This document shows, one piece after another, positions 1 through 64,000 of a DNA stretch of 64,000 nucleotides. How positions within the stretch are numbered: the stretch's first letter is position 1; each line of letters starts with the position of its first letter. The DNA lies in sequence record PX930852.1; one strand, given 5' to 3'. The notes under the pieces are model-generated. The model searched no databases. It was not told where the DNA came from and worked only from the letters and a program-made list of their open reading frames with translations. A program made the position numbers and the translations under genes. This DNA is from a phage.

Positions 1-178
1 AATAAAAATTTTAAAAATATTTTTGGCAAAACTGTAATGAAACGGGTGCGCACGACTACCACAAAACAGAACGCAAATCAAGAATTATTTTTCAATCCGC
101 TACAAATTTTTCTCTTGACTTTTGGGGAGAGGGGGAGTAAGAGGGGGAGAGGGGTTGGGCTGGCTGTCTATAAAAACC

Positions 179-368
179 TACCTGCACAATTCTAAAATGA
201 TTTTTCTTGCCCGACCTGAGCGGGGTCTGCACGTTTTGAAAATGAAAAAGCTCTTTGGAGATTACCTGCACAGTTTGAAAATGAATTTTCTCTTTGGAGT
301 TCAAAATTTTCTCTATAGATTTCTCTACAGAACTCTACCTGCACAAATCTGAAATGAAAAAGCCCTCC
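179..368. repeat. Four tandem direct repeats of a ~20-35 bp unit (core CTGCACANTTTNAAAATGA, some followed by CTCTTTGGAG) in a non-coding leader
   Basis: Copies seen at about 179-200, 227-260, 264-299 and 337-368; no credible ORF spans the region. Confidence 0.6.
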
Positions 369-430
369 TTACCTGAAAAATTTACCAGATAAGAAAGGCT
401 TAGGCTATTGTGAATATCCTACAGAGTTTC

Positions 431-1216
431 TTAGTTCTTTGCGTCTAAGAAGGTAACTTCTGGTGAAGAGAAGATTGCCTCAATATCCTCATCAGTTCTT
501 GCATAGATATAAGCTTCTGCATCACTACCAAATGTTACAGCAATTCTGTGATTGCTCTTTGACAGGTGGGTAACTAGAGCGTTACTTAGAGACATCTTTT
601 CAACCGGAGGGTTACTTTGATGTATCTTACCTTTTCTTCGTCTGAAGAGGGTAACTGCGTTATCTGTGAACACTGCTACACCTGCAAAGTATTCTGGTTC
701 ACAGTAGTTCTTCCAACCTGAGAGTAACTTGTGGTACATCTCTCCTTCATAGACATATAGATAAACATCTACACTCTTCATCACCTGATTGATGATAACT
801 GTGACGGCTTGAGGGTCAAGTCCACCGATACCTGCACCAATCATAGGTAAACCAACTTTCTTCAACTGATTGACTTCACAGTACCTGTTAAGTTTCTTCA
901 AAGATGACTCTAAAGCACTGTATCGGGCATCTTTACCAGTCTTAAGCTGAGTGTAAAGGTTAGCTATACGACCTTGTTTTAAACGTGCTACAGAGAAATT
1001 ACCCAGTAAATTTTCACAGGGCTTGTGGCCTATACCACCTGCATACAGATAAACTTCTGTATCGGTCTCATATGCTTTTGGGTAAAGTTTAGAAATCTTG
1101 TCAGCGATACCTGCACCCATTAAGTTCATACAGTTGCAACCGTGACCAATAATATCAAACTTACCTTTATCAAATGCGGAGAAGATATCCCCATTGATGA
1201 TTTTTACAATACCCAT
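431..1216 (-). CDS. Macro-domain-like (ADP-ribose binding/processing) protein with a C-terminal extension
   Basis: N-terminal INGDIFSAF..DIIGHGCNCMNLMGAGIA and later GLPMIGAGIGGLDP resemble the two glycine-rich motifs of macro domains (compare YmdB/Af1521 pattern). Confidence 0.5.
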   Translation of the reverse strand: MGIVKIINGDIFSAFDKGKFDIIGHGCNCMNLMGAGIADKISKLYPKAYETDTEVYLYAGGIGHKPCENLLGNFSVARLKQGRIANLYTQLKTGKDARYSALESSLKKLNRYCEVNQLKKVGLPMIGAGIGGLDPQAVTVIINQVMKSVDVYLYVYEGEMYHKLLSGWKNYCEPEYFAGVAVFTDNAVTLFRRRKGKIHQSNPPVEKMSLSNALVTHLSKSNHRIAVTFGSDAEAYIYARTDEDIEAIFSSPEVTFLDAKN

Positions 1217-1453
1217 TTAGCATCTCTCCCAAGATTCTTTATCTTCTGAAGGTTTTACACGTTGCCCTTCGTGGTCTACCCAGATACATCCACAGCCTTC
1301 ACAGATTACTGGCATTGCATAGCCAGCTTTAAAGTCATCTTCAGTGATAAGACCTTTTAAGTCACCTGTATCACGTCCAAACATTTCGATAGCACAATCT
1401 TTGCAGAAATCAGCCATGAATAATTGCCTCTTGAATGATGATGCCTTCGCCAC
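1217..1453 (-). CDS. Small Cys-rich hypothetical protein (possible zinc binding)
   Basis: CKDC...CEGCGC cysteine pattern; ORF abuts neighbours on the same strand. Confidence 0.35.
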   Translation of the reverse strand: MAKASSFKRQLFMADFCKDCAIEMFGRDTGDLKGLITEDDFKAGYAMPVICEGCGCIWVDHEGQRVKPSEDKESWERC

Positions 1454-1643
1454 AGCGACTTTTGAAATCTTCTAATGGTTCAGAGATGAAGCCGCGTAAA
1501 CGGTCACTGAATTTACGTTTTAAACCCTTCTTATAAGTTAGCACATCTTCCCCTGCAAACGGGACGACTTCATCTCTCCCTATGAATACTGCTGAACGTA
1601 CAATCTTGCGGGTCTTTTTATCTCTGGCTAGTATTACTTTCAT
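1410..1643 (-). CDS. Hypothetical protein
   Basis: ORF in a co-directional tightly packed block; start uncertain (overlaps downstream ORF). Confidence 0.3.
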   Translation of the reverse strand: MKVILARDKKTRKIVRSAVFIGRDEVVPFAGEDVLTYKKGLKRKFSDRLRGFISEPLEDFKSRCGEGIIIQEAIIHG

Positions 1644-1983
1644 AGTTTACCTTCTCAGTTAGCTCATATAAATCAACATGCTCAATACTATCAATGTTGA
1701 TATCAATCTTTTTGAAGCGTTCTATCACTTCGTTGTCAGTCATCCATATCAGACACCAATGATTCTGAATGGATTCTTCAAGAAGGTCAACACAATCTTT
1801 AAAAGTTTTTGTATCACTTCTTGTTCCGACTACTGCGATTGTCCCATACAACCACTTACCATTACCATAAGATACTTGTGCTACGCCAACTTCTTTATCT
1901 TTCTCGTAGTAAACGGCTACAAAGTCTCTTCCATTAATCTGCATTTGTAAGTTCCTCTGTTGGTAATTCACCATTTTCAGCAA
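1618..1983 (-). CDS. Hypothetical protein
   Basis: ORF in co-directional early-gene block. Confidence 0.35.
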   Translation of the reverse strand: MLKMVNYQQRNLQMQINGRDFVAVYYEKDKEVGVAQVSYGNGKWLYGTIAVVGTRSDTKTFKDCVDLLEESIQNHWCLIWMTDNEVIERFKKIDINIDSIEHVDLYELTEKVNYESNTSQR

Positions 1984-2248
1984 AGTATTGAAGGTACGGC
2001 AACAGTTCTTTTACCTGTTCTTGATTGAGTTTCATTCTTTGGTTACCTACAAAATCTTTGCCTACTAATGCTGGGATATCAAGTGTTTTCCAGCCACCAT
2101 CTAGGTACTGAACAGAGACCTCTTTAGCACCTAACCAGATACATGGTTCATATGATGAACTCTCTTGTAAAGTACAAATTTCCCCTTTAGCATCTTTAAA
2201 TTCTGCATAAGAAAATCCACGATTTGTTGGCTGGAATTGCATAATCAT
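1934..2248 (-). CDS. Hypothetical protein
   Basis: ORF in co-directional block. Confidence 0.35.
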   Translation of the reverse strand: MIMQFQPTNRGFSYAEFKDAKGEICTLQESSSYEPCIWLGAKEVSVQYLDGGWKTLDIPALVGKDFVGNQRMKLNQEQVKELLPYLQYFAENGELPTEELTNAD

Positions 2249-2514
2249 TTCCTCGTTTTAAGAACTGCTAAGATTTCTTTAGAGTCTGGTAAGAACCATG
2301 TGTAGTGATTCTCTTTGATTTCTGGATGAGTGTCAACCTTTATTTTGCACTCTTTACCAACATGCTTAAGCTGTGCTGTGACACCTTGCATAAAGATATG
2401 ACACATCACGTTGTCCATAATGGTTGGTGAGAAATCAACACGCATATAAGTTTCTTTTGGTCGTGGTAGTAGTAAGTACCCTTCTACATAGAAAGTGTCT
2501 TCATTCTCTGTCAT
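2245..2514 (-). CDS. Hypothetical protein
   Basis: ORF with 4-bp stop/start overlaps to neighbours. Confidence 0.35.
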   Translation of the reverse strand: MTENEDTFYVEGYLLLPRPKETYMRVDFSPTIMDNVMCHIFMQGVTAQLKHVGKECKIKVDTHPEIKENHYTWFLPDSKEILAVLKTRK

Positions 2515-2780
2515 TGCTGTTTGTTTCCTAATAAAATCATATCAATAAGGTTATTAGCTTTGATTGTGCACTGGTAAAAGCCGTCACGATAGAACTCAAG
2601 GGCTGCTGCTACATCGCTGCCTGTGTTGCCTTTGATGATATACCGTGATTCTTCTTGGGTGTACTTATCACCCTCACTTACTTGGGAGTTTTTGAATGTA
2701 CTGCTCACTTTGTTCGTTGAACACCCTGACATAGTTATCAGTAACACAAACATTATAAAACTCTGGCTTAGTTTTTTCAT
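2511..2780 (-). CDS. Predicted lipoprotein; candidate outer-membrane spanin (Rz1-like)
   Basis: N-terminal signal with lipobox-like LITMSGC; gene starts inside the 3' end of the upstream membrane-protein gene in another frame. Confidence 0.4.
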   Translation of the reverse strand: MKKLSQSFIMFVLLITMSGCSTNKVSSTFKNSQVSEGDKYTQEESRYIIKGNTGSDVAAALEFYRDGFYQCTIKANNLIDMILLGNKQQ

Positions 2781-3021
2781 ATGTTAGTACCTCTTTTGTA
2801 TGCTTATTCTTAGCAAGCACATCTTTCAAATCATTTTTGTAATTGGTGCTGAGTGTGGCTAAACCTTCCTGATAAGCATCTTTAGCAACACTTATTAGTT
2901 TCTCATTATTTAGCTCAGTTTCAGCAACTTGATAGTCTCTGTAAGAGTATCCTCCCCAGACACCTGCACCAACTAAGAAAACAATTATGAAAGTAGCTTG
3001 ACAGAACTCTTTAAATGTCAT
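2674..3021 (-). CDS. Membrane protein with N-terminal TM helix and helical periplasmic region; candidate inner-membrane spanin (Rz-like)
   Basis: TM segment FIIVFLVGAGVWGGY followed by charged helical sequence; overlapped by the lipoprotein gene. Confidence 0.4.
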   Translation of the reverse strand: MTFKEFCQATFIIVFLVGAGVWGGYSYRDYQVAETELNNEKLISVAKDAYQEGLATLSTNYKNDLKDVLAKNKHTKEVLTYEKTKPEFYNVCVTDNYVRVFNEQSEQYIQKLPSK

Positions 3022-3035
3022 TTAACAATCTCCTA

Positions 3036-3061
3036 AAATGAAAAAGGCTCCCGAAGGAGCC
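3036..3061 (-). terminator. Rho-independent terminator (GGCTCC-CGAA-GGAGCC hairpin plus T-run on minus strand)
   Basis: Perfect 6-bp GC-rich stem with tetraloop, followed by a T-run on the minus strand. Confidence 0.55.
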
Positions 3062-3073
3062 TGTATCTTAACC

Positions 3074-3538
3074 TTAACCGAGGACTTTAGCAAGGATATT
3101 CGCAGCCATCGAAGAAGCTTTTGCAGCAGCAACTACGCCAGCTTTGACAGTGCTATCCTTAATAGCAGATACCGTTGCAGCATCAGTAAAGAGATAAGTG
3201 ATTGTTTTAGAACCACTTGTAAAGGAAAGCATAAGAGTAGTTTCCAGATTGAAAGAGCGATACGGAGCACCTTCTTTAACGATACCTTCAGCACCTAACT
3301 CTGAAGCCTTGCCCATATCATAGATAGTCATCAGGTTTTCTTTGTGTGCAGTAGTTGAACCAGCACCTTTTACGTGTTTTTTAACATTCAATAATGCACG
3401 ATATTCACGAATGCTGCCATCAGCTTTTACATTAACAGCACGAAAAATTTTACCTTCAAAGTTACCTTGAATCATTTTACGAACTATTGCAGATTTGTTT
3501 ACCGTATCGTCCAGTGCTACCGTAATGATATTGTTCAT
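3074..3538 (-). CDS. Hypothetical protein
   Basis: 154-aa ORF with no recognisable motif. Confidence 0.4.
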   Translation of the reverse strand: MNNIITVALDDTVNKSAIVRKMIQGNFEGKIFRAVNVKADGSIREYRALLNVKKHVKGAGSTTAHKENLMTIYDMGKASELGAEGIVKEGAPYRSFNLETTLMLSFTSGSKTITYLFTDAATVSAIKDSTVKAGVVAAAKASSMAANILAKVLG

Positions 3539-3548
3539 AAGTTTTCTC

Positions 3549-4244
3549 TCAATGTTTAACTAACATGGTTTTAATGTGTGGAAGGATTCTGTTCACCTTC
3601 TGCACATTCTTCTCTGTGTCTTCTATAAAACATACTATATTAAAGTAAGGCAGGATGCAAGACTGAATCATCCTCACTTTCAAACTTTCTGCACTTATAG
3701 AGTTAGTCCCAAAACCACGCATAAAAAGCATGTAATCATGCTCTATGTAATGCCTTAAAAACATCTCAGTAGGTATTCTCTGAGATTCACCTCTCGCTGT
3801 CAAGAGTCCAATGGCGGCATGATTAGCAATTGCATCAATAATATTGAAAACATACGTTGGTTTTGCTCTTACAGAGTCAAGCAAATTAGTGTACTGTGAA
3901 AATGACCCATCAATCAATTCCGTTGAGCAATCTTCGTGATTAAAATTTGTAAGAACACCATCAATGTCTGCTAAGATAAGGTTACCTTTTTCTACAAGGT
4001 CTTTATTGACTATGACTAAGCTATCACGACTTACGCCTATAGTTTGTCCAGTCTCTTTATCTACAACATTCACAATTGGCTCTGATGTGTGGAACTCTTC
4101 AAGTGAACATACAACTTCTCTTGCAGTGTCTTCAAAATCCCTACACTGTTCTGGAGTCCATACACAGGAATCAAGACCTAACTCATGAGGATGTAAGTCA
4201 TAAGCATGACACAGTACTTCATCAGACTTTCTTAATTTTTTCAT
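3549..4244 (-). CDS. HAD-superfamily phosphatase-like protein (possible nucleotidase)
   Basis: DIDGVLTNF (HAD motif I, DxDG) and GLLTAR (motif II-like). Confidence 0.4.
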   Translation of the reverse strand: MKKLRKSDEVLCHAYDLHPHELGLDSCVWTPEQCRDFEDTAREVVCSLEEFHTSEPIVNVVDKETGQTIGVSRDSLVIVNKDLVEKGNLILADIDGVLTNFNHEDCSTELIDGSFSQYTNLLDSVRAKPTYVFNIIDAIANHAAIGLLTARGESQRIPTEMFLRHYIEHDYMLFMRGFGTNSISAESLKVRMIQSCILPYFNIVCFIEDTEKNVQKVNRILPHIKTMLVKH

Positions 4245-4770
4245 GATTTACCTTAGAAATGTTTGTTGCAAATTCACATTGAGCAATTACTTTCATGTTG
4301 TTATAGACATCTTGAGAATACTTCTTAGCTTTAGGGATTCTGTACGAATACCCAGCATTATATGATGCTAAAACTTTTTGTAAAGTCTTCTTTGACTTTG
4401 GCTGACCATGTACCTTTGTCCAAAACTCAAGCTCTTTGTGAGTTTCCTTCGCAGCATAATCAAAGTCTCTTAAGAGTTTCTTTTTAGCTACATTAGGGCT
4501 AATTTTGTTACGCTTTACAACAGTCTTCAAGTGATTCTGGAAAATACCATAATCATGTGTCTTTTTATTCTCTACCTTCAGACCTAACTCTGACTCTTGT
4601 AAGGCTATAGCAGCTAGAGTGATACCCCAACCTTTACCCATGTTATTCTCACCATACTGGTAAGCTTTTAACATGTTTACTTTTTGGCTAATTGATAGCT
4701 CTGGGCAGTCGACTGCATAAGATAAGTGTGCTGTAAACATTAAGCACAAACCTAGAATCAATTTCTTCAT
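4222..4770 (-). CDS. Secreted lytic transglycosylase (SLT domain), probable endolysin or cell-wall hydrolase
   Basis: N-terminal signal peptide; AIALQESELG (catalytic Glu-Ser), YGIFQ and LASYNAG motifs typical of SLT family. Confidence 0.6.
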   Translation of the reverse strand: MKKLILGLCLMFTAHLSYAVDCPELSISQKVNMLKAYQYGENNMGKGWGITLAAIALQESELGLKVENKKTHDYGIFQNHLKTVVKRNKISPNVAKKKLLRDFDYAAKETHKELEFWTKVHGQPKSKKTLQKVLASYNAGYSYRIPKAKKYSQDVYNNMKVIAQCEFATNISKVNHEKIKKV

Positions 4771-4831
4771 TGGTTCTCCTGTTTAGTTTATCGTGACAAC
4801 AATTATACAGCACTCTGCACAAAATACAAAT

Positions 4832-4858
4832 AAAAAAGGCCGCCGGAGCAGCCTTTTA
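4832..4858 (-). terminator. Candidate rho-independent terminator
   Basis: GC-rich hairpin AAAGGCCGCC..GCAGCCTTT flanked by A/T runs, between convergently ending minus-strand genes. Confidence 0.4.
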
Positions 4859-4870
4859 AGAAATTACTTA

Positions 4871-5980
4871 TTAGATTTCACGTTTACGTTGAGAGATGAG
4901 TTCACCAGCAGTGCCAACGATGACATGCAAAGCTTCAGTCTTACCGTCCCATGCTTCCAGCACTTTACGTTGATTATCAACGATTGCTGCAACTTCATAA
5001 CGAGAGGAACGCATCTTCATATCGTTGTAATCAGTTGGAACAGATACAACATCTCGTGGATGTACGCGAACCTTCAGGATTGTATCACCTGAGAAGCAAC
5101 GAACATAATCCCAAGCACCAACATGAAGACCTTGAGAGCAAGTTACGTTACGGTTATTATCAACCATCCAACGTGGCATTTCTACAATGTTACCCAAATC
5201 ATTAGGCACTTTGTAGGTGTGAGAGTCAACCAGCTTGCCTTCACGAGTAGAGACTTTCTTCCAACCAATGATGTAGCCTTCTTCATCAATTTCAACATCA
5301 AGGTGAGATACAAATCCCCAAAGTTGTTCTACAGAATCTTTAGATGGGTTTTCCATCAGTTTTTCGAAGAACATCACAAGGCGTTCAAAGCCTTTGTCTC
5401 CAGTCTTCATCATGTGAAGAATACGGTCAACCAGAGTAGAACGCATCTCAACAGCACCGTAGAATAGCTTGTCGCCTTTGATTGTGATAGCACCCTGAGT
5501 GAAGTTTTCGATAGACTTACGAATGTTCATCAGTTCAAATGCTTTCTTGAACTCACCTTTCACAACATGAACTACAATCTCTTGATAGTTCGGATGAGTA
5601 GACTCAACAATTTCAGATTCTGAACCATAAGTCATAATTACAGAATCACCAGTAATCATGTACTCAATCTTGTCATCTTTCTGCATAGCTTCGTGCAGTT
5701 TATTTACTGGAGCTTTCTGTACAGCGTCTTTAACTACCTTTTCAACTGGTTTTCCAGCTTGCTTCTTAAAGGTCTTAGCAACTTGTTTCAAAGTCTTCGT
5801 AGCTGGTGTAGAAGTTGCCTTCTTATTCCCTTTTAAGGTTGCTTCATGACGCTCTACAGCACGACCGACTGAACGGGTTGAAGTGTTAAATTTCTGTGCA
5901 ATAGCTGTTTTGGTCAGCTTACCTTCTTTAACCAGTTTGTAAATTTCTGCGTCAATCTGTGCTTTAGTTTTAGTAGTCAT
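4871..5980 (-). CDS. rIIB-like protein (tentative), N-terminal HTH-like region
   Basis: Lies immediately downstream of the rIIA-like gene in the same orientation; size in the rIIB range; no diagnostic motif recognised. Confidence 0.35.
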   Translation of the reverse strand: MTTKTKAQIDAEIYKLVKEGKLTKTAIAQKFNTSTRSVGRAVERHEATLKGNKKATSTPATKTLKQVAKTFKKQAGKPVEKVVKDAVQKAPVNKLHEAMQKDDKIEYMITGDSVIMTYGSESEIVESTHPNYQEIVVHVVKGEFKKAFELMNIRKSIENFTQGAITIKGDKLFYGAVEMRSTLVDRILHMMKTGDKGFERLVMFFEKLMENPSKDSVEQLWGFVSHLDVEIDEEGYIIGWKKVSTREGKLVDSHTYKVPNDLGNIVEMPRWMVDNNRNVTCSQGLHVGAWDYVRCFSGDTILKVRVHPRDVVSVPTDYNDMKMRSSRYEVAAIVDNQRKVLEAWDGKTEALHVIVGTAGELISQRKREI

Positions 5981-6025
5981 CTTATTACTCTCTCTTGTTA
6001 GTTAATAAATCATTTTGTGAGGATA

Positions 6026-6055
6026 TTCTAAGGGGCTTTGAAGCCCCTTGTCAAA
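6026..6055 (-). promoter_or_regulatory. Candidate sigma70-type promoter with a hairpin in the spacer (TTGACA-N18-TAGAAT on minus strand)
   Basis: Minus strand reads TTGACAaggggcttcaaagccccTTAGAAT upstream of the 4871..5980 gene; the hairpin may instead be a terminator for rIIA. Confidence 0.3.
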
Positions 6056-6059
6056 CACT

Positions 6060-8426
6060 TTAATCGTAAACTGTAGTTCCTTCTGGAACACACTTCACAT
6101 CAAAACCTAAGAACTTACTCACTTCGATGGGTGACACTTTATTCCAATCTAAATGGGAAAGCAAGAAGTTTTCTTGTTTTCTTTTTGAAAGGTAGTTTGT
6201 CACCTTAATAACCATACGGTCACCAGCTTTCTTAATTTTCTTGTAAAGCTTTGTATCGTTGTCAAGACAATCTTTCAAAGTTTTCAACACACTAATAGTG
6301 TAAGTGTATGCAAATGGTGCAGCAACATACTGGATTTTACCAAACATTGCCTCTACAGCCTCTTCATTACCTTCTAGGAAGATAGTTTTGTTTGTATCCC
6401 GTGAATAGCAATAGCCACGAGAAATCTTCCTGTTATTGAACGTAAAGTTTCTGGCAATAATCCAACTGCTTGTAAGGTCAAGGACACCATTCATATAGAT
6501 ACGTGTCATATACCTGTTATGATTAATCCAATGAACATCAGTTAAGCTATCGTTCAAGAGTTTCTCATCTACTTCAATCCAGTCTTCTGGTATCTTTTTC
6601 CAATTTGCTTTTCGGAAAACATAGACTGTCTTCCCTGTAACATTAGCAACTGACTTGGCTACATCTTCTGGAGATGAGCAAAAACATTCGCCATCAACTG
6701 TGTCACCAACTGCCTTAATGTAAAGCTGAGGCTCTTCAATTGTATCAAAGTCTTCTGAAACCTCTTTATAGGAAGCTACACCTTCTGCTGGAACAGCTTT
6801 CCAGAGTTTTACAACACCTCTTACAGCTTCTTTACGCTGGTAATGGTGCTCCTTATCAGACATTTTCACAATCTTTAACAAGCTTTTATCAAGTTTGTGT
6901 AGATTGATTAAATCATCTAACTCTTTTTCAGTCGAGAATACAAACACAATGCCATTATATCTGTGAAACAGACTGGACTCACTGGCGTAGTCTCGACATG
7001 CACCACGCAGAATCTGATTGCGGCCTACAGTCTTCTCAGTACCGTTTTTATTGCGACGGTCATTAATAACAAACAAAAACTGTTCAATTTGACTTTTACG
7101 CATTGCACCAAAGATATTGAACATACTTGCCTCTTGAGTGTAGGATAGTGCTGTTGCACGAATCTTACTCTCTAAAGAGTTAAACTTGACATAAGCAACT
7201 GGGTCATAAAGATAATCTACTTTAGGGATATTGTTCCCGTTCCTATCAACCTTAATATTACCTTTACCGTCACGTTCGTAAATGACTGAGCCGTCTTCTG
7301 CGTAGATAATTCCACGACGAATGTTTAGCAATTCTTCTTCCAGAGAATCAAGCTTAACGCCACCCCACTCTAGCTTTGGACACACAGCATTAAACATCTC
7401 TCGTGAGTTCAAACGTAACTCAGCATAAGCCTGTGCAGCATCCATGAGTGTAGGTTGGCTATTAACTTTCTTGATAACATCCTTTGTAATGGCTTCAGTT
7501 ATCTTTTTAGTAGCCTCAATGATAACATTTTTTGTCGTGTCATTCATCTGCAATGCTTCACGAGAAGCTGCAATAGCAACTGAACCAATAGGCATGTAGA
7601 TGTTTACAAGGTCTACGCTCCTACGGAAAAACTCTGGCAAGACTTTGAAGAAATCATCACCAAGTAACGCTTCCATGTTCACTGGATAGGCAATGTTACC
7701 CATCACCACATTAAACTCTGTCCTGTTATCACTAGAACGCCAGCTGTGCTTATGAATCATGGCATCATAAACACCTTCTTCACGGGCAATTACGTTCATA
7801 TCTGCTAATACATCGTCGTACTCAATATTACTTTCTGGTTTTACAGTGAAGTATGAGTACACATTCCCAGCTTCTTCAAAGAACTTTGAGATACGGTGGT
7901 CAGCAACTGCCACACGTACAGCTAAACCATTAGGTTCTTTTGTTTGGTTAGTTGTCAGCTTAGTTACTTGAGGGATACCATTCTCAAGATAAACAGAGTA
8001 CTTATTAACAACACCGTCAACATAACTAGATACTGTGAATGACTGAGCAATTGCAAATGGTGACTTTGAGCCGATACCCATTGCACCAATGTAGTCATTA
8101 GAGTCATTCTTCGTAGAAGCTCCATAGTTTAGGTACAAACTCATAACTTTATCATGAGTCAATCCAGTTCCAAAATCACGAACTTCGAAGTAAGGCTCAA
8201 AACGAGTAGGTAAATGCACATGGAATGGGATGTTCTCTTTTCCAGCTTCTTTCTGAGCATCTACTGCGTTACATGACAGTTCACGAATCACTGCCCTTTC
8301 TTTAAAGGTATATACACCAGAACTCAAAAGGCTGAACATCTCAGGTGTCATTGTAATCTGTGCTTGAGACGTCTCTAAAGAAGTTGAACTCTTAATCACT
8401 TCTGCGTGGTCATTTACCATGCGCAT
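6060..8426 (-). CDS. rIIA-like protein with N-terminal GHKL (histidine-kinase-like) ATPase fold
   Basis: RELSCNAVDAQKE (N-box), RDFGTGL (G1) and GAMGIGSKSPFA (G2) motifs; ~790 aa; followed by rIIB-sized gene. Confidence 0.55.
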   Translation of the reverse strand: MRMVNDHAEVIKSSTSLETSQAQITMTPEMFSLLSSGVYTFKERAVIRELSCNAVDAQKEAGKENIPFHVHLPTRFEPYFEVRDFGTGLTHDKVMSLYLNYGASTKNDSNDYIGAMGIGSKSPFAIAQSFTVSSYVDGVVNKYSVYLENGIPQVTKLTTNQTKEPNGLAVRVAVADHRISKFFEEAGNVYSYFTVKPESNIEYDDVLADMNVIAREEGVYDAMIHKHSWRSSDNRTEFNVVMGNIAYPVNMEALLGDDFFKVLPEFFRRSVDLVNIYMPIGSVAIAASREALQMNDTTKNVIIEATKKITEAITKDVIKKVNSQPTLMDAAQAYAELRLNSREMFNAVCPKLEWGGVKLDSLEEELLNIRRGIIYAEDGSVIYERDGKGNIKVDRNGNNIPKVDYLYDPVAYVKFNSLESKIRATALSYTQEASMFNIFGAMRKSQIEQFLFVINDRRNKNGTEKTVGRNQILRGACRDYASESSLFHRYNGIVFVFSTEKELDDLINLHKLDKSLLKIVKMSDKEHHYQRKEAVRGVVKLWKAVPAEGVASYKEVSEDFDTIEEPQLYIKAVGDTVDGECFCSSPEDVAKSVANVTGKTVYVFRKANWKKIPEDWIEVDEKLLNDSLTDVHWINHNRYMTRIYMNGVLDLTSSWIIARNFTFNNRKISRGYCYSRDTNKTIFLEGNEEAVEAMFGKIQYVAAPFAYTYTISVLKTLKDCLDNDTKLYKKIKKAGDRMVIKVTNYLSKRKQENFLLSHLDWNKVSPIEVSKFLGFDVKCVPEGTTVYD

Positions 8427-8612
8427 AATACTTTCCTCTCAGTTTACTGTTAAATTACTTATTAAACATTTTACCAGAACCACCACACATAGGGCAACAT
8501 CCTGCCCTTATGTACCCCTCTCCATTACAGTAGTCACATTTTTTGTGCTCTGCAAAGTACTTACAAAGGAGGTAAACAAATACTGCTACACTACCAAGTG
8601 ACAGTAAAATTT

Positions 8613-8948
8613 CTATCCAATATGCTTGCATGACTCACCTCTCATATTCTTGTAAAGGATAAAGCTTCTGTCATGGACGATACTTGTAGACACTGCAAAG
8701 TTACTTTCAAGCATCTGTTTGTTTGGATTGTAGAAGCTTTCTTTAAACTCGTCAAGTGCAAATTGGTGATTATCTGGAAGACCTTTTACACAGACCTTTA
8801 TTGTAATTGCTGCTGCGACCTTGCCAGTCAGTTCTTCTTTAGCTGCTACTAAAATTTTGTTAAGAAACTTATGGCCATCTTCAGGCTTCTTGATGTTCTC
8901 CCAACGTTCTTCTAAGACAATGTTGATGTTCATCTCTTTGATTTTCAT
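8613..8948 (-). CDS. Hypothetical protein
   Basis: 111-aa ORF. Confidence 0.4.
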   Translation of the reverse strand: MKIKEMNINIVLEERWENIKKPEDGHKFLNKILVAAKEELTGKVAAAITIKVCVKGLPDNHQFALDEFKESFYNPNKQMLESNFAVSTSIVHDRSFILYKNMRGESCKHIG

Positions 8949-8963
8949 AGTTTTCTCCAGAAA

Positions 8964-8986
8964 TTAAAAAGGCTCCCGTAGGAGCC
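8964..8986 (-). terminator. Rho-independent terminator (GGCTCC-CGTA-GGAGCC plus T-run)
   Basis: Perfect stem-loop followed by T-run on minus strand, downstream of the NAMPT-family gene. Confidence 0.55.
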
Positions 8987-9001
8987 TCTTATCATATACT
9001 T

Positions 9002-10783
9002 TTAAAGCTGCTTGTCAATATTATTTCGAATATCACCAAGAGTTGTGTAACCAAACTGCTCAGAGTCACTAAAGACTAAACGTAAAGCACAAGCTGGGTG
9101 GTCAAGTACATCTGCAAAACTCTGGAATCCATAGCCATCTACAGCTTTCAGCTTACCACCATCCCACATAGGTGCTACACCACCAAAGGCAGATTTCTTA
9201 ACACCACTATCTGTTTTAGGGTCTTTTGCAAGCATAATCTCTTTACCACCAATGCTTGCAAGAGTTGCTTTGACAGCAAATGCAAAGGTGTCACGAGTCA
9301 TGTACTGGTAAGTGTAAGAACCTACGCCAAACACTACGTTAGAGCTTGCAAAACCCATTTCATACAGACGCTTCAGGATTTCGTTTGCACGTTCCAGCGT
9401 GATAGAGTCACCATAGATAAGTCCGATATGCTCATCCAGTACCTTAAACCCTTTAGAGTTAATAGTTCCCCCAAAGATGTTGTACAGTGTCTTAATAGCT
9501 CCATCAATCTCAGCTACAGGACGTGTTACAACGTTTGCAGAACCAACCATATAAGCGTTTTTCAACAGCACTGTATCAGCAACTTCAAAGTCTTCTCTGT
9601 CAACAACCATTTCGTAGCCTTCTGACAGTAGCCATCCAGCAATACCATAATTGATGTTTTCAAGCTTCATGTTCAGAACAGCATTCAACATTGTGTCACT
9701 GGCTTCAAGCTTGCTTAAGTGTTCGTAATAAGCCTTTTTAGCACACTCTAAGTGGATTGCTTTATAACCTGTGACAATATGTACAGGGTCTCCAGAGTCA
9801 GGACGAATTACCAGTTTACCGTCACGTCCCATAATCTCTTTGCGAAGTGCTGGTAAGATTTCTGACACAGTTCTCCAGAAGTTATAAGTGTCTGAAACAA
9901 CACTTGCAATACCAGTTGGGTAAGTTTCTGTTAAGAAACGACGGAAGGTTTGTAACTCACCTTTAAAGCGTCTTTCTTCTTCAATCAACTCATTACCACC
10001 TTCCCAAGCGATGTTTGCACACATTACAGAGTGTTCAGTGGCTGGTACAGAACTACCAATATCAGAGATTGGGTAAGACTGTCCATAGATTCGTTTAGCC
10101 GTATACACAGCAGGGAAGCTATCAGTTCCTTTAAAGCTGGTTAAGTGGCCTACAGCGTTAAATGCGTCATCAGTAAAGCCGGACATACCACGCATAGCAA
10201 AGTCATGGCACTGATAAGGCAAATGCAAGTCGTTGTCACAAGTAAGGTCAGCCCACTTCTTACAGATACGTTTGTAGTGCAATGCAATAGTTGCAATGGT
10301 ACAAGCCTTCCAAATCTCAGCAGAGAAAGCATCTTCCAGATAACCTGCTACCCAATGGAAACCTGAAACAGTGTTCTGGAAAACAATCATCGGAACACGC
10401 ATAGGGACAACCGTGCCTTCTTCTACAGCGTATACTTCAACTGGTAGATAACCTAAGTCGTGAAGTGCTTCCCAATGCTCTCGACCGATAGCATCTTTGC
10501 CCAGAACACCATTCATGACTTCTAAGATTTCGTCAATTGCTTCTTTTTTGTCACGTTCAAAGAACGTAGCATTCCAGTGGTCTATCAAGTAATCTTTAAC
10601 AAAACGTTGAATACCAAAAGCGACTACACCATCAATTGCTAATGGGCTGTTAAACCATTTGTCGCTACGTGGTGTCAGGTTGAACATCAAATATTCTGTT
10701 GCACTAGGGTACTGGTAAACATGACCAGATTTGTAAGCATCTGCGTTTAAACCTGCTGGTACTGCATAAAGTGATTTAGTCAT
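9002..10783 (-). CDS. Nicotinamide phosphoribosyltransferase family protein (NAMPT/NadV-like; possibly nicotinamide ADP-ribose transferase, Namat, of a NARP1 pathway)
   Basis: DAYKSGHVYQYP, HDFAMRGMSGF..FKGTDS, SVPATEHSVM, SVVSDTYNFW, VIRPDSGDPV all match conserved NAMPT blocks. Confidence 0.85.
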   Translation of the reverse strand: MTKSLYAVPAGLNADAYKSGHVYQYPSATEYLMFNLTPRSDKWFNSPLAIDGVVAFGIQRFVKDYLIDHWNATFFERDKKEAIDEILEVMNGVLGKDAIGREHWEALHDLGYLPVEVYAVEEGTVVPMRVPMIVFQNTVSGFHWVAGYLEDAFSAEIWKACTIATIALHYKRICKKWADLTCDNDLHLPYQCHDFAMRGMSGFTDDAFNAVGHLTSFKGTDSFPAVYTAKRIYGQSYPISDIGSSVPATEHSVMCANIAWEGGNELIEEERRFKGELQTFRRFLTETYPTGIASVVSDTYNFWRTVSEILPALRKEIMGRDGKLVIRPDSGDPVHIVTGYKAIHLECAKKAYYEHLSKLEASDTMLNAVLNMKLENINYGIAGWLLSEGYEMVVDREDFEVADTVLLKNAYMVGSANVVTRPVAEIDGAIKTLYNIFGGTINSKGFKVLDEHIGLIYGDSITLERANEILKRLYEMGFASSNVVFGVGSYTYQYMTRDTFAFAVKATLASIGGKEIMLAKDPKTDSGVKKSAFGGVAPMWDGGKLKAVDGYGFQSFADVLDHPACALRLVFSDSEQFGYTTLGDIRNNIDKQL

Positions 10784-10828
10784 CTTTTAATCTCTCTCAA
10801 AATGGGGCTTTCAAGCCCCTATAAACTT

Positions 10829-11725
10829 TCAATCAAGGTTTGCTACAGTAACTTGACCATAATGTGTTAAGCCACGGTCTTTAGCTTCGCCTAAAGAGTT
10901 TGTAGTGTAAATATGGTCGATACCGTTGTCAAGAAGGTTTTCAACACCTTTAGAGAAGATACCATGTGTTACATAAAGCTCAACACGTTTTGCACCTGCT
11001 TCACGTAGGTGTTTAGCTGCCTCTACGAAGGTTCGACCACCATCACAGATATCATCAAGAATCATGACGGTTTTATCGGTCAAATCAACATCGTCAAGGA
11101 TTCGCATACCAGTGATTTCTCCAGTCTTAAGATTTCGCACCTTAGACATTGTGATATATGGTTTATCCACCTCTTTAGCAGTCTCTGCAATCTTCTTAGA
11201 AGCACCTGCATCTGGGGCTACTAAGTAATCAATTAGAGGGTCATTTGCATAGTGGACTGCAATCTCCTTTTGAGGAATACTTTGGAAGCAGTTAAACAGG
11301 TTATCTGGTACATAACTGTGAGGGTCAACTGCACAGACTGCACCAAATCCCATTGCATTTACCTGTTTAGCAAAAACCTTTAAAGCTGCTGCGTCGCCTT
11401 TAAACATGTGACGGTCGTATCGTGCATTTGGCAAGTAGTAAAAAATGACAGTCTTCAGGGCATAATCATGAGGAACTAAATCGTCAATTGCTTCTTTAGC
11501 CAGTGCCACAGCAAACAGTGTGTCTTTGTTATAACCCTTTACAATCATAACCACATTGTTAATAGATGATGCTGCATAAGCAGTAAAATCAACAAGCTCT
11601 TGTGAAAAGTGGCCACCAATCTCACCAGAAGGGAATTGGATGATGTTAAACTCTTCTTCATGAGTTCCTTTAGTCGGTGAATGAATTGTGACACGGATAG
11701 ATGTTTTCATAGTTTTCTCTCTCAA
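10829..11725 (-). CDS. Ribose-phosphate pyrophosphokinase family protein (Prs-like; possibly ADP-ribose pyrophosphokinase, Adps, of a NARP1 pathway)
   Basis: LVAPDAGASKKIAE and MILDDICDGGRTF match the Prs PRPP-binding/PRTase loops; directly upstream of the NAMPT-family gene. Confidence 0.8.
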   Translation of the reverse strand: MREKTMKTSIRVTIHSPTKGTHEEEFNIIQFPSGEIGGHFSQELVDFTAYAASSINNVVMIVKGYNKDTLFAVALAKEAIDDLVPHDYALKTVIFYYLPNARYDRHMFKGDAAALKVFAKQVNAMGFGAVCAVDPHSYVPDNLFNCFQSIPQKEIAVHYANDPLIDYLVAPDAGASKKIAETAKEVDKPYITMSKVRNLKTGEITGMRILDDVDLTDKTVMILDDICDGGRTFVEAAKHLREAGAKRVELYVTHGIFSKGVENLLDNGIDHIYTTNSLGEAKDRGLTHYGQVTVANLD

Positions 11726-12000
11726 TCAAAAGTTACGTTTGTTACTGCCATTGCAGATTTGCATTTTGCAGGGTCTACAACGTGATAAAGTACACTACAG
11801 TTACCTGTGCTGTCTGGTACAGGTTTAACCCATTGTTGCTTGACAGTTGGTTCGCCTAAGTCTTTGTAAGAACCATCTGTAAAGTTGTTTACCATCTCAA
11901 GTGCAATTGGCTCTGGAACATGACCACGTATCATGTACATTTCACAACCATTACCTCCTTCACTGACTAATGGTAAAATCTCCCACTTTTCTTTAGCCAT
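11722..12000 (-). CDS. Hypothetical protein
   Basis: 92-aa ORF overlapping neighbours by a few bp. Confidence 0.4.
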   Translation of the reverse strand: MAKEKWEILPLVSEGGNGCEMYMIRGHVPEPIALEMVNNFTDGSYKDLGEPTVKQQWVKPVPDSTGNCSVLYHVVDPAKCKSAMAVTNVTFD

Positions 12001-12508
12001 TATAAGTTGCCCTATAAACTGTCTCGAACTTCAACAGGAGAGATATTGCCAAATCTGTATAGTTGTTGTCAAGCACATCTGGCATATTATTTTTGATATA
12101 TTTCTCTTGCTCTTCATAGGTCATCTTAGGGATACTTAGGAGGCTATCTCCTTGCTTCTGGTTATCAGCTTTAGTTTGGATAAACCAGTTTGCACAGTGA
12201 TGTTCACCACCTTTTGTAACAGGTTTGTGATGACCTAATGTAAATGTTTGCTTACCCGTATACCTGCAAAGATTGTTCAGTGTTGCAATGGTGTTCTTCA
12301 CAACACACCATTCATACAGGTTATCTATTGTGTAGTGTGGGTAATAACGGACAAGTGCTCTTTCACGGAAGTTATCACGATTCCAAAGAACCATGTGATT
12401 AGAATTTGAAGGGTCATATTTGTGGGAGTCTATAAACTCTTGACGCTCATCAAAGCTGAGTCTTAGAACTGACATTGCAACCGAACGTTTCAGGTTTGAC
12501 AGATACAT
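11993..12508 (-). CDS. HNH-family endonuclease-like protein (possible homing endonuclease)
   Basis: GHHKPVTKGGEHHCANWFIQTKADNQ resembles HNH core (HH..P..GG...N....N). Confidence 0.4.
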   Translation of the reverse strand: MYLSNLKRSVAMSVLRLSFDERQEFIDSHKYDPSNSNHMVLWNRDNFRERALVRYYPHYTIDNLYEWCVVKNTIATLNNLCRYTGKQTFTLGHHKPVTKGGEHHCANWFIQTKADNQKQGDSLLSIPKMTYEEQEKYIKNNMPDVLDNNYTDLAISLLLKFETVYRATYNG

Positions 12509-12559
12509 TTTACCTCCAAAATAAAAAGGGAACCTTTACAGTCCCCTTATAGTATCTGT

Positions 12560-12880
12560 TTACTGAGCTACTTTCAAGATGCTTGTGAATGAAATCTCAC
12601 TCTCATCCATAAACTCTTTTGCTTCTCCAGTAACTTTCACAAAGTTATCTAGGCAGATAATCTTCTTATCTTTCTTGCTGTAGGTTAGCTTAACCTTTTC
12701 AATATCTTTCTTAGAACTTTTCTCTTCATTGAAGAGTTTTACAGCCTCTTTGAATGGGAGGTATGAGCCATCATCATCGCTAATAAAACCTGTACCACAA
12801 TAGTAGAAGTTGTATTCTTTAGCCATAAACTGGCACAGTACGAAAATCTGTAATTTACGAGTGTTATAAACTTTGCTCAT
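12560..12880 (-). CDS. Hypothetical protein
   Basis: 106-aa ORF. Confidence 0.4.
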   Translation of the reverse strand: MSKVYNTRKLQIFVLCQFMAKEYNFYYCGTGFISDDDGSYLPFKEAVKLFNEEKSSKKDIEKVKLTYSKKDKKIICLDNFVKVTGEAKEFMDESEISFTSILKVAQ

Positions 12881-12882
12881 GG

Positions 12883-13149
12883 TTATTTAACCTTCTTGTT
12901 ACGTTTACGGTTACGAGCTTTCTTAGCTGCTCGTTTAATAGCTGCTGCACCAGATTGGCGGTGGGCTTGTTTCTTACCACCTTTACCACGTCCTACGTAG
13001 ATGTAAGGCTGCTGTTCAATTTGGCTTGCAAGAACCTGTGCAACCGCTGAAGCATCTACACCGACCTGCTTTCCAGTCATAGAAACAATTGCTGCTGCTT
13101 TTTCCAGTGCCTTCAAGAATCCAGCTTTCATATTACCTAAAATTCCCAT
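12883..13149 (-). CDS. Small highly basic protein (possible nucleic-acid binding)
   Basis: C-terminal KRAAKKARNRKRNKKVK. Confidence 0.35.
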   Translation of the reverse strand: MGILGNMKAGFLKALEKAAAIVSMTGKQVGVDASAVAQVLASQIEQQPYIYVGRGKGGKKQAHRQSGAAAIKRAAKKARNRKRNKKVK

Positions 13150-13245
13150 TTTTAGTCTCTCTCATTAAAGTTTAATACAGAACTTATGAAGTTCTTCTTC
13201 AGTGATACCAATTGGAGTTATACCTTAGTCCATTTGCCAGAATAA

Positions 13246-13731
13246 TCACTCTGCTCTCCACTGACAATCACCTTGCCATCCGTACTCTTTTCTCCAGAGG
13301 TTTTGGTTATCTGAACCACGATACGGTTTAACTGTTGGTTTAGATGAATCATACTTACCATCAATCACCACGTCAACATATTTCATCACATCAAGGTGAA
13401 TTTTTTCATGTAACTGAAAACCTGTCCAGAGCCAGATAGATTTTTCTGGGTAAACGGTTTTAATACGTTTGCATATGTTGGTAACCTCTTGAATATTTCT
13501 ATCATCTAGAGGTTCTCCACCAAGTATTGACAGCCCACTGATGGCATTATCATCCATTAACTTAATGATGCCATAAAGGTTTGCATAAGTGAACTCTTTA
13601 CCAGCATTAAACTTCCAAGATTCCTTATTAAAGCAGCCTTCACAGTGATGCTTACAACCAGCTACGAAGAGGCTTACACGAACCCCTTCACCATTAGCTG
13701 TGTCAAATGGTCGAATCTCCATGTAATTCAT
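13246..13731 (-). CDS. nrdG: Anaerobic ribonucleotide reductase activating protein (radical SAM)
   Basis: CKHHCEGC (CxxxCxxC) radical-SAM cluster motif near N-terminus; size and position next to nrdD. Confidence 0.75.
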   Translation of the reverse strand: MNYMEIRPFDTANGEGVRVSLFVAGCKHHCEGCFNKESWKFNAGKEFTYANLYGIIKLMDDNAISGLSILGGEPLDDRNIQEVTNICKRIKTVYPEKSIWLWTGFQLHEKIHLDVMKYVDVVIDGKYDSSKPTVKPYRGSDNQNLWRKEYGWQGDCQWRAE

Positions 13732-13740
13732 CTAGTTACC

Positions 13741-14040
13741 TCACCAATACATATAAGTGTTCTTAGCAGCTTTCTTTGGAGACTTGCTATCAATGTCAAA
13801 GTCTTCATCTAAGAAGGATGTCTTAGAAAGCTGCCTGATTTGTGTTCTTGTAAGACGTTTAGTAGCCTTCTTAATCTCCCTACAAGGTTGACTTGTAAAG
13901 TCATAAGAGCCACCTTTTCTGGACATCATATCAGAATGGAAGTAGACATCTGAAGCATTTTCTCTGTTACGTACCTCATTTCTCCACTCATAGAGTCCAT
14001 GAACGTTCTTTAAACCTTTTCTTCGAATTGTTTTACTCAT
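13741..14040 (-). CDS. Hypothetical protein
   Basis: 99-aa ORF. Confidence 0.35.
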   Translation of the reverse strand: MSKTIRRKGLKNVHGLYEWRNEVRNRENASDVYFHSDMMSRKGGSYDFTSQPCREIKKATKRLTRTQIRQLSKTSFLDEDFDIDSKSPKKAAKNTYMYW

Positions 14041-14432
14041 TCAAACACCACCTGACAAGGAACCTGTTTAGTAATAAATTCTTCACAGTGTTCTTTAATG
14101 AAGTTTTGTAATGGTACACAATCTTGTGCGCAAGTCATTAGCATAATGTACTCTGGATTCATAATATTTTCAAGACTGTAGAAAACAACATCGTTAGATA
14201 GTTCATGACCGTCTTCTTCAGACCAAGTTCCAGTGACTACAGCTAATTTGTCAAGCAATTCATTAGGCAATGCTACACCATCTTCTACAGAATCACTTAG
14301 AACGTTGTCGCTGATGTACAATGTGAAGGTCGTATGGAATGTTGAATATCTTACGTGATTCTTTTCGCAAGAGCCACACTCTGAGGCATAATCTTTAATC
14401 CACTCTAACTGTTTTTTGTTCAACTTAATCAT
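14037..14432 (-). CDS. Hypothetical protein
   Basis: 131-aa ORF. Confidence 0.35.
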   Translation of the reverse strand: MIKLNKKQLEWIKDYASECGSCEKNHVRYSTFHTTFTLYISDNVLSDSVEDGVALPNELLDKLAVVTGTWSEEDGHELSNDVVFYSLENIMNPEYIMLMTCAQDCVPLQNFIKEHCEEFITKQVPCQVVFE

Positions 14433-14629
14433 AATTTCACCTTAGTTGGCAATGCACTGAATGCTATGACTAACCCTAAAAATGGTTTGAAGCATGACCA
14501 TAAATCCATCTGACCATGATATGAGAAACCCCATTGTGGGTCTGAAAAACCCCATACCATAACACTAACCCCAAAGAAGAAGACTAGAATATGGAGTATG
14601 TATATCAACGCTTTTGATATCTTAAACAT
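14429..14629 (-). CDS. Small membrane protein (two predicted TM segments)
   Basis: Hydrophobic stretches LIYILHILVFFFGVSVMVW and FLGLVIAFSAL. Confidence 0.35.
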   Translation of the reverse strand: MFKISKALIYILHILVFFFGVSVMVWGFSDPQWGFSYHGQMDLWSCFKPFLGLVIAFSALPTKVKL

Positions 14630-14783
14630 TTTAACTTACCTTTCAATTCACAATAAGAGAGTCCTAAAAAGAACCCTAGTAAGACAGAACCTATGAACAA
14701 CCCAATAATACTCTCTGCCATATCTAACATCCAATAAAAAAGGTGATGTAAGCCTATCAAGACCCACATCACCTTGTCAAGTT

Positions 14784-16928
14784 TTACATAGAGACTCTAT
14801 CACGAATCTCAGCGATTTTTGCATCGTTCATTCGGGATTCACCTTTAATCTTGGTCCACCCAAGATACCCGCACACCCTGTTAATCACAGAGATATCATG
14901 TGAATGGCAAACCTCACATTCTTCAACATCAACCTTTGGTCTGTTACCACAATGTTCACAGATTGCTAAGTCAAAGTTAAGTCCCTGATAAAAACCCTTC
15001 AACATCCCTCTGGTAATACAACTTTTAAGTGCTGTTAAGTTTTCTGGGTTAGCTACCCTTACATACTGGATTCTGCCACCTCTACAGATATGGAAGAATG
15101 GCTCTTCTAAGTCCTGCTTCTCAAATGGTGAGATGTCTGCTGCAACATTCATATGGAAACTGTTTGTAAAGTATTCCTTGTCAGAGACACCTTTAATAAC
15201 GCCAAACATATCTCTGAACTGTTTTAACTGAGTTCCACAAAGTGATTCTGCTGGAGTGCCATATACCGCATACAAGAAGCCATCTTCGTTCTTAAACTCT
15301 TCAGTTTTCATGTTGATGTATTCCAGAACATCGTATGCAAAACTATATCTTCCAACTTCATGAAGTCGTTTACCTTCAGCAAGAACAGACAGTTCATCAA
15401 GAGCAGTAACCCCAAAAGAAGCTGTGAAGGACTTCACGATATCCCAACCAACCTTGTCAGTAGGTTTCTTAGTCCCTTTGTACAGACCACCTTGTGTGAA
15501 TGCAAGAGGGTTAGAACTTGCTGGCATATTAGCAATCATTTCGTAGCGTTTCTTGTGGAAGCTGCGAATCATCTCTAGGTACTTATCAAGCTCTTTCCAG
15601 AAATCTAAACCATTCTCTTTAGAATACTGGTAAATCATTGGTAAGTTCAAAGATACAGCACCAATGTTAGCACGACCAACGTAGAACTCTTCCCCATTCT
15701 CGTTAAGATACGGAGATAAGAACGCTCGGCAACCCATCGGCGAAATAACCTTGCCAGAACGCTCAAAAGCCTCTGCTACAGCACCATGACCAGATACACT
15801 TAAGAAATCTGGATACATCGCTTTAGAGCAACACTCTATAGCTTTACTGTACAGGTGGCCTTGACAGATATTCTCATTATGTCTCTTCTGGTCATAAATA
15901 TAAACCAGTTTAGGGAATACAACAGGTTTCTTGCTCTTACCTTGTCCATTCATACGAACATCTAGGAGAGTACTTGCAATCATATATTGCAGTCGGTTAT
16001 CTTCATTGGACATATCTGAGTCAAGTAGCCCGAATGTCAAAGTTGTGAATGCAAAATCCCCACGGCTACAAGGTACAGTGTTTAGTTTCATTTCAAGTGA
16101 CTGGAAACCTTGAGTCAGTTCAATCTGTAGCTGCTCCATGACATAATTGTGGTAATGTTCTTTAGGAATACCATAAGATGCTGCTTTCTCAGCATGATAG
16201 CGTAGAGACTTCTTAGCATACGGCACAAGTACCTTATCAATCTCTGCTAAAGTAAAACCACCAAATTGCTGTGCAGTTGCTGAAAGAACTACGTCACCTA
16301 TAACCTGTAAGGCCGACAGTACAGACTTTGGTTCACAATATTCGATGCCAGACATTTCAAAGCCACCTTTCAGGACTTTACCAATGTCAAACAGGCAACA
16401 GTTGATACCACCAAAAATTAGGTCTCTTAAATCATGGATATAGATAAATCCTTTTTCAATGGCTTCAAGTTCCTCTGGTGTTAAATGGTACTGTTTAAAG
16501 ATTTCTTTAGTCAGGTAACCACGGATAATTGAACCTTTCGTAGAAATTAAACTGCTGTCAAAGTTAGCATTTTCACGGTCACCTAAGAAGAGTGTATCTT
16601 TAGTCTTCTGGTAGAGTTCATCCCAATTTTGAGCAACCTCTTTACGGTAATTTCTGTATGTTGAGTAAGACTCATAAATCTCGTGATTAACTTCTGCCAA
16701 AGCACCTTCAACAATACTGTGAATATCATTTACCGAGATAAGCAAATTATTCTGCTTAGTGGACTTTACCAAAATCCTCATGAATGCTGACTCAAGAGCT
16801 TGGGTAACATCTGGTGGAAGTTCTTTATATCCAACCCTGTTAGCTGACTTAGCTACTGCTGCTAAAACTTTTTTGATATCAGGTTCTTCAAGTGAGCCGT
16901 TCTTTTTAATAATCTGTACTTTGTTCAT
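14784..16928 (-). CDS. nrdD: Anaerobic ribonucleoside-triphosphate reductase (class III RNR)
   Basis: 714 aa; C-terminal glycyl-radical region ...RVCGYLGW and C-x-x-C zinc ribbon (CEHCG..CEVCHSHD). Confidence 0.85.
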   Translation of the reverse strand: MNKVQIIKKNGSLEEPDIKKVLAAVAKSANRVGYKELPPDVTQALESAFMRILVKSTKQNNLLISVNDIHSIVEGALAEVNHEIYESYSTYRNYRKEVAQNWDELYQKTKDTLFLGDRENANFDSSLISTKGSIIRGYLTKEIFKQYHLTPEELEAIEKGFIYIHDLRDLIFGGINCCLFDIGKVLKGGFEMSGIEYCEPKSVLSALQVIGDVVLSATAQQFGGFTLAEIDKVLVPYAKKSLRYHAEKAASYGIPKEHYHNYVMEQLQIELTQGFQSLEMKLNTVPCSRGDFAFTTLTFGLLDSDMSNEDNRLQYMIASTLLDVRMNGQGKSKKPVVFPKLVYIYDQKRHNENICQGHLYSKAIECCSKAMYPDFLSVSGHGAVAEAFERSGKVISPMGCRAFLSPYLNENGEEFYVGRANIGAVSLNLPMIYQYSKENGLDFWKELDKYLEMIRSFHKKRYEMIANMPASSNPLAFTQGGLYKGTKKPTDKVGWDIVKSFTASFGVTALDELSVLAEGKRLHEVGRYSFAYDVLEYINMKTEEFKNEDGFLYAVYGTPAESLCGTQLKQFRDMFGVIKGVSDKEYFTNSFHMNVAADISPFEKQDLEEPFFHICRGGRIQYVRVANPENLTALKSCITRGMLKGFYQGLNFDLAICEHCGNRPKVDVEECEVCHSHDISVINRVCGYLGWTKIKGESRMNDAKIAEIRDRVSM

Positions 16929-16946
16929 TATTGCCCCTTTACATGC

Positions 16947-16968
16947 TAAAAAGGTCTCCGAAGAGACC
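16947..16968 (-). terminator. Rho-independent terminator (GGTCTC-CGAA-GAGACC plus T-run)
   Basis: Perfect stem-loop with T-run on minus strand. Confidence 0.5.
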
Positions 16969-16976
16969 CTTTCATT

Positions 16977-17183
16977 CTAAATCTTTTTAGAAAACTTAGA
17001 AACGAGTTTTCTCAGTTTTTCAGTGATGCCTAACTGTATCTCTAATATTTCAAAGATAACCCATAGTAACATGGCTCCAAACAATGAACCTTGTTCAAAA
17101 TCAGTAAATAGGTTAACGATAAGCATACCAATCACAATAGCTGGTGCATCAACAACCAAACCTTCCCAAATGCGTTTAAGCAT
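16977..17183 (-). CDS. Small membrane protein
   Basis: Two hydrophobic segments. Confidence 0.35.
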   Translation of the reverse strand: MLKRIWEGLVVDAPAIVIGMLIVNLFTDFEQGSLFGAMLLWVIFEILEIQLGITEKLRKLVSKFSKKI

Positions 17184-17418
17184 TATTCACCTCTGCCATA
17201 AAATTCTGTAGCGTACCAACAGGTTTTAGGTTTTGCCCATCAGTTTTCATGATGAATGGCATCTGACGAACTGGCATCTGTGCAATATCAATCAGGTCTG
17301 ATAGTTCATAGTCCTGCCCTAACATTCTCACAACATGGTCAATACCACGAGCTTTTGCAAAATTCTTTGCAGTCTCGCACTGAGGGCATCCAGTTTTGGA
17401 GTAAATTACATAAGTCAT
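17176..17418 (-). CDS. Glutaredoxin/thioredoxin-like protein (RNR reductant)
   Basis: Active-site CPQC near N-terminus (YSKTGCPQCETAK); adjacent to nrdB. Confidence 0.6.
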   Translation of the reverse strand: MTYVIYSKTGCPQCETAKNFAKARGIDHVVRMLGQDYELSDLIDIAQMPVRQMPFIMKTDGQNLKPVGTLQNFMAEVNNA

Positions 17419-18491
17419 TAAGGAACCTCTAAAAATCCACTATTCAAATCATCTACAACAGTATTCAATAGGTACGCACCGTTCTGTTGCTCCTGATTAG
17501 CATTCTGCTCTTTATCAATTTCCATCTTCTTAATCATGTACTTCAAAGGTGGTTCTTTAGGAGCTACAAAATCTCTGGGAATGCCAAACATATCATACAG
17601 TGGGGCAGCATTATAGTAAACCCACTCATGAAGAAGCTTTGTATTTAAGCCAACTACAGCACGTCCTTCGGAGAAGATATAATACGACCATTTCTCTTCA
17701 CTTTCAACTACTTCATCTAAGATTACTTTAATCTCTGGAAGAATTTGTTGAAAAGCTTTCTGCCACTCATCATCTCTTAAAGTTTCTTTTAAAACTTCAA
17801 TATCAATTTTAGTGTGAAGGATTTCATCAAGCATAATCTTCTGCACAGCTTGAGCAATACCCTGAAATTTATCTTGAGCATCAAGTGCAAAAGTACATGC
17901 AAAGGATGCCATAAAAGATATACCTTCAAGTGCAGTCACTGCAAACAGCCCTTTCAGAATCACTTTATGGAAGTGTAAAGGGTCTTTGTCCAGAAGTGAA
18001 TCACGCACATAACTCAGACGATAGTTTATACCTTCATCCAGTAATTCTTCAAGAACACGATTCACAGTTTTTAATCGGTCTTGCACAGCAACATTCTGGT
18101 TAATCTCATCTAAGATTGTTTCAGGGTTTTTAATACATTGCCTTACAATCTCTGAGTAAGTAAGGGCATGTAGGTTTTCAATCTCAGACTGCTTCATAAT
18201 TGCAGTTGCATAGATGTCATCAGAGATAAATGGTGCAAAGGCAAATGCCAAGCTCTTAGCAACTTGAGTATCTGCTTCCCACTGCCACTTAAGAATCTCA
18301 AGCATTACACCTGACATTGATGCTGGGACACTCTCAAAATCAAGACGTGATTGTTCAAAAGGGAACTCATCTTCTGACCAGTCTTGTGCTTTTTGTTGTT
18401 TATAAAGTTCAAAGATTTTTGGGTAGTGTTTATTAAGTGAGTCAAAAGTTTTTCTCTCACCACCTAAAAAGATTGGGTGCTGGTTAATCAT
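17418..18491 (-). CDS. nrdB: Ribonucleotide reductase class Ia small subunit
   Basis: Ferritin-like protein adjacent to nrdA; likely start at MINQHPIF (ATG at 18491), not the longer track ORF. Confidence 0.75.
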   Translation of the reverse strand: MINQHPIFLGGERKTFDSLNKHYPKIFELYKQQKAQDWSEDEFPFEQSRLDFESVPASMSGVMLEILKWQWEADTQVAKSLAFAFAPFISDDIYATAIMKQSEIENLHALTYSEIVRQCIKNPETILDEINQNVAVQDRLKTVNRVLEELLDEGINYRLSYVRDSLLDKDPLHFHKVILKGLFAVTALEGISFMASFACTFALDAQDKFQGIAQAVQKIMLDEILHTKIDIEVLKETLRDDEWQKAFQQILPEIKVILDEVVESEEKWSYYIFSEGRAVVGLNTKLLHEWVYYNAAPLYDMFGIPRDFVAPKEPPLKYMIKKMEIDKEQNANQEQQNGAYLLNTVVDDLNSGFLEVP

Positions 18492-18745
18492 AGCGTGATT
18501 TCTCCTTTCTTTATCATTTCTAAGGCTTGTTTTCTGTCTAAAACTTCCCAATTTTCTTTGTTAAACATCTCATAAGGTCTTGCGTAAATTTTACCATCTG
18601 CTGTAGAGATATAAGAGGCTCCAGTGACCCATAAGTCATCATTCTGCTTTATCATGATACCTGTGCTGCTCACATAGTACAATGTTTTGCGGGGTTTGTA
18701 GAGCAAGTATATTGGTCGCTCATGTTTTTCTATTAAATCTTTCAT
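18488..18745 (-). CDS. Hypothetical small protein between nrdA and nrdB
   Basis: ORF; start assigned to an internal Met to avoid overlap with nrdA. Confidence 0.3.
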   Translation of the reverse strand: MKDLIEKHERPIYLLYKPRKTLYYVSSTGIMIKQNDDLWVTGASYISTADGKIYARPYEMFNKENWEVLDRKQALEMIKKGEITL

Positions 18746-18800
18746 GGTCTCTCCAAAGTTATTTTTAGAGGGTCTTTTACGACCCTCATAATTGTTAAAA

Positions 18801-21035
18801 CTAAACACCACAACCCTCACAATAAGCATCTTGCAGTGCAGATTTACCTACACCAATGCGACTGTTAAGGTAGTACATGGTTTTCATACCTACCGAGTTG
18901 GCATAAATCATGTACTTCAAAGCTTGAGCCAATGATACCTTCTTAGCTTTTGCGTAGTCAACATAGAAATCTGAAGAGATAGCTTGACCAGTGAACTTTT
19001 GAACAATTGCATAACAATCAATCAGGTCAAAGGTGTCAATACCCCAAGCAATTTCATATACATACTTCAACTCTTCATAATCTGGAACAATAAACAGTAC
19101 GTTACCGGTTGCAGACTTTTTAGTTAAAATAAAGTCACGAATTGGATACAAGCCATTTGTCGTATTGGTTGCCAGTGAAGAACTCTCATTAGGCATGTAA
19201 GCTTCTAATACAGAGTTTCGGATTCCACCATTTTCTTTGATACGTTGTGCTAAGTCATCCCAATCATATCGTAGTTTTGCATCATGCTTTTCATCAATCT
19301 TCTTGTTAGCTGTCTTTGGAGGAACCCAGCCTTCAGGATACTTAGTGAACTTCATGTACTCTGGCACGCCACGTTCTTTAGCAAGTCTCAGAGAGGCTTC
19401 ATGCAGATAGTAAGAGTGCATCTCTGCCAGTTCATGAAGTTTCGTTTTGCCTGCTCGTGAAGAGTAGTTCACGTAGTTCTTCGCAAGGTAATGAGCCACA
19501 TTTGTAAGGCCAATCCCAACAGAACGACGCTTCTGAACGTGGTTACGCATCGACGGATACGGATAATCCATAAGGTCAATAACGGAGTCAACCATTGCAA
19601 GAGCATAATAAGCAACGTCAGCGTATTCATCTTCTGAAATTCTCCCTGCAACCAAACTAGCTAGGAAGCAAAGAGCCACCTCACCATCCTCTTTCACAGC
19701 ATCATCTCTGTAAAGGTCTGTCTCTTTCTCAAAACCATACACTGGCAATACAATTTCCATACAAAGATTTGACATCTTCAATGGTTCTTTAAATGGTGTA
19801 TGTGTGTTTGCATTGTTAGTGAAGAATGGATACACACGACCTGTAGCATAACGCTGTTGAATAAACAGCTTAGCAATTTCACGAGCCTTTACCCGTCTGT
19901 GCTTAACACCTGAATGTACTGCATGACCAACTGCCATAGCAAACTCATCAGCAGATGCTGTGTAGAACATGTCATAGAGTTTTGGTGCATCTTTGTAAGA
20001 GAATAGCAACCAATCTGTATCATACTGAACACACTGCCAGAAATAATCGTTTGTGCCGAATGAATAGTCCATCTCATTAATACGTTTAGAAGGAACCGTT
20101 GTAGGGTGCTTCAAACGCAGTAAATCTTCAATCTGCGGGTCTAGAGCAGTGTAGAAGTTATTAGCTGAACCGCCACGACTCTTCTGTTTGTTTGCCTCTA
20201 CAGATGAACGTACAAGCTTGTAATAAGGTAGTTTACCCATGTGCTCAATCGTATTTTGACGGATACCATCACCAATAGTACGTGTCTCCATCAGCATACC
20301 AATACCAGCTTGCTTTGTGGTCATATCATAAGCAACCTTTGCAGCAATACCAAGAGACTCAGCAGTATCATTTGCCTTAATCAAACAGCATGACGCATAG
20401 CCCGATTTAGTTGCTCTTAACCCGTTTAAATAGGGCGTAGGAGCGTTAATCTTCAGGTCAGATAGGTAAGTGTACAGCTTGATAACATCTTGCAGTCTAC
20501 GGTGCTTTGGTTGCTTCTCAAAGGCTTTCATAGCCATACCCATGAACATAAATTGTGGTGACTCAAAAAGTCTTCCCGTTTTAATATCACGGATACCATA
20601 CTTGTCTCTGAACTGTTTCAAGACTGCATAACCGTAAGAGATATCTTTTGAGTGCACAATGTAACCTTGCAGGTATTCAAGCTCTTCCTGTGAGTAGTCC
20701 ATCTTCTCCCAAAGTCCTGCTCTCTCCATATTTTTAACGAAGGTAACCAGCGTAGGAACCTTAGTAAAGCCTCCAAAGGCTTCTTTGTAGATAATACCCA
20801 AAAGCAGTCGTCCAGCCATATCTGAGTACTCTTGAGTTTGTTTATCAACACAAACATCAATCATGGCTTGGTGCATCTCTTTTGTGGTACAACCTTCATA
20901 GACACGTTTCATAGCTTCCATAGTGACTTCTGACCAGATAATTCCACGCTTATCTGCCCATGATGCCCATTTATTCAATCTTTCTGGGTCAAAGCTTACT
21001 ACTGTACCGTTTGATTTTTTAATTGTCTTAATCAT
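18801..21035 (-). CDS. nrdA: Ribonucleotide reductase class Ia large subunit
   Basis: 744 aa; conserved RNR-alpha blocks and C-terminal CEGCG redox tail. Confidence 0.85.
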   Translation of the reverse strand: MIKTIKKSNGTVVSFDPERLNKWASWADKRGIIWSEVTMEAMKRVYEGCTTKEMHQAMIDVCVDKQTQEYSDMAGRLLLGIIYKEAFGGFTKVPTLVTFVKNMERAGLWEKMDYSQEELEYLQGYIVHSKDISYGYAVLKQFRDKYGIRDIKTGRLFESPQFMFMGMAMKAFEKQPKHRRLQDVIKLYTYLSDLKINAPTPYLNGLRATKSGYASCCLIKANDTAESLGIAAKVAYDMTTKQAGIGMLMETRTIGDGIRQNTIEHMGKLPYYKLVRSSVEANKQKSRGGSANNFYTALDPQIEDLLRLKHPTTVPSKRINEMDYSFGTNDYFWQCVQYDTDWLLFSYKDAPKLYDMFYTASADEFAMAVGHAVHSGVKHRRVKAREIAKLFIQQRYATGRVYPFFTNNANTHTPFKEPLKMSNLCMEIVLPVYGFEKETDLYRDDAVKEDGEVALCFLASLVAGRISEDEYADVAYYALAMVDSVIDLMDYPYPSMRNHVQKRRSVGIGLTNVAHYLAKNYVNYSSRAGKTKLHELAEMHSYYLHEASLRLAKERGVPEYMKFTKYPEGWVPPKTANKKIDEKHDAKLRYDWDDLAQRIKENGGIRNSVLEAYMPNESSSLATNTTNGLYPIRDFILTKKSATGNVLFIVPDYEELKYVYEIAWGIDTFDLIDCYAIVQKFTGQAISSDFYVDYAKAKKVSLAQALKYMIYANSVGMKTMYYLNSRIGVGKSALQDAYCEGCGV

Positions 21036-21051
21036 TTTTGAATCCTACAGA

Positions 21052-21075
21052 TGAAAAGAGCCTCCGAAGAGGCTC
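21052..21075 (-). terminator. Rho-independent terminator (GAGCCTC-CGAA-GAGGCTC plus T-run)
   Basis: Perfect 7-bp stem, tetraloop, T-run on minus strand. Confidence 0.5.
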
Positions 21076-21081
21076 CCTAGT

Positions 21082-21420
21082 TTAAATCTTGAAAATTTGC
21101 TCATTCTGCCACATATCGTAAAACTTATCACTTACTTTTGTGACTGAAGAAGTGTGCATACAGTTCAGGGAGAACCATGATGATGTATTATCATCCATAA
21201 TTGTTTCAAGTTTTTGTGTAACGTTCACATCCATGTCTGCAACAACGTAATTACCTCGCATCTTGCAAACAATTCTTCCAAACAAGATTGCACTTCTCCC
21301 TCTTCGGTCATCACAGTACATAACTGTGTCTCCGTGCTTAACGTCTTGTCCGATGCTGTCAACACCTAACTTAACACCTGAGATAATGTCATCATAGGAT
21401 AGCTTTTTTGCTTTAGACAC
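21082..21420 (-). CDS. Hypothetical protein
   Basis: 112-aa ORF. Confidence 0.35.
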   Translation of the reverse strand: MSKAKKLSYDDIISGVKLGVDSIGQDVKHGDTVMYCDDRRGRSAILFGRIVCKMRGNYVVADMDVNVTQKLETIMDDNTSSWFSLNCMHTSSVTKVSDKFYDMWQNEQIFKI

Positions 21421-21745
21421 GGTATTTCTCCAAGTTTCTTTTTAGATATAACCAACCGTAGTCAGTCCTTTCTACACCCATAAAAAGTGGAGCCATCACA
21501 ACTTTACCAAAAGTATTCCTGTGTTGGCAGATTTCAAAAGAATACTCTTTCTCAATATCAATCCCATATTTGTACAGGACTGCTTTTAAAACTTGTTCAT
21601 TGTCCAGAAGTGTATCTGGAGTCTCACCATATTTTTCTAGTAACGGGTCATTCATAAACACCGTCATAGAAATATTGTAGTTTGAGAAGTGGCTCTTCTG
21701 AGCCACACCCTCTTTATTAATGTTCTGTGAATCCATTATAACCAA
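21413..21745 (-). CDS. Hypothetical protein
   Basis: 110-aa ORF. Confidence 0.35.
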   Translation of the reverse strand: MVIMDSQNINKEGVAQKSHFSNYNISMTVFMNDPLLEKYGETPDTLLDNEQVLKAVLYKYGIDIEKEYSFEICQHRNTFGKVVMAPLFMGVERTDYGWLYLKRNLEKYRV

Positions 21746-22472
21746 CCCCTTTTAACCAGCACTTCAGGTTATTAGCATCATAATTCAGTTTCGGGTATGA
21801 GGTTACATGGAACTGCTCACCATCATAGTAGACAATATCTGCAATCCATAGTCCATTCTCTTTACAGAAGTCTTTATCTGCTTTAGAGGTAATTGGATTA
21901 ACTTCTACAAAACCATCTACACCCAAATCCTTTAAGCTACCTACAATACCTTTGCAGATAACGCATGTCTCAGATACTACCACAAAAAGTTCTTGGCTTT
22001 CAAGCTCTACAATGTATTCACCAAGCTGTACTTTAGGGAGATTTGATTGCTTCATAATCTTCCCATCGGCTGCACGGACAATCGCATACCACTCTTTACC
22101 ATCAACCACTGACATTCGAATAATACACTCTTGACCAGTACGCTTTTCAATGTCTGCAAGACGTTTTAAAGCTTCTTCATAATCGTCTGTGTACTTCAGG
22201 TCATTATTATAGCAAACAGCTTTCATAGCACCGTTATGGTCATGTTGTGACAGGTAAATCAAACCGTCAAGAACATATTGCAAATCTGCCTGAGCATCCA
22301 GTGTCTCAATGGGGTCTTTCTCTTCAATTGCTTTTACAAGCTCTTTTGCTTCTTCAAGCATACACAGAGATTGAGATTTCAAAGATTCCCAATACTCATT
22401 ACTGTAAGGTTGTTTTTGAGTGTTTCCACAACGAAGATTCCAGTTTTTTACTGATTCTCTTGAGTTAAACAT
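21717..22472 (-). CDS. MazG-like nucleotide pyrophosphohydrolase domain protein (tentative) with C-terminal extension
   Basis: LEEAKELVKAIEE...D..ELDAQADLQYVLDGLIY resembles the EExxE/D MazG helical motif. Confidence 0.3.
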   Translation of the reverse strand: MFNSRESVKNWNLRCGNTQKQPYSNEYWESLKSQSLCMLEEAKELVKAIEEKDPIETLDAQADLQYVLDGLIYLSQHDHNGAMKAVCYNNDLKYTDDYEEALKRLADIEKRTGQECIIRMSVVDGKEWYAIVRAADGKIMKQSNLPKVQLGEYIVELESQELFVVVSETCVICKGIVGSLKDLGVDGFVEVNPITSKADKDFCKENGLWIADIVYYDGEQFHVTSYPKLNYDANNLKCWLKGVGYNGFTEH

Positions 22473-22711
22473 TTTGGCTCCTTAAAATATCTGTTAACCT
22501 TTAGCTCTCGTGTTTCGATATATTCTAGATGCTCACGTAGCTCTTGACGTTTAAGCATTAGGTGTTGCATTTGAGATTCAACAGCTTCAACTTCTTTAAT
22601 TATTGACTCTCTAGCATTTGCAAGAATGCGCTCAAGTTCTTCAATCTTACTGTCAACTTTTGCTACATGACTCACAGCTTTACTTTTGTTAAACATTTTA
22701 TTCTCTCTCAA
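22448..22711 (-). CDS. Small coiled-coil protein
   Basis: Charged heptad-like sequence. Confidence 0.3.
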   Translation of the reverse strand: MRENKMFNKSKAVSHVAKVDSKIEELERILANARESIIKEVEAVESQMQHLMLKRQELREHLEYIETRELKVNRYFKEPKCLTQENQ

Positions 22712-22717
22712 TAGTTA

Positions 22718-23215
22718 TCAAGCACAATTTGCTTTCATTACCTTATGGATTCTTTTTTCAGCATCTTCATAAGTTTCTTTAGTAATAAACTTAATTGCTG
22801 CAATATTGGCATTGTAGAAGAGTCTGAGCTTCGAGTCAATCCTTTTTGTCATTACATCGAATTTATGTTGAAGGTTTGCTTCACCATAGACTAGGCCACC
22901 TTTTGTGTAGTAGGTTTGGATAATGTAAAAGTCAAAAAATTCTTTTCCAAAGCTCTCAATATCTTTTTTAATATACTCAGAAGAGGTTTCGTAAGTCATC
23001 CAATCACTTTCCTTAGTGACTACCTTCTTCCGAGTCTTCCCAGCAACTTTTCTTTTGGTCACACTGTTAAGCTGTTTCTTTCCAATATAATATTGTCCAG
23101 TCTTCTTACAGTGTACTAAATAGACAAAGCCGAAATGTTTAGTGGGGTCAACTTCCCCACATAAAGATACCCAATGACCATAGGTAGGGCAATTGCCAAA
23201 TCCTTTAATCTTCAT
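22718..23215 (-). CDS. GIY-YIG-like nuclease domain protein (possible homing endonuclease)
   Basis: GFVYLVHCKKTGQYYIGKK resembles GIY..YIG motif. Confidence 0.4.
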   Translation of the reverse strand: MKIKGFGNCPTYGHWVSLCGEVDPTKHFGFVYLVHCKKTGQYYIGKKQLNSVTKRKVAGKTRKKVVTKESDWMTYETSSEYIKKDIESFGKEFFDFYIIQTYYTKGGLVYGEANLQHKFDVMTKRIDSKLRLFYNANIAAIKFITKETYEDAEKRIHKVMKANCA

Positions 23216-24245
23216 TCATACACGGCTCCCAATTATATTTCTTAAAAGAGAAATTATCTTTTGGATTTCTCTCTTGATACGCTATCCAGAAATGCTGTTC
23301 CATTAACTCTAATGGTGTTTTGGTAACAGTCTGTCCATCCCATGACACATAGGTATAAGAGTCTTTTTTAGCATAAAGTTCATAGATAGCATCAAGACAC
23401 TCTTTGTAGGTCTCTTTACCACCTAAAGCATTCATCACAGCTACTTTACCAGCCCCTTTTAGGCCGAAGTAGTTGTCTGCATTGTCTCCAGCAACAGCCT
23501 GATAACACAAGAATTTAAAACCTACACCAACTGTTTTTGCAGCTTTTGGTTTTGATTTGATAGGACAATCCCAGATATCACCAACATTATTATCAGCAAT
23601 AAAAATTAGTGGTGATTTTTCATAAGTCATATCAATACAATAAGTTCCTTCAGCTTGTCGAAGGTCTTTGTCAATACTCATAAGAGCAGCTTTCTTACCC
23701 ATCTTTTCAGCTTTAGCAATTACGATTGAATCGGCTTCGAATCCTCCCTTTAAGAGTTTGAACTCTGGTCTTGACAGAAGGTATTCACGACAAGCGACTA
23801 AGTGTGTTGGTGTGACAGCATCTTTACGGTTACCTTGATATTGGTGCTCAAGACCTTTAATGTCTTTATGTTTATGCACACCTTTCTCTGTTAAATAACC
23901 TACCCAAGTTCTTTCTTTACCAACAATCTTAAGCCATTCCTGAAGCACCTGTTGAGTAGCCATGATAGCTTCTTTTTCACTCTTAGCTTCTTTCCAAGTC
24001 TGTCTTTCCCATTCATCTTCATCAAATGTCAGGCCAAGTTCTTCCACAAGGATTCTCTGGTCTGCTAACCATCTTGCAGCATCTTTCGCATTGTCAAATG
24101 GTTCAGATTCTTCTGCTGTGAGTTTATTGACGTATTTATATTTTGCTTTCTCAACTACACAAGCACCTTTATAGGCAATGCTGTCAGAGTCAATAAAAAC
24201 ATGTGTAACTGAATCGGGAAGTTTTGTTAATGTGTACTTCTCCAT
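23205..24245 (-). CDS. Flap endonuclease / 5'-3' exonuclease (RNase H-like)
   Basis: N-terminal acidic HVFIDSDS block and H3TH-like AGDNADNYFGLKGAGKVA motif. Confidence 0.65.
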   Translation of the reverse strand: MEKYTLTKLPDSVTHVFIDSDSIAYKGACVVEKAKYKYVNKLTAEESEPFDNAKDAARWLADQRILVEELGLTFDEDEWERQTWKEAKSEKEAIMATQQVLQEWLKIVGKERTWVGYLTEKGVHKHKDIKGLEHQYQGNRKDAVTPTHLVACREYLLSRPEFKLLKGGFEADSIVIAKAEKMGKKAALMSIDKDLRQAEGTYCIDMTYEKSPLIFIADNNVGDIWDCPIKSKPKAAKTVGVGFKFLCYQAVAGDNADNYFGLKGAGKVAVMNALGGKETYKECLDAIYELYAKKDSYTYVSWDGQTVTKTPLELMEQHFWIAYQERNPKDNFSFKKYNWEPCMNED

Positions 24246-24261
24246 TATGGCTCTCCATATG

Positions 24262-24290
24262 AAAAAGCCCCATACTAAGTACAGGGCTTT
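24262..24290 (-). terminator. Candidate rho-independent terminator
   Basis: AAAGCCC..GGGCTTT stem with T-run on minus strand. Confidence 0.4.
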
Positions 24291-24307
24291 AAAGTAACTT
24301 TTAGAGA

Positions 24308-25165
24308 TTAGTCTTCTGTATCGAAGTCTTCATCTTCTTCGTCATCTGGGTCTGGCAAATCTTCATCATCACCATCATCAGAATCATTCGAAGATTTATG
24401 GTCTGTTGCGTCTTCTTCAGTGATTTCACCGTTATCTTCGACACCATCAAGACCAAGCATAGCCAGTTCATCTTCATCCAGTTCAGGTTCACCATTAGCA
24501 CCGTTACCACCAGTGTAAGGTACAAGGGTATCGATGATAAACTGTTCCTGAATAGGTTTTGTCAGAACATTGTTCTCAAAAGTGTAGAAGTGAGTAGAAA
24601 GAATCACACTACCAAAAGAACCGTTACCAACTGCGATATCTGGATGAATTACATCATAGTTCTTGTCATCTTCATGTTTATCAGATGCTTGAGCTTTGAT
24701 TTTCTTCATCGGCTGCTTAACAGCTACACGCTTACCATTCACTTCTTCAATCAGCATTACAGGGAATGACTGTTTAGCTGTCCATACAGCACCATCTTTA
24801 TAAGCTGCTGCACGACTTACTTTCAAGATGTAGTAAGTGTCTGCTTCAAATGGTGGTTTGCAGCCAAACTTCTCTTCGAAGTCATCTGCATCAACTGCTT
24901 CAGTAGTAACTTTATCCCAACCCTCTGGGTTCTTCTTAGACTTAGTAAACTCTTTAAAGAGTTTGTTACCGTCTTCTGCCAGAATTGATACGCTGTAGTT
25001 ACAATCTTTTCCTGGGAATTTCTTGTCAATAGATTTACCTTTACCAGGACGTGGTGAAGTGTTCAGGTAATAAAACCAGACATCTTTCAGCAGGTAACGC
25101 AGAGTTTGACGTTCAGTACCGTTGTACTTCTCTACCGGAGCTTTCATTTTAACAACTTTAGACAT
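24308..25165 (-). CDS. Putative single-stranded DNA-binding protein with acidic C-terminal tail (tentative)
   Basis: Strongly acidic C-terminus (DDGDDEDLPDPDDEEDEDFDTED); located within the replication block. Confidence 0.3.
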   Translation of the reverse strand: MSKVVKMKAPVEKYNGTERQTLRYLLKDVWFYYLNTSPRPGKGKSIDKKFPGKDCNYSVSILAEDGNKLFKEFTKSKKNPEGWDKVTTEAVDADDFEEKFGCKPPFEADTYYILKVSRAAAYKDGAVWTAKQSFPVMLIEEVNGKRVAVKQPMKKIKAQASDKHEDDKNYDVIHPDIAVGNGSFGSVILSTHFYTFENNVLTKPIQEQFIIDTLVPYTGGNGANGEPELDEDELAMLGLDGVEDNGEITEEDATDHKSSNDSDDGDDEDLPDPDDEEDEDFDTED

Positions 25166-25383
25166 TATTTAAACCTCTATCTCAATTTATGAAGAGTGCC
25201 AATTCTAATTTGTTGATACTCTATTGTCAAATACTAATTACTGGAAGTTGTGCTTATCTTTAGAAGCTGCTTTACGTGCAGTTTTTCCAGTTCTTACACG
25301 TTTTTCTTCATAGTATTTTGCTGGTTTTCCAGCAGTGGCTTTTAAGGAATCCCCAAAAACTTTTTCAAATGCTTTAGAGTGTT

Positions 25384-25677
25384 TCATGATATTCTCCGAT
25401 ATACTTGATATTCAAACACATTTTCTTTCATTATAAACAGCCAACCAATATCATGCTGAGGCAGTGTAATGATGACTGTAATCATACTTTGATGGAACTG
25501 TTGTTCTATTTCAACTTCTCCATCGCATTTCATGTGGAGCATTCTATAGAACCTATCAACCTTTGTCAAACACTCTTCATGAAATTTATTTAAACTTTTT
25601 TCTTCAAAGAAGGGTGTGAACCCCTCTCTTTTATAGCTATCACTCAGTTTCGAACGGGCAGTCATCTGCATCCTCAC
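25384..25677 (-). CDS. Hypothetical protein
   Basis: 97-aa ORF. Confidence 0.3.
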   Translation of the reverse strand: MRMQMTARSKLSDSYKREGFTPFFEEKSLNKFHEECLTKVDRFYRMLHMKCDGEVEIEQQFHQSMITVIITLPQHDIGWLFIMKENVFEYQVYRRIS

Positions 25678-27631
25678 TTAATACAGGTGGAATCGTTGAG
25701 CTTTGACGCTGCTCTTCAGTATAGACTTCACCAGTCTCACGGTCAAACACTTCATCCTCATAATGTGGCAAAGAGTCATCGTAATGGTCTTCAGCTTCAC
25801 CAATACCAAACTGTTGGCGAATATTTTCTGCTGCACCATCAATGTCAACTCCACAACCAGAGGCTTTAATGAGACGTCCTGTATCTGGATTGTACCAAGT
25901 ATGACCAGCAATGCCTGTTGACTTACCGTGACGACGGCATTTAGTTAACTTGATTTTTGTCAAGTTTTTCTTAACAGGGTCTGGGTCAACCTTGTTACGC
26001 ATTAACAGAATGTTGTTCATAGAAATCTGGAAATACGCACCAGAACCTTTAATATCCTCTTCAGAGATATCTCCACCTTCGGAGTTAGCCTTCTGACCAC
26101 CTGCACTCTTACGAACGTGACAGACGTTCACCTGTGCATACTGGTAGCGTTTGCAACGACGCAATAGCTCAGATAAAACTTCCTCTTCATCCGTATCTGA
26201 ACGTGACAGAGCCAACGTAATAGGGTCAAGAATAATAATCTTACAGTCTAAGCTGTTAACAAGATAGTCAACAAACTCCAGCAAGTTATCTTGGTCAATT
26301 GCCCCTTGATGGTCAACGATGTGGATACGACGACCTTTAGACAGTTCTGCGTGTGCCTTCTTCAATTCATCCCAATCACGTTCGTCATAAGGAATCTCAG
26401 AAATCTGCTTGCTCAGGTGGATTGCACAGAGCATCTCCATCAACTCTTCATAGGTATCTTCTACAGGAATTACACCAATATTGTAATCGGTATCTTTCCA
26501 AGCAGTATAAATCATTTCACGAGTGTATGCAGATTTACCCACTGAAGATGGTGCTGCCAGAGTTGTAATCTCACCTAAACCGTAACCACCATAAGTCAGT
26601 CTGTTCAAATCCCCGAAAGATTCTGGGAAAGGAATCAATGGAATCTGACCACGATTCTTCATTGCCTCAAAACCATCTGCAAAGTTCTTGATACCAGCAG
26701 GGCAATAACGAGGTGCGTTGTAGATACGCTGCTTAAATCCTTCCAGAACTGTGTCTTTCTCTTTATAGAACTTTGTCCACCATTCGTTAAGGTCTTTTAC
26801 ACCCTCTGGATACTGGAATAAACGAACCTTCTCGATAGGTAAGATACCAGCAGCCTCTTTGGTAGCTTTAGCACCTGCTTCATCGTTATCAAAGCACAAG
26901 TAAATTTCATCAAATGATGTGATGTACTGATAGTTATCTTTGATAGACTTGATGTTTGCACCTGACGGAACAGATACATGACAGTAATTCTTACGACGAG
27001 ATTTGTCCTTAATCGCAAGAGAAGTCATATAGATTGCTGTCGCACATTCCATCTCACCTTCCCAGATGAATAGACGGTTACCACCTTCTGGAGCAATCCA
27101 TGAACCGAACATTGCCAGTTCACCTTTAATGTCTCCAACACCACCTGAGAAGTCTTTTAGCTTACCTCGTAGGTGTTCTTTTGGATGGTCTTCTGGATAA
27201 CGATGACGTACACGGTAACCGACGTGCTCTAGCTTACCATCTTCATTACGTTTGTAAGTTGGATAGAAATGCGCATCAATTTCACCGTCACTGTCAATGT
27301 CAACCTTGATACCCAAACGCTCAAGAACTTTTGCAGGAATCTTCCTGTCCTTTAAGTCCATTGCTTCAAGGTTTTCTTTCACATCGTCTAAATCCATTCC
27401 ACGGAAAGTACGGTTTTTATTGTCTGAACCAGTAGAATAAGTGCTCACGATTTGTCCTTTATCAAAATCCCACTCTGGGAAACCTTTGTTACAACTAAAG
27501 CAAGTCATTGAATAAGAATCATCGTCATGGTGATAGATTGAACCAGCATCTGATGAACCACAACGTGGACATGCGCAATGACCAACAAACTGACCAGCCT
27601 CTTTCAATTTACGACCTTTAGACATTAGCAC
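25640..27631 (-). CDS. Bifunctional DNA primase-helicase (T7 gp4-like)
   Basis: N-terminal zinc ribbon CPRCGSSD...CFSCNKG, central TOPRIM-like region, C-terminal DnaB-type helicase with Walker A AAPSSVGKSAYT. Confidence 0.8.
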   Translation of the reverse strand: MLMSKGRKLKEAGQFVGHCACPRCGSSDAGSIYHHDDDSYSMTCFSCNKGFPEWDFDKGQIVSTYSTGSDNKNRTFRGMDLDDVKENLEAMDLKDRKIPAKVLERLGIKVDIDSDGEIDAHFYPTYKRNEDGKLEHVGYRVRHRYPEDHPKEHLRGKLKDFSGGVGDIKGELAMFGSWIAPEGGNRLFIWEGEMECATAIYMTSLAIKDKSRRKNYCHVSVPSGANIKSIKDNYQYITSFDEIYLCFDNDEAGAKATKEAAGILPIEKVRLFQYPEGVKDLNEWWTKFYKEKDTVLEGFKQRIYNAPRYCPAGIKNFADGFEAMKNRGQIPLIPFPESFGDLNRLTYGGYGLGEITTLAAPSSVGKSAYTREMIYTAWKDTDYNIGVIPVEDTYEELMEMLCAIHLSKQISEIPYDERDWDELKKAHAELSKGRRIHIVDHQGAIDQDNLLEFVDYLVNSLDCKIIILDPITLALSRSDTDEEEVLSELLRRCKRYQYAQVNVCHVRKSAGGQKANSEGGDISEEDIKGSGAYFQISMNNILLMRNKVDPDPVKKNLTKIKLTKCRRHGKSTGIAGHTWYNPDTGRLIKASGCGVDIDGAAENIRQQFGIGEAEDHYDDSLPHYEDEVFDRETGEVYTEEQRQSSTIPPVLSEDADDCPFETE

Positions 27632-27830
27632 CTCTTCGTTGTAGTTCTGCCTTCAATCCATTTTCAATCTTGTCCAGTTCATGAATTTCATCTGCAATCT
27701 CTTTCCTTCGTGATTCAACTCTCTTAAGACGTTCAATCATTACCTCATTGGAAAGAGATGAGAGTTCCACTAAACGGTGGTCAATAACTTTAAAATTGTC
27801 TTTTACTCTCATCTTCATTATCTCTTTCAA
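27618..27830 (-). CDS. Small coiled-coil protein
   Basis: 70-aa ORF. Confidence 0.3.
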   Translation of the reverse strand: MKEIMKMRVKDNFKVIDHRLVELSSLSNEVMIERLKRVESRRKEIADEIHELDKIENGLKAELQRRGANV

Positions 27831-28570
27831 ACTTTAATGATGGCTCTTAGCTTGTTCTCAAGGTCTGCAAGAGTACCATTATTATGAATAATGTCACGCT
27901 CATATTTTGTAGAAATCCCATTTTCTGAAACATGTGATGAAACTTTGTCCACATTGTCTCTTTTTACTTCAATAGTTTGGTGTGCAAATCTACTCAGCCA
28001 TTCAGCTTCAGAGTCAAATCTTAAATCACTGATTAAGACAAAACCATATTGATTTCTAAGTGAGCACATTTCATGGAATCTAACCATTCTTTTTTCAAGG
28101 TCTTTAGACCAGAACTTGTCGCCCATTACTTTACGGACAACTTCAGTACCCCAAATCTGTTGAATTTGTCTTGATGAGAATTTATACTTTTTACTAAACC
28201 CCAGACGTGTCAATAGAGTCGGTTTAGCAACCTTCTTAAGCTCCATGATTAATCGTCCGGTTAACTCTGACATAAGCTTGAAGTCCATATGGTAACGTTC
28301 ATCCCTGAAGGTGAACTCCATAGCTTCCGTAACTTTAAACATCAGTTCATGATATGATAAGTCAAATACCTGCGGAGTCTCTTTAGTTTCACCGTACAGG
28401 TCATTCCAAGTCAAGTCAAATATCTTTGATGCAGATAGTTTAAGGTTGTCTGCAAAGGCCATTACTGCAACATTGTAGCCGTGCTCATCCTCTAAGATGT
28501 TCTTCACAATAGAACATGAGGTGTCTTTTCCAGAACGCGCCTTTCCAGTAAATGCTATAATATTACTCAT
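27827..28570 (-). CDS. Deoxynucleoside monophosphate kinase
   Basis: N-terminal P-loop FTGKARSGKDT closely resembles phage dNMP kinase (T4 gp1-type) P-loop. Confidence 0.65.
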   Translation of the reverse strand: MSNIIAFTGKARSGKDTSCSIVKNILEDEHGYNVAVMAFADNLKLSASKIFDLTWNDLYGETKETPQVFDLSYHELMFKVTEAMEFTFRDERYHMDFKLMSELTGRLIMELKKVAKPTLLTRLGFSKKYKFSSRQIQQIWGTEVVRKVMGDKFWSKDLEKRMVRFHEMCSLRNQYGFVLISDLRFDSEAEWLSRFAHQTIEVKRDNVDKVSSHVSENGISTKYERDIIHNNGTLADLENKLRAIIKV

Positions 28571-28631
28571 TTTATCTCCATTAATTACTAAAAAGCCCCC
28601 AACTAAGGAGGCTTGTAAGATTTATAAAGAC

Positions 28632-29432
28632 TTAGTGCAGTTGGTCAGCAGACTCTTTTTCAGCCATAGCTGAGATTTGCTTCACAAAATCATCACCAAA
28701 GTTAATGCGCAGCTTCTCTTCAATGATTGAAGCACCAATGCTCACCAGAACATCATTGATTGCTTGCATACTCACACCACCAGTCATACTCTCAATGAAC
28801 TCAATGCTTGTGCCCATCATCTGTGAAAGCTGGATTAGTGCAACGATATTCATCATCGTAGAGATGGCTGGAATCATCAATGCAACTTTCACCTGAAGTG
28901 GTTCAATGTCAGCTACAGAATCATTTTTTACAGCTTCTTCCAAAGAATCTTTGGTTTGCTGGATAATCTCTTTGATTCGTGGGTTTAATTCCTCTACACC
29001 CCAATCAAGCTTTTCATATCGTGACAGCTTCTCTTCCATTCGCTTCTCAAGAGCAGCCATAACAGCACTCGTTGATGAGATAAGCGTATCAATAATGAAA
29101 TCAGTGTCCTTAGTCAGCAACAGTTCCTTATCTTCGTCTGACATCCTGATATAGTCATTCTTTTGCATTTCATAAAAAATGAACTCAGCAAGTGCATCAA
29201 CACCAACCGCAATAGATGCCAGAGCAAGTGTAGTGTCTGTCAACATCATATTAACCTGTTCTGCAAAAGCACCGTTATCAGACTTGTCTTCAGGCAAGTT
29301 ATAGCTTGCAGGCATAAACTGTTCTGTGTAGTTATTACCACGAAGAATCATAGCCATGCTTTCTACGGCATTGATTAAGAATGCTTCATCAACACCTTTC
29401 TCTTCAAGCATCTTTTCTACATCGATATTCAT
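28632..29432 (-). CDS. Hypothetical protein
   Basis: 266-aa helical ORF. Confidence 0.4.
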   Translation of the reverse strand: MNIDVEKMLEEKGVDEAFLINAVESMAMILRGNNYTEQFMPASYNLPEDKSDNGAFAEQVNMMLTDTTLALASIAVGVDALAEFIFYEMQKNDYIRMSDEDKELLLTKDTDFIIDTLISSTSAVMAALEKRMEEKLSRYEKLDWGVEELNPRIKEIIQQTKDSLEEAVKNDSVADIEPLQVKVALMIPAISTMMNIVALIQLSQMMGTSIEFIESMTGGVSMQAINDVLVSIGASIIEEKLRINFGDDFVKQISAMAEKESADQLH

Positions 29433-29433
29433 A

Positions 29434-29856
29434 TTATTTCTCTCTCAGTTGGTTAAGTTTCTTTCTAGAACATTTTAAGTTTTCGGATGAAGAAAAGTCA
29501 AGTGTCTTTTCAGAACGTGGATAATAGTGCCTATCCCAAGAAGTTTCAACATCGTTAATCAGTGACGCTAGATTACACAGGTCTGTACCACTTTGCAACC
29601 TCTTTTTAAGAGAATCTAGTAAAGCAACTGTGTCTTTAGCTTTACGTCTCGCTGTAGCAACATCTTTCATATGCTCAAATACAGAGCATTTTAAGTCATC
29701 TTCATAGTTTTCAGACAACTCTATTTCATGTTGTATATCAACCATTCTCCTGTGATGGTGAGCATATTCCCGTTGAGCAGCAATGTCAAGTTCTTCCAAC
29801 TTCTGCAAAGCTCTAACAAAGTCAGCTATGTCTGGGTGAACAAACATTTTCTGCAT
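29434..29856 (-). CDS. Hypothetical protein
   Basis: 140-aa ORF. Confidence 0.4.
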   Translation of the reverse strand: MQKMFVHPDIADFVRALQKLEELDIAAQREYAHHHRRMVDIQHEIELSENYEDDLKCSVFEHMKDVATARRKAKDTVALLDSLKKRLQSGTDLCNLASLINDVETSWDRHYYPRSEKTLDFSSSENLKCSRKKLNQLREK

Positions 29857-29900
29857 GTAAGCCTCTTTTAAGTAACTATTAAGTTTTAATCTTTTATCTT

Positions 29901-29917
29901 AACGTATTCTATACGTT
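29901..29917. promoter_or_regulatory. Perfect 7-bp inverted repeat (AACGTAT-TCT-ATACGTT) in the divergent intergenic region
   Basis: Palindrome in AT-rich region between oppositely transcribed gene blocks; candidate operator. Confidence 0.3.
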
Positions 29918-30113
29918 ATACTTTAAAGCTTTTTAAAAGCTATTAAATAATCTTTTAAGAATTTTAAAGTATCTGTATAGTTAAACTGTTAAGTAACCTT
30001 TTAAGTAAAAACCCACTTCGCAAAGATTAACACCTTGTCAAGTGCATTGTCAACTTGCTTTTTATAATTTTTTGCAGTAATGTATGAGGTTAATGATTTT
30101 AGAGGGAGTAAAA

Positions 30114-32813
30114 ATGGAAAACGTAGATTTTAAAAACTTACATTTAGTTGGTGATACAGAAACTGATGGTTTACTCCTTGAGTTCACTAAAGTGCACGTA
30201 ATGGCTTTCGCAGACTATAAATCTGACGATGAAGAGCCACCTGTATGGGTCTTTACGGATGAACCTATCCTCGGTCACAAGTATACCAAGTACATTAAGG
30301 GTGGCTTACGTGAAGGTGTTGAATTTGCGTTAAAGGCAAAACGTCTTTGCATCCATAACGGTCTCGGTTATGACTGGTGGGTTTTTAATCACATTGCACC
30401 TGATTTATGGAACTTTGATAATCCAAAGTGTAAGCCGTGGAGTAATTTCTTTCAGGATTCTCTTATCCAGTCTCGTGTTCAGTGGATGGATAGACCAACT
30501 CCAAAGGGTTATAAAGGTGCTCATGGCTTGGCTGCATGGGGTGCTCGTGTTGGTGTTCGTAAGCCAGAGATTGAGCATTGGGGTGTGTGGAATGCAGAAA
30601 TCTTCACTCGTGTTGTAGAAGATATCCGTATTAACGCCAAAACTAAACGGGCACTTGATAACGAGTATCTCAAGCTTAAGAAGTGTGGCATAGACACTTA
30701 TGAAACTTACATGCGAGCTAAAGAAACATCTTTCTGGATGAGTCAACAAGCTATCAATGGTTGGAAAGCTGATAAAGAGCTTATGGAGTTCCATGTAAAG
30801 GAGCTTGACAAGTTGACTAATGAGCTTGCTTCAGAGGTTGAACCACATCTACCTCCAACTATTAAGACCAAAGGTAAAGTCACTGGAGAAGAGTTTGCAA
30901 AAGCTTGGAATGAGTATGTTGAAACATTTGGTCATGCAGATGGACTGAAAAGAATTACCAAGTACCCTAAGACAAAGTATCGTCAGCAGGTACGTAATGG
31001 TGAGATGCAGACATACGAAATCAAACCATTTGGTAAGCCAACTACAAAGATTTTTAACATTGAAAAGAGAAATTGCTATACACCAACCAACTCTGTAACT
31101 GGTGAAGAGTACAAGGAAGGCTTTGTAGCAATGAAGGATGCTCGTGCAATTTGCAATGAGTTGAACGCAAAGATTGGTAAGAAATGCAAAGACTGGAAGC
31201 CAGTAAAAACAGTCAAAACTGTGAAGTACTATAACAGCCACGTTGTTAACCACTTTGAACTTGAGTCAAGTCGCTACACAGGTTTGATTGATGCACCATA
31301 TACACCAATTGAGTTTGAAGTTTCTCGTATGACTCAGGTAGCAGTTGTTAAAGACTACTTGAAATCAGTTGGTTGGATTCCAGATGACTGGAACTACAAG
31401 AAAGACTCAGATGGTCGCCCTGTCAAAGTTTGTCGTTTCAAAGACAATAAAAAGATGATTACAAAACATCCTAAGTGGCAGGAGATGGTGGAACGATGTG
31501 GTTTAAGTTATGTTGAACATGAAGGTGTCCAGTACATTGAGCATAACTGGTCTGTGAAGAAGTACACAGATTTGCTTGAGCCTTGCTTAATCCGTACTTC
31601 ACCAAAACTTACTGAATCATCTTATGATACGATTGAAGGTGAGCTTGGACAGAAGATTGCTAAGTACTATACTTTGATGCACCGACGCAGAACTATTGAG
31701 AACTCAAAGGATGATGAAAAAGGTTGGTTGAACCAGATTCGTCCTGATGGTCGCCTTAGTGCTGGTGCAATGGTGTTCGGTACTTCAACTGGACGTATGA
31801 CGCAATATGGTATTGTAAACGTACCGTCTGGTGCTGCTGTCTATGGGGAACCAATGAGGGCAGTGTGGATTTGTGAGGAAGGTACTAACGTTGTCTCTGT
31901 AGATATGAACTCTGCCCAGCTAGTTCTTCTTTGTAACTTTATGGGTGATAAAGACTTCACCAAAGCGGTAACGCAAGGTAAAGAAGAAATTGAGTTCATT
32001 CGTCAAGAAGATGGACGCTATTACTGCAAACACTTTGATGAGTACCTCAACCCAGAGATTGATAAGTACCTTCGCTATGACTCTGAGAATGACCTGTACG
32101 TTGTTTATTCAGGGACTGATGCACATACACTGAACAGTATCTACTTTAGCTTGAATGATGAGCAGGATATCTTGACTTGTCGAGCTACTCAGGATGAGAA
32201 TCTTCTTCATGAGATTAGCAAAGGTCGTAAGAAAGCTAAGAATGGTATCTATGCACTACTGTTCGGTGCAGGGGATGAGAAGTTTGCTAAGACGATTAAA
32301 GCTGCAACTACTCAGGAAGGCGCACTGACTAAACAGACTTATTTTATTCGTTTGCCTAAAATTAAGAAGCTGTTAGATGACTTGGAAGCTGACTACAAAG
32401 CAACTAAAAAGGCACTTGAAGAGGTGTTTGGTAAGACTGCTGCAATCTCTAAAGGGGGTTTTGTAAAGGTTGCTGGAGCTTGGTTGTGGTGTAAATCTCC
32501 ACACAAACTGTTGAACTACCTTTTGATGGGTTCAGAGGCCCAGATTCAAAATGAGGCAATTAACCTTGCTTGTCGTCGCATGATTGACGAAGGGTTGATG
32601 AAGCTAAATGGGCGTAAACCAGCTATAGGTGCTCGTTTGCTCTGCGCATATCACGATGAAACAAGTTGGGAATGCCCAGAAAGTATGACGGCAGAAGTGA
32701 AAGCAGTTACTGACTGGTATTATGGACAAGCTTCTAAAAACTTAGGTCTTAAGAAAGAAACACTTGTTACAGGTACTGGTAAGGTTGGTAAAAGCTGGCT
32801 TGAAGTACACTAA
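30114..32813 (+). CDS. DNA polymerase, family A, with 3'-5' exonuclease domain
   Basis: Exo motif LHLVGDTETDGL; polymerase motifs VSVDMNSAQL (A), RKKAKNGIYALLFGAG (B), CAYHDETSWE (C); start set at ATG 30114 after GAGGGAG RBS. Confidence 0.85.
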   Translation: MENVDFKNLHLVGDTETDGLLLEFTKVHVMAFADYKSDDEEPPVWVFTDEPILGHKYTKYIKGGLREGVEFALKAKRLCIHNGLGYDWWVFNHIAPDLWNFDNPKCKPWSNFFQDSLIQSRVQWMDRPTPKGYKGAHGLAAWGARVGVRKPEIEHWGVWNAEIFTRVVEDIRINAKTKRALDNEYLKLKKCGIDTYETYMRAKETSFWMSQQAINGWKADKELMEFHVKELDKLTNELASEVEPHLPPTIKTKGKVTGEEFAKAWNEYVETFGHADGLKRITKYPKTKYRQQVRNGEMQTYEIKPFGKPTTKIFNIEKRNCYTPTNSVTGEEYKEGFVAMKDARAICNELNAKIGKKCKDWKPVKTVKTVKYYNSHVVNHFELESSRYTGLIDAPYTPIEFEVSRMTQVAVVKDYLKSVGWIPDDWNYKKDSDGRPVKVCRFKDNKKMITKHPKWQEMVERCGLSYVEHEGVQYIEHNWSVKKYTDLLEPCLIRTSPKLTESSYDTIEGELGQKIAKYYTLMHRRRTIENSKDDEKGWLNQIRPDGRLSAGAMVFGTSTGRMTQYGIVNVPSGAAVYGEPMRAVWICEEGTNVVSVDMNSAQLVLLCNFMGDKDFTKAVTQGKEEIEFIRQEDGRYYCKHFDEYLNPEIDKYLRYDSENDLYVVYSGTDAHTLNSIYFSLNDEQDILTCRATQDENLLHEISKGRKKAKNGIYALLFGAGDEKFAKTIKAATTQEGALTKQTYFIRLPKIKKLLDDLEADYKATKKALEEVFGKTAAISKGGFVKVAGAWLWCKSPHKLLNYLLMGSEAQIQNEAINLACRRMIDEGLMKLNGRKPAIGARLLCAYHDETSWECPESMTAEVKAVTDWYYGQASKNLGLKKETLVTGTGKVGKSWLEVH

Positions 32814-32874
32814 TTAGTATTGACAAGGTGCTCATGGAAGAGTACCTTATACTGTATCTTATATAGGAGGGCTT

Positions 32875-33084
32875 ATGAGCCATCGTGGAAGAACCCATGC
32901 AGCGATGATGAAAGGTGCTTCAAAGGAGACTATCAAAAATCGTAAGCAGAAGTTGTTTGAGAGAATGAACAGGTTAATTGACAATTCATCTCTTTCAGGT
33001 TCTGAGAAGGTTTTCTTGAAAGGTAATCTGAAAAGCATTGCACAAGAACTTATTGACATTGAGTATTGGAGACATCAAAAATGA
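32875..33084 (+). CDS. Hypothetical protein
   Basis: ORF with strong RBS (TAGGAGGG). Confidence 0.4.
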   Translation: MSHRGRTHAAMMKGASKETIKNRKQKLFERMNRLIDNSSLSGSEKVFLKGNLKSIAQELIDIEYWRHQK

Positions 33085-33299
33085 CACTTGCAGACGTTAT
33101 TCAGCAACTTCACGACAACTGCTATACTCCAGAGTTGATTCAGGAGATGTGTATTGTAGTGATGCCTAGCAAGTTCGTAAAAGCCTTTAACAGTGACACT
33201 TTAAGGTCTGCACACATTCTTATTGTTGAAGGTAAGATTGCAAAAGACCGTACTGGAGTACTCAAAGGTGAGCGTATTGATATTCTGGAGTTGCTATGA
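33081..33299 (+). CDS. Hypothetical protein
   Basis: ATGA start/stop overlap with the upstream gene. Confidence 0.4.
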   Translation: MTLADVIQQLHDNCYTPELIQEMCIVVMPSKFVKAFNSDTLRSAHILIVEGKIAKDRTGVLKGERIDILELL

Positions 33300-33565
33300 A
33301 GAAAATGTACAGTCTCTGGGGAAGTATTATGTGGAAAGCAGTAATTGCGCTTGGTGTTGTTTTTCTATCTGGCTGCAACCCTTCTTATGAAGATAAAAAT
33401 GCTTCTTACAGTCTCCCACCAGAGATGCAAGATTGCAGAGTATACAAGTTACATGGTGATGCTATAAGCAGAGATATTGTTGTTGTCAGATGTCCAAACT
33501 CCCAAACAACAACATCTTATAGCTATGGCAAAAATGGTCAATCACACACTACGGTTATTGAGTGA
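33296..33565 (+). CDS. Predicted lipoprotein
   Basis: Signal peptide with lipobox VVFLSGC. Confidence 0.5.
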   Translation: MKKMYSLWGSIMWKAVIALGVVFLSGCNPSYEDKNASYSLPPEMQDCRVYKLHGDAISRDIVVVRCPNSQTTTSYSYGKNGQSHTTVIE

Positions 33566-33575
33566 GGGTTTCACG

Positions 33576-33782
33576 ATGGAAGTCCTAGTAAACTATATCT
33601 ATTGTTATGATGTTGTTCACTCTACTACAACGGTAGCTCAACGTAACCCAATCGTCCCACGAGAAGGTGAGTTGGTTCGCATTGATGGTTGGACTTACAC
33701 TGTGGAAAGCATCATTCATAAGTTTGATGTTGCTGGTGATGTTCAAGTTATTGACGTAGAAATTGGTGGTAAGAGAAAATGA
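33576..33782 (+). CDS. Hypothetical protein
   Basis: Start set at internal ATG 33576 preceded by GAGGG. Confidence 0.35.
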   Translation: MEVLVNYIYCYDVVHSTTTVAQRNPIVPREGELVRIDGWTYTVESIIHKFDVAGDVQVIDVEIGGKRK

Positions 33783-34132
33783 AATCTAAGCAAACAATGG
33801 CAGATGCAATCTTCACAGTACACAGTTTCGAAAGGTTGCGCATCAAAGATGCAAAGGATACCCCAAAATGCGTTGTACATTTTATTAAAAGGCGTAGTAA
33901 CATGTCCTATATGAAATCTGACAAAGGCAATAGCACAAATGAATAAAGAAGACAAGCATAAAAATGCTGTATGAACTCCTGATGGAAAGGTTCAATCCTT
34001 CATTCTGACAGTTGGTGGAAAACCATTTCGTTGTCACTGCGGAGCGAACTGTTTTCATAAACCAGATAAAAATGACTTAGAGCTTTACGCATGTAATGCT
34101 TGCAACACTTGGTATCACTCAGAGGATTGATT

Positions 34133-34657
34133 ATGATTGACAATAGGCGCAGAAATATAATCATCAAAAACTTCCGCGAAGTGTCTCAAAATTTAAGGTT
34201 AGATGATGTCAGACTTAGGAAATCTTGGTATGACATAAAGGTATTAGAATATTCTAAAAATCAGCCAATTAAGTTATCTATCTTAGAACATTGGTATACA
34301 AACTTTGCAACACCTGAAAATCATAATAAATTATACAAAAACTATGTAGATATTTGTAAAAAGTTTGGTGTAGCAATAGTCGACGACAGTATTGGATTGC
34401 TTTATGACCTGTACACAAGGTTCTCTGAATATGCTTTTAATGTTCAGTTCAAGAACTACTTAAAGTATGATGATGGTTCATTAAAGTTGTACAACTATGG
34501 TTATGGAAAACTAGCCTGCAAACAAGATGATGGTTCTTTTATAGACTTCTACACAGGGGTTTTTGTGTACTTACCTGAACAGTGTATGTCACTATCTGGG
34601 TTAGCAGTCTCACAATTTGGTATCTTTATTCCAGTAAAATCACACATGCTAAGGTAA
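34133..34657 (+). CDS. Hypothetical protein
   Basis: Start set at ATG 34133 after AGAGGA RBS. Confidence 0.35.
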   Translation: MIDNRRRNIIIKNFREVSQNLRLDDVRLRKSWYDIKVLEYSKNQPIKLSILEHWYTNFATPENHNKLYKNYVDICKKFGVAIVDDSIGLLYDLYTRFSEYAFNVQFKNYLKYDDGSLKLYNYGYGKLACKQDDGSFIDFYTGVFVYLPEQCMSLSGLAVSQFGIFIPVKSHMLR

Positions 34658-34662
34658 TTTGA

Positions 34663-35763
34663 ATGACAATTCTGTACAAACAAAATAAAGACGGTTCCTT
34701 CAACGTCTGGTCATGCGTTGCTGTAGGTGACAAAGTTATTACAACCTACGGTAAAGAAAATGGCAAGATGATGTTTGAAGAGTATACAGCAGAGCCTAAA
34801 AACATCGGTAAAAAGAATGAGCGTAACGCTGAACAGCAAGCCCTCTTTGAAGTTGCTGCTAAGTATAAAAAGCAAGTTGACCGCAAAGGTTATGCTTACA
34901 CAAAAGAGTCTGCACAGAATACTGAGAAGGTAGGTGTACAGCTTGCTCATGATGCTGCAAAGGTTAGTCATGCAAAGTATCTGAAGTTCCCTGCTGATGC
35001 TCAACCAAAACTTGATGGTGTCCGTTGTAGAATTTCAAGAGATGCTGATGCAGTCAGTTTCACAGCTTATTCTCGTGAGAATACTGTTTACAACGTTCCA
35101 ACAGAACTAATCCCAGATTTGCTTTTGTTGCTTAAATTACATCCGCAAGTTGAAGACTTTGACGGAGAGATTTATGCTCATGGTTGGGACTTAGAAGATA
35201 TTGTATCTATGATTAAGAATGCTGACAATCCAGACCGTCACCTTCTTAAATTCTACTGGTATGATATCTGTGACAATTCAAAATCTTGGCCTGAGCGTCG
35301 TGAAGTTATTGATAACTCACCTATTGTTGAGCTTGGGGATACCTGTAGAGTTGTTCCTGTACAGACTATCCGTGTAAATTCTTGGGAAGAGTTTGATGAA
35401 GCTCATGATAAGTGGGTTGAAGCTAAGTTTGAAGGTGCAATGTACCGTTCAATCTCTGAAGACTCCTTCTATGAGTGTTGTCACCGTTCATACTTCTTGA
35501 TTAAGCACAAGAAGATGCACACTGAAGAGTTTAAAGTGACTGGTGTAAAGACCGATAAGCGTGGTCATGGTAAGTTCGTTGTAGAGACTCTTCCTAACGT
35601 CTTTGTAGATGTTTCATGGAAAACTACACACGAGAAGAAACAGTATCTTGCTGAACATCCTGAAGAGTTTATCGGGAAACCTTTAACTGTTCAGTTCCAG
35701 AAGATGACTCGTAAAGGTTCTTTACAGTTTCCTGTAGGGCTAGTTATTAGGGATTATGAGTAA
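34663..35763 (+). CDS. ATP-dependent DNA ligase
   Basis: Adenylation motif I PKLDGVRC (KxDGxR), FDGEIYA (III), EGAMYRS (IV), LIKHKKM (V). Confidence 0.7.
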   Translation: MTILYKQNKDGSFNVWSCVAVGDKVITTYGKENGKMMFEEYTAEPKNIGKKNERNAEQQALFEVAAKYKKQVDRKGYAYTKESAQNTEKVGVQLAHDAAKVSHAKYLKFPADAQPKLDGVRCRISRDADAVSFTAYSRENTVYNVPTELIPDLLLLLKLHPQVEDFDGEIYAHGWDLEDIVSMIKNADNPDRHLLKFYWYDICDNSKSWPERREVIDNSPIVELGDTCRVVPVQTIRVNSWEEFDEAHDKWVEAKFEGAMYRSISEDSFYECCHRSYFLIKHKKMHTEEFKVTGVKTDKRGHGKFVVETLPNVFVDVSWKTTHEKKQYLAEHPEEFIGKPLTVQFQKMTRKGSLQFPVGLVIRDYE

Positions 35764-35919
35764 ACTATGTTCAGTACAGTCATTCTATTTATACTGGTTG
35801 TCTTTGTATTGTCATACGTTGCAAGTAAGCTTTTGGACACATCTTTTGCAATGGGTGTCTTGTTTACAATCTTTTGTTTCGTGACGCATATAGCTATCAG
35901 AACTTTTTTATAAAAGTTG

Positions 35920-35947
35920 TTGACATAGGAAATTTGGTGAGTATACT
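35920..35947 (+). promoter_or_regulatory. Sigma70-type promoter (TTGACA-N16-TATACT)
   Basis: Consensus -35 at 35920-35925 and near-consensus -10 at 35942-35947. Confidence 0.5.
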
Positions 35948-35974
35948 GAGCATCATAAACCAACGGGTACTCAC

Positions 35975-36290
35975 CAGCATCACTTAAGAGTCTTTGAAAA
36001 GGGTTTTTAAGTGATGTAATGCGTGGCTCGGTGCAGTGAAGTATGGTGGGGTAGGGTATAATATGGTGCGGTAATGTATGGGTAGTTAGTCTCAGCTACA
36101 TTAAAATGAGACTTACCTTTTTAAAAGGTCTTTGGAGAGGGTCTTTTAATAAGGTCTGGTGTAGTAGGGTTGGGCATGGTACGGTCCGGTGTGGTGTGGC
36201 ACGGTATGGGTGGATGGTAGTATCCACGTTAAAAATCTACCAAGTTTCTAAAGAGTCTTCTGTTGAGGGTTCTTTACAAACAACTTAACA
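35975..36290. repeat. Repeat-dense non-coding island A: G-rich GGT-periodic arrays, conserved hairpin and direct-repeat element
   Basis: Hairpin AGTCTCAGCTACATTAAAATGAGACT at 36088-36113; element TTAAAAGGTCTTTGGAGAGGGTCTTTTAA at 36117-36154; GGTNN-periodic tracts at 36020-36085 and 36155-36225. Confidence 0.6.
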
Positions 36291-36299
36291 ATCAACTAA

Positions 36300-36905
<606 letters not shown>

Positions 36906-36907
36906 TT

Positions 36908-37348
36908 ATGAATACAAAAGCATTAGCAGCAAAGTTTAGTTACGGTGACACTGTATCACATTCTGAGATGGACACCTTCTTAGGTATTGTGAAGCCAACT
37001 TATCAAGGTGACATTGTTAAGTACGAAGATGAAATGAAGGCTTATGCACTTACACGTCTAAACCGACTTGAGAAGTTTATTGAAAAGCTTCTTAAAGAAG
37101 AGAAGATTTATCTGGTTGCTTCAATGGGTGTTGGTTATCGTGTGGTTGAACCTAAGCATCAAGCAACTATTGCAAAACGTAAAATGTCTGGTAAGATTGG
37201 TCGTGCTTTAAAGCAAGCCACTCAAGCGATTGAGAATGTGAATACTATGGCACTTAGTCATCAAGAACGTTCACGACTGATTGAACAGCAAAACCATTTA
37301 GCTGCTATGAAAGCTAACATTAACAAGCAACGTAGAAAACCTTTCTAA
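36908..37348 (+). CDS. Hypothetical protein (second gene of repeat-flanked cassette)
   Basis: 146-aa ORF with helical basic C-terminus. Confidence 0.4.
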   Translation: MNTKALAAKFSYGDTVSHSEMDTFLGIVKPTYQGDIVKYEDEMKAYALTRLNRLEKFIEKLLKEEKIYLVASMGVGYRVVEPKHQATIAKRKMSGKIGRALKQATQAIENVNTMALSHQERSRLIEQQNHLAAMKANINKQRRKPF

Positions 37349-37360
37349 GTTGACTAGGTA

Positions 37361-37383
37361 GCCTCTTCGGAGGCTCCTTTTTA
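37361..37383 (+). terminator. Rho-independent terminator (GCCTC-TTCG-GAGGC plus T-run)
   Basis: Stem-loop followed by TCCTTTTT directly after the 36908..37348 stop. Confidence 0.55.
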
Positions 37384-37790
37384 AAAGGTCTTTAAGAGGG
37401 TCTTTTAATGAGGTACGGCGCGGTTAGGTAAGGTCTGGTAGGGTAGGGTGAGGTTTGGTAAAGTGCGGGTAGTTAATCGGAGCTACATAAAAATTCGATT
37501 ACATCACTTAAGAGTCTTTAAATTATAGTCGATAGAGTATCTCATAGGGTTTTTAAGTGAGGTGTGGTAAAGCGCGGTTAGGTATGGCGCGGTCAGGTCA
37601 GGTGAGGTTCGGTGCGGGTAGTTAGTCTCAGCTACATTAAAATGAGACTTACCTTTTTAAAAGGTCTTTAAGAGGGTCTTTTAATAAGGTATTGTATGGT
37701 GTAGTTTGGTTAGGTATGGTTGGGTGTGGTAAGGTAGGGTATGGAAGGATGGCAGTAGCCTTATAAAAAATCTGCCAAATAAGCTATAAA
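37377..37790. repeat. Repeat-dense non-coding island B: two further copies of the island-A unit
   Basis: ~75 bp near-identical to island A at 37615-37690 (hairpin at 37624-37649); variant hairpin at 37475-37500; G-rich GGT-periodic arrays at 37410-37470, 37560-37620, 37690-37760. Confidence 0.6.
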
Positions 37791-37795
37791 ATCTG

Positions 37796-37830
37796 TTGAC
37801 AAGTCAGGTGTTATAGCTTATTTTTATACT
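37796..37830 (+). promoter_or_regulatory. Candidate promoter (TTGACA at 37796-37801 with A/T-rich -10 candidates)
   Basis: Consensus -35 hexamer; -10 either TATTTT (17-bp spacer) or TATACT (23-bp spacer), so ambiguous. Confidence 0.3.
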
Positions 37831-37868
37831 CAATGTAATACAAAATTTAATATAACTTTGAGGTCATT

Positions 37869-38252
37869 ATGAAAAAGGTTTTATTAGCTGCTGCAATGGT
37901 TATGGCAATGAATTTACCAGTTAATGCAACAGAACTTCCAAATGTGGACTTATCAGGTGTTCCAGAAGACACTTGTCAGATTGTTAAAGGTGTTGCTCTA
38001 TCTAAAGGTGAGCTACTTAAACCAATCTCTGAAGAGTCTTTGACAGAGATGACTGATAAGGTAACTGACTATCAATATCGTGTTCTTGCAGAGTATTTCC
38101 TGCAATCTGCAAATATTAAAGATAAACACCATGACGATATTGATGTACAAACTATGCTCAACCACCGTATCCAGTTTAAAGAAGATTTGATGCAAAAAGC
38201 TATGTATGGTGTTGAGTATTTCTTAGAAAACAGAAGCTGCACAGGTATTTGA
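37869..38252 (+). CDS. Secreted/periplasmic hypothetical protein
   Basis: N-terminal signal peptide MKKVLLAAAMVMAMNLPVNA. Confidence 0.45.
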   Translation: MKKVLLAAAMVMAMNLPVNATELPNVDLSGVPEDTCQIVKGVALSKGELLKPISEESLTEMTDKVTDYQYRVLAEYFLQSANIKDKHHDDIDVQTMLNHRIQFKEDLMQKAMYGVEYFLENRSCTGI

Positions 38253-38253
38253 T

Positions 38254-38466
38254 ATGGCTCTTAAAAAGTTACATCCCAGAAGCGGTTATGGTAAGATAAT
38301 TGACGATACAGACGGATTTACAGTCTTTACAGTCATCTGTCAAGATGATTCACAGATTGAAAAGGCTCTTGACGATTATCTTAACGATGAACGTGAAAAG
38401 GTTAGGGCTACAAACATAGATTCATTGATTGACACTTCACGCAAACGGAAGAAGAAAGATGAATGA
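38254..38466 (+). CDS. Hypothetical protein
   Basis: 70-aa ORF. Confidence 0.35.
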   Translation: MALKKLHPRSGYGKIIDDTDGFTVFTVICQDDSQIEKALDDYLNDEREKVRATNIDSLIDTSRKRKKKDE

Positions 38467-38758
38467 GATTTTTGACCCTTATGCTCCACAAGATGATTGG
38501 GAGGCTGATAGAGAGGCTGAAATGGAGAGTTATATTTGTCCAATGGATGTAGATGAAATGAGAGATTTCGTTGCACATCGTTTTAAGAGAGAGATTAAAT
38601 CCAGAGGTCTTTCTCAAGAGCAAGTTGCTAAAATTTGTGGTATCTCTCAGGCTCGTGTATCCAACATAATCCATCTCACTGGTAACGTCTCCCTTGAGTA
38701 TATGTTGGAAGTATGTGAAAAATTTGGTGTTAATTTTAATTTAAGGTTGGCAGATTAA
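38459..38758 (+). CDS. Helix-turn-helix (XRE-like) DNA-binding protein
   Basis: LSQEQVAKICGISQARVSNI helix-turn-helix segment; start set at ATG 38459. Confidence 0.5.
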   Translation: MNEIFDPYAPQDDWEADREAEMESYICPMDVDEMRDFVAHRFKREIKSRGLSQEQVAKICGISQARVSNIIHLTGNVSLEYMLEVCEKFGVNFNLRLAD

Positions 38759-38759
38759 T

Positions 38760-39119
38760 ATGAAACGTGAAAACATTATCCACTCTGAAAACTTCGCATT
38801 AGGCTTTTATGGCGTACCCACTCACCTTGAAAAGTATTATGGTGTGAAGATTCTCTCCAATCTCATTATGGCTTACAAAGATGGTAAGATTAAGCATACT
38901 GAGAAGAAACGTGTCATGGGCTATATGGCTGTAGGTTCAGCAATCTCGAACATTAAGCTGGAAACAACTAGCAGTCAGCTTGTGAAAGACCACTTCATCA
39001 AAGAGCTTTACCAGAATCTTGATGGTGTAGATGTTCAGGCTGTTTGGTTGGATGTTGATGGTCATAACTACACAAGTTTTGTTTTTAAAAACGACGACAT
39101 TAAGTGCTTGTTCCCATAA
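38760..39119 (+). CDS. Hypothetical protein
   Basis: 119-aa ORF. Confidence 0.35.
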   Translation: MKRENIIHSENFALGFYGVPTHLEKYYGVKILSNLIMAYKDGKIKHTEKKRVMGYMAVGSAISNIKLETTSSQLVKDHFIKELYQNLDGVDVQAVWLDVDGHNYTSFVFKNDDIKCLFP

Positions 39120-39132
39120 TAGGTGATTGATT

Positions 39133-39648
39133 ATGATTGATATCTACTTACAAGATGCTCATGCAGATTTCCTTAAAGAGATGCTTAAAAAGTTTATGGC
39201 TTCACATTATGAGAATGAAGCATCTTTTAAAATAGTTACATGTGGCGACGAAGCTGGTTTTGTTGAGATTGAACATGAAGGTACTGGAAAGACTGTTTGT
39301 AAGCTACCTGATAGCATGTTCTCTAAAACGTTCTTAACAAAGACTAGTATAAATGTTAAGCTTGTGCCTCAGATTGAAACATACTCTGGTACAGATTACC
39401 CTAAAGGTTTCAAGTCACTAATGAAGCACTTCTTAGATGACTTTGTGGGTAATCTTCTGAGGGAGGTAACAGAAAGCCGTACAATATTAACTGTAGAGAA
39501 TATAGGGAACACTATCAGGGTTACTTCTGACCGATATTCTATGAGCCTCTTCGACTTTGTACCTAAGAACTTTGATGGTATTCTGGATGAAGAAGATGAC
39601 TGTGTAGACTTTATATTGGTTCTTGAACCAGTTTTTGAGGTTAAATAG
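39133..39648 (+). CDS. Hypothetical protein
   Basis: Start set at ATG 39133 after AGGTGA RBS. Confidence 0.35.
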   Translation: MIDIYLQDAHADFLKEMLKKFMASHYENEASFKIVTCGDEAGFVEIEHEGTGKTVCKLPDSMFSKTFLTKTSINVKLVPQIETYSGTDYPKGFKSLMKHFLDDFVGNLLREVTESRTILTVENIGNTIRVTSDRYSMSLFDFVPKNFDGILDEEDDCVDFILVLEPVFEVK

Positions 39649-39909
39649 ATGAAAATTGAACACTGCTATGAGTCTGATGGGGCACCTATCCGATGTCCAC
39701 ATTGTGGGTGTACAGACTTACAAGGTGAAGTTCATGTGATTGTTAATGGTCATATAGCTGAAGAAAGTACTACATGTGTTGGTTGTGGTGAGCATCTATC
39801 ATTCTGGGCTTATGGTTCATACCAACCTACACCACACCTAATATACCATAGCAATAAAGCCGTGAAGAATGTTATCAACTGGTTCATTAAGAAAGGATTT
39901 ACAAAATGA
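39649..39909 (+). CDS. Small zinc-ribbon protein
   Basis: CPHCGC...CVGCG cysteine pairs. Confidence 0.4.
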   Translation: MKIEHCYESDGAPIRCPHCGCTDLQGEVHVIVNGHIAEESTTCVGCGEHLSFWAYGSYQPTPHLIYHSNKAVKNVINWFIKKGFTK

Positions 39910-40451
39910 TTAAATTAATCTTTGCAAGTGGTGAAAATGGGGAGTTTGGTACTCCAACTGGTATGCCGTGGCCTCGACATAAACAGGACATGCAAGAGTT
40001 TAAGAGACTCACTAAAAATAACTTAGTAGTCATGGGTAATGAGACTTTTAAGACTCTGGGTAGTAAACCTCTACCAGAACGTGCAAACCTAATCTTAACA
40101 AATTCTGTACCATACTTAGGTATAGATTTTGGCAAAGATGGTGTAATGTATGCTAAGGCCAGCAAAGAATCCTTTGGAGCATTTTTGAAGTATCTTGATA
40201 GCTCTATTGATGAAGATGTCTTTGTAATTGGTGGTGCAGGTGTCCTTGTCAATGCTTTACCGTATGCTGGTGTGGTGTTCCATACAGTCTTCCATAAAGT
40301 TACTGAAGAGGCTACTGTGCATTTACCTTTTGAAAACTTCTTTGAGAAGCTGTATGATAACCGTGTATTTACAAAGGTACAGTCAAAACCATCAGAGGAT
40401 GGTAAAGCAACTTTTGAAATTTATGTTCCACAAGTAAAAGGACACTTTTGA
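39906..40451 (+). CDS. folA: Dihydrofolate reductase
   Basis: N-terminal IFASGENGEFG..GMPW pattern typical of DHFR; immediately upstream of thymidylate synthase. Confidence 0.65.
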   Translation: MIKLIFASGENGEFGTPTGMPWPRHKQDMQEFKRLTKNNLVVMGNETFKTLGSKPLPERANLILTNSVPYLGIDFGKDGVMYAKASKESFGAFLKYLDSSIDEDVFVIGGAGVLVNALPYAGVVFHTVFHKVTEEATVHLPFENFFEKLYDNRVFTKVQSKPSEDGKATFEIYVPQVKGHF

Positions 40452-40452
40452 T

Positions 40453-41352
40453 ATGTCACAAGCAGATTCAAGTTACAAAAATATCCTGAACCATGTTTTA
40501 TCCGTTGGTGAACTGCGTACTACACGAACTGGAGATGTTATCTCTGCATTTGCTCCACCTCAGTTTCGTTTTGATATGCGAACTGGTTTCCCGCTCTTAA
40601 CATCTAAACAGGTGTTTACACGGCAAGTCATTGGGGAAGCTTTATGGTTCCTGAATGGTGAGAATAAACTTAGTGAACTCCGTTATCGCACTTGGGGTGA
40701 AAATGATGGAGAACGTTGGACTATCTGGTCAGATGATTTTAAACGTTGGTTAAGCTCTAACTATTCTTCTGAGCAAGACTGGTTAGAAGATGCAGGTGGG
40801 AGAATCTACGGGGTTCAGTGGAGAAACTTCGAAGGTCATAATGGTTGTGTTGTAGACCAGTTAGAGGCCTTAGTAACGAAGATGAAGGGTGATATCACAG
40901 ACCGTTACATGCTTGTTAATGCTTGGAATGCAGCAGATATTGCAGCAAACTCAATGGCTTTAGCACCTTGTCATGTTCTGTTTCAGATTTATATCACTAA
41001 TGAAGGTGAAGTGGATTTGCAATGGTATCAGCGTTCTGTAGACACCTTTTTAGGACTTCCATTCAACATTGCGTCTTATGGCTTCATCTTAGAAGTTCTT
41101 TGCAAGATGACTGGATACACTCCACGGTACTTGATAGGTGTCTTTGGAGATACTCAGATTTATCAGAACCATATGAAGCAGGTTTATGAACTGATAAACA
41201 ATGAAGAGTTCCATGCACCTACTTTTGAGATTGGTGTACAGCTTAACACTCTAAGTGATTTAAAACACCTTACTGCAAGTGATTTTATTGGCGGCATTAA
41301 CAACTACCAACATGCAGGGAAGATTGAAGCACCTCTGTCAGTAGGTAAGTAA
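40453..41352 (+). CDS. thyA: Thymidylate synthase
   Basis: Catalytic-Cys block ALAPCHVLFQ(I)Y and other ThyA conserved segments. Confidence 0.85.
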   Translation: MSQADSSYKNILNHVLSVGELRTTRTGDVISAFAPPQFRFDMRTGFPLLTSKQVFTRQVIGEALWFLNGENKLSELRYRTWGENDGERWTIWSDDFKRWLSSNYSSEQDWLEDAGGRIYGVQWRNFEGHNGCVVDQLEALVTKMKGDITDRYMLVNAWNAADIAANSMALAPCHVLFQIYITNEGEVDLQWYQRSVDTFLGLPFNIASYGFILEVLCKMTGYTPRYLIGVFGDTQIYQNHMKQVYELINNEEFHAPTFEIGVQLNTLSDLKHLTASDFIGGINNYQHAGKIEAPLSVGK

Positions 41353-41354
41353 AA

Positions 41355-41385
41355 CAAAAAAGGCTCCCGTAAAAAGGAGCCTTAA
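41355..41385. terminator. Bidirectional rho-independent terminator between convergent gene blocks
   Basis: GGCTCC-CGTAAAAA-GGAGCC hairpin flanked by A-run upstream and T-rich sequence downstream. Confidence 0.55.
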
Positions 41386-41388
41386 ACT

Positions 41389-41760
41389 TTATTTTTCAGT
41401 ATTCTTTGTGTTCTTCTCAGTAATAGCTTGCAAGGCTGATACTGATTGAGCCAGATTGTTCACACTGTCAGAGAATTTATCAAGAGTTTTGGTAAGTTTT
41501 GCGTTTTCACCCTTAACATTCTCTAACTGAACTTTCTGGTTCTCCATCCCTAGCTGAATCAGTCTCATGTCAGACTGTAAATCACGAATAGCTGAATAGT
41601 TACTTTTGGAATAATTATCTAGCTGCTGTAACTTTGTTGTGACAGACACTTCTTGCTTACCACTTGAAACTTGCATAGTGGTATACATCCCAATAACACT
41701 AAAAATACCAACTACAATTGCACCAATATTGTTTTTAAAAGCTTCCTCTAGCCACTTCAT
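41389..41760 (-). CDS. Membrane-anchored coiled-coil protein (possible lysis accessory or spanin-like protein)
   Basis: N-terminal TM IGAIVVGIFSVIGMY followed by helical, charged sequence. Confidence 0.3.
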   Translation of the reverse strand: MKWLEEAFKNNIGAIVVGIFSVIGMYTTMQVSSGKQEVSVTTKLQQLDNYSKSNYSAIRDLQSDMRLIQLGMENQKVQLENVKGENAKLTKTLDKFSDSVNNLAQSVSALQAITEKNTKNTEK

Positions 41761-41955
41761 TTATTTCTCCCCCTTAAAAGCTTTTTCTAAGTTATCTACG
41801 AACTCATCATCAATAGGCGTGTCTGTTTTACTCGCAAGGTATCTTGCAAGCTTAAAGAACACTTTCTCAATCATGTATTCACTTAGAAGGGATAAAATGA
41901 GTTTCCAGAAGAAGCTACCTAGATTTTTTAGAAGAATTGCTAGGATTGTAGGCAT
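41761..41955 (-). CDS. Small membrane protein (holin-like, tentative)
   Basis: 64 aa, one hydrophobic segment then charged C-terminus; follows the tail fibre genes. Confidence 0.3.
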   Translation of the reverse strand: MPTILAILLKNLGSFFWKLILSLLSEYMIEKVFFKLARYLASKTDTPIDDEFVDNLEKAFKGEK

Positions 41956-42034
41956 TTAATCACCTCATCAGCCAAGATGGTGAGAATACCCATAAAGAAT
42001 ATTAACACCGTCTTAACAATCAGTCAACAAGGGA

Positions 42035-44419
42035 TTAAGCAGTTCTTACCCAAGCCATTAACTTGTAGAACTGGTTAGTAACACTGAATGCTGAACCAGA
42101 ACCTGTACCACCAGTGTTACCACTAACTGTATGAGTGTGAGCACCGATACCTACAGAGTGGGTGTGAGCACCAGTGTTACTTGTAGTACCAGACCATGTG
42201 TGTGTATGGTTACCAGTTGTGTTAGTGTTAGGGAATTTGTTATCTTTTCTATCAAGCCAGTCAAGAGTTCTTGTCTTGCTGTTGCTAACAGTTGTGTAAC
42301 CATACTGAGCATCACCACCATTAACCAATAGCAGACCTAAGTGGTGAGCATGGTTACCCGCAGCACTTGTTGTACCACTTACAGTGTGGGTGTGACCACC
42401 AGTACTATTAGTGCTCTTCGTACCATAATCAAAAGATGAAGTGGTAGCAGAGAAGCTGTGAGTGTGTGATGGTAAGTTACCAACAGCTAATGTTACAGAA
42501 TCTGAACCACCAGTTGTAGCAACATCTGAACCGTTAGCTGCTGCGATTCTGATAGTTCTACCAACACCATTGTTCAGGTACGTCCAAGTTAACCCAGGCA
42601 ACGCTGTGTTAGGGTCAACATTACTGTTAAACCACGTTACAATGCCTACTGGATAGATTTTATTAAGGTCTGTAGAGTCACTAATTGCTGTTGCAATTTT
42701 CTGGTCAGTTTCAGCTTTAGTGTATGCACCAATATCTGAAGGGGTTGGTTTAAAATCAGTTGTATAAAGTTGTGCTTCTCCGGCATAGTCACCATTTTTG
42801 TCATAGGCATAGGTGAATGTTGCCAGACCGTTTGAACCGTATACAAAAGAGATACCCCTTGCATGTGCAGCAGACTTACTAGAGTGAGCAACATGAATTG
42901 CCAACTCTTTCAGACCACTAGTCACACTGTTGTTTCTGACAAAACCTGAATATCCAAGATTAAATGCTGAAGGGTTTTCAAGGTTATCTACAGAGACAGT
43001 CATTAAGGATTGATTTAATAACTGAGTTTTAACAAAATATCTAGCATCTAAGTTAGACCAATCAGAAGGTTGTACTTGACCAGTAATTGTTAGATTCTTA
43101 TTAGCCTTAATCGCTGAGGACATAAGAGTAATTTGAGTCCCAGAGTAGCTGTTGTTTAATGCTACATCAGTAGAATTTGTGCCACCCACACCTACCCACC
43201 ACCTAGATACATTCTGGGTATCAACACCACGGATATATTGTGGCTGTCCCTGTGTTAAGTTTCTTAATACTACGCCTTCATTATTTGATACAATAGTTTG
43301 CACATTCACAAATGTGTTAGCAACATTAAGTTTAGGTAGGTTACTCAAAGTTGCTGCTGGGATGTATCTAGAGTCAATGTTAGCCCAATCTGAAGGTTGA
43401 ACTTGACCAGTGATTCTGAAGTCCTTGTTTACTGCGACATGACCATTGTCAAGTCTAAGATAAGAACCATACACATAGTTGCTGATGAATACAGCAGGTG
43501 TATTATCACCATTTCCTACATACCACTTACCAGAACCATCATTAGCTTCGGCTTTAACGTATAGTGCAGCATTTGCTACAGTATTTTTCAACCTTAAAGC
43601 AGCACTGTCACTAATAATAAGTAGGTTTCTGCTAAACGTGTTAGTGCCAGTGAAATTGTTATTAGCAGCTAACTGTGCAAATCTCTGATTAGCAACTGTC
43701 TGTGTGAAGTATCTAGCATCTAAGTTAGAGAAGTCAGAAGGTTGGACTTGACCAGTGATTCTAAGTGTTTTACTGATAGCAGCAACACTAGACAGATTCA
43801 CTTCACAACCTGTCTTGTAGTTGTGGATAATAACATCATCATTCCCTGAACCATTACCTACATACCACCTATTAGCACCAGTGCTGTCCTGACCTCTAAT
43901 ATACAACGGTGAGTTCTCAGAAGAATTTTTTAGTCTAATAGCTTCGCCATTTGCTTGAATAACCTGTTGGAAGGTAAAGATGTTATTTGCAGCTAATCTT
44001 GAGTATCTTGCATCATTCTCTTCATTAGTTCTCATCCCAAGCTCATTAGGACTTGGCTTATTCAGGGTATGATAAACAGTTGCCGACCTTGAAGCATCTG
44101 CAATAGTTAGCTTAAGACCGTTTGCGTTAATTTTAAAAGTCTTTAAAACATCCCCAATATTAATCTCAGAAGAGCCTGTAGGGTCAAATACTGTCTTACC
44201 ACCATAAAGTAACTTAACAATACCTAAATCACCCGTCATGGTACTACCAATAATCTGAACAAATCTCTCAAGCTTAAAAGATGCTAAGAAATCTTGATAG
44301 GTCATTCGACGGTCTTCATCACCCAGCATTTCAGGTCTCTTTTTAACTCTGACATGAAGAAGGTCATCTGAACGGATTGTATCGATTGAGTTTAATTCAC
44401 TCAACTTGTAATCTGCCAT
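42035..44419 (-). CDS. Tail fibre protein with three internal repeats and His-rich C-terminal tip
   Basis: Triplicated ITGQVQPSD(W/F)(S/A)N(L/I)D(A/S)RY units; C-terminal GxHxH repeats (HTHS, HTHT, NHAHH); terminal WVRTA. Confidence 0.65.
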   Translation of the reverse strand: MADYKLSELNSIDTIRSDDLLHVRVKKRPEMLGDEDRRMTYQDFLASFKLERFVQIIGSTMTGDLGIVKLLYGGKTVFDPTGSSEINIGDVLKTFKINANGLKLTIADASRSATVYHTLNKPSPNELGMRTNEENDARYSRLAANNIFTFQQVIQANGEAIRLKNSSENSPLYIRGQDSTGANRWYVGNGSGNDDVIIHNYKTGCEVNLSSVAAISKTLRITGQVQPSDFSNLDARYFTQTVANQRFAQLAANNNFTGTNTFSRNLLIISDSAALRLKNTVANAALYVKAEANDGSGKWYVGNGDNTPAVFISNYVYGSYLRLDNGHVAVNKDFRITGQVQPSDWANIDSRYIPAATLSNLPKLNVANTFVNVQTIVSNNEGVVLRNLTQGQPQYIRGVDTQNVSRWWVGVGGTNSTDVALNNSYSGTQITLMSSAIKANKNLTITGQVQPSDWSNLDARYFVKTQLLNQSLMTVSVDNLENPSAFNLGYSGFVRNNSVTSGLKELAIHVAHSSKSAAHARGISFVYGSNGLATFTYAYDKNGDYAGEAQLYTTDFKPTPSDIGAYTKAETDQKIATAISDSTDLNKIYPVGIVTWFNSNVDPNTALPGLTWTYLNNGVGRTIRIAAANGSDVATTGGSDSVTLAVGNLPSHTHSFSATTSSFDYGTKSTNSTGGHTHTVSGTTSAAGNHAHHLGLLLVNGGDAQYGYTTVSNSKTRTLDWLDRKDNKFPNTNTTGNHTHTWSGTTSNTGAHTHSVGIGAHTHTVSGNTGGTGSGSAFSVTNQFYKLMAWVRTA

Positions 44420-44439
44420 TATAAATTTTCCTCTTAAAA

Positions 44440-44455
44440 GGGGCTATAAAGCCCC
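44440..44455 (-). promoter_or_regulatory. Conserved GGGGCT-loop-AGCCCC stem-loop between the two tail fibre genes
   Basis: Same stem as hairpins at 6031-6048 and 10804-10819, each just upstream of a gene start on the minus strand. Confidence 0.4.
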
Positions 44456-44465
44456 TGTAAAGAAA

Positions 44466-45653
44466 TTAAGCTGTTCTCTGCCATACATACAGCACGAATG
44501 ATGGCTGCTCAATGTTGAAAGCTTGTCCACCACCAACACTATTAGTGTTTCCACTATGTGTATGCTCAGAAGAAGAAACTGCCACAGTACCATTGTGTGT
44601 GTGTGAACCAATACCAACTGTATGGCTATGAGCACCAATACCCACCGTATGATTATGGTTACCAGTTGTGTTAGTGGTAACGCTAAAAGAGTGGGTGTGC
44701 GAACCAGCGACTTCACAGACAGCATCTGCTGAGTACCATGATTGGTCATTTCTTGTAGACCAAACCATTGCAGGTCTCTCCGATAGGCCACCACCCGCTT
44801 CATAGGTCAATCTGTGGTTGTGAGCACCAGCAGCACTTGTTGACCCACTACCAACGTGATTGTGGTTACCAGTTGTGTTAGTAGTCTTTGTTCCATAGTC
44901 AAAAGAGTTGGTAGTCTTAGTCCCATAGTCAAAAGCTGAAATTGAAACAGTTGCATTATGAGTGTGACCACCACCACTAAGAGATACAGAGTGTGAGTGT
45001 TGAGGCATGTTATTAACTGACAAAGTGACAGTCGAAGCACCAAATACAGAACCTGCTGGCCTTGTATCAGAGTCATAGCCAACCAATGCCCTACCTTTTG
45101 AAACCAACTCCCAAGTACCTCCACAAATTAAGTATGTAGAAGGGTTTGCAGAGTTCATAGAAAGATGGATAGTACCTACTGGATAAGAAGCCTGAACAGC
45201 CTTGTACAAGTTATTTACTGCTCTTGCTGTAGCATACTTATCTGCATCTTCATTATACAGGTTAGATGTTGTCCAGTTCTGAACATTACTTAAACCAACC
45301 TGTGCCTTAGTTGTATTGTGTGGGTTACTCTTGTCCTTGATATGTTGCTGAACAAGGTTATTAACCTCTTCTGAAGACATAATCTGTAGATTTGCTCTTG
45401 CCTCAGCTACATTAACAATATCTGATAAGTTATTTGCAGCGACTAACTGAAGAGCATTAATAACGTTATCTAAACCAATTTGTGTTTTAGTCACACCATG
45501 AGGGTTATTTCTTAGGCTTGAGTGTGGAGCAAGTAATTGCTCAAGAGTACATCTCTTATCCTCAATACCCTGCTTAAGATGGAAGATATCACTAAGGTCA
45601 ATTGGTAAGGCTGCTTGAGGCAAGGCACTAATTTGAATTTCACCTACCGCCAT
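44466..45653 (-). CDS. Tail fibre protein with His-rich (GxHxH) C-terminal tip
   Basis: Multiple HTH/NHNH/HSH repeats and terminal WQRTA homologous to the C-terminus of the 794-aa fibre. Confidence 0.65.
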   Translation of the reverse strand: MAVGEIQISALPQAALPIDLSDIFHLKQGIEDKRCTLEQLLAPHSSLRNNPHGVTKTQIGLDNVINALQLVAANNLSDIVNVAEARANLQIMSSEEVNNLVQQHIKDKSNPHNTTKAQVGLSNVQNWTTSNLYNEDADKYATARAVNNLYKAVQASYPVGTIHLSMNSANPSTYLICGGTWELVSKGRALVGYDSDTRPAGSVFGASTVTLSVNNMPQHSHSVSLSGGGHTHNATVSISAFDYGTKTTNSFDYGTKTTNTTGNHNHVGSGSTSAAGAHNHRLTYEAGGGLSERPAMVWSTRNDQSWYSADAVCEVAGSHTHSFSVTTNTTGNHNHTVGIGAHSHTVGIGSHTHNGTVAVSSSEHTHSGNTNSVGGGQAFNIEQPSFVLYVWQRTA

Positions 45654-45655
45654 TA

Positions 45656-53677
<8,022 letters not shown>

Positions 53678-53678
<1 letters not shown>

Positions 53679-53917
53679 TACATTTTTCCTGCTCTTCTAA
53701 GTTCGTTGTAAGCAATTTCCTCTTTATACGACCTCTGAATCTCAAGAAATTGTCTCAATGATAATAAATCAGAGAATGTCATAGCAAAGAGTTGGTCAAG
53801 TGTTTCTTTACACCCTTCCATACCATAAATAGCAAGCACAAATTTCATCTCGTCTGCTTCTTCATAGGTTGCCTCTACAGCAGCATCAGTTAGTGGTGTC
53901 TGTAGAGTGTTACCCAT
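53678..53917 (-). CDS. Tail assembly chaperone (second ORF of pair)
   Basis: Small acidic ORF immediately upstream of tape measure gene. Confidence 0.4.
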
Positions 53918-53919
53918 GT

Positions 53920-54318
53920 TTACTGAGAAGTTAGGCTTTTGAAAATGCTTGCTTCGAAAAAACTTCCGAAGTTTGCCTCCAGCGCAAATGCTAAGTAATC
54001 AATAAATTCACCATAGTTTGCTTGGAAGTATGTATCAATATTAAGTGGGAAGTCATCAACAGTTGCCCCTTGAAATAACAGGGTAGCCATTTCTTCAAGG
54101 TTAATTTCTTCAATTCTGTCAAAACAAGCTTCAACAAGTTCTTTAAATGGAACCATTGGAGCTTCTTTCTTACCCTTGTCAGTCAGACTTGACAGCATCT
54201 GTGCAAAAGTTGGAACAACAATTTTACCCAACTTCATAGACATCTTAATACCATCTCTTGCCCCAAGCAGAACGATATTTACTTTCTTACCATTAATTAC
54301 TCTAGATTCTGTTTTCAT
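53920..54318 (-). CDS. Tail assembly chaperone
   Basis: 132-aa ORF between tube and tape measure genes. Confidence 0.4.
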   Translation of the reverse strand: MKTESRVINGKKVNIVLLGARDGIKMSMKLGKIVVPTFAQMLSSLTDKGKKEAPMVPFKELVEACFDRIEEINLEEMATLLFQGATVDDFPLNIDTYFQANYGEFIDYLAFALEANFGSFFEASIFKSLTSQ

Positions 54319-54344
54319 TGTGATTCCTTAATACTTTTAAAAGA

Positions 54345-54380
54345 AACAAAAAAGGGGAAGACCTTTTAAAGTCTCCCCCT
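54345..54380 (-). terminator. Rho-independent terminator downstream of tail tube gene
   Basis: GGGGGAGAC..GGTCTTCCCC hairpin followed by a long T-run on the minus strand. Confidence 0.5.
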
Positions 54381-54391
54381 TATAGGATTTA

Positions 54392-54838
54392 TTAAACACT
54401 TGACGCTGGAATTGTAGAAGTGTAGTCTAGCTTCTCACAACCAAAAATCCAAGTTTTAGAGTTCTGGTCACGACCAAGTTCAATCTGCGGTAATTCCTGC
54501 AACCAAGCATTAATACCAGTTGCCAGAACAGAGCCTGATGGGTCGTAGATTACGAAGTTAGAAGAGATATCTTCTTCAAGTTCCATATTGTCTTGTTTAG
54601 CTTGAATTGCAGAAAGCATCTGGTTAGAGAGAGAAGTCTGCATTAACTCAATCTCAATAGTACCTGTCTTGTCTGCATTTCTTGTCAGAGCAACTTGACC
54701 ACCTGCACCAACAACTGGTGTCACAAGTGGTGATGTTCTCTGTAGACGCAAGAATGAATCTGGGGCAAAGCCTTCAATGGCAATACCATTCCAGCTACAT
54801 ACAACGTCTTTAGGGGAATATTGCTGATACATAGCCAT
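54392..54838 (-). CDS. Tail tube protein
   Basis: 148 aa directly downstream of the sheath-sized gene and followed by a strong terminator. Confidence 0.5.
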   Translation of the reverse strand: MAMYQQYSPKDVVCSWNGIAIEGFAPDSFLRLQRTSPLVTPVVGAGGQVALTRNADKTGTIEIELMQTSLSNQMLSAIQAKQDNMELEEDISSNFVIYDPSGSVLATGINAWLQELPQIELGRDQNSKTWIFGCEKLDYTSTIPASSV

Positions 54839-54853
54839 TCCAATTTACCTCTA

Positions 54854-56206
54854 TTATTCGTAAGCCACTGTACCTTTCAAGTCAACATCCAAGATAGCCC
54901 CTGCTAAGATACCTGCGAAGGTAACGTCTTTCAGGATACGTGCTTTCTTGTCTGCTAAAGCAACTTGAGAGGCTTTAGGAACATTAACTGTGTAAGATGA
55001 CAGGAAGTTTCTGTTGACTGCTCTTTGCAGAGAGGTTTCAATGACTTGACGAATACGAGTAATACCAGTATCATCATAAGTAATCTTACCACCCTTCTGG
55101 TTAATTAGCAAGTCTCTCAGAGAAGTTTTCAGGTCTGATTCTAACCAGTCAACACCACGGATGATATCAATCCATTCCCCACCAGAAGTAATCCCTCTAC
55201 GAACCACTGGAACACCACCATCAAGGTCAATAAAGTTACAGTGACGTGCATCTAAAGCAGACTTCTGAATACTTGTCAGAGGTCTCTGATTAGATGGTTG
55301 TAGAGAAGCTGCTACACCAGTTAGCTGAGCATTACCCCAAGCAATCGAACCTGCGTCATATGGAGCACCATAAGCAATGTATGCCATCTCTGGATAATCT
55401 TCTGCTGCTGTGTGATGCCACAAGCAAACTGTACGAGTGTACATATTCTTAGCAAGCTGTGCTGGAACATCATTTGCACTGGCTAATTCTGTGCCTTGCA
55501 GTGCTGCTACATCTGAGTTAGCCGTAAAGAAGATTTTCTTGCGAGCCTGAATCTCAGAAGCCATTGCTAAGACAAACTGTTGAGTTCTGTCTTCTGCTGC
55601 AATGAAATACCAGTCAGTAGAATAAGCTTCGATAGCTGCCAGAGCAGTTGATGCTGTATCGGCAGTTGTACTTGCAATGTATACAGTCTGTGCTGTGGTT
55701 GTTACTTTCACAAAGTCATTATCACCAGCTTTGGTAATAATCATTGTGGCAGAGCCATTGCTACCAGTTACATTCACAGAAACCTTATCTTTGATTGTTG
55801 GGTCAGCTTCAATCTGTGTTTTAAACTGTTGCAACACTACCTCAGCAGTGTCTGAGTCTTGTGCTGTGTACTGGTATGGTTGAGAAATTCCACCGCCAGC
55901 AGCTACAGTAATTGAGTAGTCTGTACTTTCGGTAACGGCATCAGGAATTGATACAGTGTACTGCATAGCACGTCTACCAATATAAAGCTGAGTTACTTTA
56001 GGAGTCTGACTCCAAAGTTGTTTAGCAGCCTTATATGCAGCAGAGTTTTCATCGAAATCTTCAGCAACTTCAGTTAAGGAAGTGTAACCACGTACTCTTT
56101 CTTCAAAATTATCTGTTGAAGCTAAGAATAGTGGCAAACCAAAACCTTCTCTTGTAGTTCCTGCGGTGTTCAATGTAATATCTACATTAACAATTGGATT
56201 CCACAT
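54854..56206 (-). CDS. Tail sheath protein
   Basis: 450 aa immediately upstream of tube gene; contractile-tail gene order. Confidence 0.5.
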   Translation of the reverse strand: MWNPIVNVDITLNTAGTTREGFGLPLFLASTDNFEERVRGYTSLTEVAEDFDENSAAYKAAKQLWSQTPKVTQLYIGRRAMQYTVSIPDAVTESTDYSITVAAGGGISQPYQYTAQDSDTAEVVLQQFKTQIEADPTIKDKVSVNVTGSNGSATMIITKAGDNDFVKVTTTAQTVYIASTTADTASTALAAIEAYSTDWYFIAAEDRTQQFVLAMASEIQARKKIFFTANSDVAALQGTELASANDVPAQLAKNMYTRTVCLWHHTAAEDYPEMAYIAYGAPYDAGSIAWGNAQLTGVAASLQPSNQRPLTSIQKSALDARHCNFIDLDGGVPVVRRGITSGGEWIDIIRGVDWLESDLKTSLRDLLINQKGGKITYDDTGITRIRQVIETSLQRAVNRNFLSSYTVNVPKASQVALADKKARILKDVTFAGILAGAILDVDLKGTVAYE

Positions 56207-56806
56207 TTATTTTACCCCTTTGGAGTCTACATCTAGATGGATAGTATATTCTGGTGGCTCTTGTCCTTCTTCATAAACCAACTCACCATCAACAATGACA
56301 CGCTCAATAATACTTCCACGTTCATCCTTCAGGACTGAGTTTTTTACAAGAGTTACAACAAGAGGTGCAGAATTTTCGAAATCTGTATTGAGATAAGTGT
56401 AATCATTTGGGATTGCTCCAGTGTCCAGTACTGTAGCTCCTGTTTCTTCAAGGATTAAATCTCTGACTGAACTCATCTCTAATCGTTGTTTAAGCTCAAG
56501 CATAATACTGTGAGCACCTTTACCATTCACCGTAATTAACACTGGAATCTGAAAAGCAATTCTGTAGCAAACTACATCATCCTCAACAAACTTATCAAGA
56601 ACCCAACCATAAGGTGTTGCAGCATCTTGACAGTATACGGTGATAAATGGCTGGTCAGGTTTTAAACCTTTGTCATTTGAGTTATCAGAAGGGTAAGCTC
56701 TAATTACATTTGGTCTATTATTCTTATCACGAGCTAGTCTGTGACCAATAACATCCACTAAGGTTCTAACTAGACCTTTTTCAAGTTCTGCTGTTTCTAA
56801 CTGCAT
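56207..56806 (-). CDS. Head-tail joining / tail completion protein
   Basis: Position between capsid and sheath genes. Confidence 0.35.
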   Translation of the reverse strand: MQLETAELEKGLVRTLVDVIGHRLARDKNNRPNVIRAYPSDNSNDKGLKPDQPFITVYCQDAATPYGWVLDKFVEDDVVCYRIAFQIPVLITVNGKGAHSIMLELKQRLEMSSVRDLILEETGATVLDTGAIPNDYTYLNTDFENSAPLVVTLVKNSVLKDERGSIIERVIVDGELVYEEGQEPPEYTIHLDVDSKGVK

Positions 56807-57182
56807 TCATTTTATCCCTTCTAATAATGATATATTCATAATGGGACGTATGGGCTAATTGCTGTGACCAATCCATAGTCATAAATACTTCATACTCATG
56901 ACCATCAATCATAACAATGTCAGACTCATTCCACTCTACATCATCTGAAGTTCTAAGCTTATATGTGGTATACAGGATTCTTGTATCAGTAAGCCTAATA
57001 CCTTCCGGTAAAGCAATCTGTGTACCATTCTTTACAGAACCTTTGATATATGGCTGGATATTACCTTTACAGTTGACCTCTACAATATCTTGCGAAGCTA
57101 CCCAATCACCATCATCGTTATAATAACCGTCTTCAGAGACTTTACGCTTTACTACAAAGCTGTGTCTGTTTAAGAGTCTCAT
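56781..57182 (-). CDS. Head-tail connector protein
   Basis: Position. Confidence 0.3.
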   Translation of the reverse strand: MRLLNRHSFVVKRKVSEDGYYNDDGDWVASQDIVEVNCKGNIQPYIKGSVKNGTQIALPEGIRLTDTRILYTTYKLRTSDDVEWNESDIVMIDGHEYEVFMTMDWSQQLAHTSHYEYIIIRRDKMNAVRNSRT

Positions 57183-57661
57183 TTCTTAATACCCTTCTTA
57201 GTAGAAATTTTATAAGCAAGGTTATCTCTTAAGTCACCTGTCTCAACAAGAGGTGCGTTAAAGCCTTTTTTCTTGACTGTGGAAGGTGCGTTAGGAGGGA
57301 GGATAGCAGAATTACCAAAACCCCTTTTAATTGCCTTTTGAGCATTCTTTGCAAATGCTTCTAAGGTATTTGAAGGGTCTGTGTTGAGACTGCTAAGTTG
57401 CTTATATAGATTCTTCTTAGTCTGCTCTAACAAGGTCTGTTTGTTTAGCATCATAGTGATTTCAAACAACCTACGATATACTTTACCAGAAGCTGAAGGA
57501 ACCCCAATAACTTCTTGTAAATACATTAAAGCAGGATAAGAAAAACCAGAGCTATGTTGACCTTGTTCTTGAAAATACCCAACTTGAGCATTAGCCGTTT
57601 GCAAGTTCTTCATAGCCCCGACTAATTTTGCTCTAGCGGGGTGAATAACCCTTTTAACCAT
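57179..57661 (-). CDS. Head-tail connector protein
   Basis: Position. Confidence 0.3.
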   Translation of the reverse strand: MVKRVIHPARAKLVGAMKNLQTANAQVGYFQEQGQHSSGFSYPALMYLQEVIGVPSASGKVYRRLFEITMMLNKQTLLEQTKKNLYKQLSSLNTDPSNTLEAFAKNAQKAIKRGFGNSAILPPNAPSTVKKKGFNAPLVETGDLRDNLAYKISTKKGIKK

Positions 57662-58110
57662 TATTCATCTCGCTCGATAATAAATACGCCATTAACACGG
57701 TTGCAGTAATCTCTGCCTTCGTATCTGGCAGCATCACCATATTCTGTGTATTTCTTGACAGAGCAAGGATTCTGACGACGCATGTCAATATCACACTGAT
57801 TAATACCACCTGCATAGGGTAGTCCTGAAACAGAGCTTTTAACAAGGTCGTCATAAACAGCTTTCAGAGATTTGAATCTGGAAGAGTTACGTAAATAGAC
57901 ACCACCAACTTTCTCATCTCCCATCTTGGCTACTTGAAAGAGTAAATATTTAAGAGCTTTGATGGCTGCTTTCTTTTCATCCTTTCCAGATTCTAGATAG
58001 AACCACTCTAGCACAGACTGTTCAATAAGAATTTCATCATTATTGGTGTCTGTGCAGAGGATTCTTACTCTATCAAGAGGGTTATTGGCTGGGTCGCCTG
58101 TATAGCACAT
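57661..58110 (-). CDS. Head completion protein
   Basis: Position immediately downstream of the major capsid gene. Confidence 0.3.
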   Translation of the reverse strand: MCYTGDPANNPLDRVRILCTDTNNDEILIEQSVLEWFYLESGKDEKKAAIKALKYLLFQVAKMGDEKVGGVYLRNSSRFKSLKAVYDDLVKSSVSGLPYAGGINQCDIDMRRQNPCSVKKYTEYGDAARYEGRDYCNRVNGVFIIERDE

Positions 58111-58131
58111 TTATAACCCTCCTTAAGAATA

Positions 58132-59238
58132 TTAGTCTGGTTTAGCGTCAGAACGAACGTCTACCAGCAACTGAGGACGAGTACAGTATGGCAGCATGTA
58201 AGAGTGAGCTTCAAAGTCGATACCTTCGTCACGGTCTTTTTCGTATTCGAATACGTACAGTTCCTGACCAAGTGTATTTGCATAACCCATCTTAGGACAT
58301 GGACCATATGCAACTTCGAAGATGTTGTTTGCTTCACCCAGCATAGAAACGTTAGGGAAAGCATGACCAACACCAACAGTTGCTGCTGCACCATCAATGC
58401 TCACCAGAGTGTGAACCTTACCACGCTTGTCTTTGAACTTACCGTTGTACTGGACAAACTTAACACCACCGTAGTAGAAAGTGTTCATGTGGGCCTGAAC
58501 GCCGTCAGTACCACCAGTTCTCAGAGAACCAGTAATCTGCTGCCAAGCCAGTGGAGTCTGCTGTGCAAGATAAGCGTCACGAATCTTAGGATGCTTAACC
58601 AGTTTGCTGAAGAACACACGGTCAACAACTACGTGAATTTCTTCACCGTTGATTACAGTGCCAGTCTTAGCTTCGTCTTCCATGTGCATACGCAGTTCTT
58701 CAATAGAAGCGTCGATGTCAGCATTAGGGTTGTCAAGGTCGAAGTAAACAGTCTTCTTCTCAACGTCGAACTGCTTGTACAGGTCAGCGTACAGAGTACC
58801 ACGAGCATCAACAACTTTACCCTTCAGAGCTTGCATAAACAGGAACTCACGAGTAATATCGAACTTGGTACGAATCTTCATCAGCTTCTTAGCACGTACT
58901 ACAGCTTCAGTAGTCAGTTCGTTTGCAGTGCCTGGCTGACGTACACCCTGAATTTCATCAGGAGTGATGCTTTCAACTTCTTTGAAGTACATCATTGGGA
59001 AGCTGATTTGACGAACACGCTCAGGTGCGCTAGTCTCTGCTTTACGGCTATCACGGTCTACCGCATCAAGCAAGCTAACATCCCAATCAGTCAAGTCCAT
59101 AAGGAAAGTAGTTTGGGTGATTGGTGCTGAACGGAACAGACCTAAGTTGGAAATATACCCATAAGTATTTGGGATAGACTGGACTTCACCAGTCAGGTCA
59201 GCAAGGAAAAATCTGCTTTTTTCAGAATTAGTCAACAT
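58132..59238 (-). CDS. Major capsid protein (lambda gpE-like)
   Basis: 368 aa; sits after the protease and decoration genes in lambda order C-D-E. Confidence 0.65.
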   Translation of the reverse strand: MLTNSEKSRFFLADLTGEVQSIPNTYGYISNLGLFRSAPITQTTFLMDLTDWDVSLLDAVDRDSRKAETSAPERVRQISFPMMYFKEVESITPDEIQGVRQPGTANELTTEAVVRAKKLMKIRTKFDITREFLFMQALKGKVVDARGTLYADLYKQFDVEKKTVYFDLDNPNADIDASIEELRMHMEDEAKTGTVINGEEIHVVVDRVFFSKLVKHPKIRDAYLAQQTPLAWQQITGSLRTGGTDGVQAHMNTFYYGGVKFVQYNGKFKDKRGKVHTLVSIDGAAATVGVGHAFPNVSMLGEANNIFEVAYGPCPKMGYANTLGQELYVFEYEKDRDEGIDFEAHSYMLPYCTRPQLLVDVRSDAKPD

Positions 59239-59271
59239 TGTAAAATTCTCCAGAATGTCTTATTATTGTTA

Positions 59272-59649
59272 TTACAGGCCAGTTGGTACGAAATCAATAC
59301 CTTTAGCAGCCAGAGCTTTCTTGACGTTCTCAGCATTAACACCAGACTCAAGAGTAAGCATGTCTTTCAGTTCTGCGTCGCGGTAAATACCAACGACTTT
59401 CAACTGACCGTGGTAAGACAGTTGCAGGTCTGCATAAAAGTTAACGATACATACAGAATCAGCCTGAGCTTCTTCCCCTGCTGCAACTTTAGTACCATCT
59501 GCTTTCAGGACTTCACCTACACGGTATTCTGTTGAAGCAACTGGAGTGTACTCTTTGCGAGAGTGACCTGTTGGGGTAACCTGTTCCCAAAGAATGATAT
59601 CATTCAGAGGTTCTCTTTTACCTAAGTGAGTAAAACCTTCATATGCCAT
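59272..59649 (-). CDS. Head decoration protein (lambda gpD-like position)
   Basis: 125 aa between the protease/scaffold and capsid genes. Confidence 0.45.
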   Translation of the reverse strand: MAYEGFTHLGKREPLNDIILWEQVTPTGHSRKEYTPVASTEYRVGEVLKADGTKVAAGEEAQADSVCIVNFYADLQLSYHGQLKVVGIYRDAELKDMLTLESGVNAENVKKALAAKGIDFVPTGL

Positions 59650-59660
59650 TATTGTGTTCC

Positions 59661-61007
59661 TTATTTGATAAGAGATTTTAGAGCATTCTGGAGAGCCAGT
59701 TTGCGTTGTTCAGCGGTGTCTTCGGAAGCATTCTTAGCTGGTTCTTTTTCTTCTTCAACCAAATCAGCTTCGCCGTCATTACCCATTTCTTCCATAGCAT
59801 TAGAATGTTCAAGAACAGCACCAGCAGTTTCTTTCAGCTTGGTAATTTCTGATTCTTTTTCTTCCATTGCAGAAGCATGGGACGCGATAGTTTCATTAAG
59901 TTTCTGGTTAGCACCTTCCATAGCATTCATAAACAGAACGCTCAGAGGGTTATCAAGACCAGCACCTAAAATAGTCGTTGCAGCTTCTTTTGCATCAAAC
60001 CCAAAAGCTTCAGCAGAAGCAGAAATCTTATTAGTCAAATCTGACAAAGCAGCTTCCTGTTCTTTAGCTTTCATTTGAGCAACCTGAAGACGCAAAGCTT
60101 CTAGTTCTTGCTTTTCTTGTTCAGTCATTTCTTCACCTGAATTGTTAACGTTTAAACTTACAGGAGCCTCTTCAGAACCTTGTAAGTAATTTAAGAAATC
60201 ATCTTGAGACATGATTGAGTTAATTAAACCAAGTTCAAGAGCTTCCTGAGCAGAATAAACATTCGCCTCAGTATTCTTTACAGCTTCTTCAGAGAGATTA
60301 CGCGATTCAGCTACAAAGCCTGTAAAGGTTGAGTAGGTATCATTAATTCTCTTTTGAAGTCTTTCTTTGCTTTCTTCTGAAAGTGCTTGGAATGGTGAAC
60401 CCATACCTTTAAACTCACCAGCTTTGATGACGTTAATTGTTACGCCATTCTTTTCAAATGCCTTAGTTAATTCCTGATGAACCATGATTACACCAATAGA
60501 ACCAACATCTGCATCTGGTGATGCAATAATTTCTTCAGCAGAAGATGCAAGAGCGTATGCAGCGGAACAAGCGAACTCATCTACATAAGCAATAATTTTC
60601 TTTTGGCCTCTTGAAGCCATAATGTGACGTGCTAATTCAAAGCAACCTGAAGCTTCACCACCACCAGAATCGATGTGCAGAACAATAGTCTTGATTGACT
60701 CATCTGCTAAAGCTTCGTCAAAGCCTCTACGCAAACCTTCATAAGAACTTAATCCACCTGTACACATTGCATCAATGAATGTCATACGATGGGTTAAACC
60801 ACCCATAATAGGGATAATAGCAATGTCATCTTTCACTTTTAAAAGACTTCTTGCTTCACCTTTGGGTTTATCAAAGTTTACTGCTGCTTGGACATCACCC
60901 AGCAATCTGTTATTCACATAAGTTGCTGCTGAGTGAGCTAATGATTCAGTGGCTAGTAAAGGTTGGTTGAATAATCTATCAGCAAGTCTGAAGATATTCG
61001 AACTCAT
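59661..61007 (-). CDS. Prohead protease (S49/ClpP-like) fused to scaffold-like C-terminal domain
   Basis: TIVLHIDSGGGEASG and DEFACSAAYALASSAEEIIASPDADVGSIGV (S49 serine protease blocks); C-terminal Glu/Ala/Lys-rich coiled coil. Confidence 0.65.
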   Translation of the reverse strand: MSSNIFRLADRLFNQPLLATESLAHSAATYVNNRLLGDVQAAVNFDKPKGEARSLLKVKDDIAIIPIMGGLTHRMTFIDAMCTGGLSSYEGLRRGFDEALADESIKTIVLHIDSGGGEASGCFELARHIMASRGQKKIIAYVDEFACSAAYALASSAEEIIASPDADVGSIGVIMVHQELTKAFEKNGVTINVIKAGEFKGMGSPFQALSEESKERLQKRINDTYSTFTGFVAESRNLSEEAVKNTEANVYSAQEALELGLINSIMSQDDFLNYLQGSEEAPVSLNVNNSGEEMTEQEKQELEALRLQVAQMKAKEQEAALSDLTNKISASAEAFGFDAKEAATTILGAGLDNPLSVLFMNAMEGANQKLNETIASHASAMEEKESEITKLKETAGAVLEHSNAMEEMGNDGEADLVEEEKEPAKNASEDTAEQRKLALQNALKSLIK

Positions 61008-61018
61008 TTTTACTCACC

Positions 61019-61351
61019 CTATTTGTTTAAATCTACAGAGACTGAAGAGATAACATAGATACCTTCTTCAGCAAAGAATTGAGGTTTGCTAAGAGCACCA
61101 GTTGCCACGCATTTATCGTTAGCATCCCACAAGCTATAGTGTGAGACCGTTGCAGAAGCTGGAACAGTGATATTAACTGTGTCTTCTGAGGCAATTAAGC
61201 CATTATCCGGTTCAGAAAAATAAATAGCCACTGGCTGAGTAACCTTATTTGCTGTAGGGTCTGCCGTTGGGTCTACATTGTGTAAAATAATAGTCGTTGG
61301 GGTTAGCGTGGCGAGGATTTTATTCTTACCATCAATAGTTAATGTTCCCAT
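61019..61351 (-). CDS. Hypothetical head protein
   Basis: 110-aa ORF in head module. Confidence 0.3.
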   Translation of the reverse strand: MGTLTIDGKNKILATLTPTTIILHNVDPTADPTANKVTQPVAIYFSEPDNGLIASEDTVNITVPASATVSHYSLWDANDKCVATGALSKPQFFAEEGIYVISSVSVDLNK

Positions 61352-61851
61352 TAATTAAACCTTACTTTTTGTTTAAGGACTGTTGAATGGTTACCAGATT
61401 CATCTACCACATTTACAATCATATCATATACTTTGCCTTTGACAAGTACTTTGTAATCATTTTGTGAAAAAATGTATTCAAGTCTGTTTGTTTCTTTATT
61501 AACTGTCATTGGAGATTGAAATGCAGTGTCGAGGGTAATGAAAGCGGCTTCAATGCTATTAACATTGATACGTTTATTCTCGCAGTTATATAACTTTACA
61601 CCCAAAAGGCATGAACTGTCAAATGGAATTTTAACAATTTCACTACAATTTCCTGAAATAAACGGTTTTCCACTCATTGGAGCATCAAGTAACCTACAAA
61701 TAGTGAAAACGTCAGAGGTTCCACCATCACTTACATAACCTGAAAGGCTGACCCTTGAGCCAGCCTCTACAGATAATTTGTCAGTGATAATAAGAACACC
61801 TCTATACGAATGCACTCGTGTAGCATTTGAAATAGAGATAACTTCAGCCAT
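61351..61851 (-). CDS. Hypothetical head protein
   Basis: 166-aa ORF in head module. Confidence 0.3.
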   Translation of the reverse strand: MAEVISISNATRVHSYRGVLIITDKLSVEAGSRVSLSGYVSDGGTSDVFTICRLLDAPMSGKPFISGNCSEIVKIPFDSSCLLGVKLYNCENKRINVNSIEAAFITLDTAFQSPMTVNKETNRLEYIFSQNDYKVLVKGKVYDMIVNVVDESGNHSTVLKQKVRFN

Positions 61852-63326
61852 TATTTATTTGCCTTATTTGCTGTGCTTGGGTCTTTCGCTGAAGGTGTCT
61901 TTGCAGTACCTTCTCCAGCGGTCTTATAACCATCTCCTGAGCGGCTTTGACTATTTGGAGAAAGCTTTTCAGATACTGGCTGAGATTCATCAGCAGGAGG
62001 AAGACCAATATGCTCTCTAAGCTTGTTAGATAGCTCTTTGTCAACTTCCAAAGCACCTACTGCAACAGTCTTCTGAATATAAGAACCAATTGCTTCAAGG
62101 TCTGGAGTTTCGATATCATCATATGTGATTTGTACATGTTCTTCATCATCCCACATATTAAGAGCATAAGTCTGTGCAACTAAGTCACGGTTAATTACGT
62201 TCTTAATTTGCTTAAGCAGAATATCTACTGACATCGCTAGTAAGCTTGTCTTAGAATCTGCAAGAGAGAATGAACCGTATTTTGACTGACCCATAGCAAG
62301 AACATCTGACATAAATGCCATCATAATCTGCTTGGAATATCTGTCAATAATAGAACCTGTATCGTATGCTTTAGCACCCTGTCTAGAAACTAATGAGAAC
62401 TCGAAAATATCCTCTTTAGTTTCTGGGTCGATATATCTAGGCCAGATTAAACCCGCTCTATCATTAGCAATCATATCGTTAACAACAGTTTTGCAGTATT
62501 GTACGAAAGCTTTCTTTTCAGGTTCTGCATTTTCATCCAGATAATCTGGTGGTAAACCAATCTTTGGCATACCTACTAAATCTCTTGAGACACCAACAGC
62601 TTCGTACTCTTCAATCTGAACTTTATACTTCCACGGTACATAAGCATTAAGTAATGGTGAGCGACCTTCTGGGTTTCCATATTCATCGTCATACTTAAAC
62701 AGCATGAATTTAGCTCGTGGAAGTTTTCTTGTTAGTGGTCTTTCTCCGAGATTAATTGCTCCAGCAATATGTGAAACATTTCTCAGATTCTGCCTAACAC
62801 CAGTAACTTTTCTAAAGTCTTCGTCAAAATACCACTTATCAAGTGTTGATTGGTTTCTAATTGGTAATTTAGCCCATCCAATTAGACCATCATCAAATTT
62901 AGACTGATACTTTCCTTTTTTACCCTGACGCTTCTTATAAACTTTCTCGTTAACACAGAACCCATAAGTGCAGAATGACATTACAGAATTAATAAAATCT
63001 GCCCAATCATGCTCCATGTCATCCATTAAAGAATTAAAGAAGTCTGCTCTTTCAAGCATTTTAGGGTCTTGCTCTTTTCCCTTTGGAGGTACGAATCTCC
63101 AGTTGACTTTTCTGACAAACATCTTAATAATATTTACAGATGCTGCTACAGCAGGGTCACGCATCATTAATTGGAAAGTTTTAATACTTTCAGGGAACCT
63201 TAGTGCCTGACGAGGTTCTTCATAGATTCTTCCATTCTTAACCTTCAGACCCAAAGAACCTACTTCACCCATTCTAAATGGTGGTAAGCTTTCTTGTGTT
63301 TCTGTAATATCTGCCATTCTTCTCAC
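61851..63326 (-). CDS. Portal protein
   Basis: 491 aa immediately downstream of the terminase large subunit gene; acidic/basic C-terminal tail. Confidence 0.65.
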   Translation of the reverse strand: MRRMADITETQESLPPFRMGEVGSLGLKVKNGRIYEEPRQALRFPESIKTFQLMMRDPAVAASVNIIKMFVRKVNWRFVPPKGKEQDPKMLERADFFNSLMDDMEHDWADFINSVMSFCTYGFCVNEKVYKKRQGKKGKYQSKFDDGLIGWAKLPIRNQSTLDKWYFDEDFRKVTGVRQNLRNVSHIAGAINLGERPLTRKLPRAKFMLFKYDDEYGNPEGRSPLLNAYVPWKYKVQIEEYEAVGVSRDLVGMPKIGLPPDYLDENAEPEKKAFVQYCKTVVNDMIANDRAGLIWPRYIDPETKEDIFEFSLVSRQGAKAYDTGSIIDRYSKQIMMAFMSDVLAMGQSKYGSFSLADSKTSLLAMSVDILLKQIKNVINRDLVAQTYALNMWDDEEHVQITYDDIETPDLEAIGSYIQKTVAVGALEVDKELSNKLREHIGLPPADESQPVSEKLSPNSQSRSGDGYKTAGEGTAKTPSAKDPSTANKANK

Positions 63327-63333
63327 CTAGCTA

Positions 63334-64000
63334 TCAACGTCTAAGCCCCTCATATGGGTTTCCTCTCACTAAATCTGTGTGAGCACCCATTGATGGTGGC
63401 TTGAATAATTTAACTTCGTTAAGACTGTTGAAAGCATCACTGGTAGCATCCACTTGGTCATCTTTAGTTTTGCCATCACCACAAAAGCCTTCAAGCTCTT
63501 GAAAGTAAGCTTCGTTCCAACTACCTCTCAAGACTTTCACAAGTCCAGCTTCAGAAGCAGCAGAAAACCCCGCAAATCGGGTAACTTTATCTTTATTTGT
63601 TGGTTTGGCTCTTGCACGATAACCTTTCTCGGCAAGTTTCCTGATGAGGGATGTTGCGTAGGATTTACCAGCAGCGCCTGGGTCTTGAGGGATAAAAATA
63701 CCAGTTCGCTTACCGTCACTTTCAGCAGTCAAATTAATTTGTGTTTCGACTCCAGAGGGTCTATCTCTAAATCTTACTACATCAATGATATAATAGCAAC
63801 CGTCTTTTTTAGATTTACCCATCTTAACACCTGCTGTCCAGTCTGGATTAGGGTTAATCTCAGATGGTAAAGTTGCTGCTAAGTCCCATGCTCTAACATC
63901 AAATACATCTTCTGGGAGTGAATCAACAATCTCACACCACTGTCTTTGCCAATAGTTTGAACCTTCTGCACGAGCCTTCCAGTTACCGAAACGAAGTCTT
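63334..64000 (-). CDS. Terminase large subunit, C-terminal part (5' end of the gene lies beyond the window)
   Basis: C-terminal nuclease-type acidic motif KTKDDQVDATSDAF; reading frame stays open upstream of the first ATG to the window edge. Confidence 0.65.
   Translation of the reverse strand, partial: RLRFGNWKARAEGSNYWQRQWCEIVDSLPEDVFDVRAWDLAATLPSEINPNPDWTAGVKMGKSKKDGCYYIIDVVRFRDRPSGVETQINLTAESDGKRTGIFIPQDPGAAGKSYATSLIRKLAEKGYRARAKPTNKDKVTRFAGFSAASEAGLVKVLRGSWNEAYFQELEGFCGDGKTKDDQVDATSDAFNSLNEVKLFKPPSMGAHTDLVRGNPYEGLRR

Follow-up and report, generated by a model that had tools for sequence, protein, structure and literature searches.

The non-coding gap at the beginning of the 64-kb stretch of phage DNA analysed here (hereafter the window) contains an array of four copies of a conserved 26-bp unit. 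The array has a constant position, is unique in the genome, is conserved among relatives, does not code for protein and shows no RNA structure. Judging from their sequence, the units are probably sites for a sequence-specific DNA-binding protein, in the manner of iterons. An iteron- or operator-like array had been one of several suggestions in an earlier note on this DNA, and it is the best remaining reading, as the motif marks a single locus and is deeply conserved, but the origin role that came with it is speculative. The array could be a replication origin or a site for loading the initiator, helped by transcription that enters it from a conserved promoter, and we give this interpretation roughly one chance in three.

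Regarding the genomic setting, sequence comparison places the window in a Felixounavirus genome (Felix O1-like, Ounavirinae) of about 85 kb. Positions 1-3000 gave megablast matches in 258 phage records, almost all of them Felixounavirus and allied Ounavirinae, with 93-97% identity and with E. coli, Salmonella, Shigella and Citrobacter as hosts, and Felixounavirus LF82P3 is 100% identical over positions 1-430. The window is oriented as the reverse complement of the Felix O1 reference, its position 36 corresponding to position 8309 of NC_005282. From about position 431 on, the genes lie on the minus strand (rIIA, rIIB, polynucleotide kinase, spanins and a macro-domain "phosphatase"), and genome comparison assigns 431-1216 of this strand to the phosphatase gene, which is ORF13 of Felix O1. 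The locus is an internal non-coding gap of ~500 bp between ORF13 and ORF15, the latter being beyond the left edge of the window. It is bounded by the intrinsic terminator of the early operon that runs from rIIA to the macro-domain gene and by a strong sigma-70 promoter, which serves the following block of small early genes. The "left-edge" location given in the earlier note is a product of where the window was cut and not a property of the genome, since the region is internal by comparison with Felix O1. The flanking genes matched only Macro domain or unknown-function PHROGs, and neither a recognisable DNA-binding or Rep domain nor a regulator was found among them.

Read along the minus strand, the phosphatase stop codon is followed by the terminator t13, the first unit (U1), a 12-mer in two copies, the units U2, U3 and U4, and a cassette of ~58 bp. 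Beyond the cassette come the invariant AAAAGTCAAGAG (TTGACT on the plus strand), a conserved spacer of ~110 bp and, after an AT-rich tract, the promoter that drives the next block. Conservation and the promoter scan delimit this non-coding spacer to 1-114 (minus strand), ending in the AT-rich, UP-like tract (1-30) of the next strong early promoter, TTGACT-17-TAATAT on the minus strand, located just off the left edge of the window.

The four direct repeats pointed out in the earlier note are present and non-random. Their core, CTGCACANTTTNAAAATGA, is found at 182-200 and 227-245 with one mismatch each, at 266-284 with none and at 339-357 with three. It has five matches in the window against 0.61 expected, a number that none of 100 shuffles reached, and the fifth match, at 39200, looks like chance. 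These repeats had been described as tandem; they are direct and share one orientation, but they are dispersed, with spacings of 45, 39 and 73 bp, and not head-to-tail. The sole tandem repeat that TRF reported at the locus is the 12-mer in two copies at 308-331.

The conserved unit is longer than the core first noticed, spanning 26 bp, and is best read on the minus strand, where it has two parts, G[C/A]WWWW-TCATTT-N7-GTGCAG, with all copies in one orientation. The consensus drawn from 133 units (71 distinct) at 30-odd loci is G[C/A]WWWW-TCATTT-YMRAWTY-GTGCAG[G/A]TA. Hardly any variation is seen in the blocks TCATTT and GTGCA, whereas the linker of 7 bp varies within an A/T-rich composition, and the upstream tract is either T5 or A4-5. 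This T5/A5 flip would alter an RNA, whereas duplex DNA has an A-tract either way, which argues for recognition at the DNA level. Moreover, two conserved blocks whose centres are 13 bp apart and which are joined by an A/T-rich linker would fit a two-domain or dimeric DNA-binding protein. Each site would then consist of the A/T tract with TCATTT, seven variable A/T-rich bases and GTGCAG, and the protein that binds it could be encoded by the phage or by the host.

Scanning the complete LF82P3 genome (the window plus L037) with a position weight matrix at a threshold of at least 14 bits returned only the four units, with 35.9-38.7 bits. As they are the sole matches in the genome, the motif marks one locus and is not a general promoter, terminator or regulatory word. 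In IMG/VR, the pattern of two units was found only in Ounavirinae-type contigs, besides unrelated coding repeats in tail-fibre-like genes. U1 (GCTTTTTCATTTCAGATTTGTGCAGG, 338-363, 38.7 bits), the first unit in the direction of early transcription and the fourth repeat of the earlier note, is conserved across genera. It is followed on the same minus strand by U2 (GAAAATTCATTTTCAAACTGTGCAGG, 265-290, 36.6 bits), U3 (GCTTTTTCATTTTCAAAACGTGCAGA, 226-251, 36.8 bits) and U4 (GAAAAATCATTTTAGAATTGTGCAGG, 181-206, 35.9 bits). U4 together with its 5' flank GGTCGGGCAAG is recognisable even in Erwinia phage M7, and the blastn match of window positions 183-285 to Kolesnikvirus phages is owed to this unit.

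The array has an underlying period of about 37-39 bp. The double-length gap of 73 bp between U1 and U2 is occupied by the two 12-mers (minus strand, TCTGTAGAGAAA / TCTATAGAGAAA, delimited at 308-331 by TRF and alignment), which are probably a degenerated fifth unit; their CTRTAGAG core is seen again in the terminal-repeat region of the genome. In the alignment, U3 and U4 are separated by a short GC-rich, hairpin-like spacer at 209-227, GCCCGACCTGAGCGGGGTC. Relatives carry AGAAAAATC or ATAAAAATC in its place, so this spacer is not conserved as a hairpin.

The earlier note made its proposal depend on the repeats being kept in relatives, and they are, with three to five copies in the same place in several genera. 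Felixounavirus and the Moogle/SUSP-like loci have four units in the same place and orientation. BPS17L1, phiWec174 and the contig L078 have three, downstream of another terminator that is likewise fused to the first unit. Four units spaced by 37, 37 and 39 bp, with cores ending in GTGCAT, are present in Erwinia phage M7 (Kolesnikvirus) and in an M7-like contig of 84.6 kb (L067), and an 88-kb IMG/VR contig (L062) whose phosphatase is only about 46-50% identical has four to five. Between the window and Moogle-like phages the unit cores are 81-96% identical and the third codon positions of the adjacent gene 56%; for M7 the values are 62-81% and 34%, respectively. The unit cores are therefore under purifying selection, while neighbouring synonymous sites are saturated. 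In the column-wise conservation profile, the islands are the unit cores, the TTGACT box and the A/T tract that flanks it. The type of terminator, the variant of the spacer and the type of cassette assort independently among relatives, which points to crossovers within the array.

The upstream end of the array is fused to a terminator. The scan located the Rho-independent terminator of the phosphatase operon at 350-401 (minus strand), where the Felix O1 paper had published t13 (7947..7994, -21.8 kcal/mol). It is composed of a hairpin of 17 pairs (360-401) and the T-tract TTTCATTTCA (350-359), which doubles as the 5' half of U1. The scan showed the same hairpin and tail in close relatives, and the XTG1 record annotates a terminator there. 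Since U1 overlaps the T-tract, part of the similarity between units could stem from duplication of the terminator tail. Taken to its end, this idea would make the array an evolutionary relic, a tandem duplication of the tail GGGCTTTTTCATTT without function, kept by hitch-hiking or as recombination linkers. The fusion of U1 to the T-tract agrees with it, as do the crossovers implied by independent assortment and the similar tails of terminators t5 and t2 (CTTTTTCATTT / TTTTTTATTT), the latter even followed by GTGCAG. However, the GTGCA half of the unit belongs to no terminator, copy number and orientation are retained in lineages with unrelated terminators, and the cores are conserved while synonymous sites nearby are saturated. 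We consider a relic quite unlikely.

As the earlier note suspected, the open reading frames predicted here are spurious. Their frames are not kept among relatives, and the four local ORFs gave no PHROG match and a sole Pfam match below cutoff. The frames of the units differ in Moogle-like loci and in M7, indels of 2 and 4 nt occur, and the unit spacings are multiples of three only by chance in Felixounavirus. In fact, the 'ORF14' of Felix O1 (8042-8254, equivalent to window 92-304 on the minus strand) has been dropped from RefSeq. A protein-coding function on either strand was rejected on the basis of the frame shifts between genera and the lack of a significant family match. A structured RNA, a tRNA or an Rfam family was rejected as well, by fold, covariation and family searches. 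Rfam gave chance-level matches only, no tRNA was found at the locus, folding compared with shuffles gave z = +0.51 for the plus strand and -0.88 for the minus strand, and RNAalifold returned -4.78 kcal/mol with 0 compensatory pairs.

The suggestion that the repeats are a cluster of early promoters does not hold either. Sigma-70 promoters were scored as hexamers spaced by 16-18 nt with at least 9/12 matches and with A2 and T6 in the -10; no unit of the window reaches 9/12, and the conserved bases are not those of -35 or -10 positions. One unit of the phage nataliec reaches 9/12 (TTTTCA-17-TATATT). Furthermore, the units are 37-45 bp apart, too close for independent binding of RNA polymerase. 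Two sigma-70 alignments were tried and discarded: on the minus strand, TTTTCA-17-TAnnnT fits U1 only, and on the plus strand, TTGGAG/TTGCCA-16/17-GAAAAT is weak (about 7/12). Both leave the invariant TCATTT and GTGCA unexplained. Comparison by eye with the consensuses for sigma-54, sigma-E, sigma-32, the MotA box, LexA, Fur, PhoB and OmpR, and by eye plus regular-expression scan for CRP, IHF, Fis and DnaA, found none that fits all units.

A promoter pointing into the array seems to be conserved, as far as can be judged from sequence. The conservation profile and the extended -10 of the alternative type of cassette place a candidate inward-pointing (antisense) promoter at 115-143 of the plus strand. 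Its -35, TTGACT (115-120), and the A/T tract upstream are invariant. In the type of cassette carried by the window, rich in G, the position of the -10 is held by TAAGAG (138-143), which is poor and was not called by the scan, while the alternative type provides the extended -10 TGgTAGCCT. In M7, a promoter with 10/12 matches (TTGACG-18-TATACT) is aimed at the array, back to back with the next early promoter.

Transcription from this promoter could yield an antisense or non-coding RNA with four repeated modules, CUGCAC...AAAUGA, which would serve as a sponge or would target, in cis, the mRNA of the phosphatase operon at its 3' end. The invariant -35 and A/T tract, the extended -10 of the alternative cassette and the M7 promoter facing the array are consistent with such an RNA. 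So is the RT-PCR of the Felix O1 study, where the amplicon of the gap ('ORF14') had its maximum at 25 min, compared with 5 min for ORFs 13 and 16, in an assay that was not strand-specific. Nevertheless, neither strand gave a thermodynamic or covariation signal or an Rfam family, the T5/A5 flip is neutral for DNA shape and not for RNA, the -10 in the G-type cassette is poor, and no terminator was found in the plus direction. An RNA acting in this way is rather unlikely.

Downstream of the array, the G-runs that the earlier note placed at 121-160 are present as a string of 40 nt, although it starts at 124. The tract at 124-154 is the only motif of the form (G3+N1-7)x4 in the 64-kb window. The potential to form a G-quadruplex (G4) that had been suggested is strong in silico. 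The motif is canonical (four runs of G3 or more, loops of 1-7 nt), its G4Hunter score is 2.45, above the threshold of 1.5, and folding by ViennaRNA gives -26.7 kcal/mol when G-quadruplexes are allowed and -7.4 when they are not, so the G4 is favoured by 19 kcal/mol.

The tract also belongs to a perfect, homopurine-rich mirror repeat that had been overlooked. It was found by a mirror-repeat scan at 122-156 of the plus strand, with two arms of 16 nt and a spacer of 3 (TTGGGGAGAGGGGGAG-TAA-GAGGGGGAGAGGGGTT), contains the canonical G4 motif and is C-rich on the early-sense strand. Each arm consists entirely of purines over its inner 14 nt. It is the sole mirror repeat in the window with arms of at least 12 nt; in 20 shuffles of the whole window no arm exceeded 11, and when 121-160 was shuffled with its composition preserved, only 0.08% of the shuffles attained arms of 12. 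With a homopurine-homopyrimidine mirror repeat, arms of 10 nt or more and a spacer of 8 nt or less as criteria, the sequence is predicted to be an H-DNA (intramolecular triplex) motif. In many Felixounavirus genomes the arms measure 12-16 nt and the symmetry is perfect or nearly so, whereas Felix O1 and wV8 have arms of only 9 nt and Moogle-like phages of 5-7 nt. This decay of the symmetry leaves selection for H-DNA as such without support.

The alignment of relatives shows that the G tract is part of a variable cassette at 121-178 between conserved flanks, which exists in two unrelated forms. The G-type was found in about 84-110 of about 289 records holding the region, among them the window, Felix O1, wV8, UAB_Phi87 and Moogle-like phages, and most of the Felixounavirus records searched have other sequence there. 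The alternative cassette (nataliec, phiWec174 and others) is unrelated in sequence and gives TTGACT-17-TGgTAGCCT on the plus strand, and the equivalent site of M7 has a shorter G-rich stretch. Because the tract lies in a swappable cassette, a necessary functional tie between it and the repeats is without support. The G-rich mirror repeat would be an exchangeable neighbour of the array and not essential to it. It could form G4 or H-DNA, and it would favour R-loops if transcribed from the inward promoter.

At least six independent assemblies break off within the G tract or next to it (L003, L004, Andreotti, EC106, LMP34 and TH10). The L004 contig runs into a Nextera adapter at this point, the Andreotti record begins with a fold-back artefact, the start of the EC106 record and the end of the LMP34 record fall within the tract, and the ends of TH10, which break in it, overlap by 77 nt (a k-mer overlap). 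These contig ends look like assembly artefacts, and the recurrent breaks explain the contigs that seem to "start" here. The genome terminus or packaging element proposed earlier is refuted, since the region is internal and the mapped terminal repeat of 581-608 bp is 3.9-6.4 kb away. In Pr103Blw, a direct terminal repeat of 581 bp, mapped by PhageTerm, is annotated at both ends of the record, the two copies being identical. In UAB_Phi87, which has the G-type cassette, a repeat of 608 bp was shown by Bal31 digestion and run-off sequencing. The homologue of this repeat is located at 12771-13339 in Felix O1 and at 68140-68729 in LF82P3, 3.9 kb beyond window position 1, and three records ordered by PhageTerm begin with it. 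Taken together, a genome terminus, a pac site or a cluster of early promoters at this locus is extremely improbable. The assemblies that stop within or next to the G tract and the nataliec unit with 9/12 would favour it, but the breaks look artefactual, the terminal repeat is mapped elsewhere and no unit of the window passes the promoter scan.

The most serious competitor of an origin is an operator or insulator array lying where two early transcription units meet. In this reading, a regulator made by the phage, or a nucleoid protein of the host, would occupy the units and prevent transcription from running through t13, repress the inward (antisense) promoter and the strong early promoter downstream during the change from early to middle transcription, or do both. 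Two-part sites that are unique in the genome, fixed in orientation and conserved would fit this function equally well as an origin, the array is exactly between the terminator and the promoters, and the kinetics of the gap amplicon are unlike those of its neighbours. Against it, the array is about 200 bp from the downstream promoter and overlaps no strong -35/-10 element, and no regulator gene is recognisable nearby. Moreover, the repeat found at the remaining early promoters of the block is a different one, a hairpin cassette, and not the units of the array. An operator or insulator is a possible explanation, though a doubtful one, and we place it behind the origin.

Several features argue for the origin. 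The array occupies a single locus and its units are absent elsewhere in the LF82P3 genome, and position, number and orientation are deeply conserved. It is insulated by the terminator and flanked by a conserved inward promoter and an AT stretch, and the RT-PCR kinetics of the gap differ from those of the flanking ORFs. For an origin, at least three motifs of the size of an initiator site are expected in the same orientation at one locus, and four units of 26 bp are found. At a distance of about 150 bp from the array the DNA is AT-rich (78-82%), but this stretch is also the UP element of the downstream early promoter. On the other hand, the spacings are not multiples of about 10.5-11 bp but correspond to about 3.5 helical turns, so that adjacent sites would face opposite sides of the helix, and no initiator gene is recognisable among the flanking genes. 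The search for host-factor sites at the locus gave only matches with one mismatch for DnaA and IHF, and no GATC site or cluster. The literature searched contains no mapped origin for a phage of the Ounavirinae.

The function of the array as an origin is speculative, and so is any role of the G tract. A more elaborate version, in which the array and the inward promoter form the origin and the G-type leader forms G4 or R-loops that prime or open the DNA beside the iterons, has a low probability; it would amount to priming of the ColE1 or mitochondrial CSB kind in a virulent myovirus. Still more speculative is that the locus could be a boundary like that of T5, closing a first-injected terminal segment of 4-6 kb with small early genes.

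A direct-repeat binding array in a gap of the early region of a phage is a familiar kind of element. Felix O1 is a classical phage for Salmonella typing and biocontrol, and related phages have found wide use in food safety and phage therapy. The array gives a concrete candidate locus of ~180 bp for the origin or a regulatory site of this much-used group. Furthermore, assemblies of Felixounavirus genomes break repeatedly at the G tract, which can mislead the placement of genome termini, and the analysis removes a mis-annotated gene, ORF14 of Felix O1. The Felix O1 paper lists other repeats and annotates an ORF at this gap, and no Felix O1 origin, transcription start sites or description of the array or the G tract were found in the accessible literature searched.

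Among known systems, the region resembles in its setting the injection-stop-signal region of T5, located at the end of the first-step-transfer DNA. Both are non-coding and rich in repeats, are located a few kb (4-7% of the genome) from the terminal repeat, and delimit a set of small genes that each have a strong promoter of the host type. However, the motifs are unrelated, and injection in two steps is a feature of T5 that is hypothetical for Felix O1. The G-rich cassette can be compared with H-DNA, G4 and R-loop elements, such as the G-rich R-loop priming elements ColE1 RNA II and mitochondrial CSB II, as it is a perfect homopurine mirror repeat with a G4 motif, directly downstream of a -35, whose transcript would be G-rich. 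Unlike ColE1 RNA II and CSB II, it lies in a replaceable cassette that is lacking in most of the Felixounavirus records searched, and the adjoining -10 is poor.

Repeat arrays that act as centromere-like elements or roadblocks, such as the 43-bp repeats of F sopC and the 39-mers of V. cholerae chromosome II, share with the array a period of ~37-43 bp, a conserved core, a variable linker and a single orientation. Nevertheless, those arrays serve plasmid or chromosome maintenance with proteins of the ParB/RctB type, whose genes are absent here, and to our knowledge a virulent phage has no need for partition. The array can also be compared with the direct-repeat origins of lactococcal phages and the iterons of T4 oriE, whose origin function was shown by plasmid-replication or interference assays. 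In those cases too, the phage is virulent and the repeats are in a non-coding gap of the early region that transcription enters, but the motifs are unrelated and the Felix O1-like array is a putative origin.

Finally, iteron-type origins, such as lambda ori with its four O-protein sites or the iterons of plasmids bound by RepA, RepE or pi, provide a further parallel. The array differs from them in having no sequence similarity to known iterons and no recognisable Rep- or O-like initiator gene. In contrast with classical iterons, phased by 11 or 22 bp, its spacing is 37-45 bp, and it has no convincing DnaA or IHF site. It shares with iteron-type origins the presence of three to five motifs of ~20-26 bp in the same orientation at one non-coding locus, with an AT-rich stretch and a strand-asymmetric purine tract nearby. 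Moreover, as in the transcriptional activation of lambda ori, a promoter reads toward the Felix O1-like array.

The array region of the window (121-430) is a mosaic, in which the terminator type, the cassette, which is either of the G-type or of the alt-type, and the variant of the spacer between repeat units U3 and U4 (ACCCCGCTC or AGAAAAATC) appear in several differing combinations when it is compared with the loci L009-L029, L039 and L040 from related phages. Since these types combine variously, recombination breakpoints must lie inside this 300-bp region.

The G tract (122-156) is also a breakpoint for sequencing and assembly. At least six independent Felixounavirus assemblies of the G-type start or stop in it or immediately beside it, namely MT446388 (TH10), ON210138 (EC106), MK482690 (LMP34), MN850610 (Andreotti) and the loci L003 and L004, and at these ends one finds a Nextera adapter, an overlap of 77 nt and a start that folds back on itself. 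It should be noted that such a breakpoint could be mistaken for a genome terminus.

Two records look composite. In L005 (IMGVR_UViG_3300045988_004180), at about 3500-3698, the sequence past the small U3-U4 hairpin switches to unrelated GC-rich DNA that encodes, on the opposite strand, a fragment of a P-loop protein (GGNGAGKST), and this has the look of a chimeric junction to host DNA. Moreover, GU169904.1, a 147-kb record named 'Staphylococcus phage SA1', contains at about 128.7-136.5 kb a Felix O1-like sequence (92-97% identity) that takes in the repeat-array region and the homologue of the terminal repeat; the record is probably mixed or chimeric.

Concerning the true terminal-repeat region, in phage Pr103Blw (L036 6484-7522 plus L035 1-1300) it comprises about 1.7 kb of non-coding DNA, dense in the short repeats CTTGTTAAG / CTGTTAAG and CTATAGAG / CTATAAAG. 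The tandem 12-mer of the window (308-331, TCTRTAGAGAAA) has the CTRTAGAG core in common with this region. In L062, from a distant 88-kb relative, about 160 bp rich in TTAACA repeats follow directly after the array (reverse complement, about 5600-5800), TTAACA being the reverse complement of the terminal-region word TGTTAA, and the contig ends about 800 bp past the array.

The gap was once annotated as coding. In the Felix O1 paper, ORF14 (Felix O1 8042-8254, which corresponds to window 92-304, minus strand) was regarded as a 70-aa gene, with an RT-PCR signal that was maximal at 25 min, while the flanking ORFs 13 and 16 were earlier (5 min). The ORF14 reading frame is not conserved.

On a larger scale, the GC skew of the window turns from negative to positive at about 30000 and reverts at about 42000, matching the coding-strand switches between transcription units. 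At 4795-4850 (minus strand), terminator t2 lies 3' of rIIB, with TTTTTTATTTGTATTTTGTGCAG next after it and TATAAT beyond that; this terminator tail plus GTGCAG is similar to half a repeat unit and overlaps a likely promoter for the next gene.

Downstream of the gap, host-type promoters precede the small early genes: a strong one (TTGACT-17-TAATAT) before the first gene, in the LF82P3 DNA just left of the window (L037 1282-1345), and weaker ones (TTTACA-17-TAAAGT, 9/12 match) before the others. Inside the promoter or just past it there is a GC hairpin, such as TTTACAAGGGGCTTATAGTTCGATAAAGTAAGCCCC. The small early genes carry repeated promoter-hairpin cassettes (at L037 1282-1345, L002 5200-5240 and 5680-5720, and L006); the 57-bp repeats that the Felix O1 paper mentions appear to be these cassettes.

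What the first reader, a model, noticed from the sequence alone, without database searches (positions are those of the whole stretch)
2511..3021. Overlapped membrane protein and lipoprotein gene pair resembling Rz/Rz1 spanins
A 115-aa protein with an N-terminal TM helix and helical periplasmic domain (2674-3021) is overlapped at its 3' end, in a different frame, by an 89-aa lipoprotein gene (2511-2780, lipobox-like LITMSGC). This is the classic embedded or overlapped two-component spanin architecture, and it lies about 1.2 kb from a secreted SLT-domain transglycosylase (4222-4770).
Basis: inference. Interest (0 to 1): 0.45.

Follow-up and report, generated by a model that had tools for sequence, protein, structure and literature searches.

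The report
Felix O1-type overlapped spanin gene pair
This is the already catalogued inner-membrane/outer-membrane "spanin" gene pair of a Felix O1-like phage, which most likely breaks the host's outer membrane at the last step of lysis, so the finding is correct but ordinary.

Summary
On the minus strand, a 115-aa membrane-anchored protein (2674-3021) is overlapped by 107 nt, in the +1 frame, by an 89-aa lipoprotein gene (2511-2780).

The window is a Felixounavirus, 95-96% identical in nucleotide sequence to published phages. The pair differs by 2 residues each from Felix O1 p014/p015. SpaninDB (Kongari et al. 2018) lists those as an overlapped i-spanin/o-spanin pair with the same 348-nt gene and 107-nt overlap. 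Several GenBank relatives already annotate both genes.

My own tests agree:
- All 41 loci examined keep both ORFs, the +1 register and a lipobox Cys followed by Ser/Thr.
- Wobble-position variation switches frame exactly at the gene boundaries and is suppressed in the overlap.
- Distant homologues sit directly after holin and endolysin genes in two unrelated phages.

There is no detectable sequence homology to lambda Rz/Rz1 or T4 PseT.3/PseT.2. It is a spanin by class, not a member of the Rz family. I found no experimental test of this family.

Verdict: already known, low interest.

The parts
2674..3021 (-). i-spanin gene (115 aa). It has an N-terminal transmembrane anchor, a predicted helical periplasmic domain, and a conserved C-terminal motif EK..P.F.N.C..D.Y.R[VM]FNE containing Cys92.
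   Evidence: ORF. phrog_1152 'Rz-like spanin' at 8e-42 over residues 1-115. 2 of 115 residues differ from Felix O1 p014 in SpaninDB. Invariant residues. Purifying selection.
2511..2780 (-). o-spanin gene (89 aa precursor). It has a 19-aa signal peptide, lipobox TMSG|C, and a 70-aa mature lipoprotein with a conserved C-terminal motif LE[FW]Y.D.Y..C....NGL containing Cys71.
   Evidence: ORF. phrog_4180 at 1e-49, phrog_2425 at 4e-9 and phrog_456 'Rz-like spanin' at 2e-3. 2 of 89 residues differ from Felix O1 p015. Invariant C20, S21, T22, G54, C71, N76 and L78. Codon periodicity in its own frame downstream of the overlap.
2674..2780 (-). 107-nt dual-coding overlap. It encodes the i-spanin C-terminus (frame 0) and the o-spanin signal peptide and first mature residues (frame +1).
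   Evidence: Same 107-nt overlap as Felix O1, wV8, UAB_Phi87 and Moogle in SpaninDB. Variable-site fraction is only 0.17-0.28 at all three phase classes, against 0.71-0.84 at wobble sites outside the overlap.
2713..2724 (-). GTG-TTC-AAC-GAA. It encodes V-F-N-E of the i-spanin and, shifted by one base, the lipidated Cys20 (2721-2723) followed by Ser-Thr of the o-spanin.
   Evidence: In 41 of 41 loci the lipobox Cys codon starts exactly 1 nt after the start of the [VML][FY]NE motif.
2941..3006 (-). Transmembrane anchor region of the i-spanin, about residues 6-27 (FCQATFIIVFLVGAGVWGGYSY).
   Evidence: The highest Kyte-Doolittle 19-residue window is at residues 6-24, score 1.75. SpaninDB places the periplasmic domain from R28. 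N-in/C-out orientation is inferred from flank charges using the positive-inside rule.
2724..2780 (-). o-spanin signal peptide, residues 1-19 (MKKLSQSFIMFVLLITMSG), cleaved before Cys20.
   Evidence: Pattern test. SpaninDB lists a 19-aa signal and lipobox TMSG. The alternative internal start M10, used in the nataliec annotation, is absent in L031 and L032.
3030..3034 (-). Shine-Dalgarno sequence AGGAG of the i-spanin, 8 nt upstream of its ATG.
   Evidence: Sequence. Same element listed for Felix O1 in SpaninDB.
2789..2793 (-). Shine-Dalgarno sequence GAGGT of the o-spanin, 8 nt upstream of its ATG and inside the i-spanin coding sequence.
   Evidence: Sequence. aaagaggt is kept in all Felixounavirus, Mooglevirus and Suspvirus loci. 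Listed in SpaninDB.
3045..3062 (-). Terminator-like GC-rich hairpin plus T-run between the upstream gene (3074..3538) and the i-spanin ribosome-binding site.
   Evidence: 7-pair stem, 5 G-C pairs, TTTTTCATTTT tail. Sequence. Its function was not tested.
2511..2514 (-). ATGA stop/start overlap between the o-spanin and the next gene (2245..2514, unknown function).

Best explanation
The locus is the two-component spanin of a Felix O1-like myophage, in the overlapped arrangement.

Inferred mechanism, by analogy with lambda Rz/Rz1 and T4 PseT.3/PseT.2:
1. The 115-aa product inserts into the inner membrane through its N-terminal helix, with about 88 mostly helical residues in the periplasm.
2. [quoted passage not shown] Ser rather than Asp at position +2 supports this sorting.
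3. Their conserved C-terminal segments bind each other across the periplasm, and each chain probably forms a homodimer through its single conserved periplasmic cysteine (Cys92 and Cys71).
4. The complex is held in check by the peptidoglycan mesh.
5. Once holin and endolysin, encoded elsewhere in the genome, destroy the wall, the complex collapses and fuses or disrupts the two membranes. That completes lysis.

What is shown here: gene structure, targeting signals, dual-frame purifying selection, family identity, and association of homologues with lysis cassettes.

What is inferred: membrane topology, lipidation, complex formation, disulfides and outer-membrane disruption.
For: - Identity: the window is a Felixounavirus. 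The pair differs by 2 residues each from Felix O1 p014/p015, catalogued in SpaninDB as an overlapped i-spanin/o-spanin pair with a 107-nt overlap, lipobox TMSG|C and one periplasmic Cys each (PMC6139136). Relatives are annotated i-spanin/o-spanin.
- HMM match: the i-spanin hits phrog_1152 'Rz-like spanin' at 8e-42.
- Signals: a single hydrophobic anchor, a lipoprotein signal, and Ser at +2.
- Both genes are real: the periodicity of variation switches frames at the boundaries and is suppressed in the overlap, the dN/dS-like ratio is about 0.14 in each gene, and no stop codons arise.
- The pair is inherited as a unit: 41 of 41 loci keep it with an identical +1 register. They cover Ounavirinae (Felixounavirus, Mooglevirus, Kolesnikvirus, Hafnia phage SarahDanielle), Escherichia phage AidaStucki_Bas93 (unclassified Caudoviricetes), a Gorganvirus and a Klebsiella phage.
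- Guilt by association: in Proteus phage 2207-N35 the homologous pair directly follows Phage_holin_8 (52 bits) and a CHAP-domain endolysin. In Klebsiella phage e270.2 it follows a GH108+PG_binding_3 endolysin.
- Conserved periplasmic cysteines occur in both partners, as in 507 of 528 catalogued two-component spanins.
- Felix O1-like phages are known to scatter their lysis genes (PMC4319497).
Against: - I found no experimental test of this spanin family in the literature searches.
- There is no sequence homology to the experimentally studied spanins: lambda Rz 0.3% and Rz1 6.9% hhalign probability, and T4 PseT.3 0.5% and PseT.2 30%, with the o-spanin matches (Rz1, PseT.2) confined to the signal peptide/lipobox and the PseT.3 match to the transmembrane anchor.
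- The o-spanin has no proline, unlike Rz1.
- The pair is not next to a holin or endolysin in this genome.
- It sits behind a terminator-like hairpin with no obvious promoter of its own.
- The AlphaFold2 models are low confidence, with pLDDT 60 and 49. The structural picture is therefore weak.
Confidence: 0.88

Rival explanations
1. The membrane protein and lipoprotein form an envelope complex with a non-lytic role. Examples would be superinfection exclusion or receptor masking by an outer-membrane lipoprotein, expressed with the surrounding early-type genes (rIIA/rIIB, phosphatase, nucleotide metabolism).
For: The pair is unlinked from the endolysin. It lies in a block of small genes of unknown function next to rIIA/rIIB. 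No lysis experiment exists for this family. PHROGs lists the lipoprotein families phrog_4180 and phrog_2425 as 'unknown function'.
Against: Homologous pairs occupy the spanin slot of canonical holin-endolysin cassettes in two unrelated phages. The obligate pairing and locked overlap with a type-II membrane protein in 41 of 41 loci is the spanin signature. T4 spanins are likewise unlinked from t and e. Without this pair, the phage would have no recognisable means of outer-membrane disruption.
Confidence: 0.05
2. Only the 115-aa protein acts in lysis, for example as a holin or antiholin-like single-pass membrane protein. The lipoprotein would be an independent gene that merely overlaps it.
For: The holin of Felix O1-like phages is not firmly identified (PMC4837284). 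The 115-aa protein has a single transmembrane domain with a periplasmic domain, which superficially resembles the T4 T holin topology (my own knowledge).
Against: In Proteus phage 2207-N35 a separate Phage_holin_8 protein precedes the homologous pair. The protein matches the 'Rz-like spanin' PHROG end to end. The two genes co-occur with a fixed register in all loci, which argues for a functional unit.
Confidence: 0.03
3. The 89-aa ORF is a chance alternative-frame ORF that is not translated.
For: A lipobox-type pattern arises by chance about 1.35 times per shuffled 64 kb. Gene callers often omit or truncate this ORF (vB_Si_DR094).
Against: 163 nt of the ORF lie outside any other gene and show strong periodicity in their own frame (0.84 of position-3 sites variable, against 0.15-0.28 at positions 1 and 2) with a dN/dS-like ratio of 0.14. 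The ORF, its Shine-Dalgarno sequence, its start and its lipobox are kept in 41 of 41 loci, down to 25-30% identity.
Confidence: 0.01

Closest known systems
Felix O1 p014/p015 spanin pair (SpaninDB family 'JH2'; also wV8, UAB_Phi87, Moogle, Mushroom)
   Same: Same genes. 113 of 115 and 87 of 89 residues are identical. The i-spanin gene is 348 nt, the overlap is 107 nt, the Shine-Dalgarno motifs match, the lipobox is TMSG|C, and each partner has one periplasmic Cys.
   Different: Only point substitutions: Q40E and V55A in the i-spanin, and N26S and S37G in the o-spanin.
Lambda Rz/Rz1 (prototype two-component spanin)
   Same: A type-II inner-membrane protein plus a small outer-membrane lipoprotein, encoded in the +1 frame of the same DNA. 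Both have periplasmic cysteines, and the role is presumed to be the same in outer-membrane disruption.
   Different: No detectable homology. The arrangement is overlapped rather than fully embedded. The o-spanin is longer (70 against 40 mature residues), has no proline, and has a predicted C-terminal helical segment instead of a proline-rich unstructured chain. It is not part of an S-R-Rz cassette.
T4 PseT.3/PseT.2
   Same: Similar sizes (117/83 aa against 115/89 aa). The o-spanin lacks a proline-rich region and has a predicted C-terminal helix. The genes are unlinked from holin and endolysin. Both lie within two genes of a polynucleotide kinase/phosphatase gene.
   Different: No homology beyond the lipobox. 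The T4 genes are 'separated', with only a 4-nt overlap. The T4 i-spanin has no periplasmic Cys and its o-spanin has two. The gene order relative to the kinase gene differs.
P2 LysB/LysC (prototype of the overlapped architecture; my own knowledge, with P2 listed in SpaninDB)
   Same: The o-spanin gene starts inside the i-spanin gene and extends beyond it.
   Different: It is a different sequence family and sits in a contiguous lysis cassette.

Membership tests
Two-component spanin, overlapped class (functional class of Summer et al. 2007 and Kongari et al. 2018) | i-spanin: a small protein with a single N-terminal transmembrane anchor and a periplasmic, largely helical domain | tested here: met
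   One hydrophobic segment at residues 6-24 (Kyte-Doolittle score 1.75). SpaninDB gives a periplasmic domain of 88 aa that is 66% helix. The AF2 model is all-helical but low confidence. Topology is inferred, not measured.
Two-component spanin, overlapped class (functional class of Summer et al. 2007 and Kongari et al. 2018) | o-spanin: a small lipoprotein with a signal peptidase II signal, a lipobox Cys and an outer-membrane sorting residue (no Asp at +2) | tested here: met
   MKKLSQSFIMFVLLITMSG|C-S-T passes the PROSITE-type rule. Cys-Ser/Thr is kept in 41 of 41 loci. No SignalP or LipoP was available.
Two-component spanin, overlapped class (functional class of Summer et al. 2007 and Kongari et al. 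2018) | The o-spanin gene starts inside the i-spanin gene in another frame and ends beyond it | tested here: met
   107-nt overlap in the +1 frame. Both frames are under purifying selection.
Two-component spanin, overlapped class (functional class of Summer et al. 2007 and Kongari et al. 2018) | At least one periplasmic cysteine available for homotypic intermolecular disulfides (near-universal rather than strictly defining) | tested here: met
   Cys92 (i) and Cys71 (o) are invariant across the family. Bond formation was not tested.
Two-component spanin, overlapped class (functional class of Summer et al. 2007 and Kongari et al. 2018) | Association with holin/endolysin genes (supporting rather than defining; T4 is also unlinked) | tested here: met
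   Met at family level. Homologous pairs follow holin and endolysin in Proteus phage 2207-N35 and Klebsiella phage e270.2. In this genome the pair is unlinked, with the endolysin about 15 kb away and outside the window.
Two-component spanin, overlapped class (functional class of Summer et al. 2007 and Kongari et al. 2018) | The i/o complex spans the periplasm and is required for outer-membrane disruption (complements lambda RzRz1) | not testable with these tools
   No experiment on this family was found in the literature searches.
Felix O1 spanin family (SpaninDB 'JH2' family; phrog_1152 with phrog_4180/2425) | Sequence membership of both partners | tested here: met
   98% identity to Felix O1 p014/p015. 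phrog_1152 at 8e-42 and phrog_4180 at 1e-49.
Lambda Rz (Pfam Phage_lysis) and Rz1 (Pfam Rz1) sequence families (family names from memory) | Match to the family HMMs, or detectable homology to lambda Rz and Rz1 | tested here: not met
   No Rz or Rz1 family among the Pfam hits at E<=0.1. hhalign probability is 0.3% against Rz, and 6.9% against Rz1 with the match in the signal peptide only.
Lambda Rz (Pfam Phage_lysis) and Rz1 (Pfam Rz1) sequence families (family names from memory) | Proline-rich region in the o-spanin and a fully embedded gene arrangement | tested here: not met
   0 Pro in 89 residues. The gene extends 163 nt beyond the i-spanin stop.
T4 PseT.3/PseT.2 spanin family | Detectable homology to T4 PseT.3 and PseT.2 | tested here: not met
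   hhalign probability is 0.5% for the i-spanin. It is 30% for the o-spanin, over 11 lipobox residues only.

The most novel reading that the evidence does not exclude
The pair might not be a lysis spanin at all in Felix O1-like phages. It could instead be an envelope-bridging complex with another role, such as exclusion or envelope remodelling, since it is expressed from a gene block far from the endolysin and behind a terminator-like hairpin.

A milder version keeps it as a spanin but with a mechanistically distinct type. In that version a proline-free, helix-forming o-spanin contacts the i-spanin through the FNE-containing C-terminus. That C-terminus is co-encoded with the lipobox, so the conservation of each motif partly reflects the constraint from the other frame.
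Probability: 0.05. Interest if true: 0.45.

Novelty: already known. Interest (0 to 1): 0.08.

Why it matters
It matters little beyond correct annotation. The pair is the catalogued spanin of a well-sequenced phage genus that is used in Salmonella and E. coli biocontrol.

The practical points are about annotation:
- Gene callers and databases still often drop or truncate the o-spanin.
- PHROGs v4 labels its families 'unknown function'.

The family would be a reasonable experimental model for a proline-free o-spanin.

Tried and rejected
- Pfam and NCBIfam scans of both proteins gave no meaningful family. The NCBIfam hits to lipoprotein signal regions are far below cutoff.
- hhalign against lambda Rz/Rz1 and T4 PseT.3/PseT.2 showed no homology. 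I therefore rejected filing the pair under those sequence families.
- PDB sequence searches with profiles of both partners returned nothing below E=0.4.
- AlphaFold2 gave pLDDT 60 for the o-spanin (26-sequence alignment) and 49 for the i-spanin (single sequence). That is too low to justify fold searches, so none were run and I used only the coarse helix pattern.
- The lipobox pattern alone is not significant against shuffles, so I relied on conservation instead.
- A tblastn search with the Felix O1-type endolysin against the window gave no hit (best E=0.64), so the endolysin is not in this window.
- I considered the shared neighbourhood with a polynucleotide kinase gene in T4 as possible synteny. 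I rejected it as weak. The window's 231-aa protein matches only the phosphatase part of PseT at E=0.012, and the gene order differs.
- The shorter o-spanin start at M10, used in the nataliec annotation, is rejected because that Met is absent in L031 and L032 and leaves no charged n-region.

Full report
**What is in the sequence**

On the minus strand, the ORF listing gives a 115-aa ORF at 2674..3021 and an 89-aa ORF at 2511..2780. They share 107 nt (2674-2780), and the 89-aa frame is +1 relative to the 115-aa frame.

Each ATG is preceded at 8 nt by a Shine-Dalgarno sequence: AGGAG at 3030-3034 and GAGGT at 2789-2793. The 115-aa protein has one hydrophobic segment at residues 6-24, with a Kyte-Doolittle score of 1.75. 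The 89-aa protein begins MKKLSQSFIMFVLLITMSG|CSTNK and passes a PROSITE-type lipoprotein rule with Cys at position 20. Only the strand was left unstated.

**Where the window comes from**

The first 8 kb match 276 phage records. Of these, 210 match over at least 80% of the query, mostly at 90-96% identity, and they are mainly Felixounavirus (Felix O1-like myophages of Escherichia, Salmonella and Shigella). The minus-strand gene order is:

1. rIIA
2. rIIB
3. a 182-aa secreted SLT-like protein
4. a 231-aa 'polynucleotide kinase'
5. a 154-aa protein of unknown function
7. several small genes of unknown function
8. a macro-domain phosphatase

**Is it more than chance?**

The lipoprotein pattern alone is not. 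Shuffled windows give 1.35 such ORFs per 64 kb, and the real window has two. Conservation is decisive.

I collected 41 loci: the window, GenBank loci L001-L008 and L043, and IMG/VR loci L009-L039. Every one keeps both ORFs, the +1 register and a lipobox Cys followed by Ser/Thr. Among 29 distinct colinear 511-nt sequences, the fraction of variable sites behaves as follows:

| Region | Wobble position | Fraction variable |
|---|---|---|
| i-only part | i-frame position 3 | 0.71 |
| o-only part | o-frame position 3 | 0.84 |
| Overlap | i-frame position 3 | 0.28 |
| Overlap | o-frame position 3 | 0.20 |

The observed-to-possible ratios give a dN/dS-like value of about 0.14 for each gene, and no substitution creates a stop codon. 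Both ORFs are therefore real protein-coding genes, and the overlap is under double constraint.

The first ATG (2780) is the start. The internal Met used in one GenBank annotation is missing in L031 and L032.

**What it is**

The i-spanin matches phrog_1152 'Rz-like spanin' end to end at 8e-42. The lipoprotein matches phrog_4180 at 1e-49 and phrog_2425 at 4e-9, both labelled unknown function, and weakly phrog_456 'Rz-like spanin' at 2e-3.

The literature settles the identity. The supplementary tables of Kongari et al. 2018 (PMC6139136) list Felix O1 p014 (115 aa) and p015 (89 aa) as an overlapped i-spanin/o-spanin pair, as follows:

- a 348-nt i-spanin gene and a 107-nt overlap
- Shine-Dalgarno motifs AGGAG and GAGGT
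- a 19-aa signal and lipobox TMSG|C
- one periplasmic cysteine in each partner

The window's proteins differ from these by two residues each. GenBank relatives such as UAB_69 and nataliec already carry the i-spanin/o-spanin annotation. [quoted passage not shown]

**Independent support for a lysis role**

Distant members of both families (25-35% identity) occur as the same overlapped pair in other phage groups. Two of them occupy the spanin slot of textbook lysis cassettes:

- **Proteus phage 2207-N35:** Phage_holin_8 (52 bits), an 86-aa protein, a CHAP-domain endolysin, the i-spanin (phrog_1152, 3e-18), then the o-spanin (phrog_2425, 4e-19).
- **Klebsiella phage e270.2:** a GH108+PG_binding_3 endolysin, an 80-aa membrane protein, the i-spanin, then an unannotated o-spanin.

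In the present phage group the recognised endolysin (Felix O1 lysozyme homologue) lies about 15 kb away on the other strand. It is not in this window.

**How it most likely works**

The mechanism is inferred from the lambda and T4 paradigms summarised in PMC6139136.

1. The i-spanin is anchored N-in/C-out in the inner membrane. The flank charges fit this: about +1 on the N side and -2 on the C side.
2. The o-spanin is lipidated at Cys20 and sent to the outer membrane, with Ser at +2.
3. The conserved C-terminal blocks are the likely contact surfaces. These are EK..P.F.N.C..D.Y.R[VM]FNE in the i-spanin and LE[FW]Y.D.Y..C....NGL in the o-spanin.
4. The invariant Cys92 and Cys71 are the likely sites of homotypic disulfides.
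5. Once the wall is degraded, the complex brings the two membranes together and disrupts the outer membrane.

The AlphaFold2 models are low confidence. The o-spanin model (pLDDT 60) shows a disordered linker followed by helices at 54-75 and 78-87. The i-spanin model (pLDDT 49) is all-helical. I use them only as a coarse picture.

**A detail of the overlap**

In all 41 loci the lipobox Cys codon begins exactly one base into the i-spanin motif [VML][FY]NE. The twelve bases nTG-TTC-AAC-GAr encode V-F-N-E in one frame and Cys-Ser-Thr in the other. The invariance of 'FNE' in the i-spanin and of 'CST' in the o-spanin are therefore not independent observations. The register of the overlap predates the divergence of the family.

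**Comparison with known families**

- **By class:** it is a two-component spanin of the overlapped type, and all sequence-level criteria are met.
- **By sequence:** it belongs to the Felix O1 / 'JH2' spanin family.
- **Lambda Rz/Rz1:** it is not a member of these sequence families. Pfam gives no such hit, and hhalign probabilities are 0.3% and 6.9%, the latter from the signal peptide only. There are no prolines, and the arrangement is not embedded.
- **T4 PseT.3/PseT.2:** it is not related. It resembles T4 in size, in lacking a proline-rich region, in being unlinked from holin and endolysin, and, curiously, in lying two genes from a polynucleotide kinase/phosphatase gene. That last resemblance is weak.

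**Verdict**

The feature is already known, both catalogued and annotated, although I found no experimental test of this particular family. Interest is low.

Noticed in passing
window 33296-33565 (+): This is the only other ORF in the window with a lipoprotein signal. It is 89 aa, MKKMYSLWGSIMWKAVIALGVVFLSG|CNPSY..., and matches phrog_902 (unknown function) at 7e-17. It lies just after the DNA polymerase gene by comparison with UAB_Phi87. It could be a superinfection-exclusion type lipoprotein, but its function is unknown.
   Followed up: partly
window 4222-4770 (-): This 182-aa protein has a signal-peptide-like N-terminus (MKKLILGLCLMFTAHLSYA) and the three hallmark motifs of family-1 lytic transglycosylases: QESELG, YGIFQN and SYNAGY. 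Its Pfam SLT score is only 18.9 bits against a cutoff of 21.3. It falls in phrog_600 (unknown function) and has no PDB sequence relative. Some records annotate it 'putative lysin'. Its role alongside the separate Felix O1-type lysozyme is unexplained.
   Followed up: partly
window 3045-3062 (-); also 4834-4857, 8967-8990 and 360-401 (-): Strong terminator-like hairpins punctuate the minus-strand gene block. The one at 3045-3062 fills the 52-nt gap in front of the i-spanin ribosome-binding site and leaves no room for a sigma-70 promoter. Spanin expression would then need read-through or an unrecognised phage promoter.
   Followed up: no
window 2713-2724 (-), and all 41 loci: GTG-TTC-AAC-GAA encodes both the invariant VFNE of the i-spanin and the lipidated Cys-Ser-Thr of the o-spanin. 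The one-base register is identical in every family member examined, down to 25-30% identity.
   Followed up: yes
PHROG families phrog_4180 and phrog_2425; database proteins P0009-P0043: The o-spanin families are labelled 'unknown function' in PHROGs v4, although they always pair with phrog_1152 'Rz-like spanin'. Many public protein entries for the o-spanin are N-terminally truncated to 73, 68 or 57 aa because gene callers avoid the overlap. Some genomes omit the gene entirely, for example Klebsiella phage e270.2 and vB_Si_DR094.
   Followed up: partly
window 3549-4244 (-), and T4 locus L045: T4's spanin genes pseT.3/pseT.2 also lie two genes from the polynucleotide kinase gene pseT. The window's 231-aa 'polynucleotide kinase' matches only the HAD-phosphatase part of PseT (DxDG motif, E=0.012), and the spanins themselves are not homologous. 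This is probably coincidence.
   Followed up: yes
search hits H34 and H64 (Campylobacter phage A126 MG065668.1; Staphylococcus phage SA1 GU169904.1): Records labelled as Campylobacter and Staphylococcus phages carry 94-100% identical copies of these Felix O1-type spanin genes. This suggests chimeric or contaminated assemblies in the public collection.
   Followed up: no

Follow-up and report, generated by a model that had tools for sequence, protein, structure and literature searches.

The locus at positions 4871 to 8426 of the window, by which is meant the whole 64,000-nucleotide stretch of phage DNA that was analyzed (PX930852.1), is very probably the Felixounavirus rIIA–rIIB module, an accessory and conditionally essential gene pair that permits growth on hosts carrying QatABCD or lambda RexAB. 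The window was assigned to Felixounavirus, with 98% nucleotide identity to LF110P1, and the pair is already known, as GenBank records of close relatives carry the names rIIA and rIIB. Two open reading frames encoding 788 and 369 aa (6060–8426 and 4871–5980) lie on the minus strand in the same orientation, 79 nt apart. The features of the locus are given below with their evidence.

6060..8426, minus strand: rIIA gene, 788 aa; open reading frame, phrog_612 match, 97% identical to bas63_0084 of Bas63.
7902..8357, minus strand: GHKL (Bergerat-fold) ATP-binding domain of rIIA, about aa 24–175, of Hsp90-like type; motifs, profiles and AF2/Foldseek.
7353..7901, minus strand: conserved middle region of rIIA, about aa 176–358; hhalign against T4 rIIA and invariant columns.
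6063..7352, minus strand: lineage-specific C-terminal region of rIIA, about aa 359–788; no detectable homology to the T4 rIIA C-terminus.
6025..6054, minus strand: sigma-70 promoter-like site in the rIIA–rIIB spacer, TTGACA-18-TAGAAT (11/12), with the GGGGCTTCAAAGCCCC hairpin inside; consensus scan.
4871..5980, minus strand: rIIB gene, 369 aa; open reading frame, phrog_609 match, T4 rIIB match, 82% identical to bas63_0085 of Bas63.
5828..5965, minus strand: N-terminal helix-turn-helix (HTH) of rIIB, aa 6–51; three helices in the AF2 model, pLDDT ~95.
5711..5821, minus strand: Lys-rich disordered linker of rIIB, aa 54–90; pLDDT <50 (AF2).
4976..5398, minus strand: conserved C-terminal domain of rIIB, aa 195–335; invariant columns in 74–75 homologs including T4.
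4834..4857, minus strand: intrinsic-terminator-like hairpin with a T-run, lying 14 nt past the stop codon of rIIB.

The local Pfam-A copy holds no rII model and gave only sub-threshold matches for the two proteins (HATPase_c, E 0.12; HTH_Tnp_ISL3, E 1.3e-3), so the families were assigned from PHROGs, NCBIfam and direct comparison with the T4 proteins. rIIA matched phrog_612 "RIIA" at E 1.1e-188, with aa 1–770 aligned to profile positions 1–716 of 725, and rIIB matched phrog_609 "RIIB" at E 2.4e-89. Comparison with the T4 prototypes (rIIA, NP_049616; rIIB, NP_049889) gave 32% BLASTP identity for rIIA at E 4e-37, restricted to the N-terminal ~345 aa, and 37% identity for rIIB over aa 11–339 at E 6e-61, which is nearly full length. 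All four matches far exceeded chance. rIIA lies directly upstream of rIIB on one strand in the window, KhF1, Bas63, SUSP1 and T4. Judged by profile, pairwise comparison and gene order, both proteins are bona fide rIIA and rIIB homologs. The earlier note, which had described a 788-aa protein with N-box, G1 and G2 Bergerat motifs followed by a 369-aa gene in the rIIB position and had proposed a search against the rIIA and rIIB families, was borne out on these points.

The GHKL motifs are identical in T4 and window rIIA, and the HTH and a TCSxGLHV motif are common to the two rIIB proteins. When T4 rIIA was aligned with the rIIA family profile by hhalign, only aa 1–358 were covered (probability 100%, E 9.6e-57, 335 columns), and neither BLASTP nor hhalign aligned the C-terminal ~430 aa of window rIIA significantly with T4 rIIA beyond approximately aa 358. 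The Lys-rich linker of window rIIB is ~57 aa longer than that of T4 rIIB, and the window genes are separated by the 79-nt spacer with its promoter-like site, whereas the T4 genes nearly abut. The >80% homology between the Bas63 and T4 rII proteins given by PhageMaP was not reproduced, the identities being 32% and 37%.

Bas63 (Escherichia phage JohannRWettstein, MZ501086) is of the same genus as the window phage, and its rIIA and rIIB are bas63_0084 and bas63_0085. Both phages share the order prs, nadV, two small open reading frames, a 58-aa membrane protein gene, rIIA, rIIB, a 182-aa open reading frame and pnk. The two rIIA proteins have the same length, 788 aa, and share 97% identity. The rIIB proteins share 82%, differing mainly in the linker (72%), and Bas63 rIIB has an alternative C-terminal tail (35% over aa 336–369). 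The window rIIB thus carries the other C-terminal tail type from the tested Bas63 protein, and two such types occur within one genus. The phage phiSUSP1 belongs to another genus of the Ounavirinae and has the same synteny; its rIIa and rIIb are 63% and 79.5% identical to the window proteins, with the C-terminal half of rIIA at ~52–54%.

rII modules were found in 2,926 of 50,697 phage records, and the adjacency of rIIA and rIIB is invariant among phages. The T4-like phage RB43 has a single fused gene in place of the two separate genes of the window, and the rIIB fold was recognized at the C-terminus of this RIIA–RIIB fusion (UniProt Q56C47, 1,049 aa; Foldseek E 3e-24). The phrog_609 profile of 1,055 positions mirrors the fusion, its N-terminus matching rIIA and its C-terminus rIIB. 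The fusion and the profile together show that rIIA and rIIB are able to work as one polypeptide.

rIIA (89.6 kDa, pI 6.3) contains motif I (N-box) as R48-E49-L-S-C-N53-A-V-D56, motif II (G1) as D84-F-G86-T-G88, motif III (G2) as G114-A-M-G117-I-G119-S-K121, and motif IV around G167. Residues E49, N53, D56, D84, G86, G114, G117, G119, K121 and G167 are invariant in 70–71 diverse rIIA homologs including T4, and PF13589 is on record for many rIIA homologs. From the invariant catalytic Glu, the Mg-binding Asn and the Gly-rich lids, we infer that rIIA binds and hydrolyzes ATP. In the middle region, Y247, G281, R289 and E290 are invariant (A-S-R-E motif), and R289 could conceivably act as a gamma-phosphate sensor. 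A variable C-terminus has been noted for the rIIA family (PMC7824862); across the Ounavirinae, identity is 45–60% in this region versus 81–94% in the GHKL domain, and the region is confidently folded in the AF2 model (pLDDT mostly >85).

The structure predictions, for which T4 rows were left out of the input, gave an rIIA model with a pLDDT of 88.9. Foldseek matched it to TRAP1, Hsp90, HtpG and GRP94 with E down to 4e-18; against the PDB, 585 matches were obtained at E ≤ 1e-3, with TRAP1/Hsp90 best. The single window protein sequences found no match among PDB sequences, and the rIIA family profile reached TRAP1 at E 1e-5. In NCBIfam, rIIA matched HSP90-family at E 2.1e-11, with 43 bits against a cut-off of 455 bits, and the sacsin ATP-binding domain at E 4.7e-7. 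Members of the Hsp90 family (TRAP1, HtpG, GRP94), which give the best structural and profile matches, share with rIIA the Bergerat fold, the N-terminal signature LYSxK..IRELxxNxxDA and the GxxGxG-x-K-S lid. The low TM-scores (global TM 0.3–0.4) and high rmsd against full-length Hsp90 mean that the superposition, and with it the likeness, is secure for the N-terminal domain or domains only. The Hsp90 C-terminal dimerization domain was not recognized in rIIA, which is best not classed as an Hsp90. A literature search for a link between rIIA and Hsp90 returned nothing relevant.

rIIB (41.8 kDa, pI 9.2), a soluble and basic protein, combines the HTH, the linker and the conserved C-terminal domain. 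Domain-level Foldseek comparison matched the HTH to the HTH domains of DeoR, KorA and NarL/RcsB/DosR with prob 0.9–0.99 and rmsd 1.2–2.8 Å, the E-values being non-significant because the domain is short. Pfam HTH_23 and HTH_28 matched 18 of 74 rIIB family members (best E 9e-12), and the window protein's own HTH match in Pfam was weak (HTH_Tnp_ISL3 alone). The linker is hypervariable in the genus, with 45–88% identity among Felixounavirus rIIB clusters. In the C-terminal domain, F204, G235, V273, C281, G284, H286 and P308 are invariant, and the motif T-C-S-Q-G-L-H-V is present. At E ≤ 1e-3 the domain was found in 7,614 representatives of 50%-identity clusters; PF26926, a model not in the local Pfam copy, is on record for rIIB homologs. 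PDB sequence, profile and Foldseek searches found no relative of solved structure for this domain, the rIIB profile had no significant match in the PDB, and the structural matches of rIIB in BFVD were all rIIB proteins. Ten atypical architectures of the domain were checked for informative fusions, and Pfam gave nothing apart from a single, uninformative match to the ribosomal L12 C-terminal domain. The rIIB C-terminal domain is phage-restricted, with an invariant Cys281/His286 pair.

The promoter-like site in the spacer is a candidate promoter by consensus match only. Another promoter-like site, at 8453–8425, was rejected as a chance match because of the overlap between its −10 hexamer and the ATG of rIIA. 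Phage KhF1 has an equivalent of the hairpin downstream of rIIB, and there it carries the annotation of a Rho-independent terminator. The gene for the conserved 58-aa transmembrane protein lies 28 nt upstream of rIIA and was rejected as a counterpart of T4 rIIA.1, the two having no similarity. From its context, placement of the rII pair in the early region is plausible.

An anti-defense role of the window pair is supported by experiments in close relatives. Deletion of g84 or g85 of Bas63 reduced plating on a QatABCD host by 10^4–10^5-fold and was complemented, indicating that both rII genes are required on such hosts (10.1101/2024.10.10.617714). Knock-down of RIIA or RIIB in SUSP1 lowered the efficiency of plating on a lambda RexAB host, and the modules of SUSP1, T4, N4 and other phages, <40% identical and from five genera, all counter lambda RexAB (PMC11879866). 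T4 transposon data also support this function, and rII is dispensable on hosts without defense systems (10.1101/2024.10.10.617714; PMC11879866; T4 transposon study). RIIB alone switches on the Lysobacter CARD-gasdermin system and is toxic if over-expressed. RexAB pairs the DNA-binding protein RexA with the membrane protein RexB. QatABCD, a QueC-family/TatD-nuclease system, consists of a QatBC protein-modification complex and a TatD nuclease, and no membrane step has been reported for it; the PhageMaP proposal of membrane depolarization by QatB found no support in the later Qat structural papers covered. The anti-defense reading of the earlier note thus gains support from the Bas63 and SUSP1 orthologs. 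Its expectation that RexAB would be countered held for SUSP1, whereas its restriction to membrane-depolarizing systems was too narrow because QatABCD has no reported membrane step.

As to mechanism, our tentative preference among several, placed ahead of protection of the membrane, is that rIIA and rIIB form one ATP-driven complex acting upstream of the defense sensors. The rIIA dimer would be a nucleotide-gated clamp, like Hsp90, MutL or MORC, and rIIB, by means of its HTH and C-terminal domain, would bind the target. Such a complex would remodel or, purely as conjecture, mask a nucleoprotein or protein trigger generated by infection, and would neither plug a membrane channel nor inhibit effectors singly. 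Action at this upstream point would account for one module neutralizing two mechanistically unrelated systems and for rIIB having become a trigger of a third, the CARD-gasdermin system. Coupling of the two proteins is indicated by their co-essentiality in Bas63, their invariant adjacency and the RB43 fusion; ATP hydrolysis, DNA binding and complex formation are not reported for any rII protein in the literature covered.

That the two proteins instead sit peripherally on the inner membrane and prevent or compensate the ion leak caused by effectors like RexB is possible, although we doubt it. In classical T4 work, membrane fractions contained rII proteins, in keeping with such a role. Databases carry the label "membrane integrity protector", and the conserved 58-aa transmembrane protein encoded upstream could be an anchor. 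RexAB exclusion proceeds by membrane depolarization and is countered by rII (PMC11879866; T4 transposon study), and the same logic was put forward for QatABCD by the PhageMaP authors (10.1101/2024.10.10.617714). However, neither protein has a predicted transmembrane helix or a strongly hydrophobic segment (peak 19-residue Kyte–Doolittle hydropathy, 1.29 for rIIA; hydropathy peak, 0.69 for rIIB), which counts against a membrane job. rIIA has the fold of a soluble Hsp90-like ATPase and rIIB starts with an HTH, later QatABCD structures comprise soluble QatBC and a nuclease, and the Bas63 study reported no Qat-countering role for the small upstream gene (10.1101/2024.10.10.617714).

The HTH conserved in the rIIB family could also mean that rIIB acts as a sequence-specific transcription factor and has an ATP-dependent partner in rIIA, the anti-defense effect arising indirectly from altered phage or host expression. 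rIIB was so classed by Iyer et al. 2021 (PMC7824862), and dispensability without host defenses is often seen for regulators of accessory programs. This is unlikely: a conserved operator is hard to square with the small number of conserved HTH positions (none invariant across the family in aa 8–48), the invariant rIIB residues sit in the C-terminal domain, and RIIB triggers the gasdermin system without phage DNA. The hypervariable C-terminal half of rIIA, linker and tail of rIIB are as expected of arms-race interfaces and would suit one-to-one inhibitors that bind and block, for instance, RexA/RexB or QatB/QatC and owe their specificity to the variable parts. This too seems improbable, since one lambda system is countered by modules differing as widely as those of the five genera (PMC11879866), the unrelated QatABCD is countered by the same module (10.1101/2024.10.10.617714), and invariant ATPase residues point to work beyond stoichiometric binding. 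A role in lysis inhibition, in which rIIA and rIIB would set holin timing after superinfection, is hardly credible: it draws only on PHROG and GenBank labels ("RIIA/RIIB lysis inhibitor") and on the historical rapid-lysis plaques of T4 r mutants. The label is historical, the experiments covered give a defense-dependent plating defect and not a role in lysis timing, and the GHKL ATPase and HTH content is unlike that of any holin or antiholin protein.

The preferred mechanism, an ATP-driven rIIA–rIIB complex upstream of the sensors, can be narrowed to a version that we regard as a long shot. In it, rIIA would be an Hsp90-like ATP-gated clamp and rIIB, with its HTH and Cys/His domain, the DNA or target adaptor, together remodeling or masking a common infection-associated nucleoprotein trigger so that RexA and QatABCD would never be activated. 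The upstream 58-aa protein, a transmembrane protein of DnaJ-type zinc-finger kind, might be a membrane tether or co-chaperone, a role that would bring the old membrane-fraction data into line with the soluble folds.

For the window itself the consequence is small, since dozens of Felixounavirus genomes already have these genes annotated and a sister copy (97% and 82% identical) has been tested. The ATPase residues, the Hsp90-like signature, the HTH, Cys281/His286, the fusion, and the rIIB linker and tail offer mutational handles on the rII mechanism. Present in thousands of phage genomes, rII modules decide whether therapeutic and model phages grow on RexAB- or Qat-type hosts. If the clamp and adaptor version were true, it would provide a molecular mechanism for the 70-year-old rII problem, as a property of the whole family and not of the window phage.

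The rIIA-rIIB pair of this phage is a module that is already known and annotated, and for which direct experimental evidence exists in near-identical phages. According to the ORF coordinates, the two genes lie 79 nt apart in the window. The features of the locus are as follows.

10829-11725, minus strand: ribose-phosphate pyrophosphokinase, 298 aa, just upstream of the rII genes
9002-10783, minus strand: NadV (nicotinamide phosphoribosyltransferase), 593 aa, just upstream of the rII genes
8455-8631, minus strand: 58-aa ORF, phrog_3931, 28 nt upstream of rIIA
6060-8426, minus strand: rIIA gene, 788-aa ORF
5981-6059, minus strand: rIIA-rIIB spacer, with an 11/12, near-consensus sigma-70-like site, TTGACA-N18-TAGAAT
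4871-5980, minus strand: rIIB gene, 369-aa ORF
5705-5822 (aa 53-92) and 4871-4972 (aa 336-369), minus strand: hypervariable rIIB segments, linker and C-terminal tail, respectively
4857-4834, minus strand: terminator-like hairpin 3' of rIIB; its KhF1 equivalent is annotated as a terminator
4222-4770, minus strand: 182-aa ORF, phrog_600, directly downstream of rIIB

The earlier note had read this pair as a rIIA-like GHKL ATPase followed by a rIIB-like protein. The ORFs and homolog alignments bore out both genes and the GHKL motifs of the 788-aa protein, and the rII identity was confirmed by family profiles and by similarity to the T4 prototypes. The full length of rIIA matched PHROG 612 ('RIIA', E 1.1e-188), and the rIIB match was to PHROG 609 ('RIIB', E 2.4e-89). 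T4 rIIA shares 32% identity with the window protein over aa 24-317 (E 4e-37) and aligned at profile level with aa 1-358 only (hhalign E 9.6e-57), the remaining ~430 C-terminal residues having no detectable relation to the T4 rIIA C-terminus; T4 rIIB shares 37% identity over aa 11-339 (E 6e-61). The PhageMaP figure of >80% homology between Bas63 g84/g85 and T4 RIIA/B was not reproduced, as 32% (N-terminal third only) and 37% were measured for the near-identical window proteins. Pfam searches with both proteins gave sub-threshold matches only, because the local copy lacked an rII model; homologs in a large protein collection carry PF26926 on rIIB and PF13589, a GHKL domain, on rIIA. rIIA homologs were present in 2,926 of 50,697 phage records.

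Felixounavirus comprises Felix O1-like myoviruses with Escherichia and Salmonella hosts. The 4.5 kb around rIIA-rIIB shares 96-98% identity with many genomes of the genus, LF110P1 being the closest (98.0%). The rII names already appear in the annotated relatives KhF1, UAB_Phi87, FSL SP-107, heid, Bas63 (JohannRWettstein) and SUSP1, and the KhF1 annotation refers, in a note, to Felix O1's own rIIB protein.

The same note's suggestion of an anti-exclusion function is supported because of experiments on orthologs rather than on this phage. In Bas63, of the same genus (rIIA 97% and rIIB 82% identical to the window proteins), both genes are dispensable on standard hosts, and loss of either cuts plating 10^4-10^5-fold when the host carries QatABCD, an effect reversed by complementation (10.1101/2024.10.10.617714). 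SUSP1, of the same subfamily, is more distant (63% and 79.5%, respectively). CRISPRi-ART knock-down of RIIA or RIIB in T4, MM02, EdH4, SUSP1 and N4 lowered EOP only when lambda RexAB was expressed (PMC11879866). Transposon sequencing confirmed the T4 rII result and implicated the Bas37 orthologs on clinical isolates.

Gene order around rII is shared with Bas63 and SUSP1, all genes lying on a single strand: ribose-phosphate pyrophosphokinase, NadV, two small ORFs, the 58-aa membrane protein, rIIA, rIIB, the 182-aa ORF and polynucleotide kinase. The Bas63 counterparts of NadV (g80) and ribose-phosphate pyrophosphokinase (g79) are reported to be co-essential counters of Sir2-HerA defence (10.1101/2024.10.10.617714), and the two genes look like a second anti-defence module, for NAD+ reconstitution, adjoining rII. 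The 58-aa ORF, found at the same position in Bas63 (96.5%) and SUSP1 (47%), carries a transmembrane helix at its N-terminus (hydropathy 2.11) and, as CDYCNGEG and CPMCGGSG, two copies of CxxCxGxG, the DnaJ-type zinc-finger signature; its match to Pfam DnaJ_CXXCXGXG (E 0.003) was below the cut-off. It is unrelated to T4 rIIA.1. A membrane-anchored DnaJ-like finger adjoining an Hsp90-like ATPase is suggestive, but the Bas63 work does not list this gene among the Qat counters. The N-terminus of the 182-aa ORF resembles a signal peptide, its match to lytic transglycosylase (SLT) was weak (E 0.0012, below the cut-off), and its counterpart in phage heid is annotated 'putative lysin'.

A perfect GGGGCTTCAAAGCCCC GC hairpin is embedded in the sigma-70-like site of the rIIA-rIIB spacer. 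A similar pairing was seen after nadV (8967-9018, minus strand), where TTGACA-N16-TATGAT is directly followed by a GC-rich hairpin and a T-run, and the promoter/hairpin pairing could be a recurring cassette of this phage group. Another promoter-like site, 8453-8425, was discounted because it overlaps the rIIA start codon. Across the window, GC skew is negative from 1 to 30 kb, positive from 30 to 42 kb and negative again; the sign flip near 30 kb would fit a run of plus-strand genes within an otherwise minus-strand window.

The GHKL motifs of rIIA are R-E49-L-S-C-N53-A-V-D56, D84-F-G86-T-G88, G114-A-M-G117-I-G119-S-K121 and motif IV around G167. Across 70-71 diverse homologs their residues are invariant; T4 rIIA is part of one of these alignments. 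The AlphaFold2 model (70 sequences) was confident (mean pLDDT 88.9) and gave 585 Foldseek matches in the PDB at E <= 1e-3, headed by full-length Hsp90-family chaperones (TRAP1, HtpG, GRP94, Hsp90; E down to 4e-18). TRAP1 also ranked first when the family profile was compared with PDB sequences (E 1e-5); the aligned region takes in LYSxK..IRELxxNxxDA, the N-terminal signature of Hsp90, as well as the G1 box. NCBIfam HSP90-family (E 2e-11) and sacsin ATP-binding-domain (E 5e-7) matches fell far short of the curated cut-offs for full-length proteins. Conservation extends to a second block, aa 176-358, which contains invariant Y247, G281, R289 and E290. In Hsp90, MutL and GyrB the second domain contributes an Arg or Lys, and by analogy R289 is a candidate gamma-phosphate sensor.

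In the rIIB model (pLDDT 85.4), three helices form an N-terminal bundle (aa 6-51), a Lys-rich linker (aa 54-90) is disordered, and the remainder is structured. The bundle superposes on the HTH DNA-binding domains of DeoR, KorA and NarL/RcsB/DosR (probability 0.9-0.99, rmsd 1.2-2.8 A), although the domain is too short for significant E-values; Pfam HTH_23 or HTH_28 was matched by 18 of 74 family members (best E 9e-12), and T4 rIIB aligns through this region. Within the family, invariant residues (F204, G235, V273, C281, G284, H286 and P308) are confined to the C-terminal domain (aa 195-335), which includes the motif T-C-S-Q-G-L-H-V. No solved-structure relative of this domain was found, and its 32 BFVD matches were all rIIB proteins, a very large family (7,614 50%-identity clusters at E <= 1e-3). 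One BFVD match, the 1,049-aa 'RIIA-RIIB' protein of RB43, is a natural fusion; the 1,055-position phrog_609 profile accordingly has an N-terminus that matches rIIA and a C-terminus that matches rIIB. This fusion is Rosetta-stone evidence for the two proteins working together. As an isolated oddity, a distant metagenomic protein (P0360, 514 aa) has the rIIB C-terminal domain fused to that of ribosomal L7/L12 (Pfam E 4e-12).

Within Felixounavirus, rIIA forms one tight, nearly invariant cluster (98%; next cluster 68%), whereas rIIB forms a graded series (78-97%). Variation in rIIB is focused on the disordered linker (45-88% identity) and on the C-terminal 34 residues, a tail with two alternative types (35-38% versus 91-97% identity to the window), while the HTH and C-terminal domain keep 81-100%. 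This contrast with rIIA suggests mosaicism or diversifying selection on rIIB. T6 RIIB alone switches on a CARD-gasdermin defence system of Lysobacter, and over-expressed RIIB is toxic (10.1101/2023.05.28.542683); the variation, as read from sequence, may be compatible with arms-race pressure on a protein sensed by some defence systems.

No biochemical mechanism for rII was found in the literature consulted on the family. The nucleotide-binding residues do not vary even between very divergent phages, which argues that ATP binding and hydrolysis would matter for rIIA. The two proteins appear to act as a single unit, since they are co-essential, always adjacent and, in RB43, naturally fused. rII is known to counter two defence systems, and their mechanisms are unrelated: in RexAB, DNA-binding RexA is paired with membrane RexB (PMC11077077), whereas QatABCD combines a QatB-QatC protein-modification complex with the TatD nuclease QatD (PMC13279940, PMC13434339). 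We tentatively prefer a reading in which rIIA would be an ATP-gated clamp and rIIB its target-binding adaptor, the pair acting upstream of the defence sensors, where it would remodel or mask a trigger generated by infection.

The classical view of rII as a membrane protector is possible, if doubtful. The PhageMaP preprint proposes that QatB depolarises the membrane (10.1101/2024.10.10.617714), but the 2026 structural papers on Qat do not take this up; those consulted describe no membrane step and make no mention of rII. Neither rIIA nor rIIB is an integral membrane protein, and no transmembrane segment was predicted in rIIA. That rII works indirectly as a transcription factor, a role for which the HTH-like bundle of rIIB might be considered, is unlikely, and direct one-to-one inhibition of each defence system is less probable still; true lysis inhibition is highly improbable. 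The residual interest of the locus lies in the mechanism of the whole rII family and not in this window.

Follow-up and report, generated by a model that had tools for sequence, protein, structure and literature searches.

By their stem-loops and placement, the three GGGGCT-loop-AGCCCC hairpins of this phage are best described as the weak-tail end of its canonical terminator population, with the sequence of the stem and a U-tract that is short or missing as the sole differences. The chance that they act as RNA hairpins at cistron ends, by leaky termination or pausing and/or by blocking 3'-exonucleases, is considered slightly better than even. The window, which is the whole stretch of 64,000 nt analyzed here (PX930852.1), represents, by its sequence identity, a Felix O1-like phage of the genus Felixounavirus (Ounavirinae). 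Over 7 kb around sites 1 and 2 it shares 95-97% identity with many genomes of this genus, and the 121 nt surrounding site 1 match those of Escherichia phage vB_EcoM_ASO1A (MZ726791, hereafter ASO1A) at 100% identity.

The initial annotation had reported near-identical GGGGCT/AGCCCC hairpins at three named gene junctions. A search of the window for GGGGCT-N(2-8)-AGCCCC returned exactly these three matches, and none was obtained in 100 dinucleotide-preserving shuffles. The GGGGCT-N4-AGCCCC cores are located at 6032-6047 (site 1, between rIIA and rIIB), 10804-10819 (site 2, between the Prs-like and NAMPT-like genes) and 44440-44455 (site 3, between the proximal and distal tail-fibre genes), with the minus strand as sense strand throughout. 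When two mismatches were allowed, five matches were found versus 0.38 expected, the two additional near-matches not being hairpins. The stems extend to 8, 6 and 7 bp at 6030-6049, 10804-10819 and 44439-44456, and folding of the isolated hairpins of sites 1, 2 and 3 yielded -13.3, -11.5 and -12.9 kcal/mol (z-scores -3.5, -2.1 and -2.8). The flanking genes proved to be those named before, on the basis of Pfam domains for the Prs-like (Pribosyltran), the NAMPT-like (NAPRTase and NAMPT_N) and the two tail-fibre proteins (Gp10_C, gp37_trimer), and of homology to annotated Felixounavirus records for rIIA and rIIB. All three hairpins indeed lie between genes of the same strand, in minus-minus intergenic gaps of 79, 45 and 46 nt, and a comparison with related phages showed that they are conserved. 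For this comparison ~30 loci per site from IMG/VR were used together with two complete genomes, ASO1A and Kolesnikvirus SeKF_13. On the sense strand the order is always stop codon, 9-10 nt, hairpin, short tail (UUAGAAUA, AUUUUGAG and UUUUAAGA at sites 1, 2 and 3), SD and ATG. A distance of 20-40 nt to the downstream start, as first described, applies to sites 2 and 3 (20 nt from the core) but not to site 1 (~50 nt). The copies of the motif are confined to the ~5% of the genome that is intergenic and are always found shortly 3' of stop codons.

The same geometry is shared by about ten other gaps of the window, each of which holds a GC-rich tetraloop hairpin followed by a clear U-run. These canonical terminators are positioned 2-17 nt past the stop (most 10-13 nt) and 17-33 nt before the next ATG, with 63 nt for the one after rIIB, and correspond to t2, t5, t64, t79, t104, t111, t116 and t124 of Felix O1. 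GGCTCC/GGAGCC terminators occur at 3045-3062, 8970-8987 and 41360-41383. It had been claimed that the GGGGCT hairpins are distinct from these. The stem differs, but the geometry is the same, with 9-11 nt from the stop and ~20 nt to the ATG, and by position they are not a separate class. Site 3 has already been published as a predicted terminator of Felix O1, t76 (PMC3185647). All three sites possess the stem-loop of a terminator, with -10 to -13 kcal/mol, a start 9-10 nt past the stop and an orientation on the sense strand. The difference lies in the tail. In the 8 nt past the extended stem there are 2, 4 and 3 U residues at sites 1, 2 and 3, compared to 4-7 in most canonical terminators, and none of the three sites has the at least 5 T in 8 nt that the scan required of a U-tract. 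A d'Aubenton-Carafa-type d-score, which is usable for ranking only, placed them at -22, -23 and +4 (site 3 thus borderline), with the canonical terminators at +1 to +44. Sites 1 and 3 are not called in the TransTermHP and WebGeSTer annotation of ASO1A. Because the U-tracts are short or absent, leaky termination or pausing and/or a block to 3'-to-5' exonucleases are the most likely activities, and an attenuator role, one of those suggested at the outset, fits the placement and the short U-tracts. As the U-tracts are also not conserved across genera, classical intrinsic termination is doubtful at sites 1 and 2, so that the explanation leans on the less specific role as stabilizer or pause site. 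A further U-poor hairpin, GAGGGUC-GUAAAA-GACCCUC at 18768-18787 on the minus strand, begins 13 nt past the nrdA stop. Its placement equals that of the three sites, and its tail, UAAAAAUAAC, is without a U-tract; by its different stem it is not a member of the GGGGCU group.

Two other roles were rejected. Termination of plus-strand (antisense) transcription does not fit the plus-strand tails GTCAAACA, TATAAACT and TGTAAAGA, which lack U-runs. Stimulation of stop-codon read-through or frameshifting was suggested by the spacing and by a spurious Rfam match to fiv_FSE, but in-frame stops occur within 3 codons.

The site 3 hairpin (44439-44456, minus strand; sense RNA AGGGGCU-UUAU-AGCCCCU, 7 bp) begins 9 nt past the proximal tail-fibre stop (44466-44468), with 19 nt left between its end and the distal tail-fibre ATG (44417-44419). 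Its tail is UUUAAGAGG, and in Moogle-type phages UAUAAAG. The site is orthologous to t76, gggggctgtacagccctcttt, which is listed among the predicted Felix O1 terminators in Table 2 of Whichard et al. 2010 (PMC3185647); by RT-PCR, a late maximum is seen for gene 76 as well as gene 77 of Felix O1. In the Felix O1 clade the hairpin reads GGGGGCU...AGCCCUC, and the helix is kept by a G-U wobble that is possible on the sense strand only. This variant favours the sense strand. In MZ726791 the distal tail-fibre CDS (52264-54687 of ASO1A, corresponding to 42035-44419 of the window) is annotated from an upstream start, overlaps the previous gene and swallows site 3. The ATG 19-20 nt past the hairpin, preceded by the SD AAGAGG, is the likelier start.

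Site 3 is also where translational control has to be considered. According to this explanation, the hairpin and adjacent pairing would mask or insulate the downstream SD, either coupling the downstream gene to upstream termination or shielding it from re-initiation. In the minimum-energy structure (RNAfold), UUUCUU at 44460-44465 (minus strand), directly after the stop codon, forms the 5' strand of a lower stem and is predicted to pair with AAGAGG at 44430-44435 (minus strand), the SD of the distal tail-fibre gene, which is thereby partly masked. A ribosome terminating at the upstream stop would open this pairing. The UUUCUU/AAGAGG pairing recurs in both Felixounavirus sequence variants, and each of the three hairpins is positioned between a stop codon and an SD. 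However, the lower stem is weak, adding only ~-3.6 kcal/mol and retaining 3 pairs in the centroid structure, and its conservation in Moogle-type phages is not clear. No pairing with the SD is predicted for sites 1 and 2, and the SD of site 1 is ~35 nt away. Translational coupling by SD masking, as brought up in the initial annotation, is thus predicted at one site of three; it is plausible only at site 3, and as a general explanation it is unlikely.

Evidence from site 2 bears on the same question. This hairpin (10804-10819, minus strand; sense RNA GGGGCU-UGAA-AGCCCC, 6 bp) starts 9 nt past the Prs stop (10829-10831), ends 20 nt before the NAMPT ATG (10781-10783) and is followed by AUUUUGAGAGAG, within which GAGAGAG forms the SD. 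It is conserved down to 74-76% NAMPT identity, and in two loci a bulged 7-bp helix is kept after two substitutions. It bears no annotation in the GenBank records of the relatives examined. In six of the 28 loci, and also in ASO1A, Felix O1 and SeKF_13, the hairpin is cleanly replaced by a gene for an HNH homing endonuclease while the SD is kept. This indicates that the site 2 hairpin is dispensable for NAMPT expression. It argues against translational control by the hairpin, as NAMPT is presumably expressed from genomes with the HNH gene in the hairpin's place, and such a loss would fit a modulatory rather than an essential role. The HNH gene swaps out exactly the part of the spacer that bears the hairpin (10784-10828 of the window; the gene lies at 84665-85181 in ASO1A and at 82988-83548 in SeKF_13). 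Other prs-NAMPT loci with an HNH gene are L037, L040, L043, L053 and L056.

The site 1 hairpin (6030-6049, minus strand; sense RNA AAGGGGCU-UCAA-AGCCCCUU, 8 bp) begins 10 nt past the stop of rIIA (6060-6062), and 49 nt separate its end from the ATG of rIIB (5978-5980). Its tail, UUAGAAUAU, is without a U-tract. The hairpin is kept in 29 of 30 rIIB loci; in two loci the arm variant AACCCC creates a C-A mismatch in the sense RNA and a G-T wobble on the opposite strand. Across the Ounavirinae the rIIA-rIIB junction carries a hairpin with one of three stems and never a U-tract. Besides GGGGCU/AGCCCC these are GGGCUG-GAAA-CAGCCC in Kolesnikvirus and AGUGGUCU-AAUA-AGGCCACU in a lineage of two loci (L031/L120), both of which start 7-10 nt past the rIIA stop. 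RNAalifold predicted 7 pairs for site 1 across genera, of which 5 are altered on both sides, although these changes may represent replacements rather than stepwise covariation; the count was taken from longer stretches, as MAFFT shifted the register of 20-mers. Base pairs thus seem to be retained at site 1 through compensatory changes across genera, as would be expected of a selected RNA structure. Since three stems are used and five of seven pairs have changed on both sides, the hairpin as such is probably under selection at this junction.

Site 1 is further distinguished by promoter hexamers that directly flank its stem, as the initial annotation had noticed. On the minus strand, the -35-like TTGACA (6054-6049) directly precedes the stem and the -10-like TAGAAT (6030-6025) directly follows it; they agree with the consensus in 11 of 12 positions, and the 18-nt spacer between them is the hairpin itself. 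In the window, seven sites reach at least 11 of 12 matches versus 2.1 expected, and three of the seven share TAGAAT. The in-silico annotation of MZ726791 lists site 1 as a promoter and not as a terminator. TTGAC(A/T) and TA(G/A)AAT with a spacer of 17 or 18 nt are present in all 29 Felixouna-, Moogle- and Susp-type loci, among which the sequence downstream of the -10 hexamer is completely diverged. In hexamers, spacing and conservation despite diverging flanks, site 1 thus has the attributes of a putative sigma-70 promoter. Both hexamers are absent from the Kolesnikvirus rIIA-rIIB junction, and because they are restricted to the Felixouna-, Moogle- and Susp-type group, the hairpin appears to be older than its promoter. 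As the promoter wraps the hairpin, rIIB transcripts that begin there would lack it, whereas rIIA transcripts reading through would carry it. RT-PCR of Felix O1 placed the maximum of rIIB at 10 min and that of rIIA at 25 min after infection. This timing is compatible with, and hints at, a separate rIIB start or separate control of rIIA and rIIB, being suggestive but not proof; the co-transcription of flanking genes stated in the initial annotation can only be presumed.

Promoters were rejected for sites 2 and 3, where TTTATA and TTTACA abut the stems and no acceptable -10 hexamer was found at 16-18 nt. A TTGACA-16-TATGAT pair with 11 of 12 matches, which the ASO1A record lists as a promoter, is located at 8991-9018 on the minus strand of the window and ends right before the canonical terminator hairpin that follows NAMPT (8967-8990). 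Transcripts from this promoter-like site would have their 5' end within the 5' arm and so evade the terminator. Across genera the -10-like hexamer is kept there as TATGAT or TATTAT.

The position of a 16-bp perfect palindrome exactly within the site 1 promoter spacer could also point to an operator, at which a phage DNA-binding protein, for example of the Cro/C1-type HTH family, would regulate the promoter at the DNA level. The window encodes a Cro/C1-type HTH_3 protein of 99 aa (38459-38758, plus strand), and within three genera the sequence of the stem, and not pairing alone, is invariant. On the other hand, promoter hexamers are missing at sites 2 and 3, the Felix O1-clade variant of site 3 breaks the DNA symmetry while keeping an RNA G-U pair, and unrelated stems are found at site 1 in other genera. 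Stem invariance is likewise found in the canonical terminators, and an operator is very improbable. No other obvious transcription regulator of the phage is encoded in the window.

At the three sites, Felixouna-, Moogle- and Susp-type phages show no change of the GGGGCT/AGCCCC stem down to 74-80% protein identity, and the loops vary almost from genome to genome at all of them. Nucleotide diversity (pi) amounts to 0.28-0.37 in the loops, 0-0.03 in the arms and ~0.1 in the flanks at sites 1 and 3; as flank pi is inflated by register shifts from single-base indels, most of all at site 2, only the contrast between loop, arm and flank was used. Over the same distances, the stems of the GGCTCC terminators that follow rIIB and NAMPT vary just as little. 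The invariance of the GGGGCT stem is therefore not special, and it was rejected as a sign of sequence-specific recognition. Constancy of the stem within a genus is moreover uninformative with regard to compensatory pairing.

 At sites 1 and 3 as well as 2, and in a canonical terminator, loops occur in both orientations among close relatives (window positions 6038-6041, 10810-10813, 44446-44449 and 8977-8980; loci L002-L087). The reverse-complement pairs are TCAA/TTGA, TGAA/TTCA, TAAA/TTTA, TTAT/ATAA, TGAT/ATCA and, in the canonical terminator, TACG/CGTA; seven such pairs were counted versus 0.42 expected under uniform 4-mers. The site 1 loop requires at least 7 state changes, mostly flips between TCAA and TTGA, on a tree of 23 genomes whose nearest neighbours differ by 2-5% in the flanks, and loop diversity is about three times that of the flanks. 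Small hairpin-loop inversions in chloroplast genomes are a comparable case. The flips look like template-switch inversion at inverted repeats, a mechanism described in PMC7202029, which would also offer a non-selective route to perfectly complementary arms. Template switching during replication can preserve perfect palindromes even where the function of the RNA is not selected, and an invariant stem by itself is therefore weak evidence.

A multi-copy "house" terminator stem was also observed in each genus, namely GGCTCC-(TTCG/TACG)-GGAGCC in Felixounavirus and GGACTC-TTCG-GAGTCC, with nine copies, in SeKF_13 (L088/L089). These house stems suggest homogenization or concerted evolution of terminators within a genome. 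The hairpins might accordingly be regarded as largely neutral palindromes, kept perfect and copied by template switching or recombination, a view that would account for the recurrent loop flips, the genus-specific house stems and the loss of site 2. It is contradicted by the restriction of all copies to the small intergenic fraction of the genome, always shortly past stop codons, and by the persistence of the rIIA-rIIB hairpin through a complete turnover of its stem. The strict placement after stops is not explained if palindromes are maintained by mutation alone, and neutrality is considered unlikely.

Outside the window, ASO1A harbors further GGGGC-type copies at 14676, 22979 (= t38) and 12568. 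At 14676-14727, at the end of a leftward early unit, a fourth hairpin, GGGGCT-AAAT-AGCCCC, lies 13 nt upstream of t23 (GCCCCT-ATTTAA-AGGGGC-TTTTTT); the arms of the two are mutually complementary, and alternative pairings are possible. Beyond the left end of the window, at ~8047-14416 of ASO1A, the early region contains a module in about five identical copies and one variant. It consists of an A/T-rich upstream element, TTGAC(A/T) hexamers and a 5' hairpin, caacGGGGAGGGaatgaCCTTCCCCactaaataaa, ~32-35 nt before each ATG. Some of these hairpins are WebGeSTer "terminators" directly past promoters, and they are more likely 5'-UTR stem-loops.

Processing by endoribonucleases was another role proposed for the three hairpins. 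RNase III could cut the stem, or RNase E, anchored by the hairpin, the adjacent AU-rich single strand. The R sites of T7 and other classical RNase III substrates comprise ~20 bp or about two helical turns. The stems here have only 6-8 bp, and neither internal loops nor longer helices appear in the minimum-energy or centroid folds, which makes RNase III sites unlikely. RNase E commonly acts where a hairpin precedes an AU-rich stretch, and AU-rich single-stranded segments, AUUUUGAG and UUUUAAGAG, are present 3' of the hairpins; cleavage by RNase E is possible and would merge with the stabilizer half of the favoured explanation. Rfam 15 yielded no match in the window at the gathering score, and permissive searches around the sites gave chance-level results only (E of at least 0.19). 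Endonucleolytic processing is altogether doubtful, with a low probability like that of neutrality.

The hairpins are thus most readily understood as leaky terminators or pause sites and/or exonuclease blocks, which would sit within transcription units of several genes, at the 3' ends of the rIIA, prs and proximal tail-fibre cistrons. Once termination or cleavage has occurred, a block to exonucleases would stabilize the upstream cistron. Either way, the amount of upstream relative to downstream message would be adjusted, without an end to the operon. At site 1 the flanking hexamers would add a start for rIIB. Literature searches for a transcriptome or transcript-end map of Felixounavirus or Felix O1 found none. 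A bolder alternative is that the GGGGCU hairpins are not terminators but a phage-specific cis-element, whose stem is kept and spread by template switching and which is read by a dedicated factor or acts as a DNA/RNA structural switch to coordinate expression. It would include the rIIB promoter with its hairpin or cruciform spacer. Spread by template switching is suggested by the recurrent loop flips and the genus-specific house stems; as a whole this alternative is decidedly unlikely.

Salmonella typing, biocontrol and therapy all make use of Felix O1-like phages, and the Felix O1 genome paper asks how transcription gets past the many internal terminators. Telling strong terminators from U-poor cistron-end hairpins, one of them wrapped by a promoter, provides concrete test sites for the tuning of expression inside operons. 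Annotation gains as well, with site 2 unannotated so far and site 3 of ASO1A hidden within an over-extended CDS. In the repeated inversion of the loops, phage genomes offer a clean natural case of mutation driven by palindromes.

Several known systems resemble these hairpins. Stable tetraloop hairpins of the C(UUCG)G and GNRA types are said to have been described in intercistronic regions of T4 by Tuerk et al. in 1988. T4 is likewise a virulent phage of E. coli, and its hairpins are also short, very stable and repeated in intergenic regions. Moogle-, Susp- and Kolesnik-type phages share GNRA loops with T4, namely GAAA or GCAA at sites 1 and 2, whereas the loops of the window and of other Felixounaviruses (UCAA, UGAA, UUAU) are neither UNCG nor GNRA. 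As the loops are hypervariable, loop-specific stability does not seem to be selected. REP elements, reportedly described by Newbury et al. in 1987, are intercistronic mRNA-stabilizing hairpins in E. coli operons. They too are multi-copy palindromes past stops inside operons, lack U-tracts and can block 3' exonucleases. However, there is no sequence relation, the phage hairpins measure 16-20 nt compared to ~35 nt, and they are phage-specific. To our knowledge, loop inversion by template switching has not previously been described for phage terminators. The reverse-complement loops on unchanged stems are the product expected of intramolecular template switching, as in quasipalindrome mutagenesis (PMC7202029); unlike the functional models, this likeness explains how the elements mutate and not what they do. 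The closest relatives are the intrinsic terminators of Felix O1-like phages (PMC3185647; TransTermHP/WebGeSTer annotation of MZ726791), which share the GC-rich stem of 6-8 bp, the 4-nt loop, the sense-strand orientation and the position ~10 nt past the stop, with ~20 nt remaining to the next gene; among them, t38 and t23 of PMC3185647 have related stems of the GGGGC type. Sites 1 and 2 differ from them in having no U-tract and sub-threshold scores and in being on no published or annotated terminator list, and site 1 in addition is overlapped by promoter hexamers. The hairpins are thus real, conserved, non-random and of a known kind, in part already published (t76) or annotated (the rIIB promoter), and they leave current concepts unchanged.

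Follow-up and report, generated by a model that had tools for sequence, protein, structure and literature searches.

NARP1 (NAD+ reconstitution pathway 1) is an important counter-defence with which phages restore NAD+ out of what Thoeris, DSR, SIR2-HerA, SEFIR and similar systems leave behind, and knowing which phages carry it helps host-range prediction and the choice of therapeutic phages. The pathway was discovered in genes 79-80 of phage Bas63 (Osterman et al., bioRxiv 10.1101/2024.02.11.579819). In that work, Bas63 lacking both genes plaqued about 20-fold less on cells carrying SIR2-HerA, with a more severe NAD+ depletion, and the effect was independent of host pncC or nadR. The intermediate ADPR-PP was seen only when wild-type Bas63 met the defence system. 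The Bas63 Adps 'did not purify well', and the enzymes that were purified came from SPbetaL1. SPbetaL1 Adps converted ADPR and ATP to ADPR-PP in vitro with no Prs-type product, and its catalytic lysine was probed with a K162A mutant. SPbetaL1 Namat yielded NAD+ and no other product when given both ADPR-PP and PRPP, while in reactions without ADPR-PP it made NMN from PRPP (all 10.1101/2024.02.11.579819).

The NARP1 of SPbetaL1, a Bacillus phage, is also described structurally (PDB 9w5w/9w5x; Lan et al., NAR 2026, PMC12774641). An aromatic motif in the selectivity-clamp helix (SCH) and a stacking residue in the selectivity-clamp loop (SCL) form the Namat consensus and are absent from Nampt (PMC12774641); the published rule for the SCL is an Arg at the third position, or a Lys/Tyr followed by a stacking residue. 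Vibrio phage Gary carries NARP1-AP, ordered Adps-Adpp-Namat (Osterman et al., bioRxiv 10.64898/2026.01.28.702374), and Vibrio phage KVP40 carries NARP2. A co-oriented namat directly beside adps, a published criterion for NARP1, is found in 97% of the Adps clade.

The adps-namat pair and its counterpart in Bas63

We analysed a stretch of 64,000 nucleotides of phage DNA (sequence record PX930852.1), hereafter the window, which belongs to a Felixounavirus, the same genus as BASEL phage Bas63 (JohannRWettstein). A preliminary description, made without database searches, had reported a Prs-like and a NAMPT-like ORF on one strand. Both are present at the coordinates given there, on the minus strand, and the larger one contains an insertion:

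10829..11710, minus strand: adps, predicted ADP-ribose pyrophosphate synthetase (Prs-like), 293 aa from ATG
9002..10783, minus strand: namat, predicted nicotinamide ADP-ribose transferase (NAMPT-like), ORF of 593 aa
9503..9766, minus strand: Namat insertion, aa 340-427, lacking in SPbetaL1 Namat and in human NAMPT (gap mapping against SPbetaL1)

The ORF list gives adps mechanically as 10829..11725, 298 aa beginning at a TTG. The real start is likely the ATG at 11710, which is preceded by GAGAGAGA and agrees with the Bas63 annotation. namat adjoins adps on the same strand, with a 45-nt spacer between them. The adps ORF matched PHROG 619 'ribose-phosphate pyrophosphokinase' (2.1e-97) and the namat ORF PHROG 448 'nicotinamide phosphoribosyl transferase' (1.8e-201), and Pfam returned NAPRTase, NAMPT_N, Pribosyltran and Pribosyl_synth for the pair. 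Matches of this strength indicate a homology to these families that is far beyond chance.

Comparison with Bas63 revealed the same gene order (bas63_0079 Adps, bas63_0080 Namat), the same lengths of 293 and 593 aa, a 45-nt spacer that contains the same hairpin, and the same surroundings, with NrdG upstream and rIIA downstream. Namat is identical to Bas63 gp80, of which a model has been published, at 585/593 positions (99%) and Adps to gp79 at 229/293 (78%). The window differs from Bas63 in Adps residues 1-180, which come from another allele class, and in lacking both about 158 nt near bas63_0074 and bas63_0081, a 114-aa gene directly downstream of namat in Bas63 that has no Pfam domain and belongs to a PHROG of unknown function. 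This orthology and synteny, together with the clamp features of Namat described below, argue that the pair is very probably a NARP1 operon orthologous to Bas63 genes 79-80, and so bear out the NARP1-type reading of the preliminary description.

In the proposed pathway, a host defence (SIR2-HerA, Thoeris, DSR1/2 or SEFIR) would cleave NAD+ to ADP-ribose and nicotinamide. Adps (10829-11710) would then use ATP to pyrophosphorylate ADP-ribose to ADPR-PP, and Namat (9002-10783) would swap the pyrophosphate for nicotinamide, giving NAD+ directly, without NMN or NMNAT. Because the pathway was first shown in the same lineage (Bas63, Felixounavirus), the NARP1 pair in the window is already known rather than new, and since operon and genus are those of the original discovery, the locus adds no new principle. 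It does argue for correcting the annotation 'ribose-phosphate pyrophosphokinase / nicotinamide phosphoribosyltransferase' to Adps / Namat, and it raises two small points, a dimorphism of Adps alleles and an unlinked Macro protein.

Enzyme features and alternative routes to NAD+

The best solved relatives of the window Namat are 9w5w/9w5x (7e-128), and 9w5x matches the SPbetaL1 gene at 100% sequence identity. Like SPbetaL1, the window has two adjacent co-oriented genes; the two phages share the Adps catalytic Lys, the full set of Namat catalytic residues and the SCH motif, whereas sequence identity is 33% for Adps and 47% for Namat. The published catalytic and selectivity-clamp positions of Namat are kept throughout (22/22); F195, R198, D221, R327 and D329 correspond to SPbetaL1 F189, R192, D215, R306 and D308, and H251 to the catalytic His. 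The clamp helix at G488-D498 reads GSYTYQYMTRD, which fits GS-X-phi-X-phi-X-phi-TRD with aromatic X; its third phi is Met, as in Bas63, where Asn or Val is usual. The clamp loop, TPR-S-D-K42-W43, is identical to that of Bas63 and agrees with the stacking-residue rule, whereas SPbetaL1 has R40. Compared with SPbetaL1, the window Namat carries insertions of about 15 aa (aa 258-278) and about 85 aa (340-427). Between genera, the second insertion is conserved at 47-50% identity and the rest of the protein at about 82%; the structural paper (PMC12774641) does not discuss this insertion.

Adps K190 aligns with the catalytic K162 of SPbetaL1 (K197 of B. subtilis Prs), and R97, D99, R100, H131 and D219-D220 do not vary among E. 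coli Prs and all Adps compared. The window Adps scored 123 bits against Gary Adps and at most 67 bits against any solved Prs, which places it nearer to characterised Adps than to any true Prs, and it shares 26% identity with E. coli Prs. Identity to Gary is 38% over 213 aligned residues (35% full-length) for Adps and 37% for Namat.

Folds and catalytic motifs are common to the window pair and to the cellular enzymes Prs (class I PRPP synthetase) and NAMPT/NadV. We weighed a canonical salvage route, in which the Prs-like enzyme would make PRPP from ribose-5-phosphate, the NAMPT-like enzyme would make NMN, and host NadR/PncC would finish NAD+. The Pfam, PHROG and NCBIfam names are all of this kind, as are the annotations of almost all GenBank relatives. 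Namat passes the NadV-type equivalog NF006629 (467 against 405 bits), and Adps narrowly passes the broad subfamily model TIGR01251 (119.5 against 113). That is the only such model Adps passes, however, and it falls below every Prs equivalog cut-off by a wide margin (103.6 against 296, 63.1 against 438 and 60.9 against 518, among others). The window Namat likewise carries the aromatic SCH motif and the SCL stacking residue, an adenine-binding clamp that canonical NAMPT lacks. The behaviour of the SPbetaL1 enzymes points the same way: its Adps forms ADPR-PP and no Prs-type product, and its Namat turns to NAD+ alone when both donors are offered. Since that Namat does make NMN from PRPP in vitro once ADPR-PP is absent, some canonical activity of the window pair is possible, but canonical salvage as the role of the pair is highly unlikely.

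The window could also encode a route of the NARP2 type, in which NAMPT and a phage NMNAT make NAD+ via NMN, as in KVP40. Like KVP40, it has a NAMPT-family enzyme, which there restores NAD+ in infection. The window also covers only about three quarters of its genome. NARP2 of KVP40, however, needs NMNAT and uses PRPP, whereas the partner gene here is adps, and 97% of Adps-clade genes occur together with namat. A Pfam scan of 36 window ORFs found no nucleotidyltransferase/NMNAT domain; no NMNAT was found among the 11 Bas63 ORFs that are absent from or lie outside the window, and none is annotated anywhere in Bas63. The preliminary description had likewise seen no NMNAT in the window and had counted this in favour of NARP1, an observation and an argument that both hold. 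A NARP2-type route is extremely improbable, which leaves NARP1 as the preferred reading of the pair.

Spacer hairpin, operon borders and neighbouring genes

The following elements lie within and around the pair:

10804..10819, minus strand: intergenic hairpin GGGGCUUGAAAGCCCC, stem GGGGCU, loop UGAA, stem AGCCCC (sequence and fold)
8967..8990, minus strand: terminator-like hairpin with U-tract just 3' of namat (scan; fold -16.7 kcal/mol)
11722-12000, minus strand: gene of 92 aa, upstream of adps (ORF)
11993-12508, minus strand: gene of 171 aa, weakly HNH-like, upstream of adps (ORF)
12526..12548, minus strand: terminator-like hairpin ahead of the four-gene block (scan and fold)

The spacer hairpin has a folding energy of -14.3 kcal/mol (z = -2.9) and is followed by AUUUU at 10803-10799 and by a Shine-Dalgarno-like element of namat, GAGAGAGA, at 10798-10791. 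Bas63, Citrobacter phage Michonne (Mooglevirus) and phage SUSP2 (Suspvirus) have exactly the same stem, which is thus invariant across three Ounavirinae genera, while the loop and flanks vary; the 'conserved stem-loop' of the preliminary description is correct. Covariation analysis gave no support for the hairpin because the stem never varies in the relatives aligned, which makes pair counts uninformative. FelixO1 has an HNH endonuclease gene in place of the hairpin, which is therefore dispensable. SPbetaL1 also lacks it, as the annotated end of its adps is the start of namat, whereas the window has both hairpin and spacer. We considered whether the hairpin is an intrinsic terminator and rejected this, as it failed the terminator scan, having only 4 U, while clear terminators stand on either side of the block, and as it is lacking in FelixO1. 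It is at most a modulatory element, which might attenuate weakly or act on mRNA stability and so set the Adps:Namat ratio.

The hairpin at 8967..8990 is likely the end of the transcription unit. Michonne has annotated terminators at the places equivalent to 8967..8990 and 12526..12548. Between the two lies a block of four genes, the 171-aa gene, the 92-aa gene, adps and namat, and the last two would be co-transcribed.

The 171-aa and 92-aa genes belong to PHROGs 3500 and 4726, the HNH match being weak, and their order is the same in Bas63, FelixO1, Michonne and SUSP2. We rejected them as NARP1 accessories for lack of evidence: scanning revealed no Pfam or NCBIfam domain in either, they were seen beside adps in Ounavirinae only, and in Klebsiella phage KP13-26 the 171-aa homologue lies away from adps. 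No RyDEP (RyR-domain) or in-operon Adpp accessory gene stands beside the adps/namat pair, a profile scan found no Macro domain in the flanking genes (8613-8948, 8455-8631, 11722-12000 and 11993-12508), and the ORFs scanned contain no Nudix or RyR domain. Where Gary has a Macro-domain phosphatase between adps and namat, the window has the hairpin alone. The published criterion for NARP1-AP places such a phosphatase no more than two genes from the operon, and the window has none at that distance.

Adps allele classes and a distant Macro-domain protein

Both of the small points raised by the window can be assigned to defined intervals:

11171..11710, minus strand: divergent 5' segment of adps, codons 1-180 (DNA identity profile, tblastn, dS)
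431..1216, minus strand: Macro-domain protein, 261 aa (Pfam Macro, 32 bits against a cut-off of 22)

Along adps, the window and Bas63 share 59-68% DNA identity at 11706-11407 and 78-79% at 11406-11207, compared with 99% just upstream of the divergent segment and at least 90% downstream of it. The boundary of this mosaic is sharp and coincides with the adps start codon. At the protein level, residues 1-180 are 66% identical to Bas63, whereas codons 181-293 match at 110/113 positions (97%). tblastn identities of the 5' segment are bimodal, with 155 records at 90% or above and 97 records at 60-80%. The dS of the 5' half, 1.37, is as deep as between genera, while the remainder of the operon is of recent date. 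By these measures the window segment is placed in an old allele class distinct from that of Bas63 and FelixO1. With a dN/dS of 0.17, against 0.04 in the 3' half, the 5' half is under purifying selection.

The divergent allele could mark a functional variant, in which the chemistry is that of NARP1 but the N-terminal part of Adps alters the range of substrates, the regulation of the enzyme or how susceptible it is to a host counter-measure. The sharp boundary at the start codon would suit such a variant, as would the two discrete classes within one genus, the depth of dS in the 5' half beside a recent remainder of the operon, and the higher dN/dS of that half. Every family-invariant catalytic residue of the N-terminal half is nevertheless kept, dN/dS is far under 1, and mosaicism is common in these phages, which makes an adaptive explanation unnecessary. 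Moreover, SPbetaL1 Adps is active at 33% identity, and activity therefore tolerates much greater divergence. A functional variant is unlikely, and the window's allele would have the same activity as Bas63 Adps.

The Macro protein at 431-1216 lies 7.8 kb from the NARP1 pair and counts, with the adps allele and the missing bas63_0081, among the differences from Bas63. It belongs to phrog_335, the same family as Gary Adpp, to which it is 27% identical (E=1e-13); it is slightly nearer to T4 Tk.4/AdfM (34% identity, E=1e-23), described in the literature as an anti-DarTG2 factor. A fold search with the AF2 model (pLDDT 92.7) did not separate the Macro classes: the E-values of the Foldseek matches to TARG1, DarG, viral macrodomains and Poa1p differ by no more than about 1.5 log units. 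Compared with Gary Adpp, the protein has an extra C-terminal domain of roughly 100 aa. It is possibly an Adpp-like ADPR-1''-phosphate phosphatase accessory, or an AdfM-like anti-DarT factor. The published survey searched only within two genes of NARP1 and would have missed a distant Macro homologue of this kind. An extended NARP1 acting in trans, with the Macro protein feeding ADPR from aRES-type NAD+ cleavage to Adps and Namat and with the Adps allele classes marking a host-phage conflict over Adps, is conceivable but rather doubtful.

Gene pair and its kinship with the Bas63 system

The two adjacent minus-strand ORFs of the preliminary description (298 and 593 aa) were recovered in place, with the ORF list and the PHROG and Pfam matches in agreement. 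The TTG of the Prs-like ORF shares bases with the stop codon of the gene before it, and GAGAGAGA precedes an ATG whose 293-aa product agrees with the start annotated in relatives; we take this ATG as the probable start of adps.

10829-11710, minus strand: adps (Prs-like), 293 aa from the ATG at 11710; the longer ORF, 10829-11725, gives 298 aa from a TTG
9002-10783, minus strand: namat (NAMPT-like), 593 aa, adjoining adps

The NAMPT-like protein matched PHROG 448 (nicotinamide phosphoribosyl transferase, 1.8e-201) and the Pfam domains NAPRTase and NAMPT_N, and the Prs-like protein matched PHROG 619 (ribose-phosphate pyrophosphokinase, 2.1e-97), Pribosyltran and Pribosyl_synth; judged by these scores, both family assignments lie far beyond chance. 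PHROGs 16547 and 15800 each match one half of Namat, N-terminal and C-terminal respectively, and some phages may have two-ORF calls. The 2.9-kb region matched 261 phage records, nearly all FelixO1-like myoviruses of Escherichia, Salmonella, Shigella and Citrobacter, with E. coli phage Alf5 on top (97.6%). The window is a segment of a Felixounavirus genome.

NARP1 (NAD+ reconstitution pathway 1) is already known, and since it was discovered in this same genus, to which phage Bas63 belongs, its presence here is of little interest as a finding. Without the two genes, Bas63 plaquing falls ~20-fold on SIR2-HerA cells and NAD+ depletion deepens, and ADPR-pyrophosphate (ADPR-PP) was seen only in wild-type Bas63 infection with the defence system present (bioRxiv 10.1101/2024.02.11.579819). 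Because the Bas63 protein purified poorly, homologues from Bacillus phage SpbetaL1 were used for enzymology: Adps converted ADPR and ATP to ADPR-PP, with no Prs-type product, and Namat made NAD+ from ADPR-PP and nicotinamide, preferring ADPR-PP over PRPP, while K162A in Adps and R306G in Namat abolished the pathway (bioRxiv 10.1101/2024.02.11.579819). The authors' survey placed NARP1 in 859 phage genomes (4.3%), with a neighbouring Namat gene for 97% of Adps-clade genes (bioRxiv 10.1101/2024.02.11.579819). Structural work on SpbetaL1 Namat identified its catalytic residues and a 'selectivity clamp' that binds adenine: a helix carries the motif GS-X-phi-X-phi-X-phi-TRD, X being aromatic, and a loop gives a stacking residue; these clamp features tell Namat from NAMPT (PMC12774641).

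The Bas63 record (MZ501086) has the layout of the window: gp79 (293 aa), a 45-nt spacer and gp80 (593 aa), with NrdG upstream and rIIA downstream. Window Namat is identical to gp80 at 585 of 593 positions and Adps to gp79 at 229 of 293, and the spacer hairpin and ribosome-binding region are the same in both. The pair is orthologous to gp79-gp80, beyond mere family resemblance. Using fetched SpbetaL1 genes, we mapped 22 published SpbetaL1 Namat positions by alignment onto the window protein; all 22 are the same or conservatively replaced relative to SpbetaL1, and all are identical to Bas63. Kept positions include D15/Y17, F195, R198, D221, A248, the catalytic histidine H251, R327 (SpbetaL1 R306), D329 and G458-D459. 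The clamp helix reads G488-S-Y-T-Y-Q-Y-M-T-R-D498, and the loop K42-W43 fits the pattern reported for Bas63, 'Lys then stacking residue'. In Adps, K190 aligned with SpbetaL1 K162, and no substitution occurs at R97, D99, R100, H131 or D219-D220 in E. coli Prs or any Adps aligned.

Rival readings of the pair

A canonical Prs/NAMPT pair had been named as the alternative, to be weighed by profile comparison. Annotation pipelines do call the pair Prs and NadV, as a result of the NCBI curated models: window Adps scores barely above the broad Prs subfamily model (119.5 vs 113 bits), and Namat is above the cut-off of the NadV-type equivalog. Adps falls below the cut-off of every Prs equivalog in the same collection (e.g. 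104 vs 296, 63 vs 438). It is 26% identical to E. coli Prs, and is closer to Adps of Vibrio phage Gary (123 bits), whose NARP1-AP operon was functionally tested (bioRxiv 10.64898/2026.01.28.702374), than to any solved Prs (at most 67 bits), so the comparison came out on the Adps side. The canonical reading is contradicted by Bas63 genetics, by SpbetaL1 enzymology and by the clamp residues in Namat. NARP2, the other route that would use a NAMPT, pairs it with an NMNAT. The earlier observation that the window holds no NMNAT stands in a Pfam scan of the genes flanking the pair and 27 further window ORFs; neither these nor the larger hypothetical proteins of Bas63 outside the window, scanned likewise, gave an NMNAT-type nucleotidyltransferase, Nudix or RyR domain, and the Bas63 annotation lists no NMNAT. 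NARP2 is excluded by the absence of an NMNAT from the ORFs scanned and from the Bas63 annotation.

Bas63 orthology, clamp and catalytic residues, Adps-like scores and lack of an NMNAT together support the NARP1 reading first proposed, and we predict with high confidence that the pair is NARP1 in this phage. Doubt would be limited to its predicted activity here and to the N-terminal allele of its Adps.

Transcription unit and variable sites

12548-12526, minus strand: terminator-like hairpin with U-tract, upstream edge of a four-gene block
11722-12508, minus strand: 171-aa gene (degenerate HNH-like motif, phrog_3500) and 92-aa gene (phrog_4726), between the upstream terminator and adps
10819-10804, minus strand: spacer hairpin GGGGCU-UGAA-AGCCCC, in the 45-nt adps-namat spacer
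9503-9766, minus strand: Namat insertion, aa 340-427, ~85 aa that SpbetaL1 Namat and human NAMPT lack
8990-8967, minus strand: terminator-like hairpin with U-tract, downstream edge of the block

The two terminator-like hairpins enclose the 171-aa HNH-like gene, the 92-aa gene, adps and namat. Citrobacter phage Michonne has terminators annotated at both equivalent positions, and the four-gene order is kept in Felixounavirus, Mooglevirus and Suspvirus; in Klebsiella phage KP13-26 the homologue of the 171-aa gene lies apart from adps.

The spacer hairpin, followed by AUUUU and the ribosome-binding-like element GAGAGAGA, has a folding energy of -14.3 kcal/mol, lower than that of shuffled sequence (z = -2.9). 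As first described, it is conserved: its stem is invariant in the same three genera while loop and flanks vary, which amounts to conservation without covariation. FelixO1 carries a free-standing HNH endonuclease gene (L009:4391-4882, FelixO1 record) instead of the hairpin (window spacer 10784-10828), and HNH insertions in the adps-namat region also occur in ULIM3, ASO1B, dune, radambza and Mushroom, so the element is conserved but dispensable. It may act as a weak attenuator or stabilise the mRNA.

Differences from the CHARACTERISED system lie in the adps 5' half and in bas63_0081 (114 aa, L006:25509-25853, Bas63 record; phrog_20372, no Pfam domain), which directly follows namat in Bas63 and is absent from the window (8949-9001). 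Alf5 has ~350 extra bases in the corresponding region, and this slot appears to be a variable site beside the anti-defence operon. A 58-aa ORF (8455-8631, minus strand), flanked by rIIA and by the 111-aa gene (8613-8948) that follows namat, has CxxC...CxxCxGxG zinc-ribbon-like motifs and weak DnaJ_CXXCXGXG and DUF5351 matches; the Bas63 annotation calls it a putative membrane protein. Within namat, the insertion is present in both window and Bas63 and partly in Gary Namat; no other part of the protein evolves as fast (47-50% identity across genera vs ~82% elsewhere), and the SpbetaL1 structural paper does not mention it (PMC12774641).

Adps alleles and a distant Macro-domain protein

11171-11710, minus strand: divergent adps 5' segment, ~180 codons
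431-1216, minus strand: Macro-domain protein, 261 aa, Pfam Macro above cut-off, encoded on the NARP1 strand at a distance of 7.8 kb

Just upstream of the adps start codon the window and Bas63 share 99% DNA identity; this falls to 59-68% in the first 300 nt of the gene, is 78-79% in the next 200 and at least 90% thereafter. In phage records, identity over the N-terminal 180 residues falls into two groups, with 155 records at >=90% (the wV8/warpig type, including the window), 97 at 60-80% (the FelixO1/Bas63 type) and a single one at 80-90%, so the window allele differs in class from that tested in Bas63. Against Bas63, codons 1-180 have a dS of 1.37, which matches the depth seen against other genera (1.2-1.5), codons 181-293 have 0.39 and namat has 0.17; the respective dN/dS values are 0.17, 0.04 and 0.035. 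Deep dS with low dN/dS indicates that the 5' half is an old allele, exchanged through recombination and kept functional. A change of function through this allele is unlikely, because SpbetaL1 Adps works at 33% identity.

The Macro-domain protein, found during the NMNAT search, is a homologue of bas63_0095 ('putative phosphatase'). Accessory NARP1 genes have recently been described, RyDEP (RyR-domain glycosidase) and Adpp (Macro-domain ADPR-1''-phosphate phosphatase), and neither lies inside or adjoins the window operon. With the Macro protein as query, tblastn retrieved the gene adjoining adps in phage Gary, the characterised Adpp; the two proteins align along their full length (27% identity, E = 1e-13), and phrog_335 holds both. 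The published Adpp survey covered two genes each side of NARP1 (bioRxiv 10.64898/2026.01.28.702374), so an unlinked copy would go uncounted. A slightly better match than Adpp is T4 Tk.4 (34% identity, E = 1e-23), which a 2025 preprint names AdfM and reports as an anti-DarTG2 factor. A confident AF2 model (pLDDT 92.7) of the window protein has a Macro fold with an extra beta-rich C-terminal domain, and Foldseek did not separate TARG1 and DarG (~1e-9) from Poa1p (1e-8). The similarity between Gary Adpp and T4 AdfM is on a par with what each shares with the window protein, whose role may be that of an anti-DarT de-ADP-ribosylase or of an ADPR-1''-phosphate phosphatase that supplies NARP1, or may combine the two. 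That NARP1-AP operates in trans through this unlinked protein, and/or that the Adps dimorphism is functionally meaningful, seems improbable.

The replication module encodes a SegE-like GIY-YIG homing endonuclease (22718-23215, minus strand; Pfam 9.4e-28), and also a protein of 251 aa that carries a PRA-PH/MazG-like pyrophosphohydrolase domain (21717-22472, minus strand; 1.2e-05). GC skew changes sign at ~30 kb and reverses at ~42 kb, coinciding with gene-orientation switches, where DNA polymerase and nucleotide-metabolism genes lie on the plus strand (~30000, ~42000).
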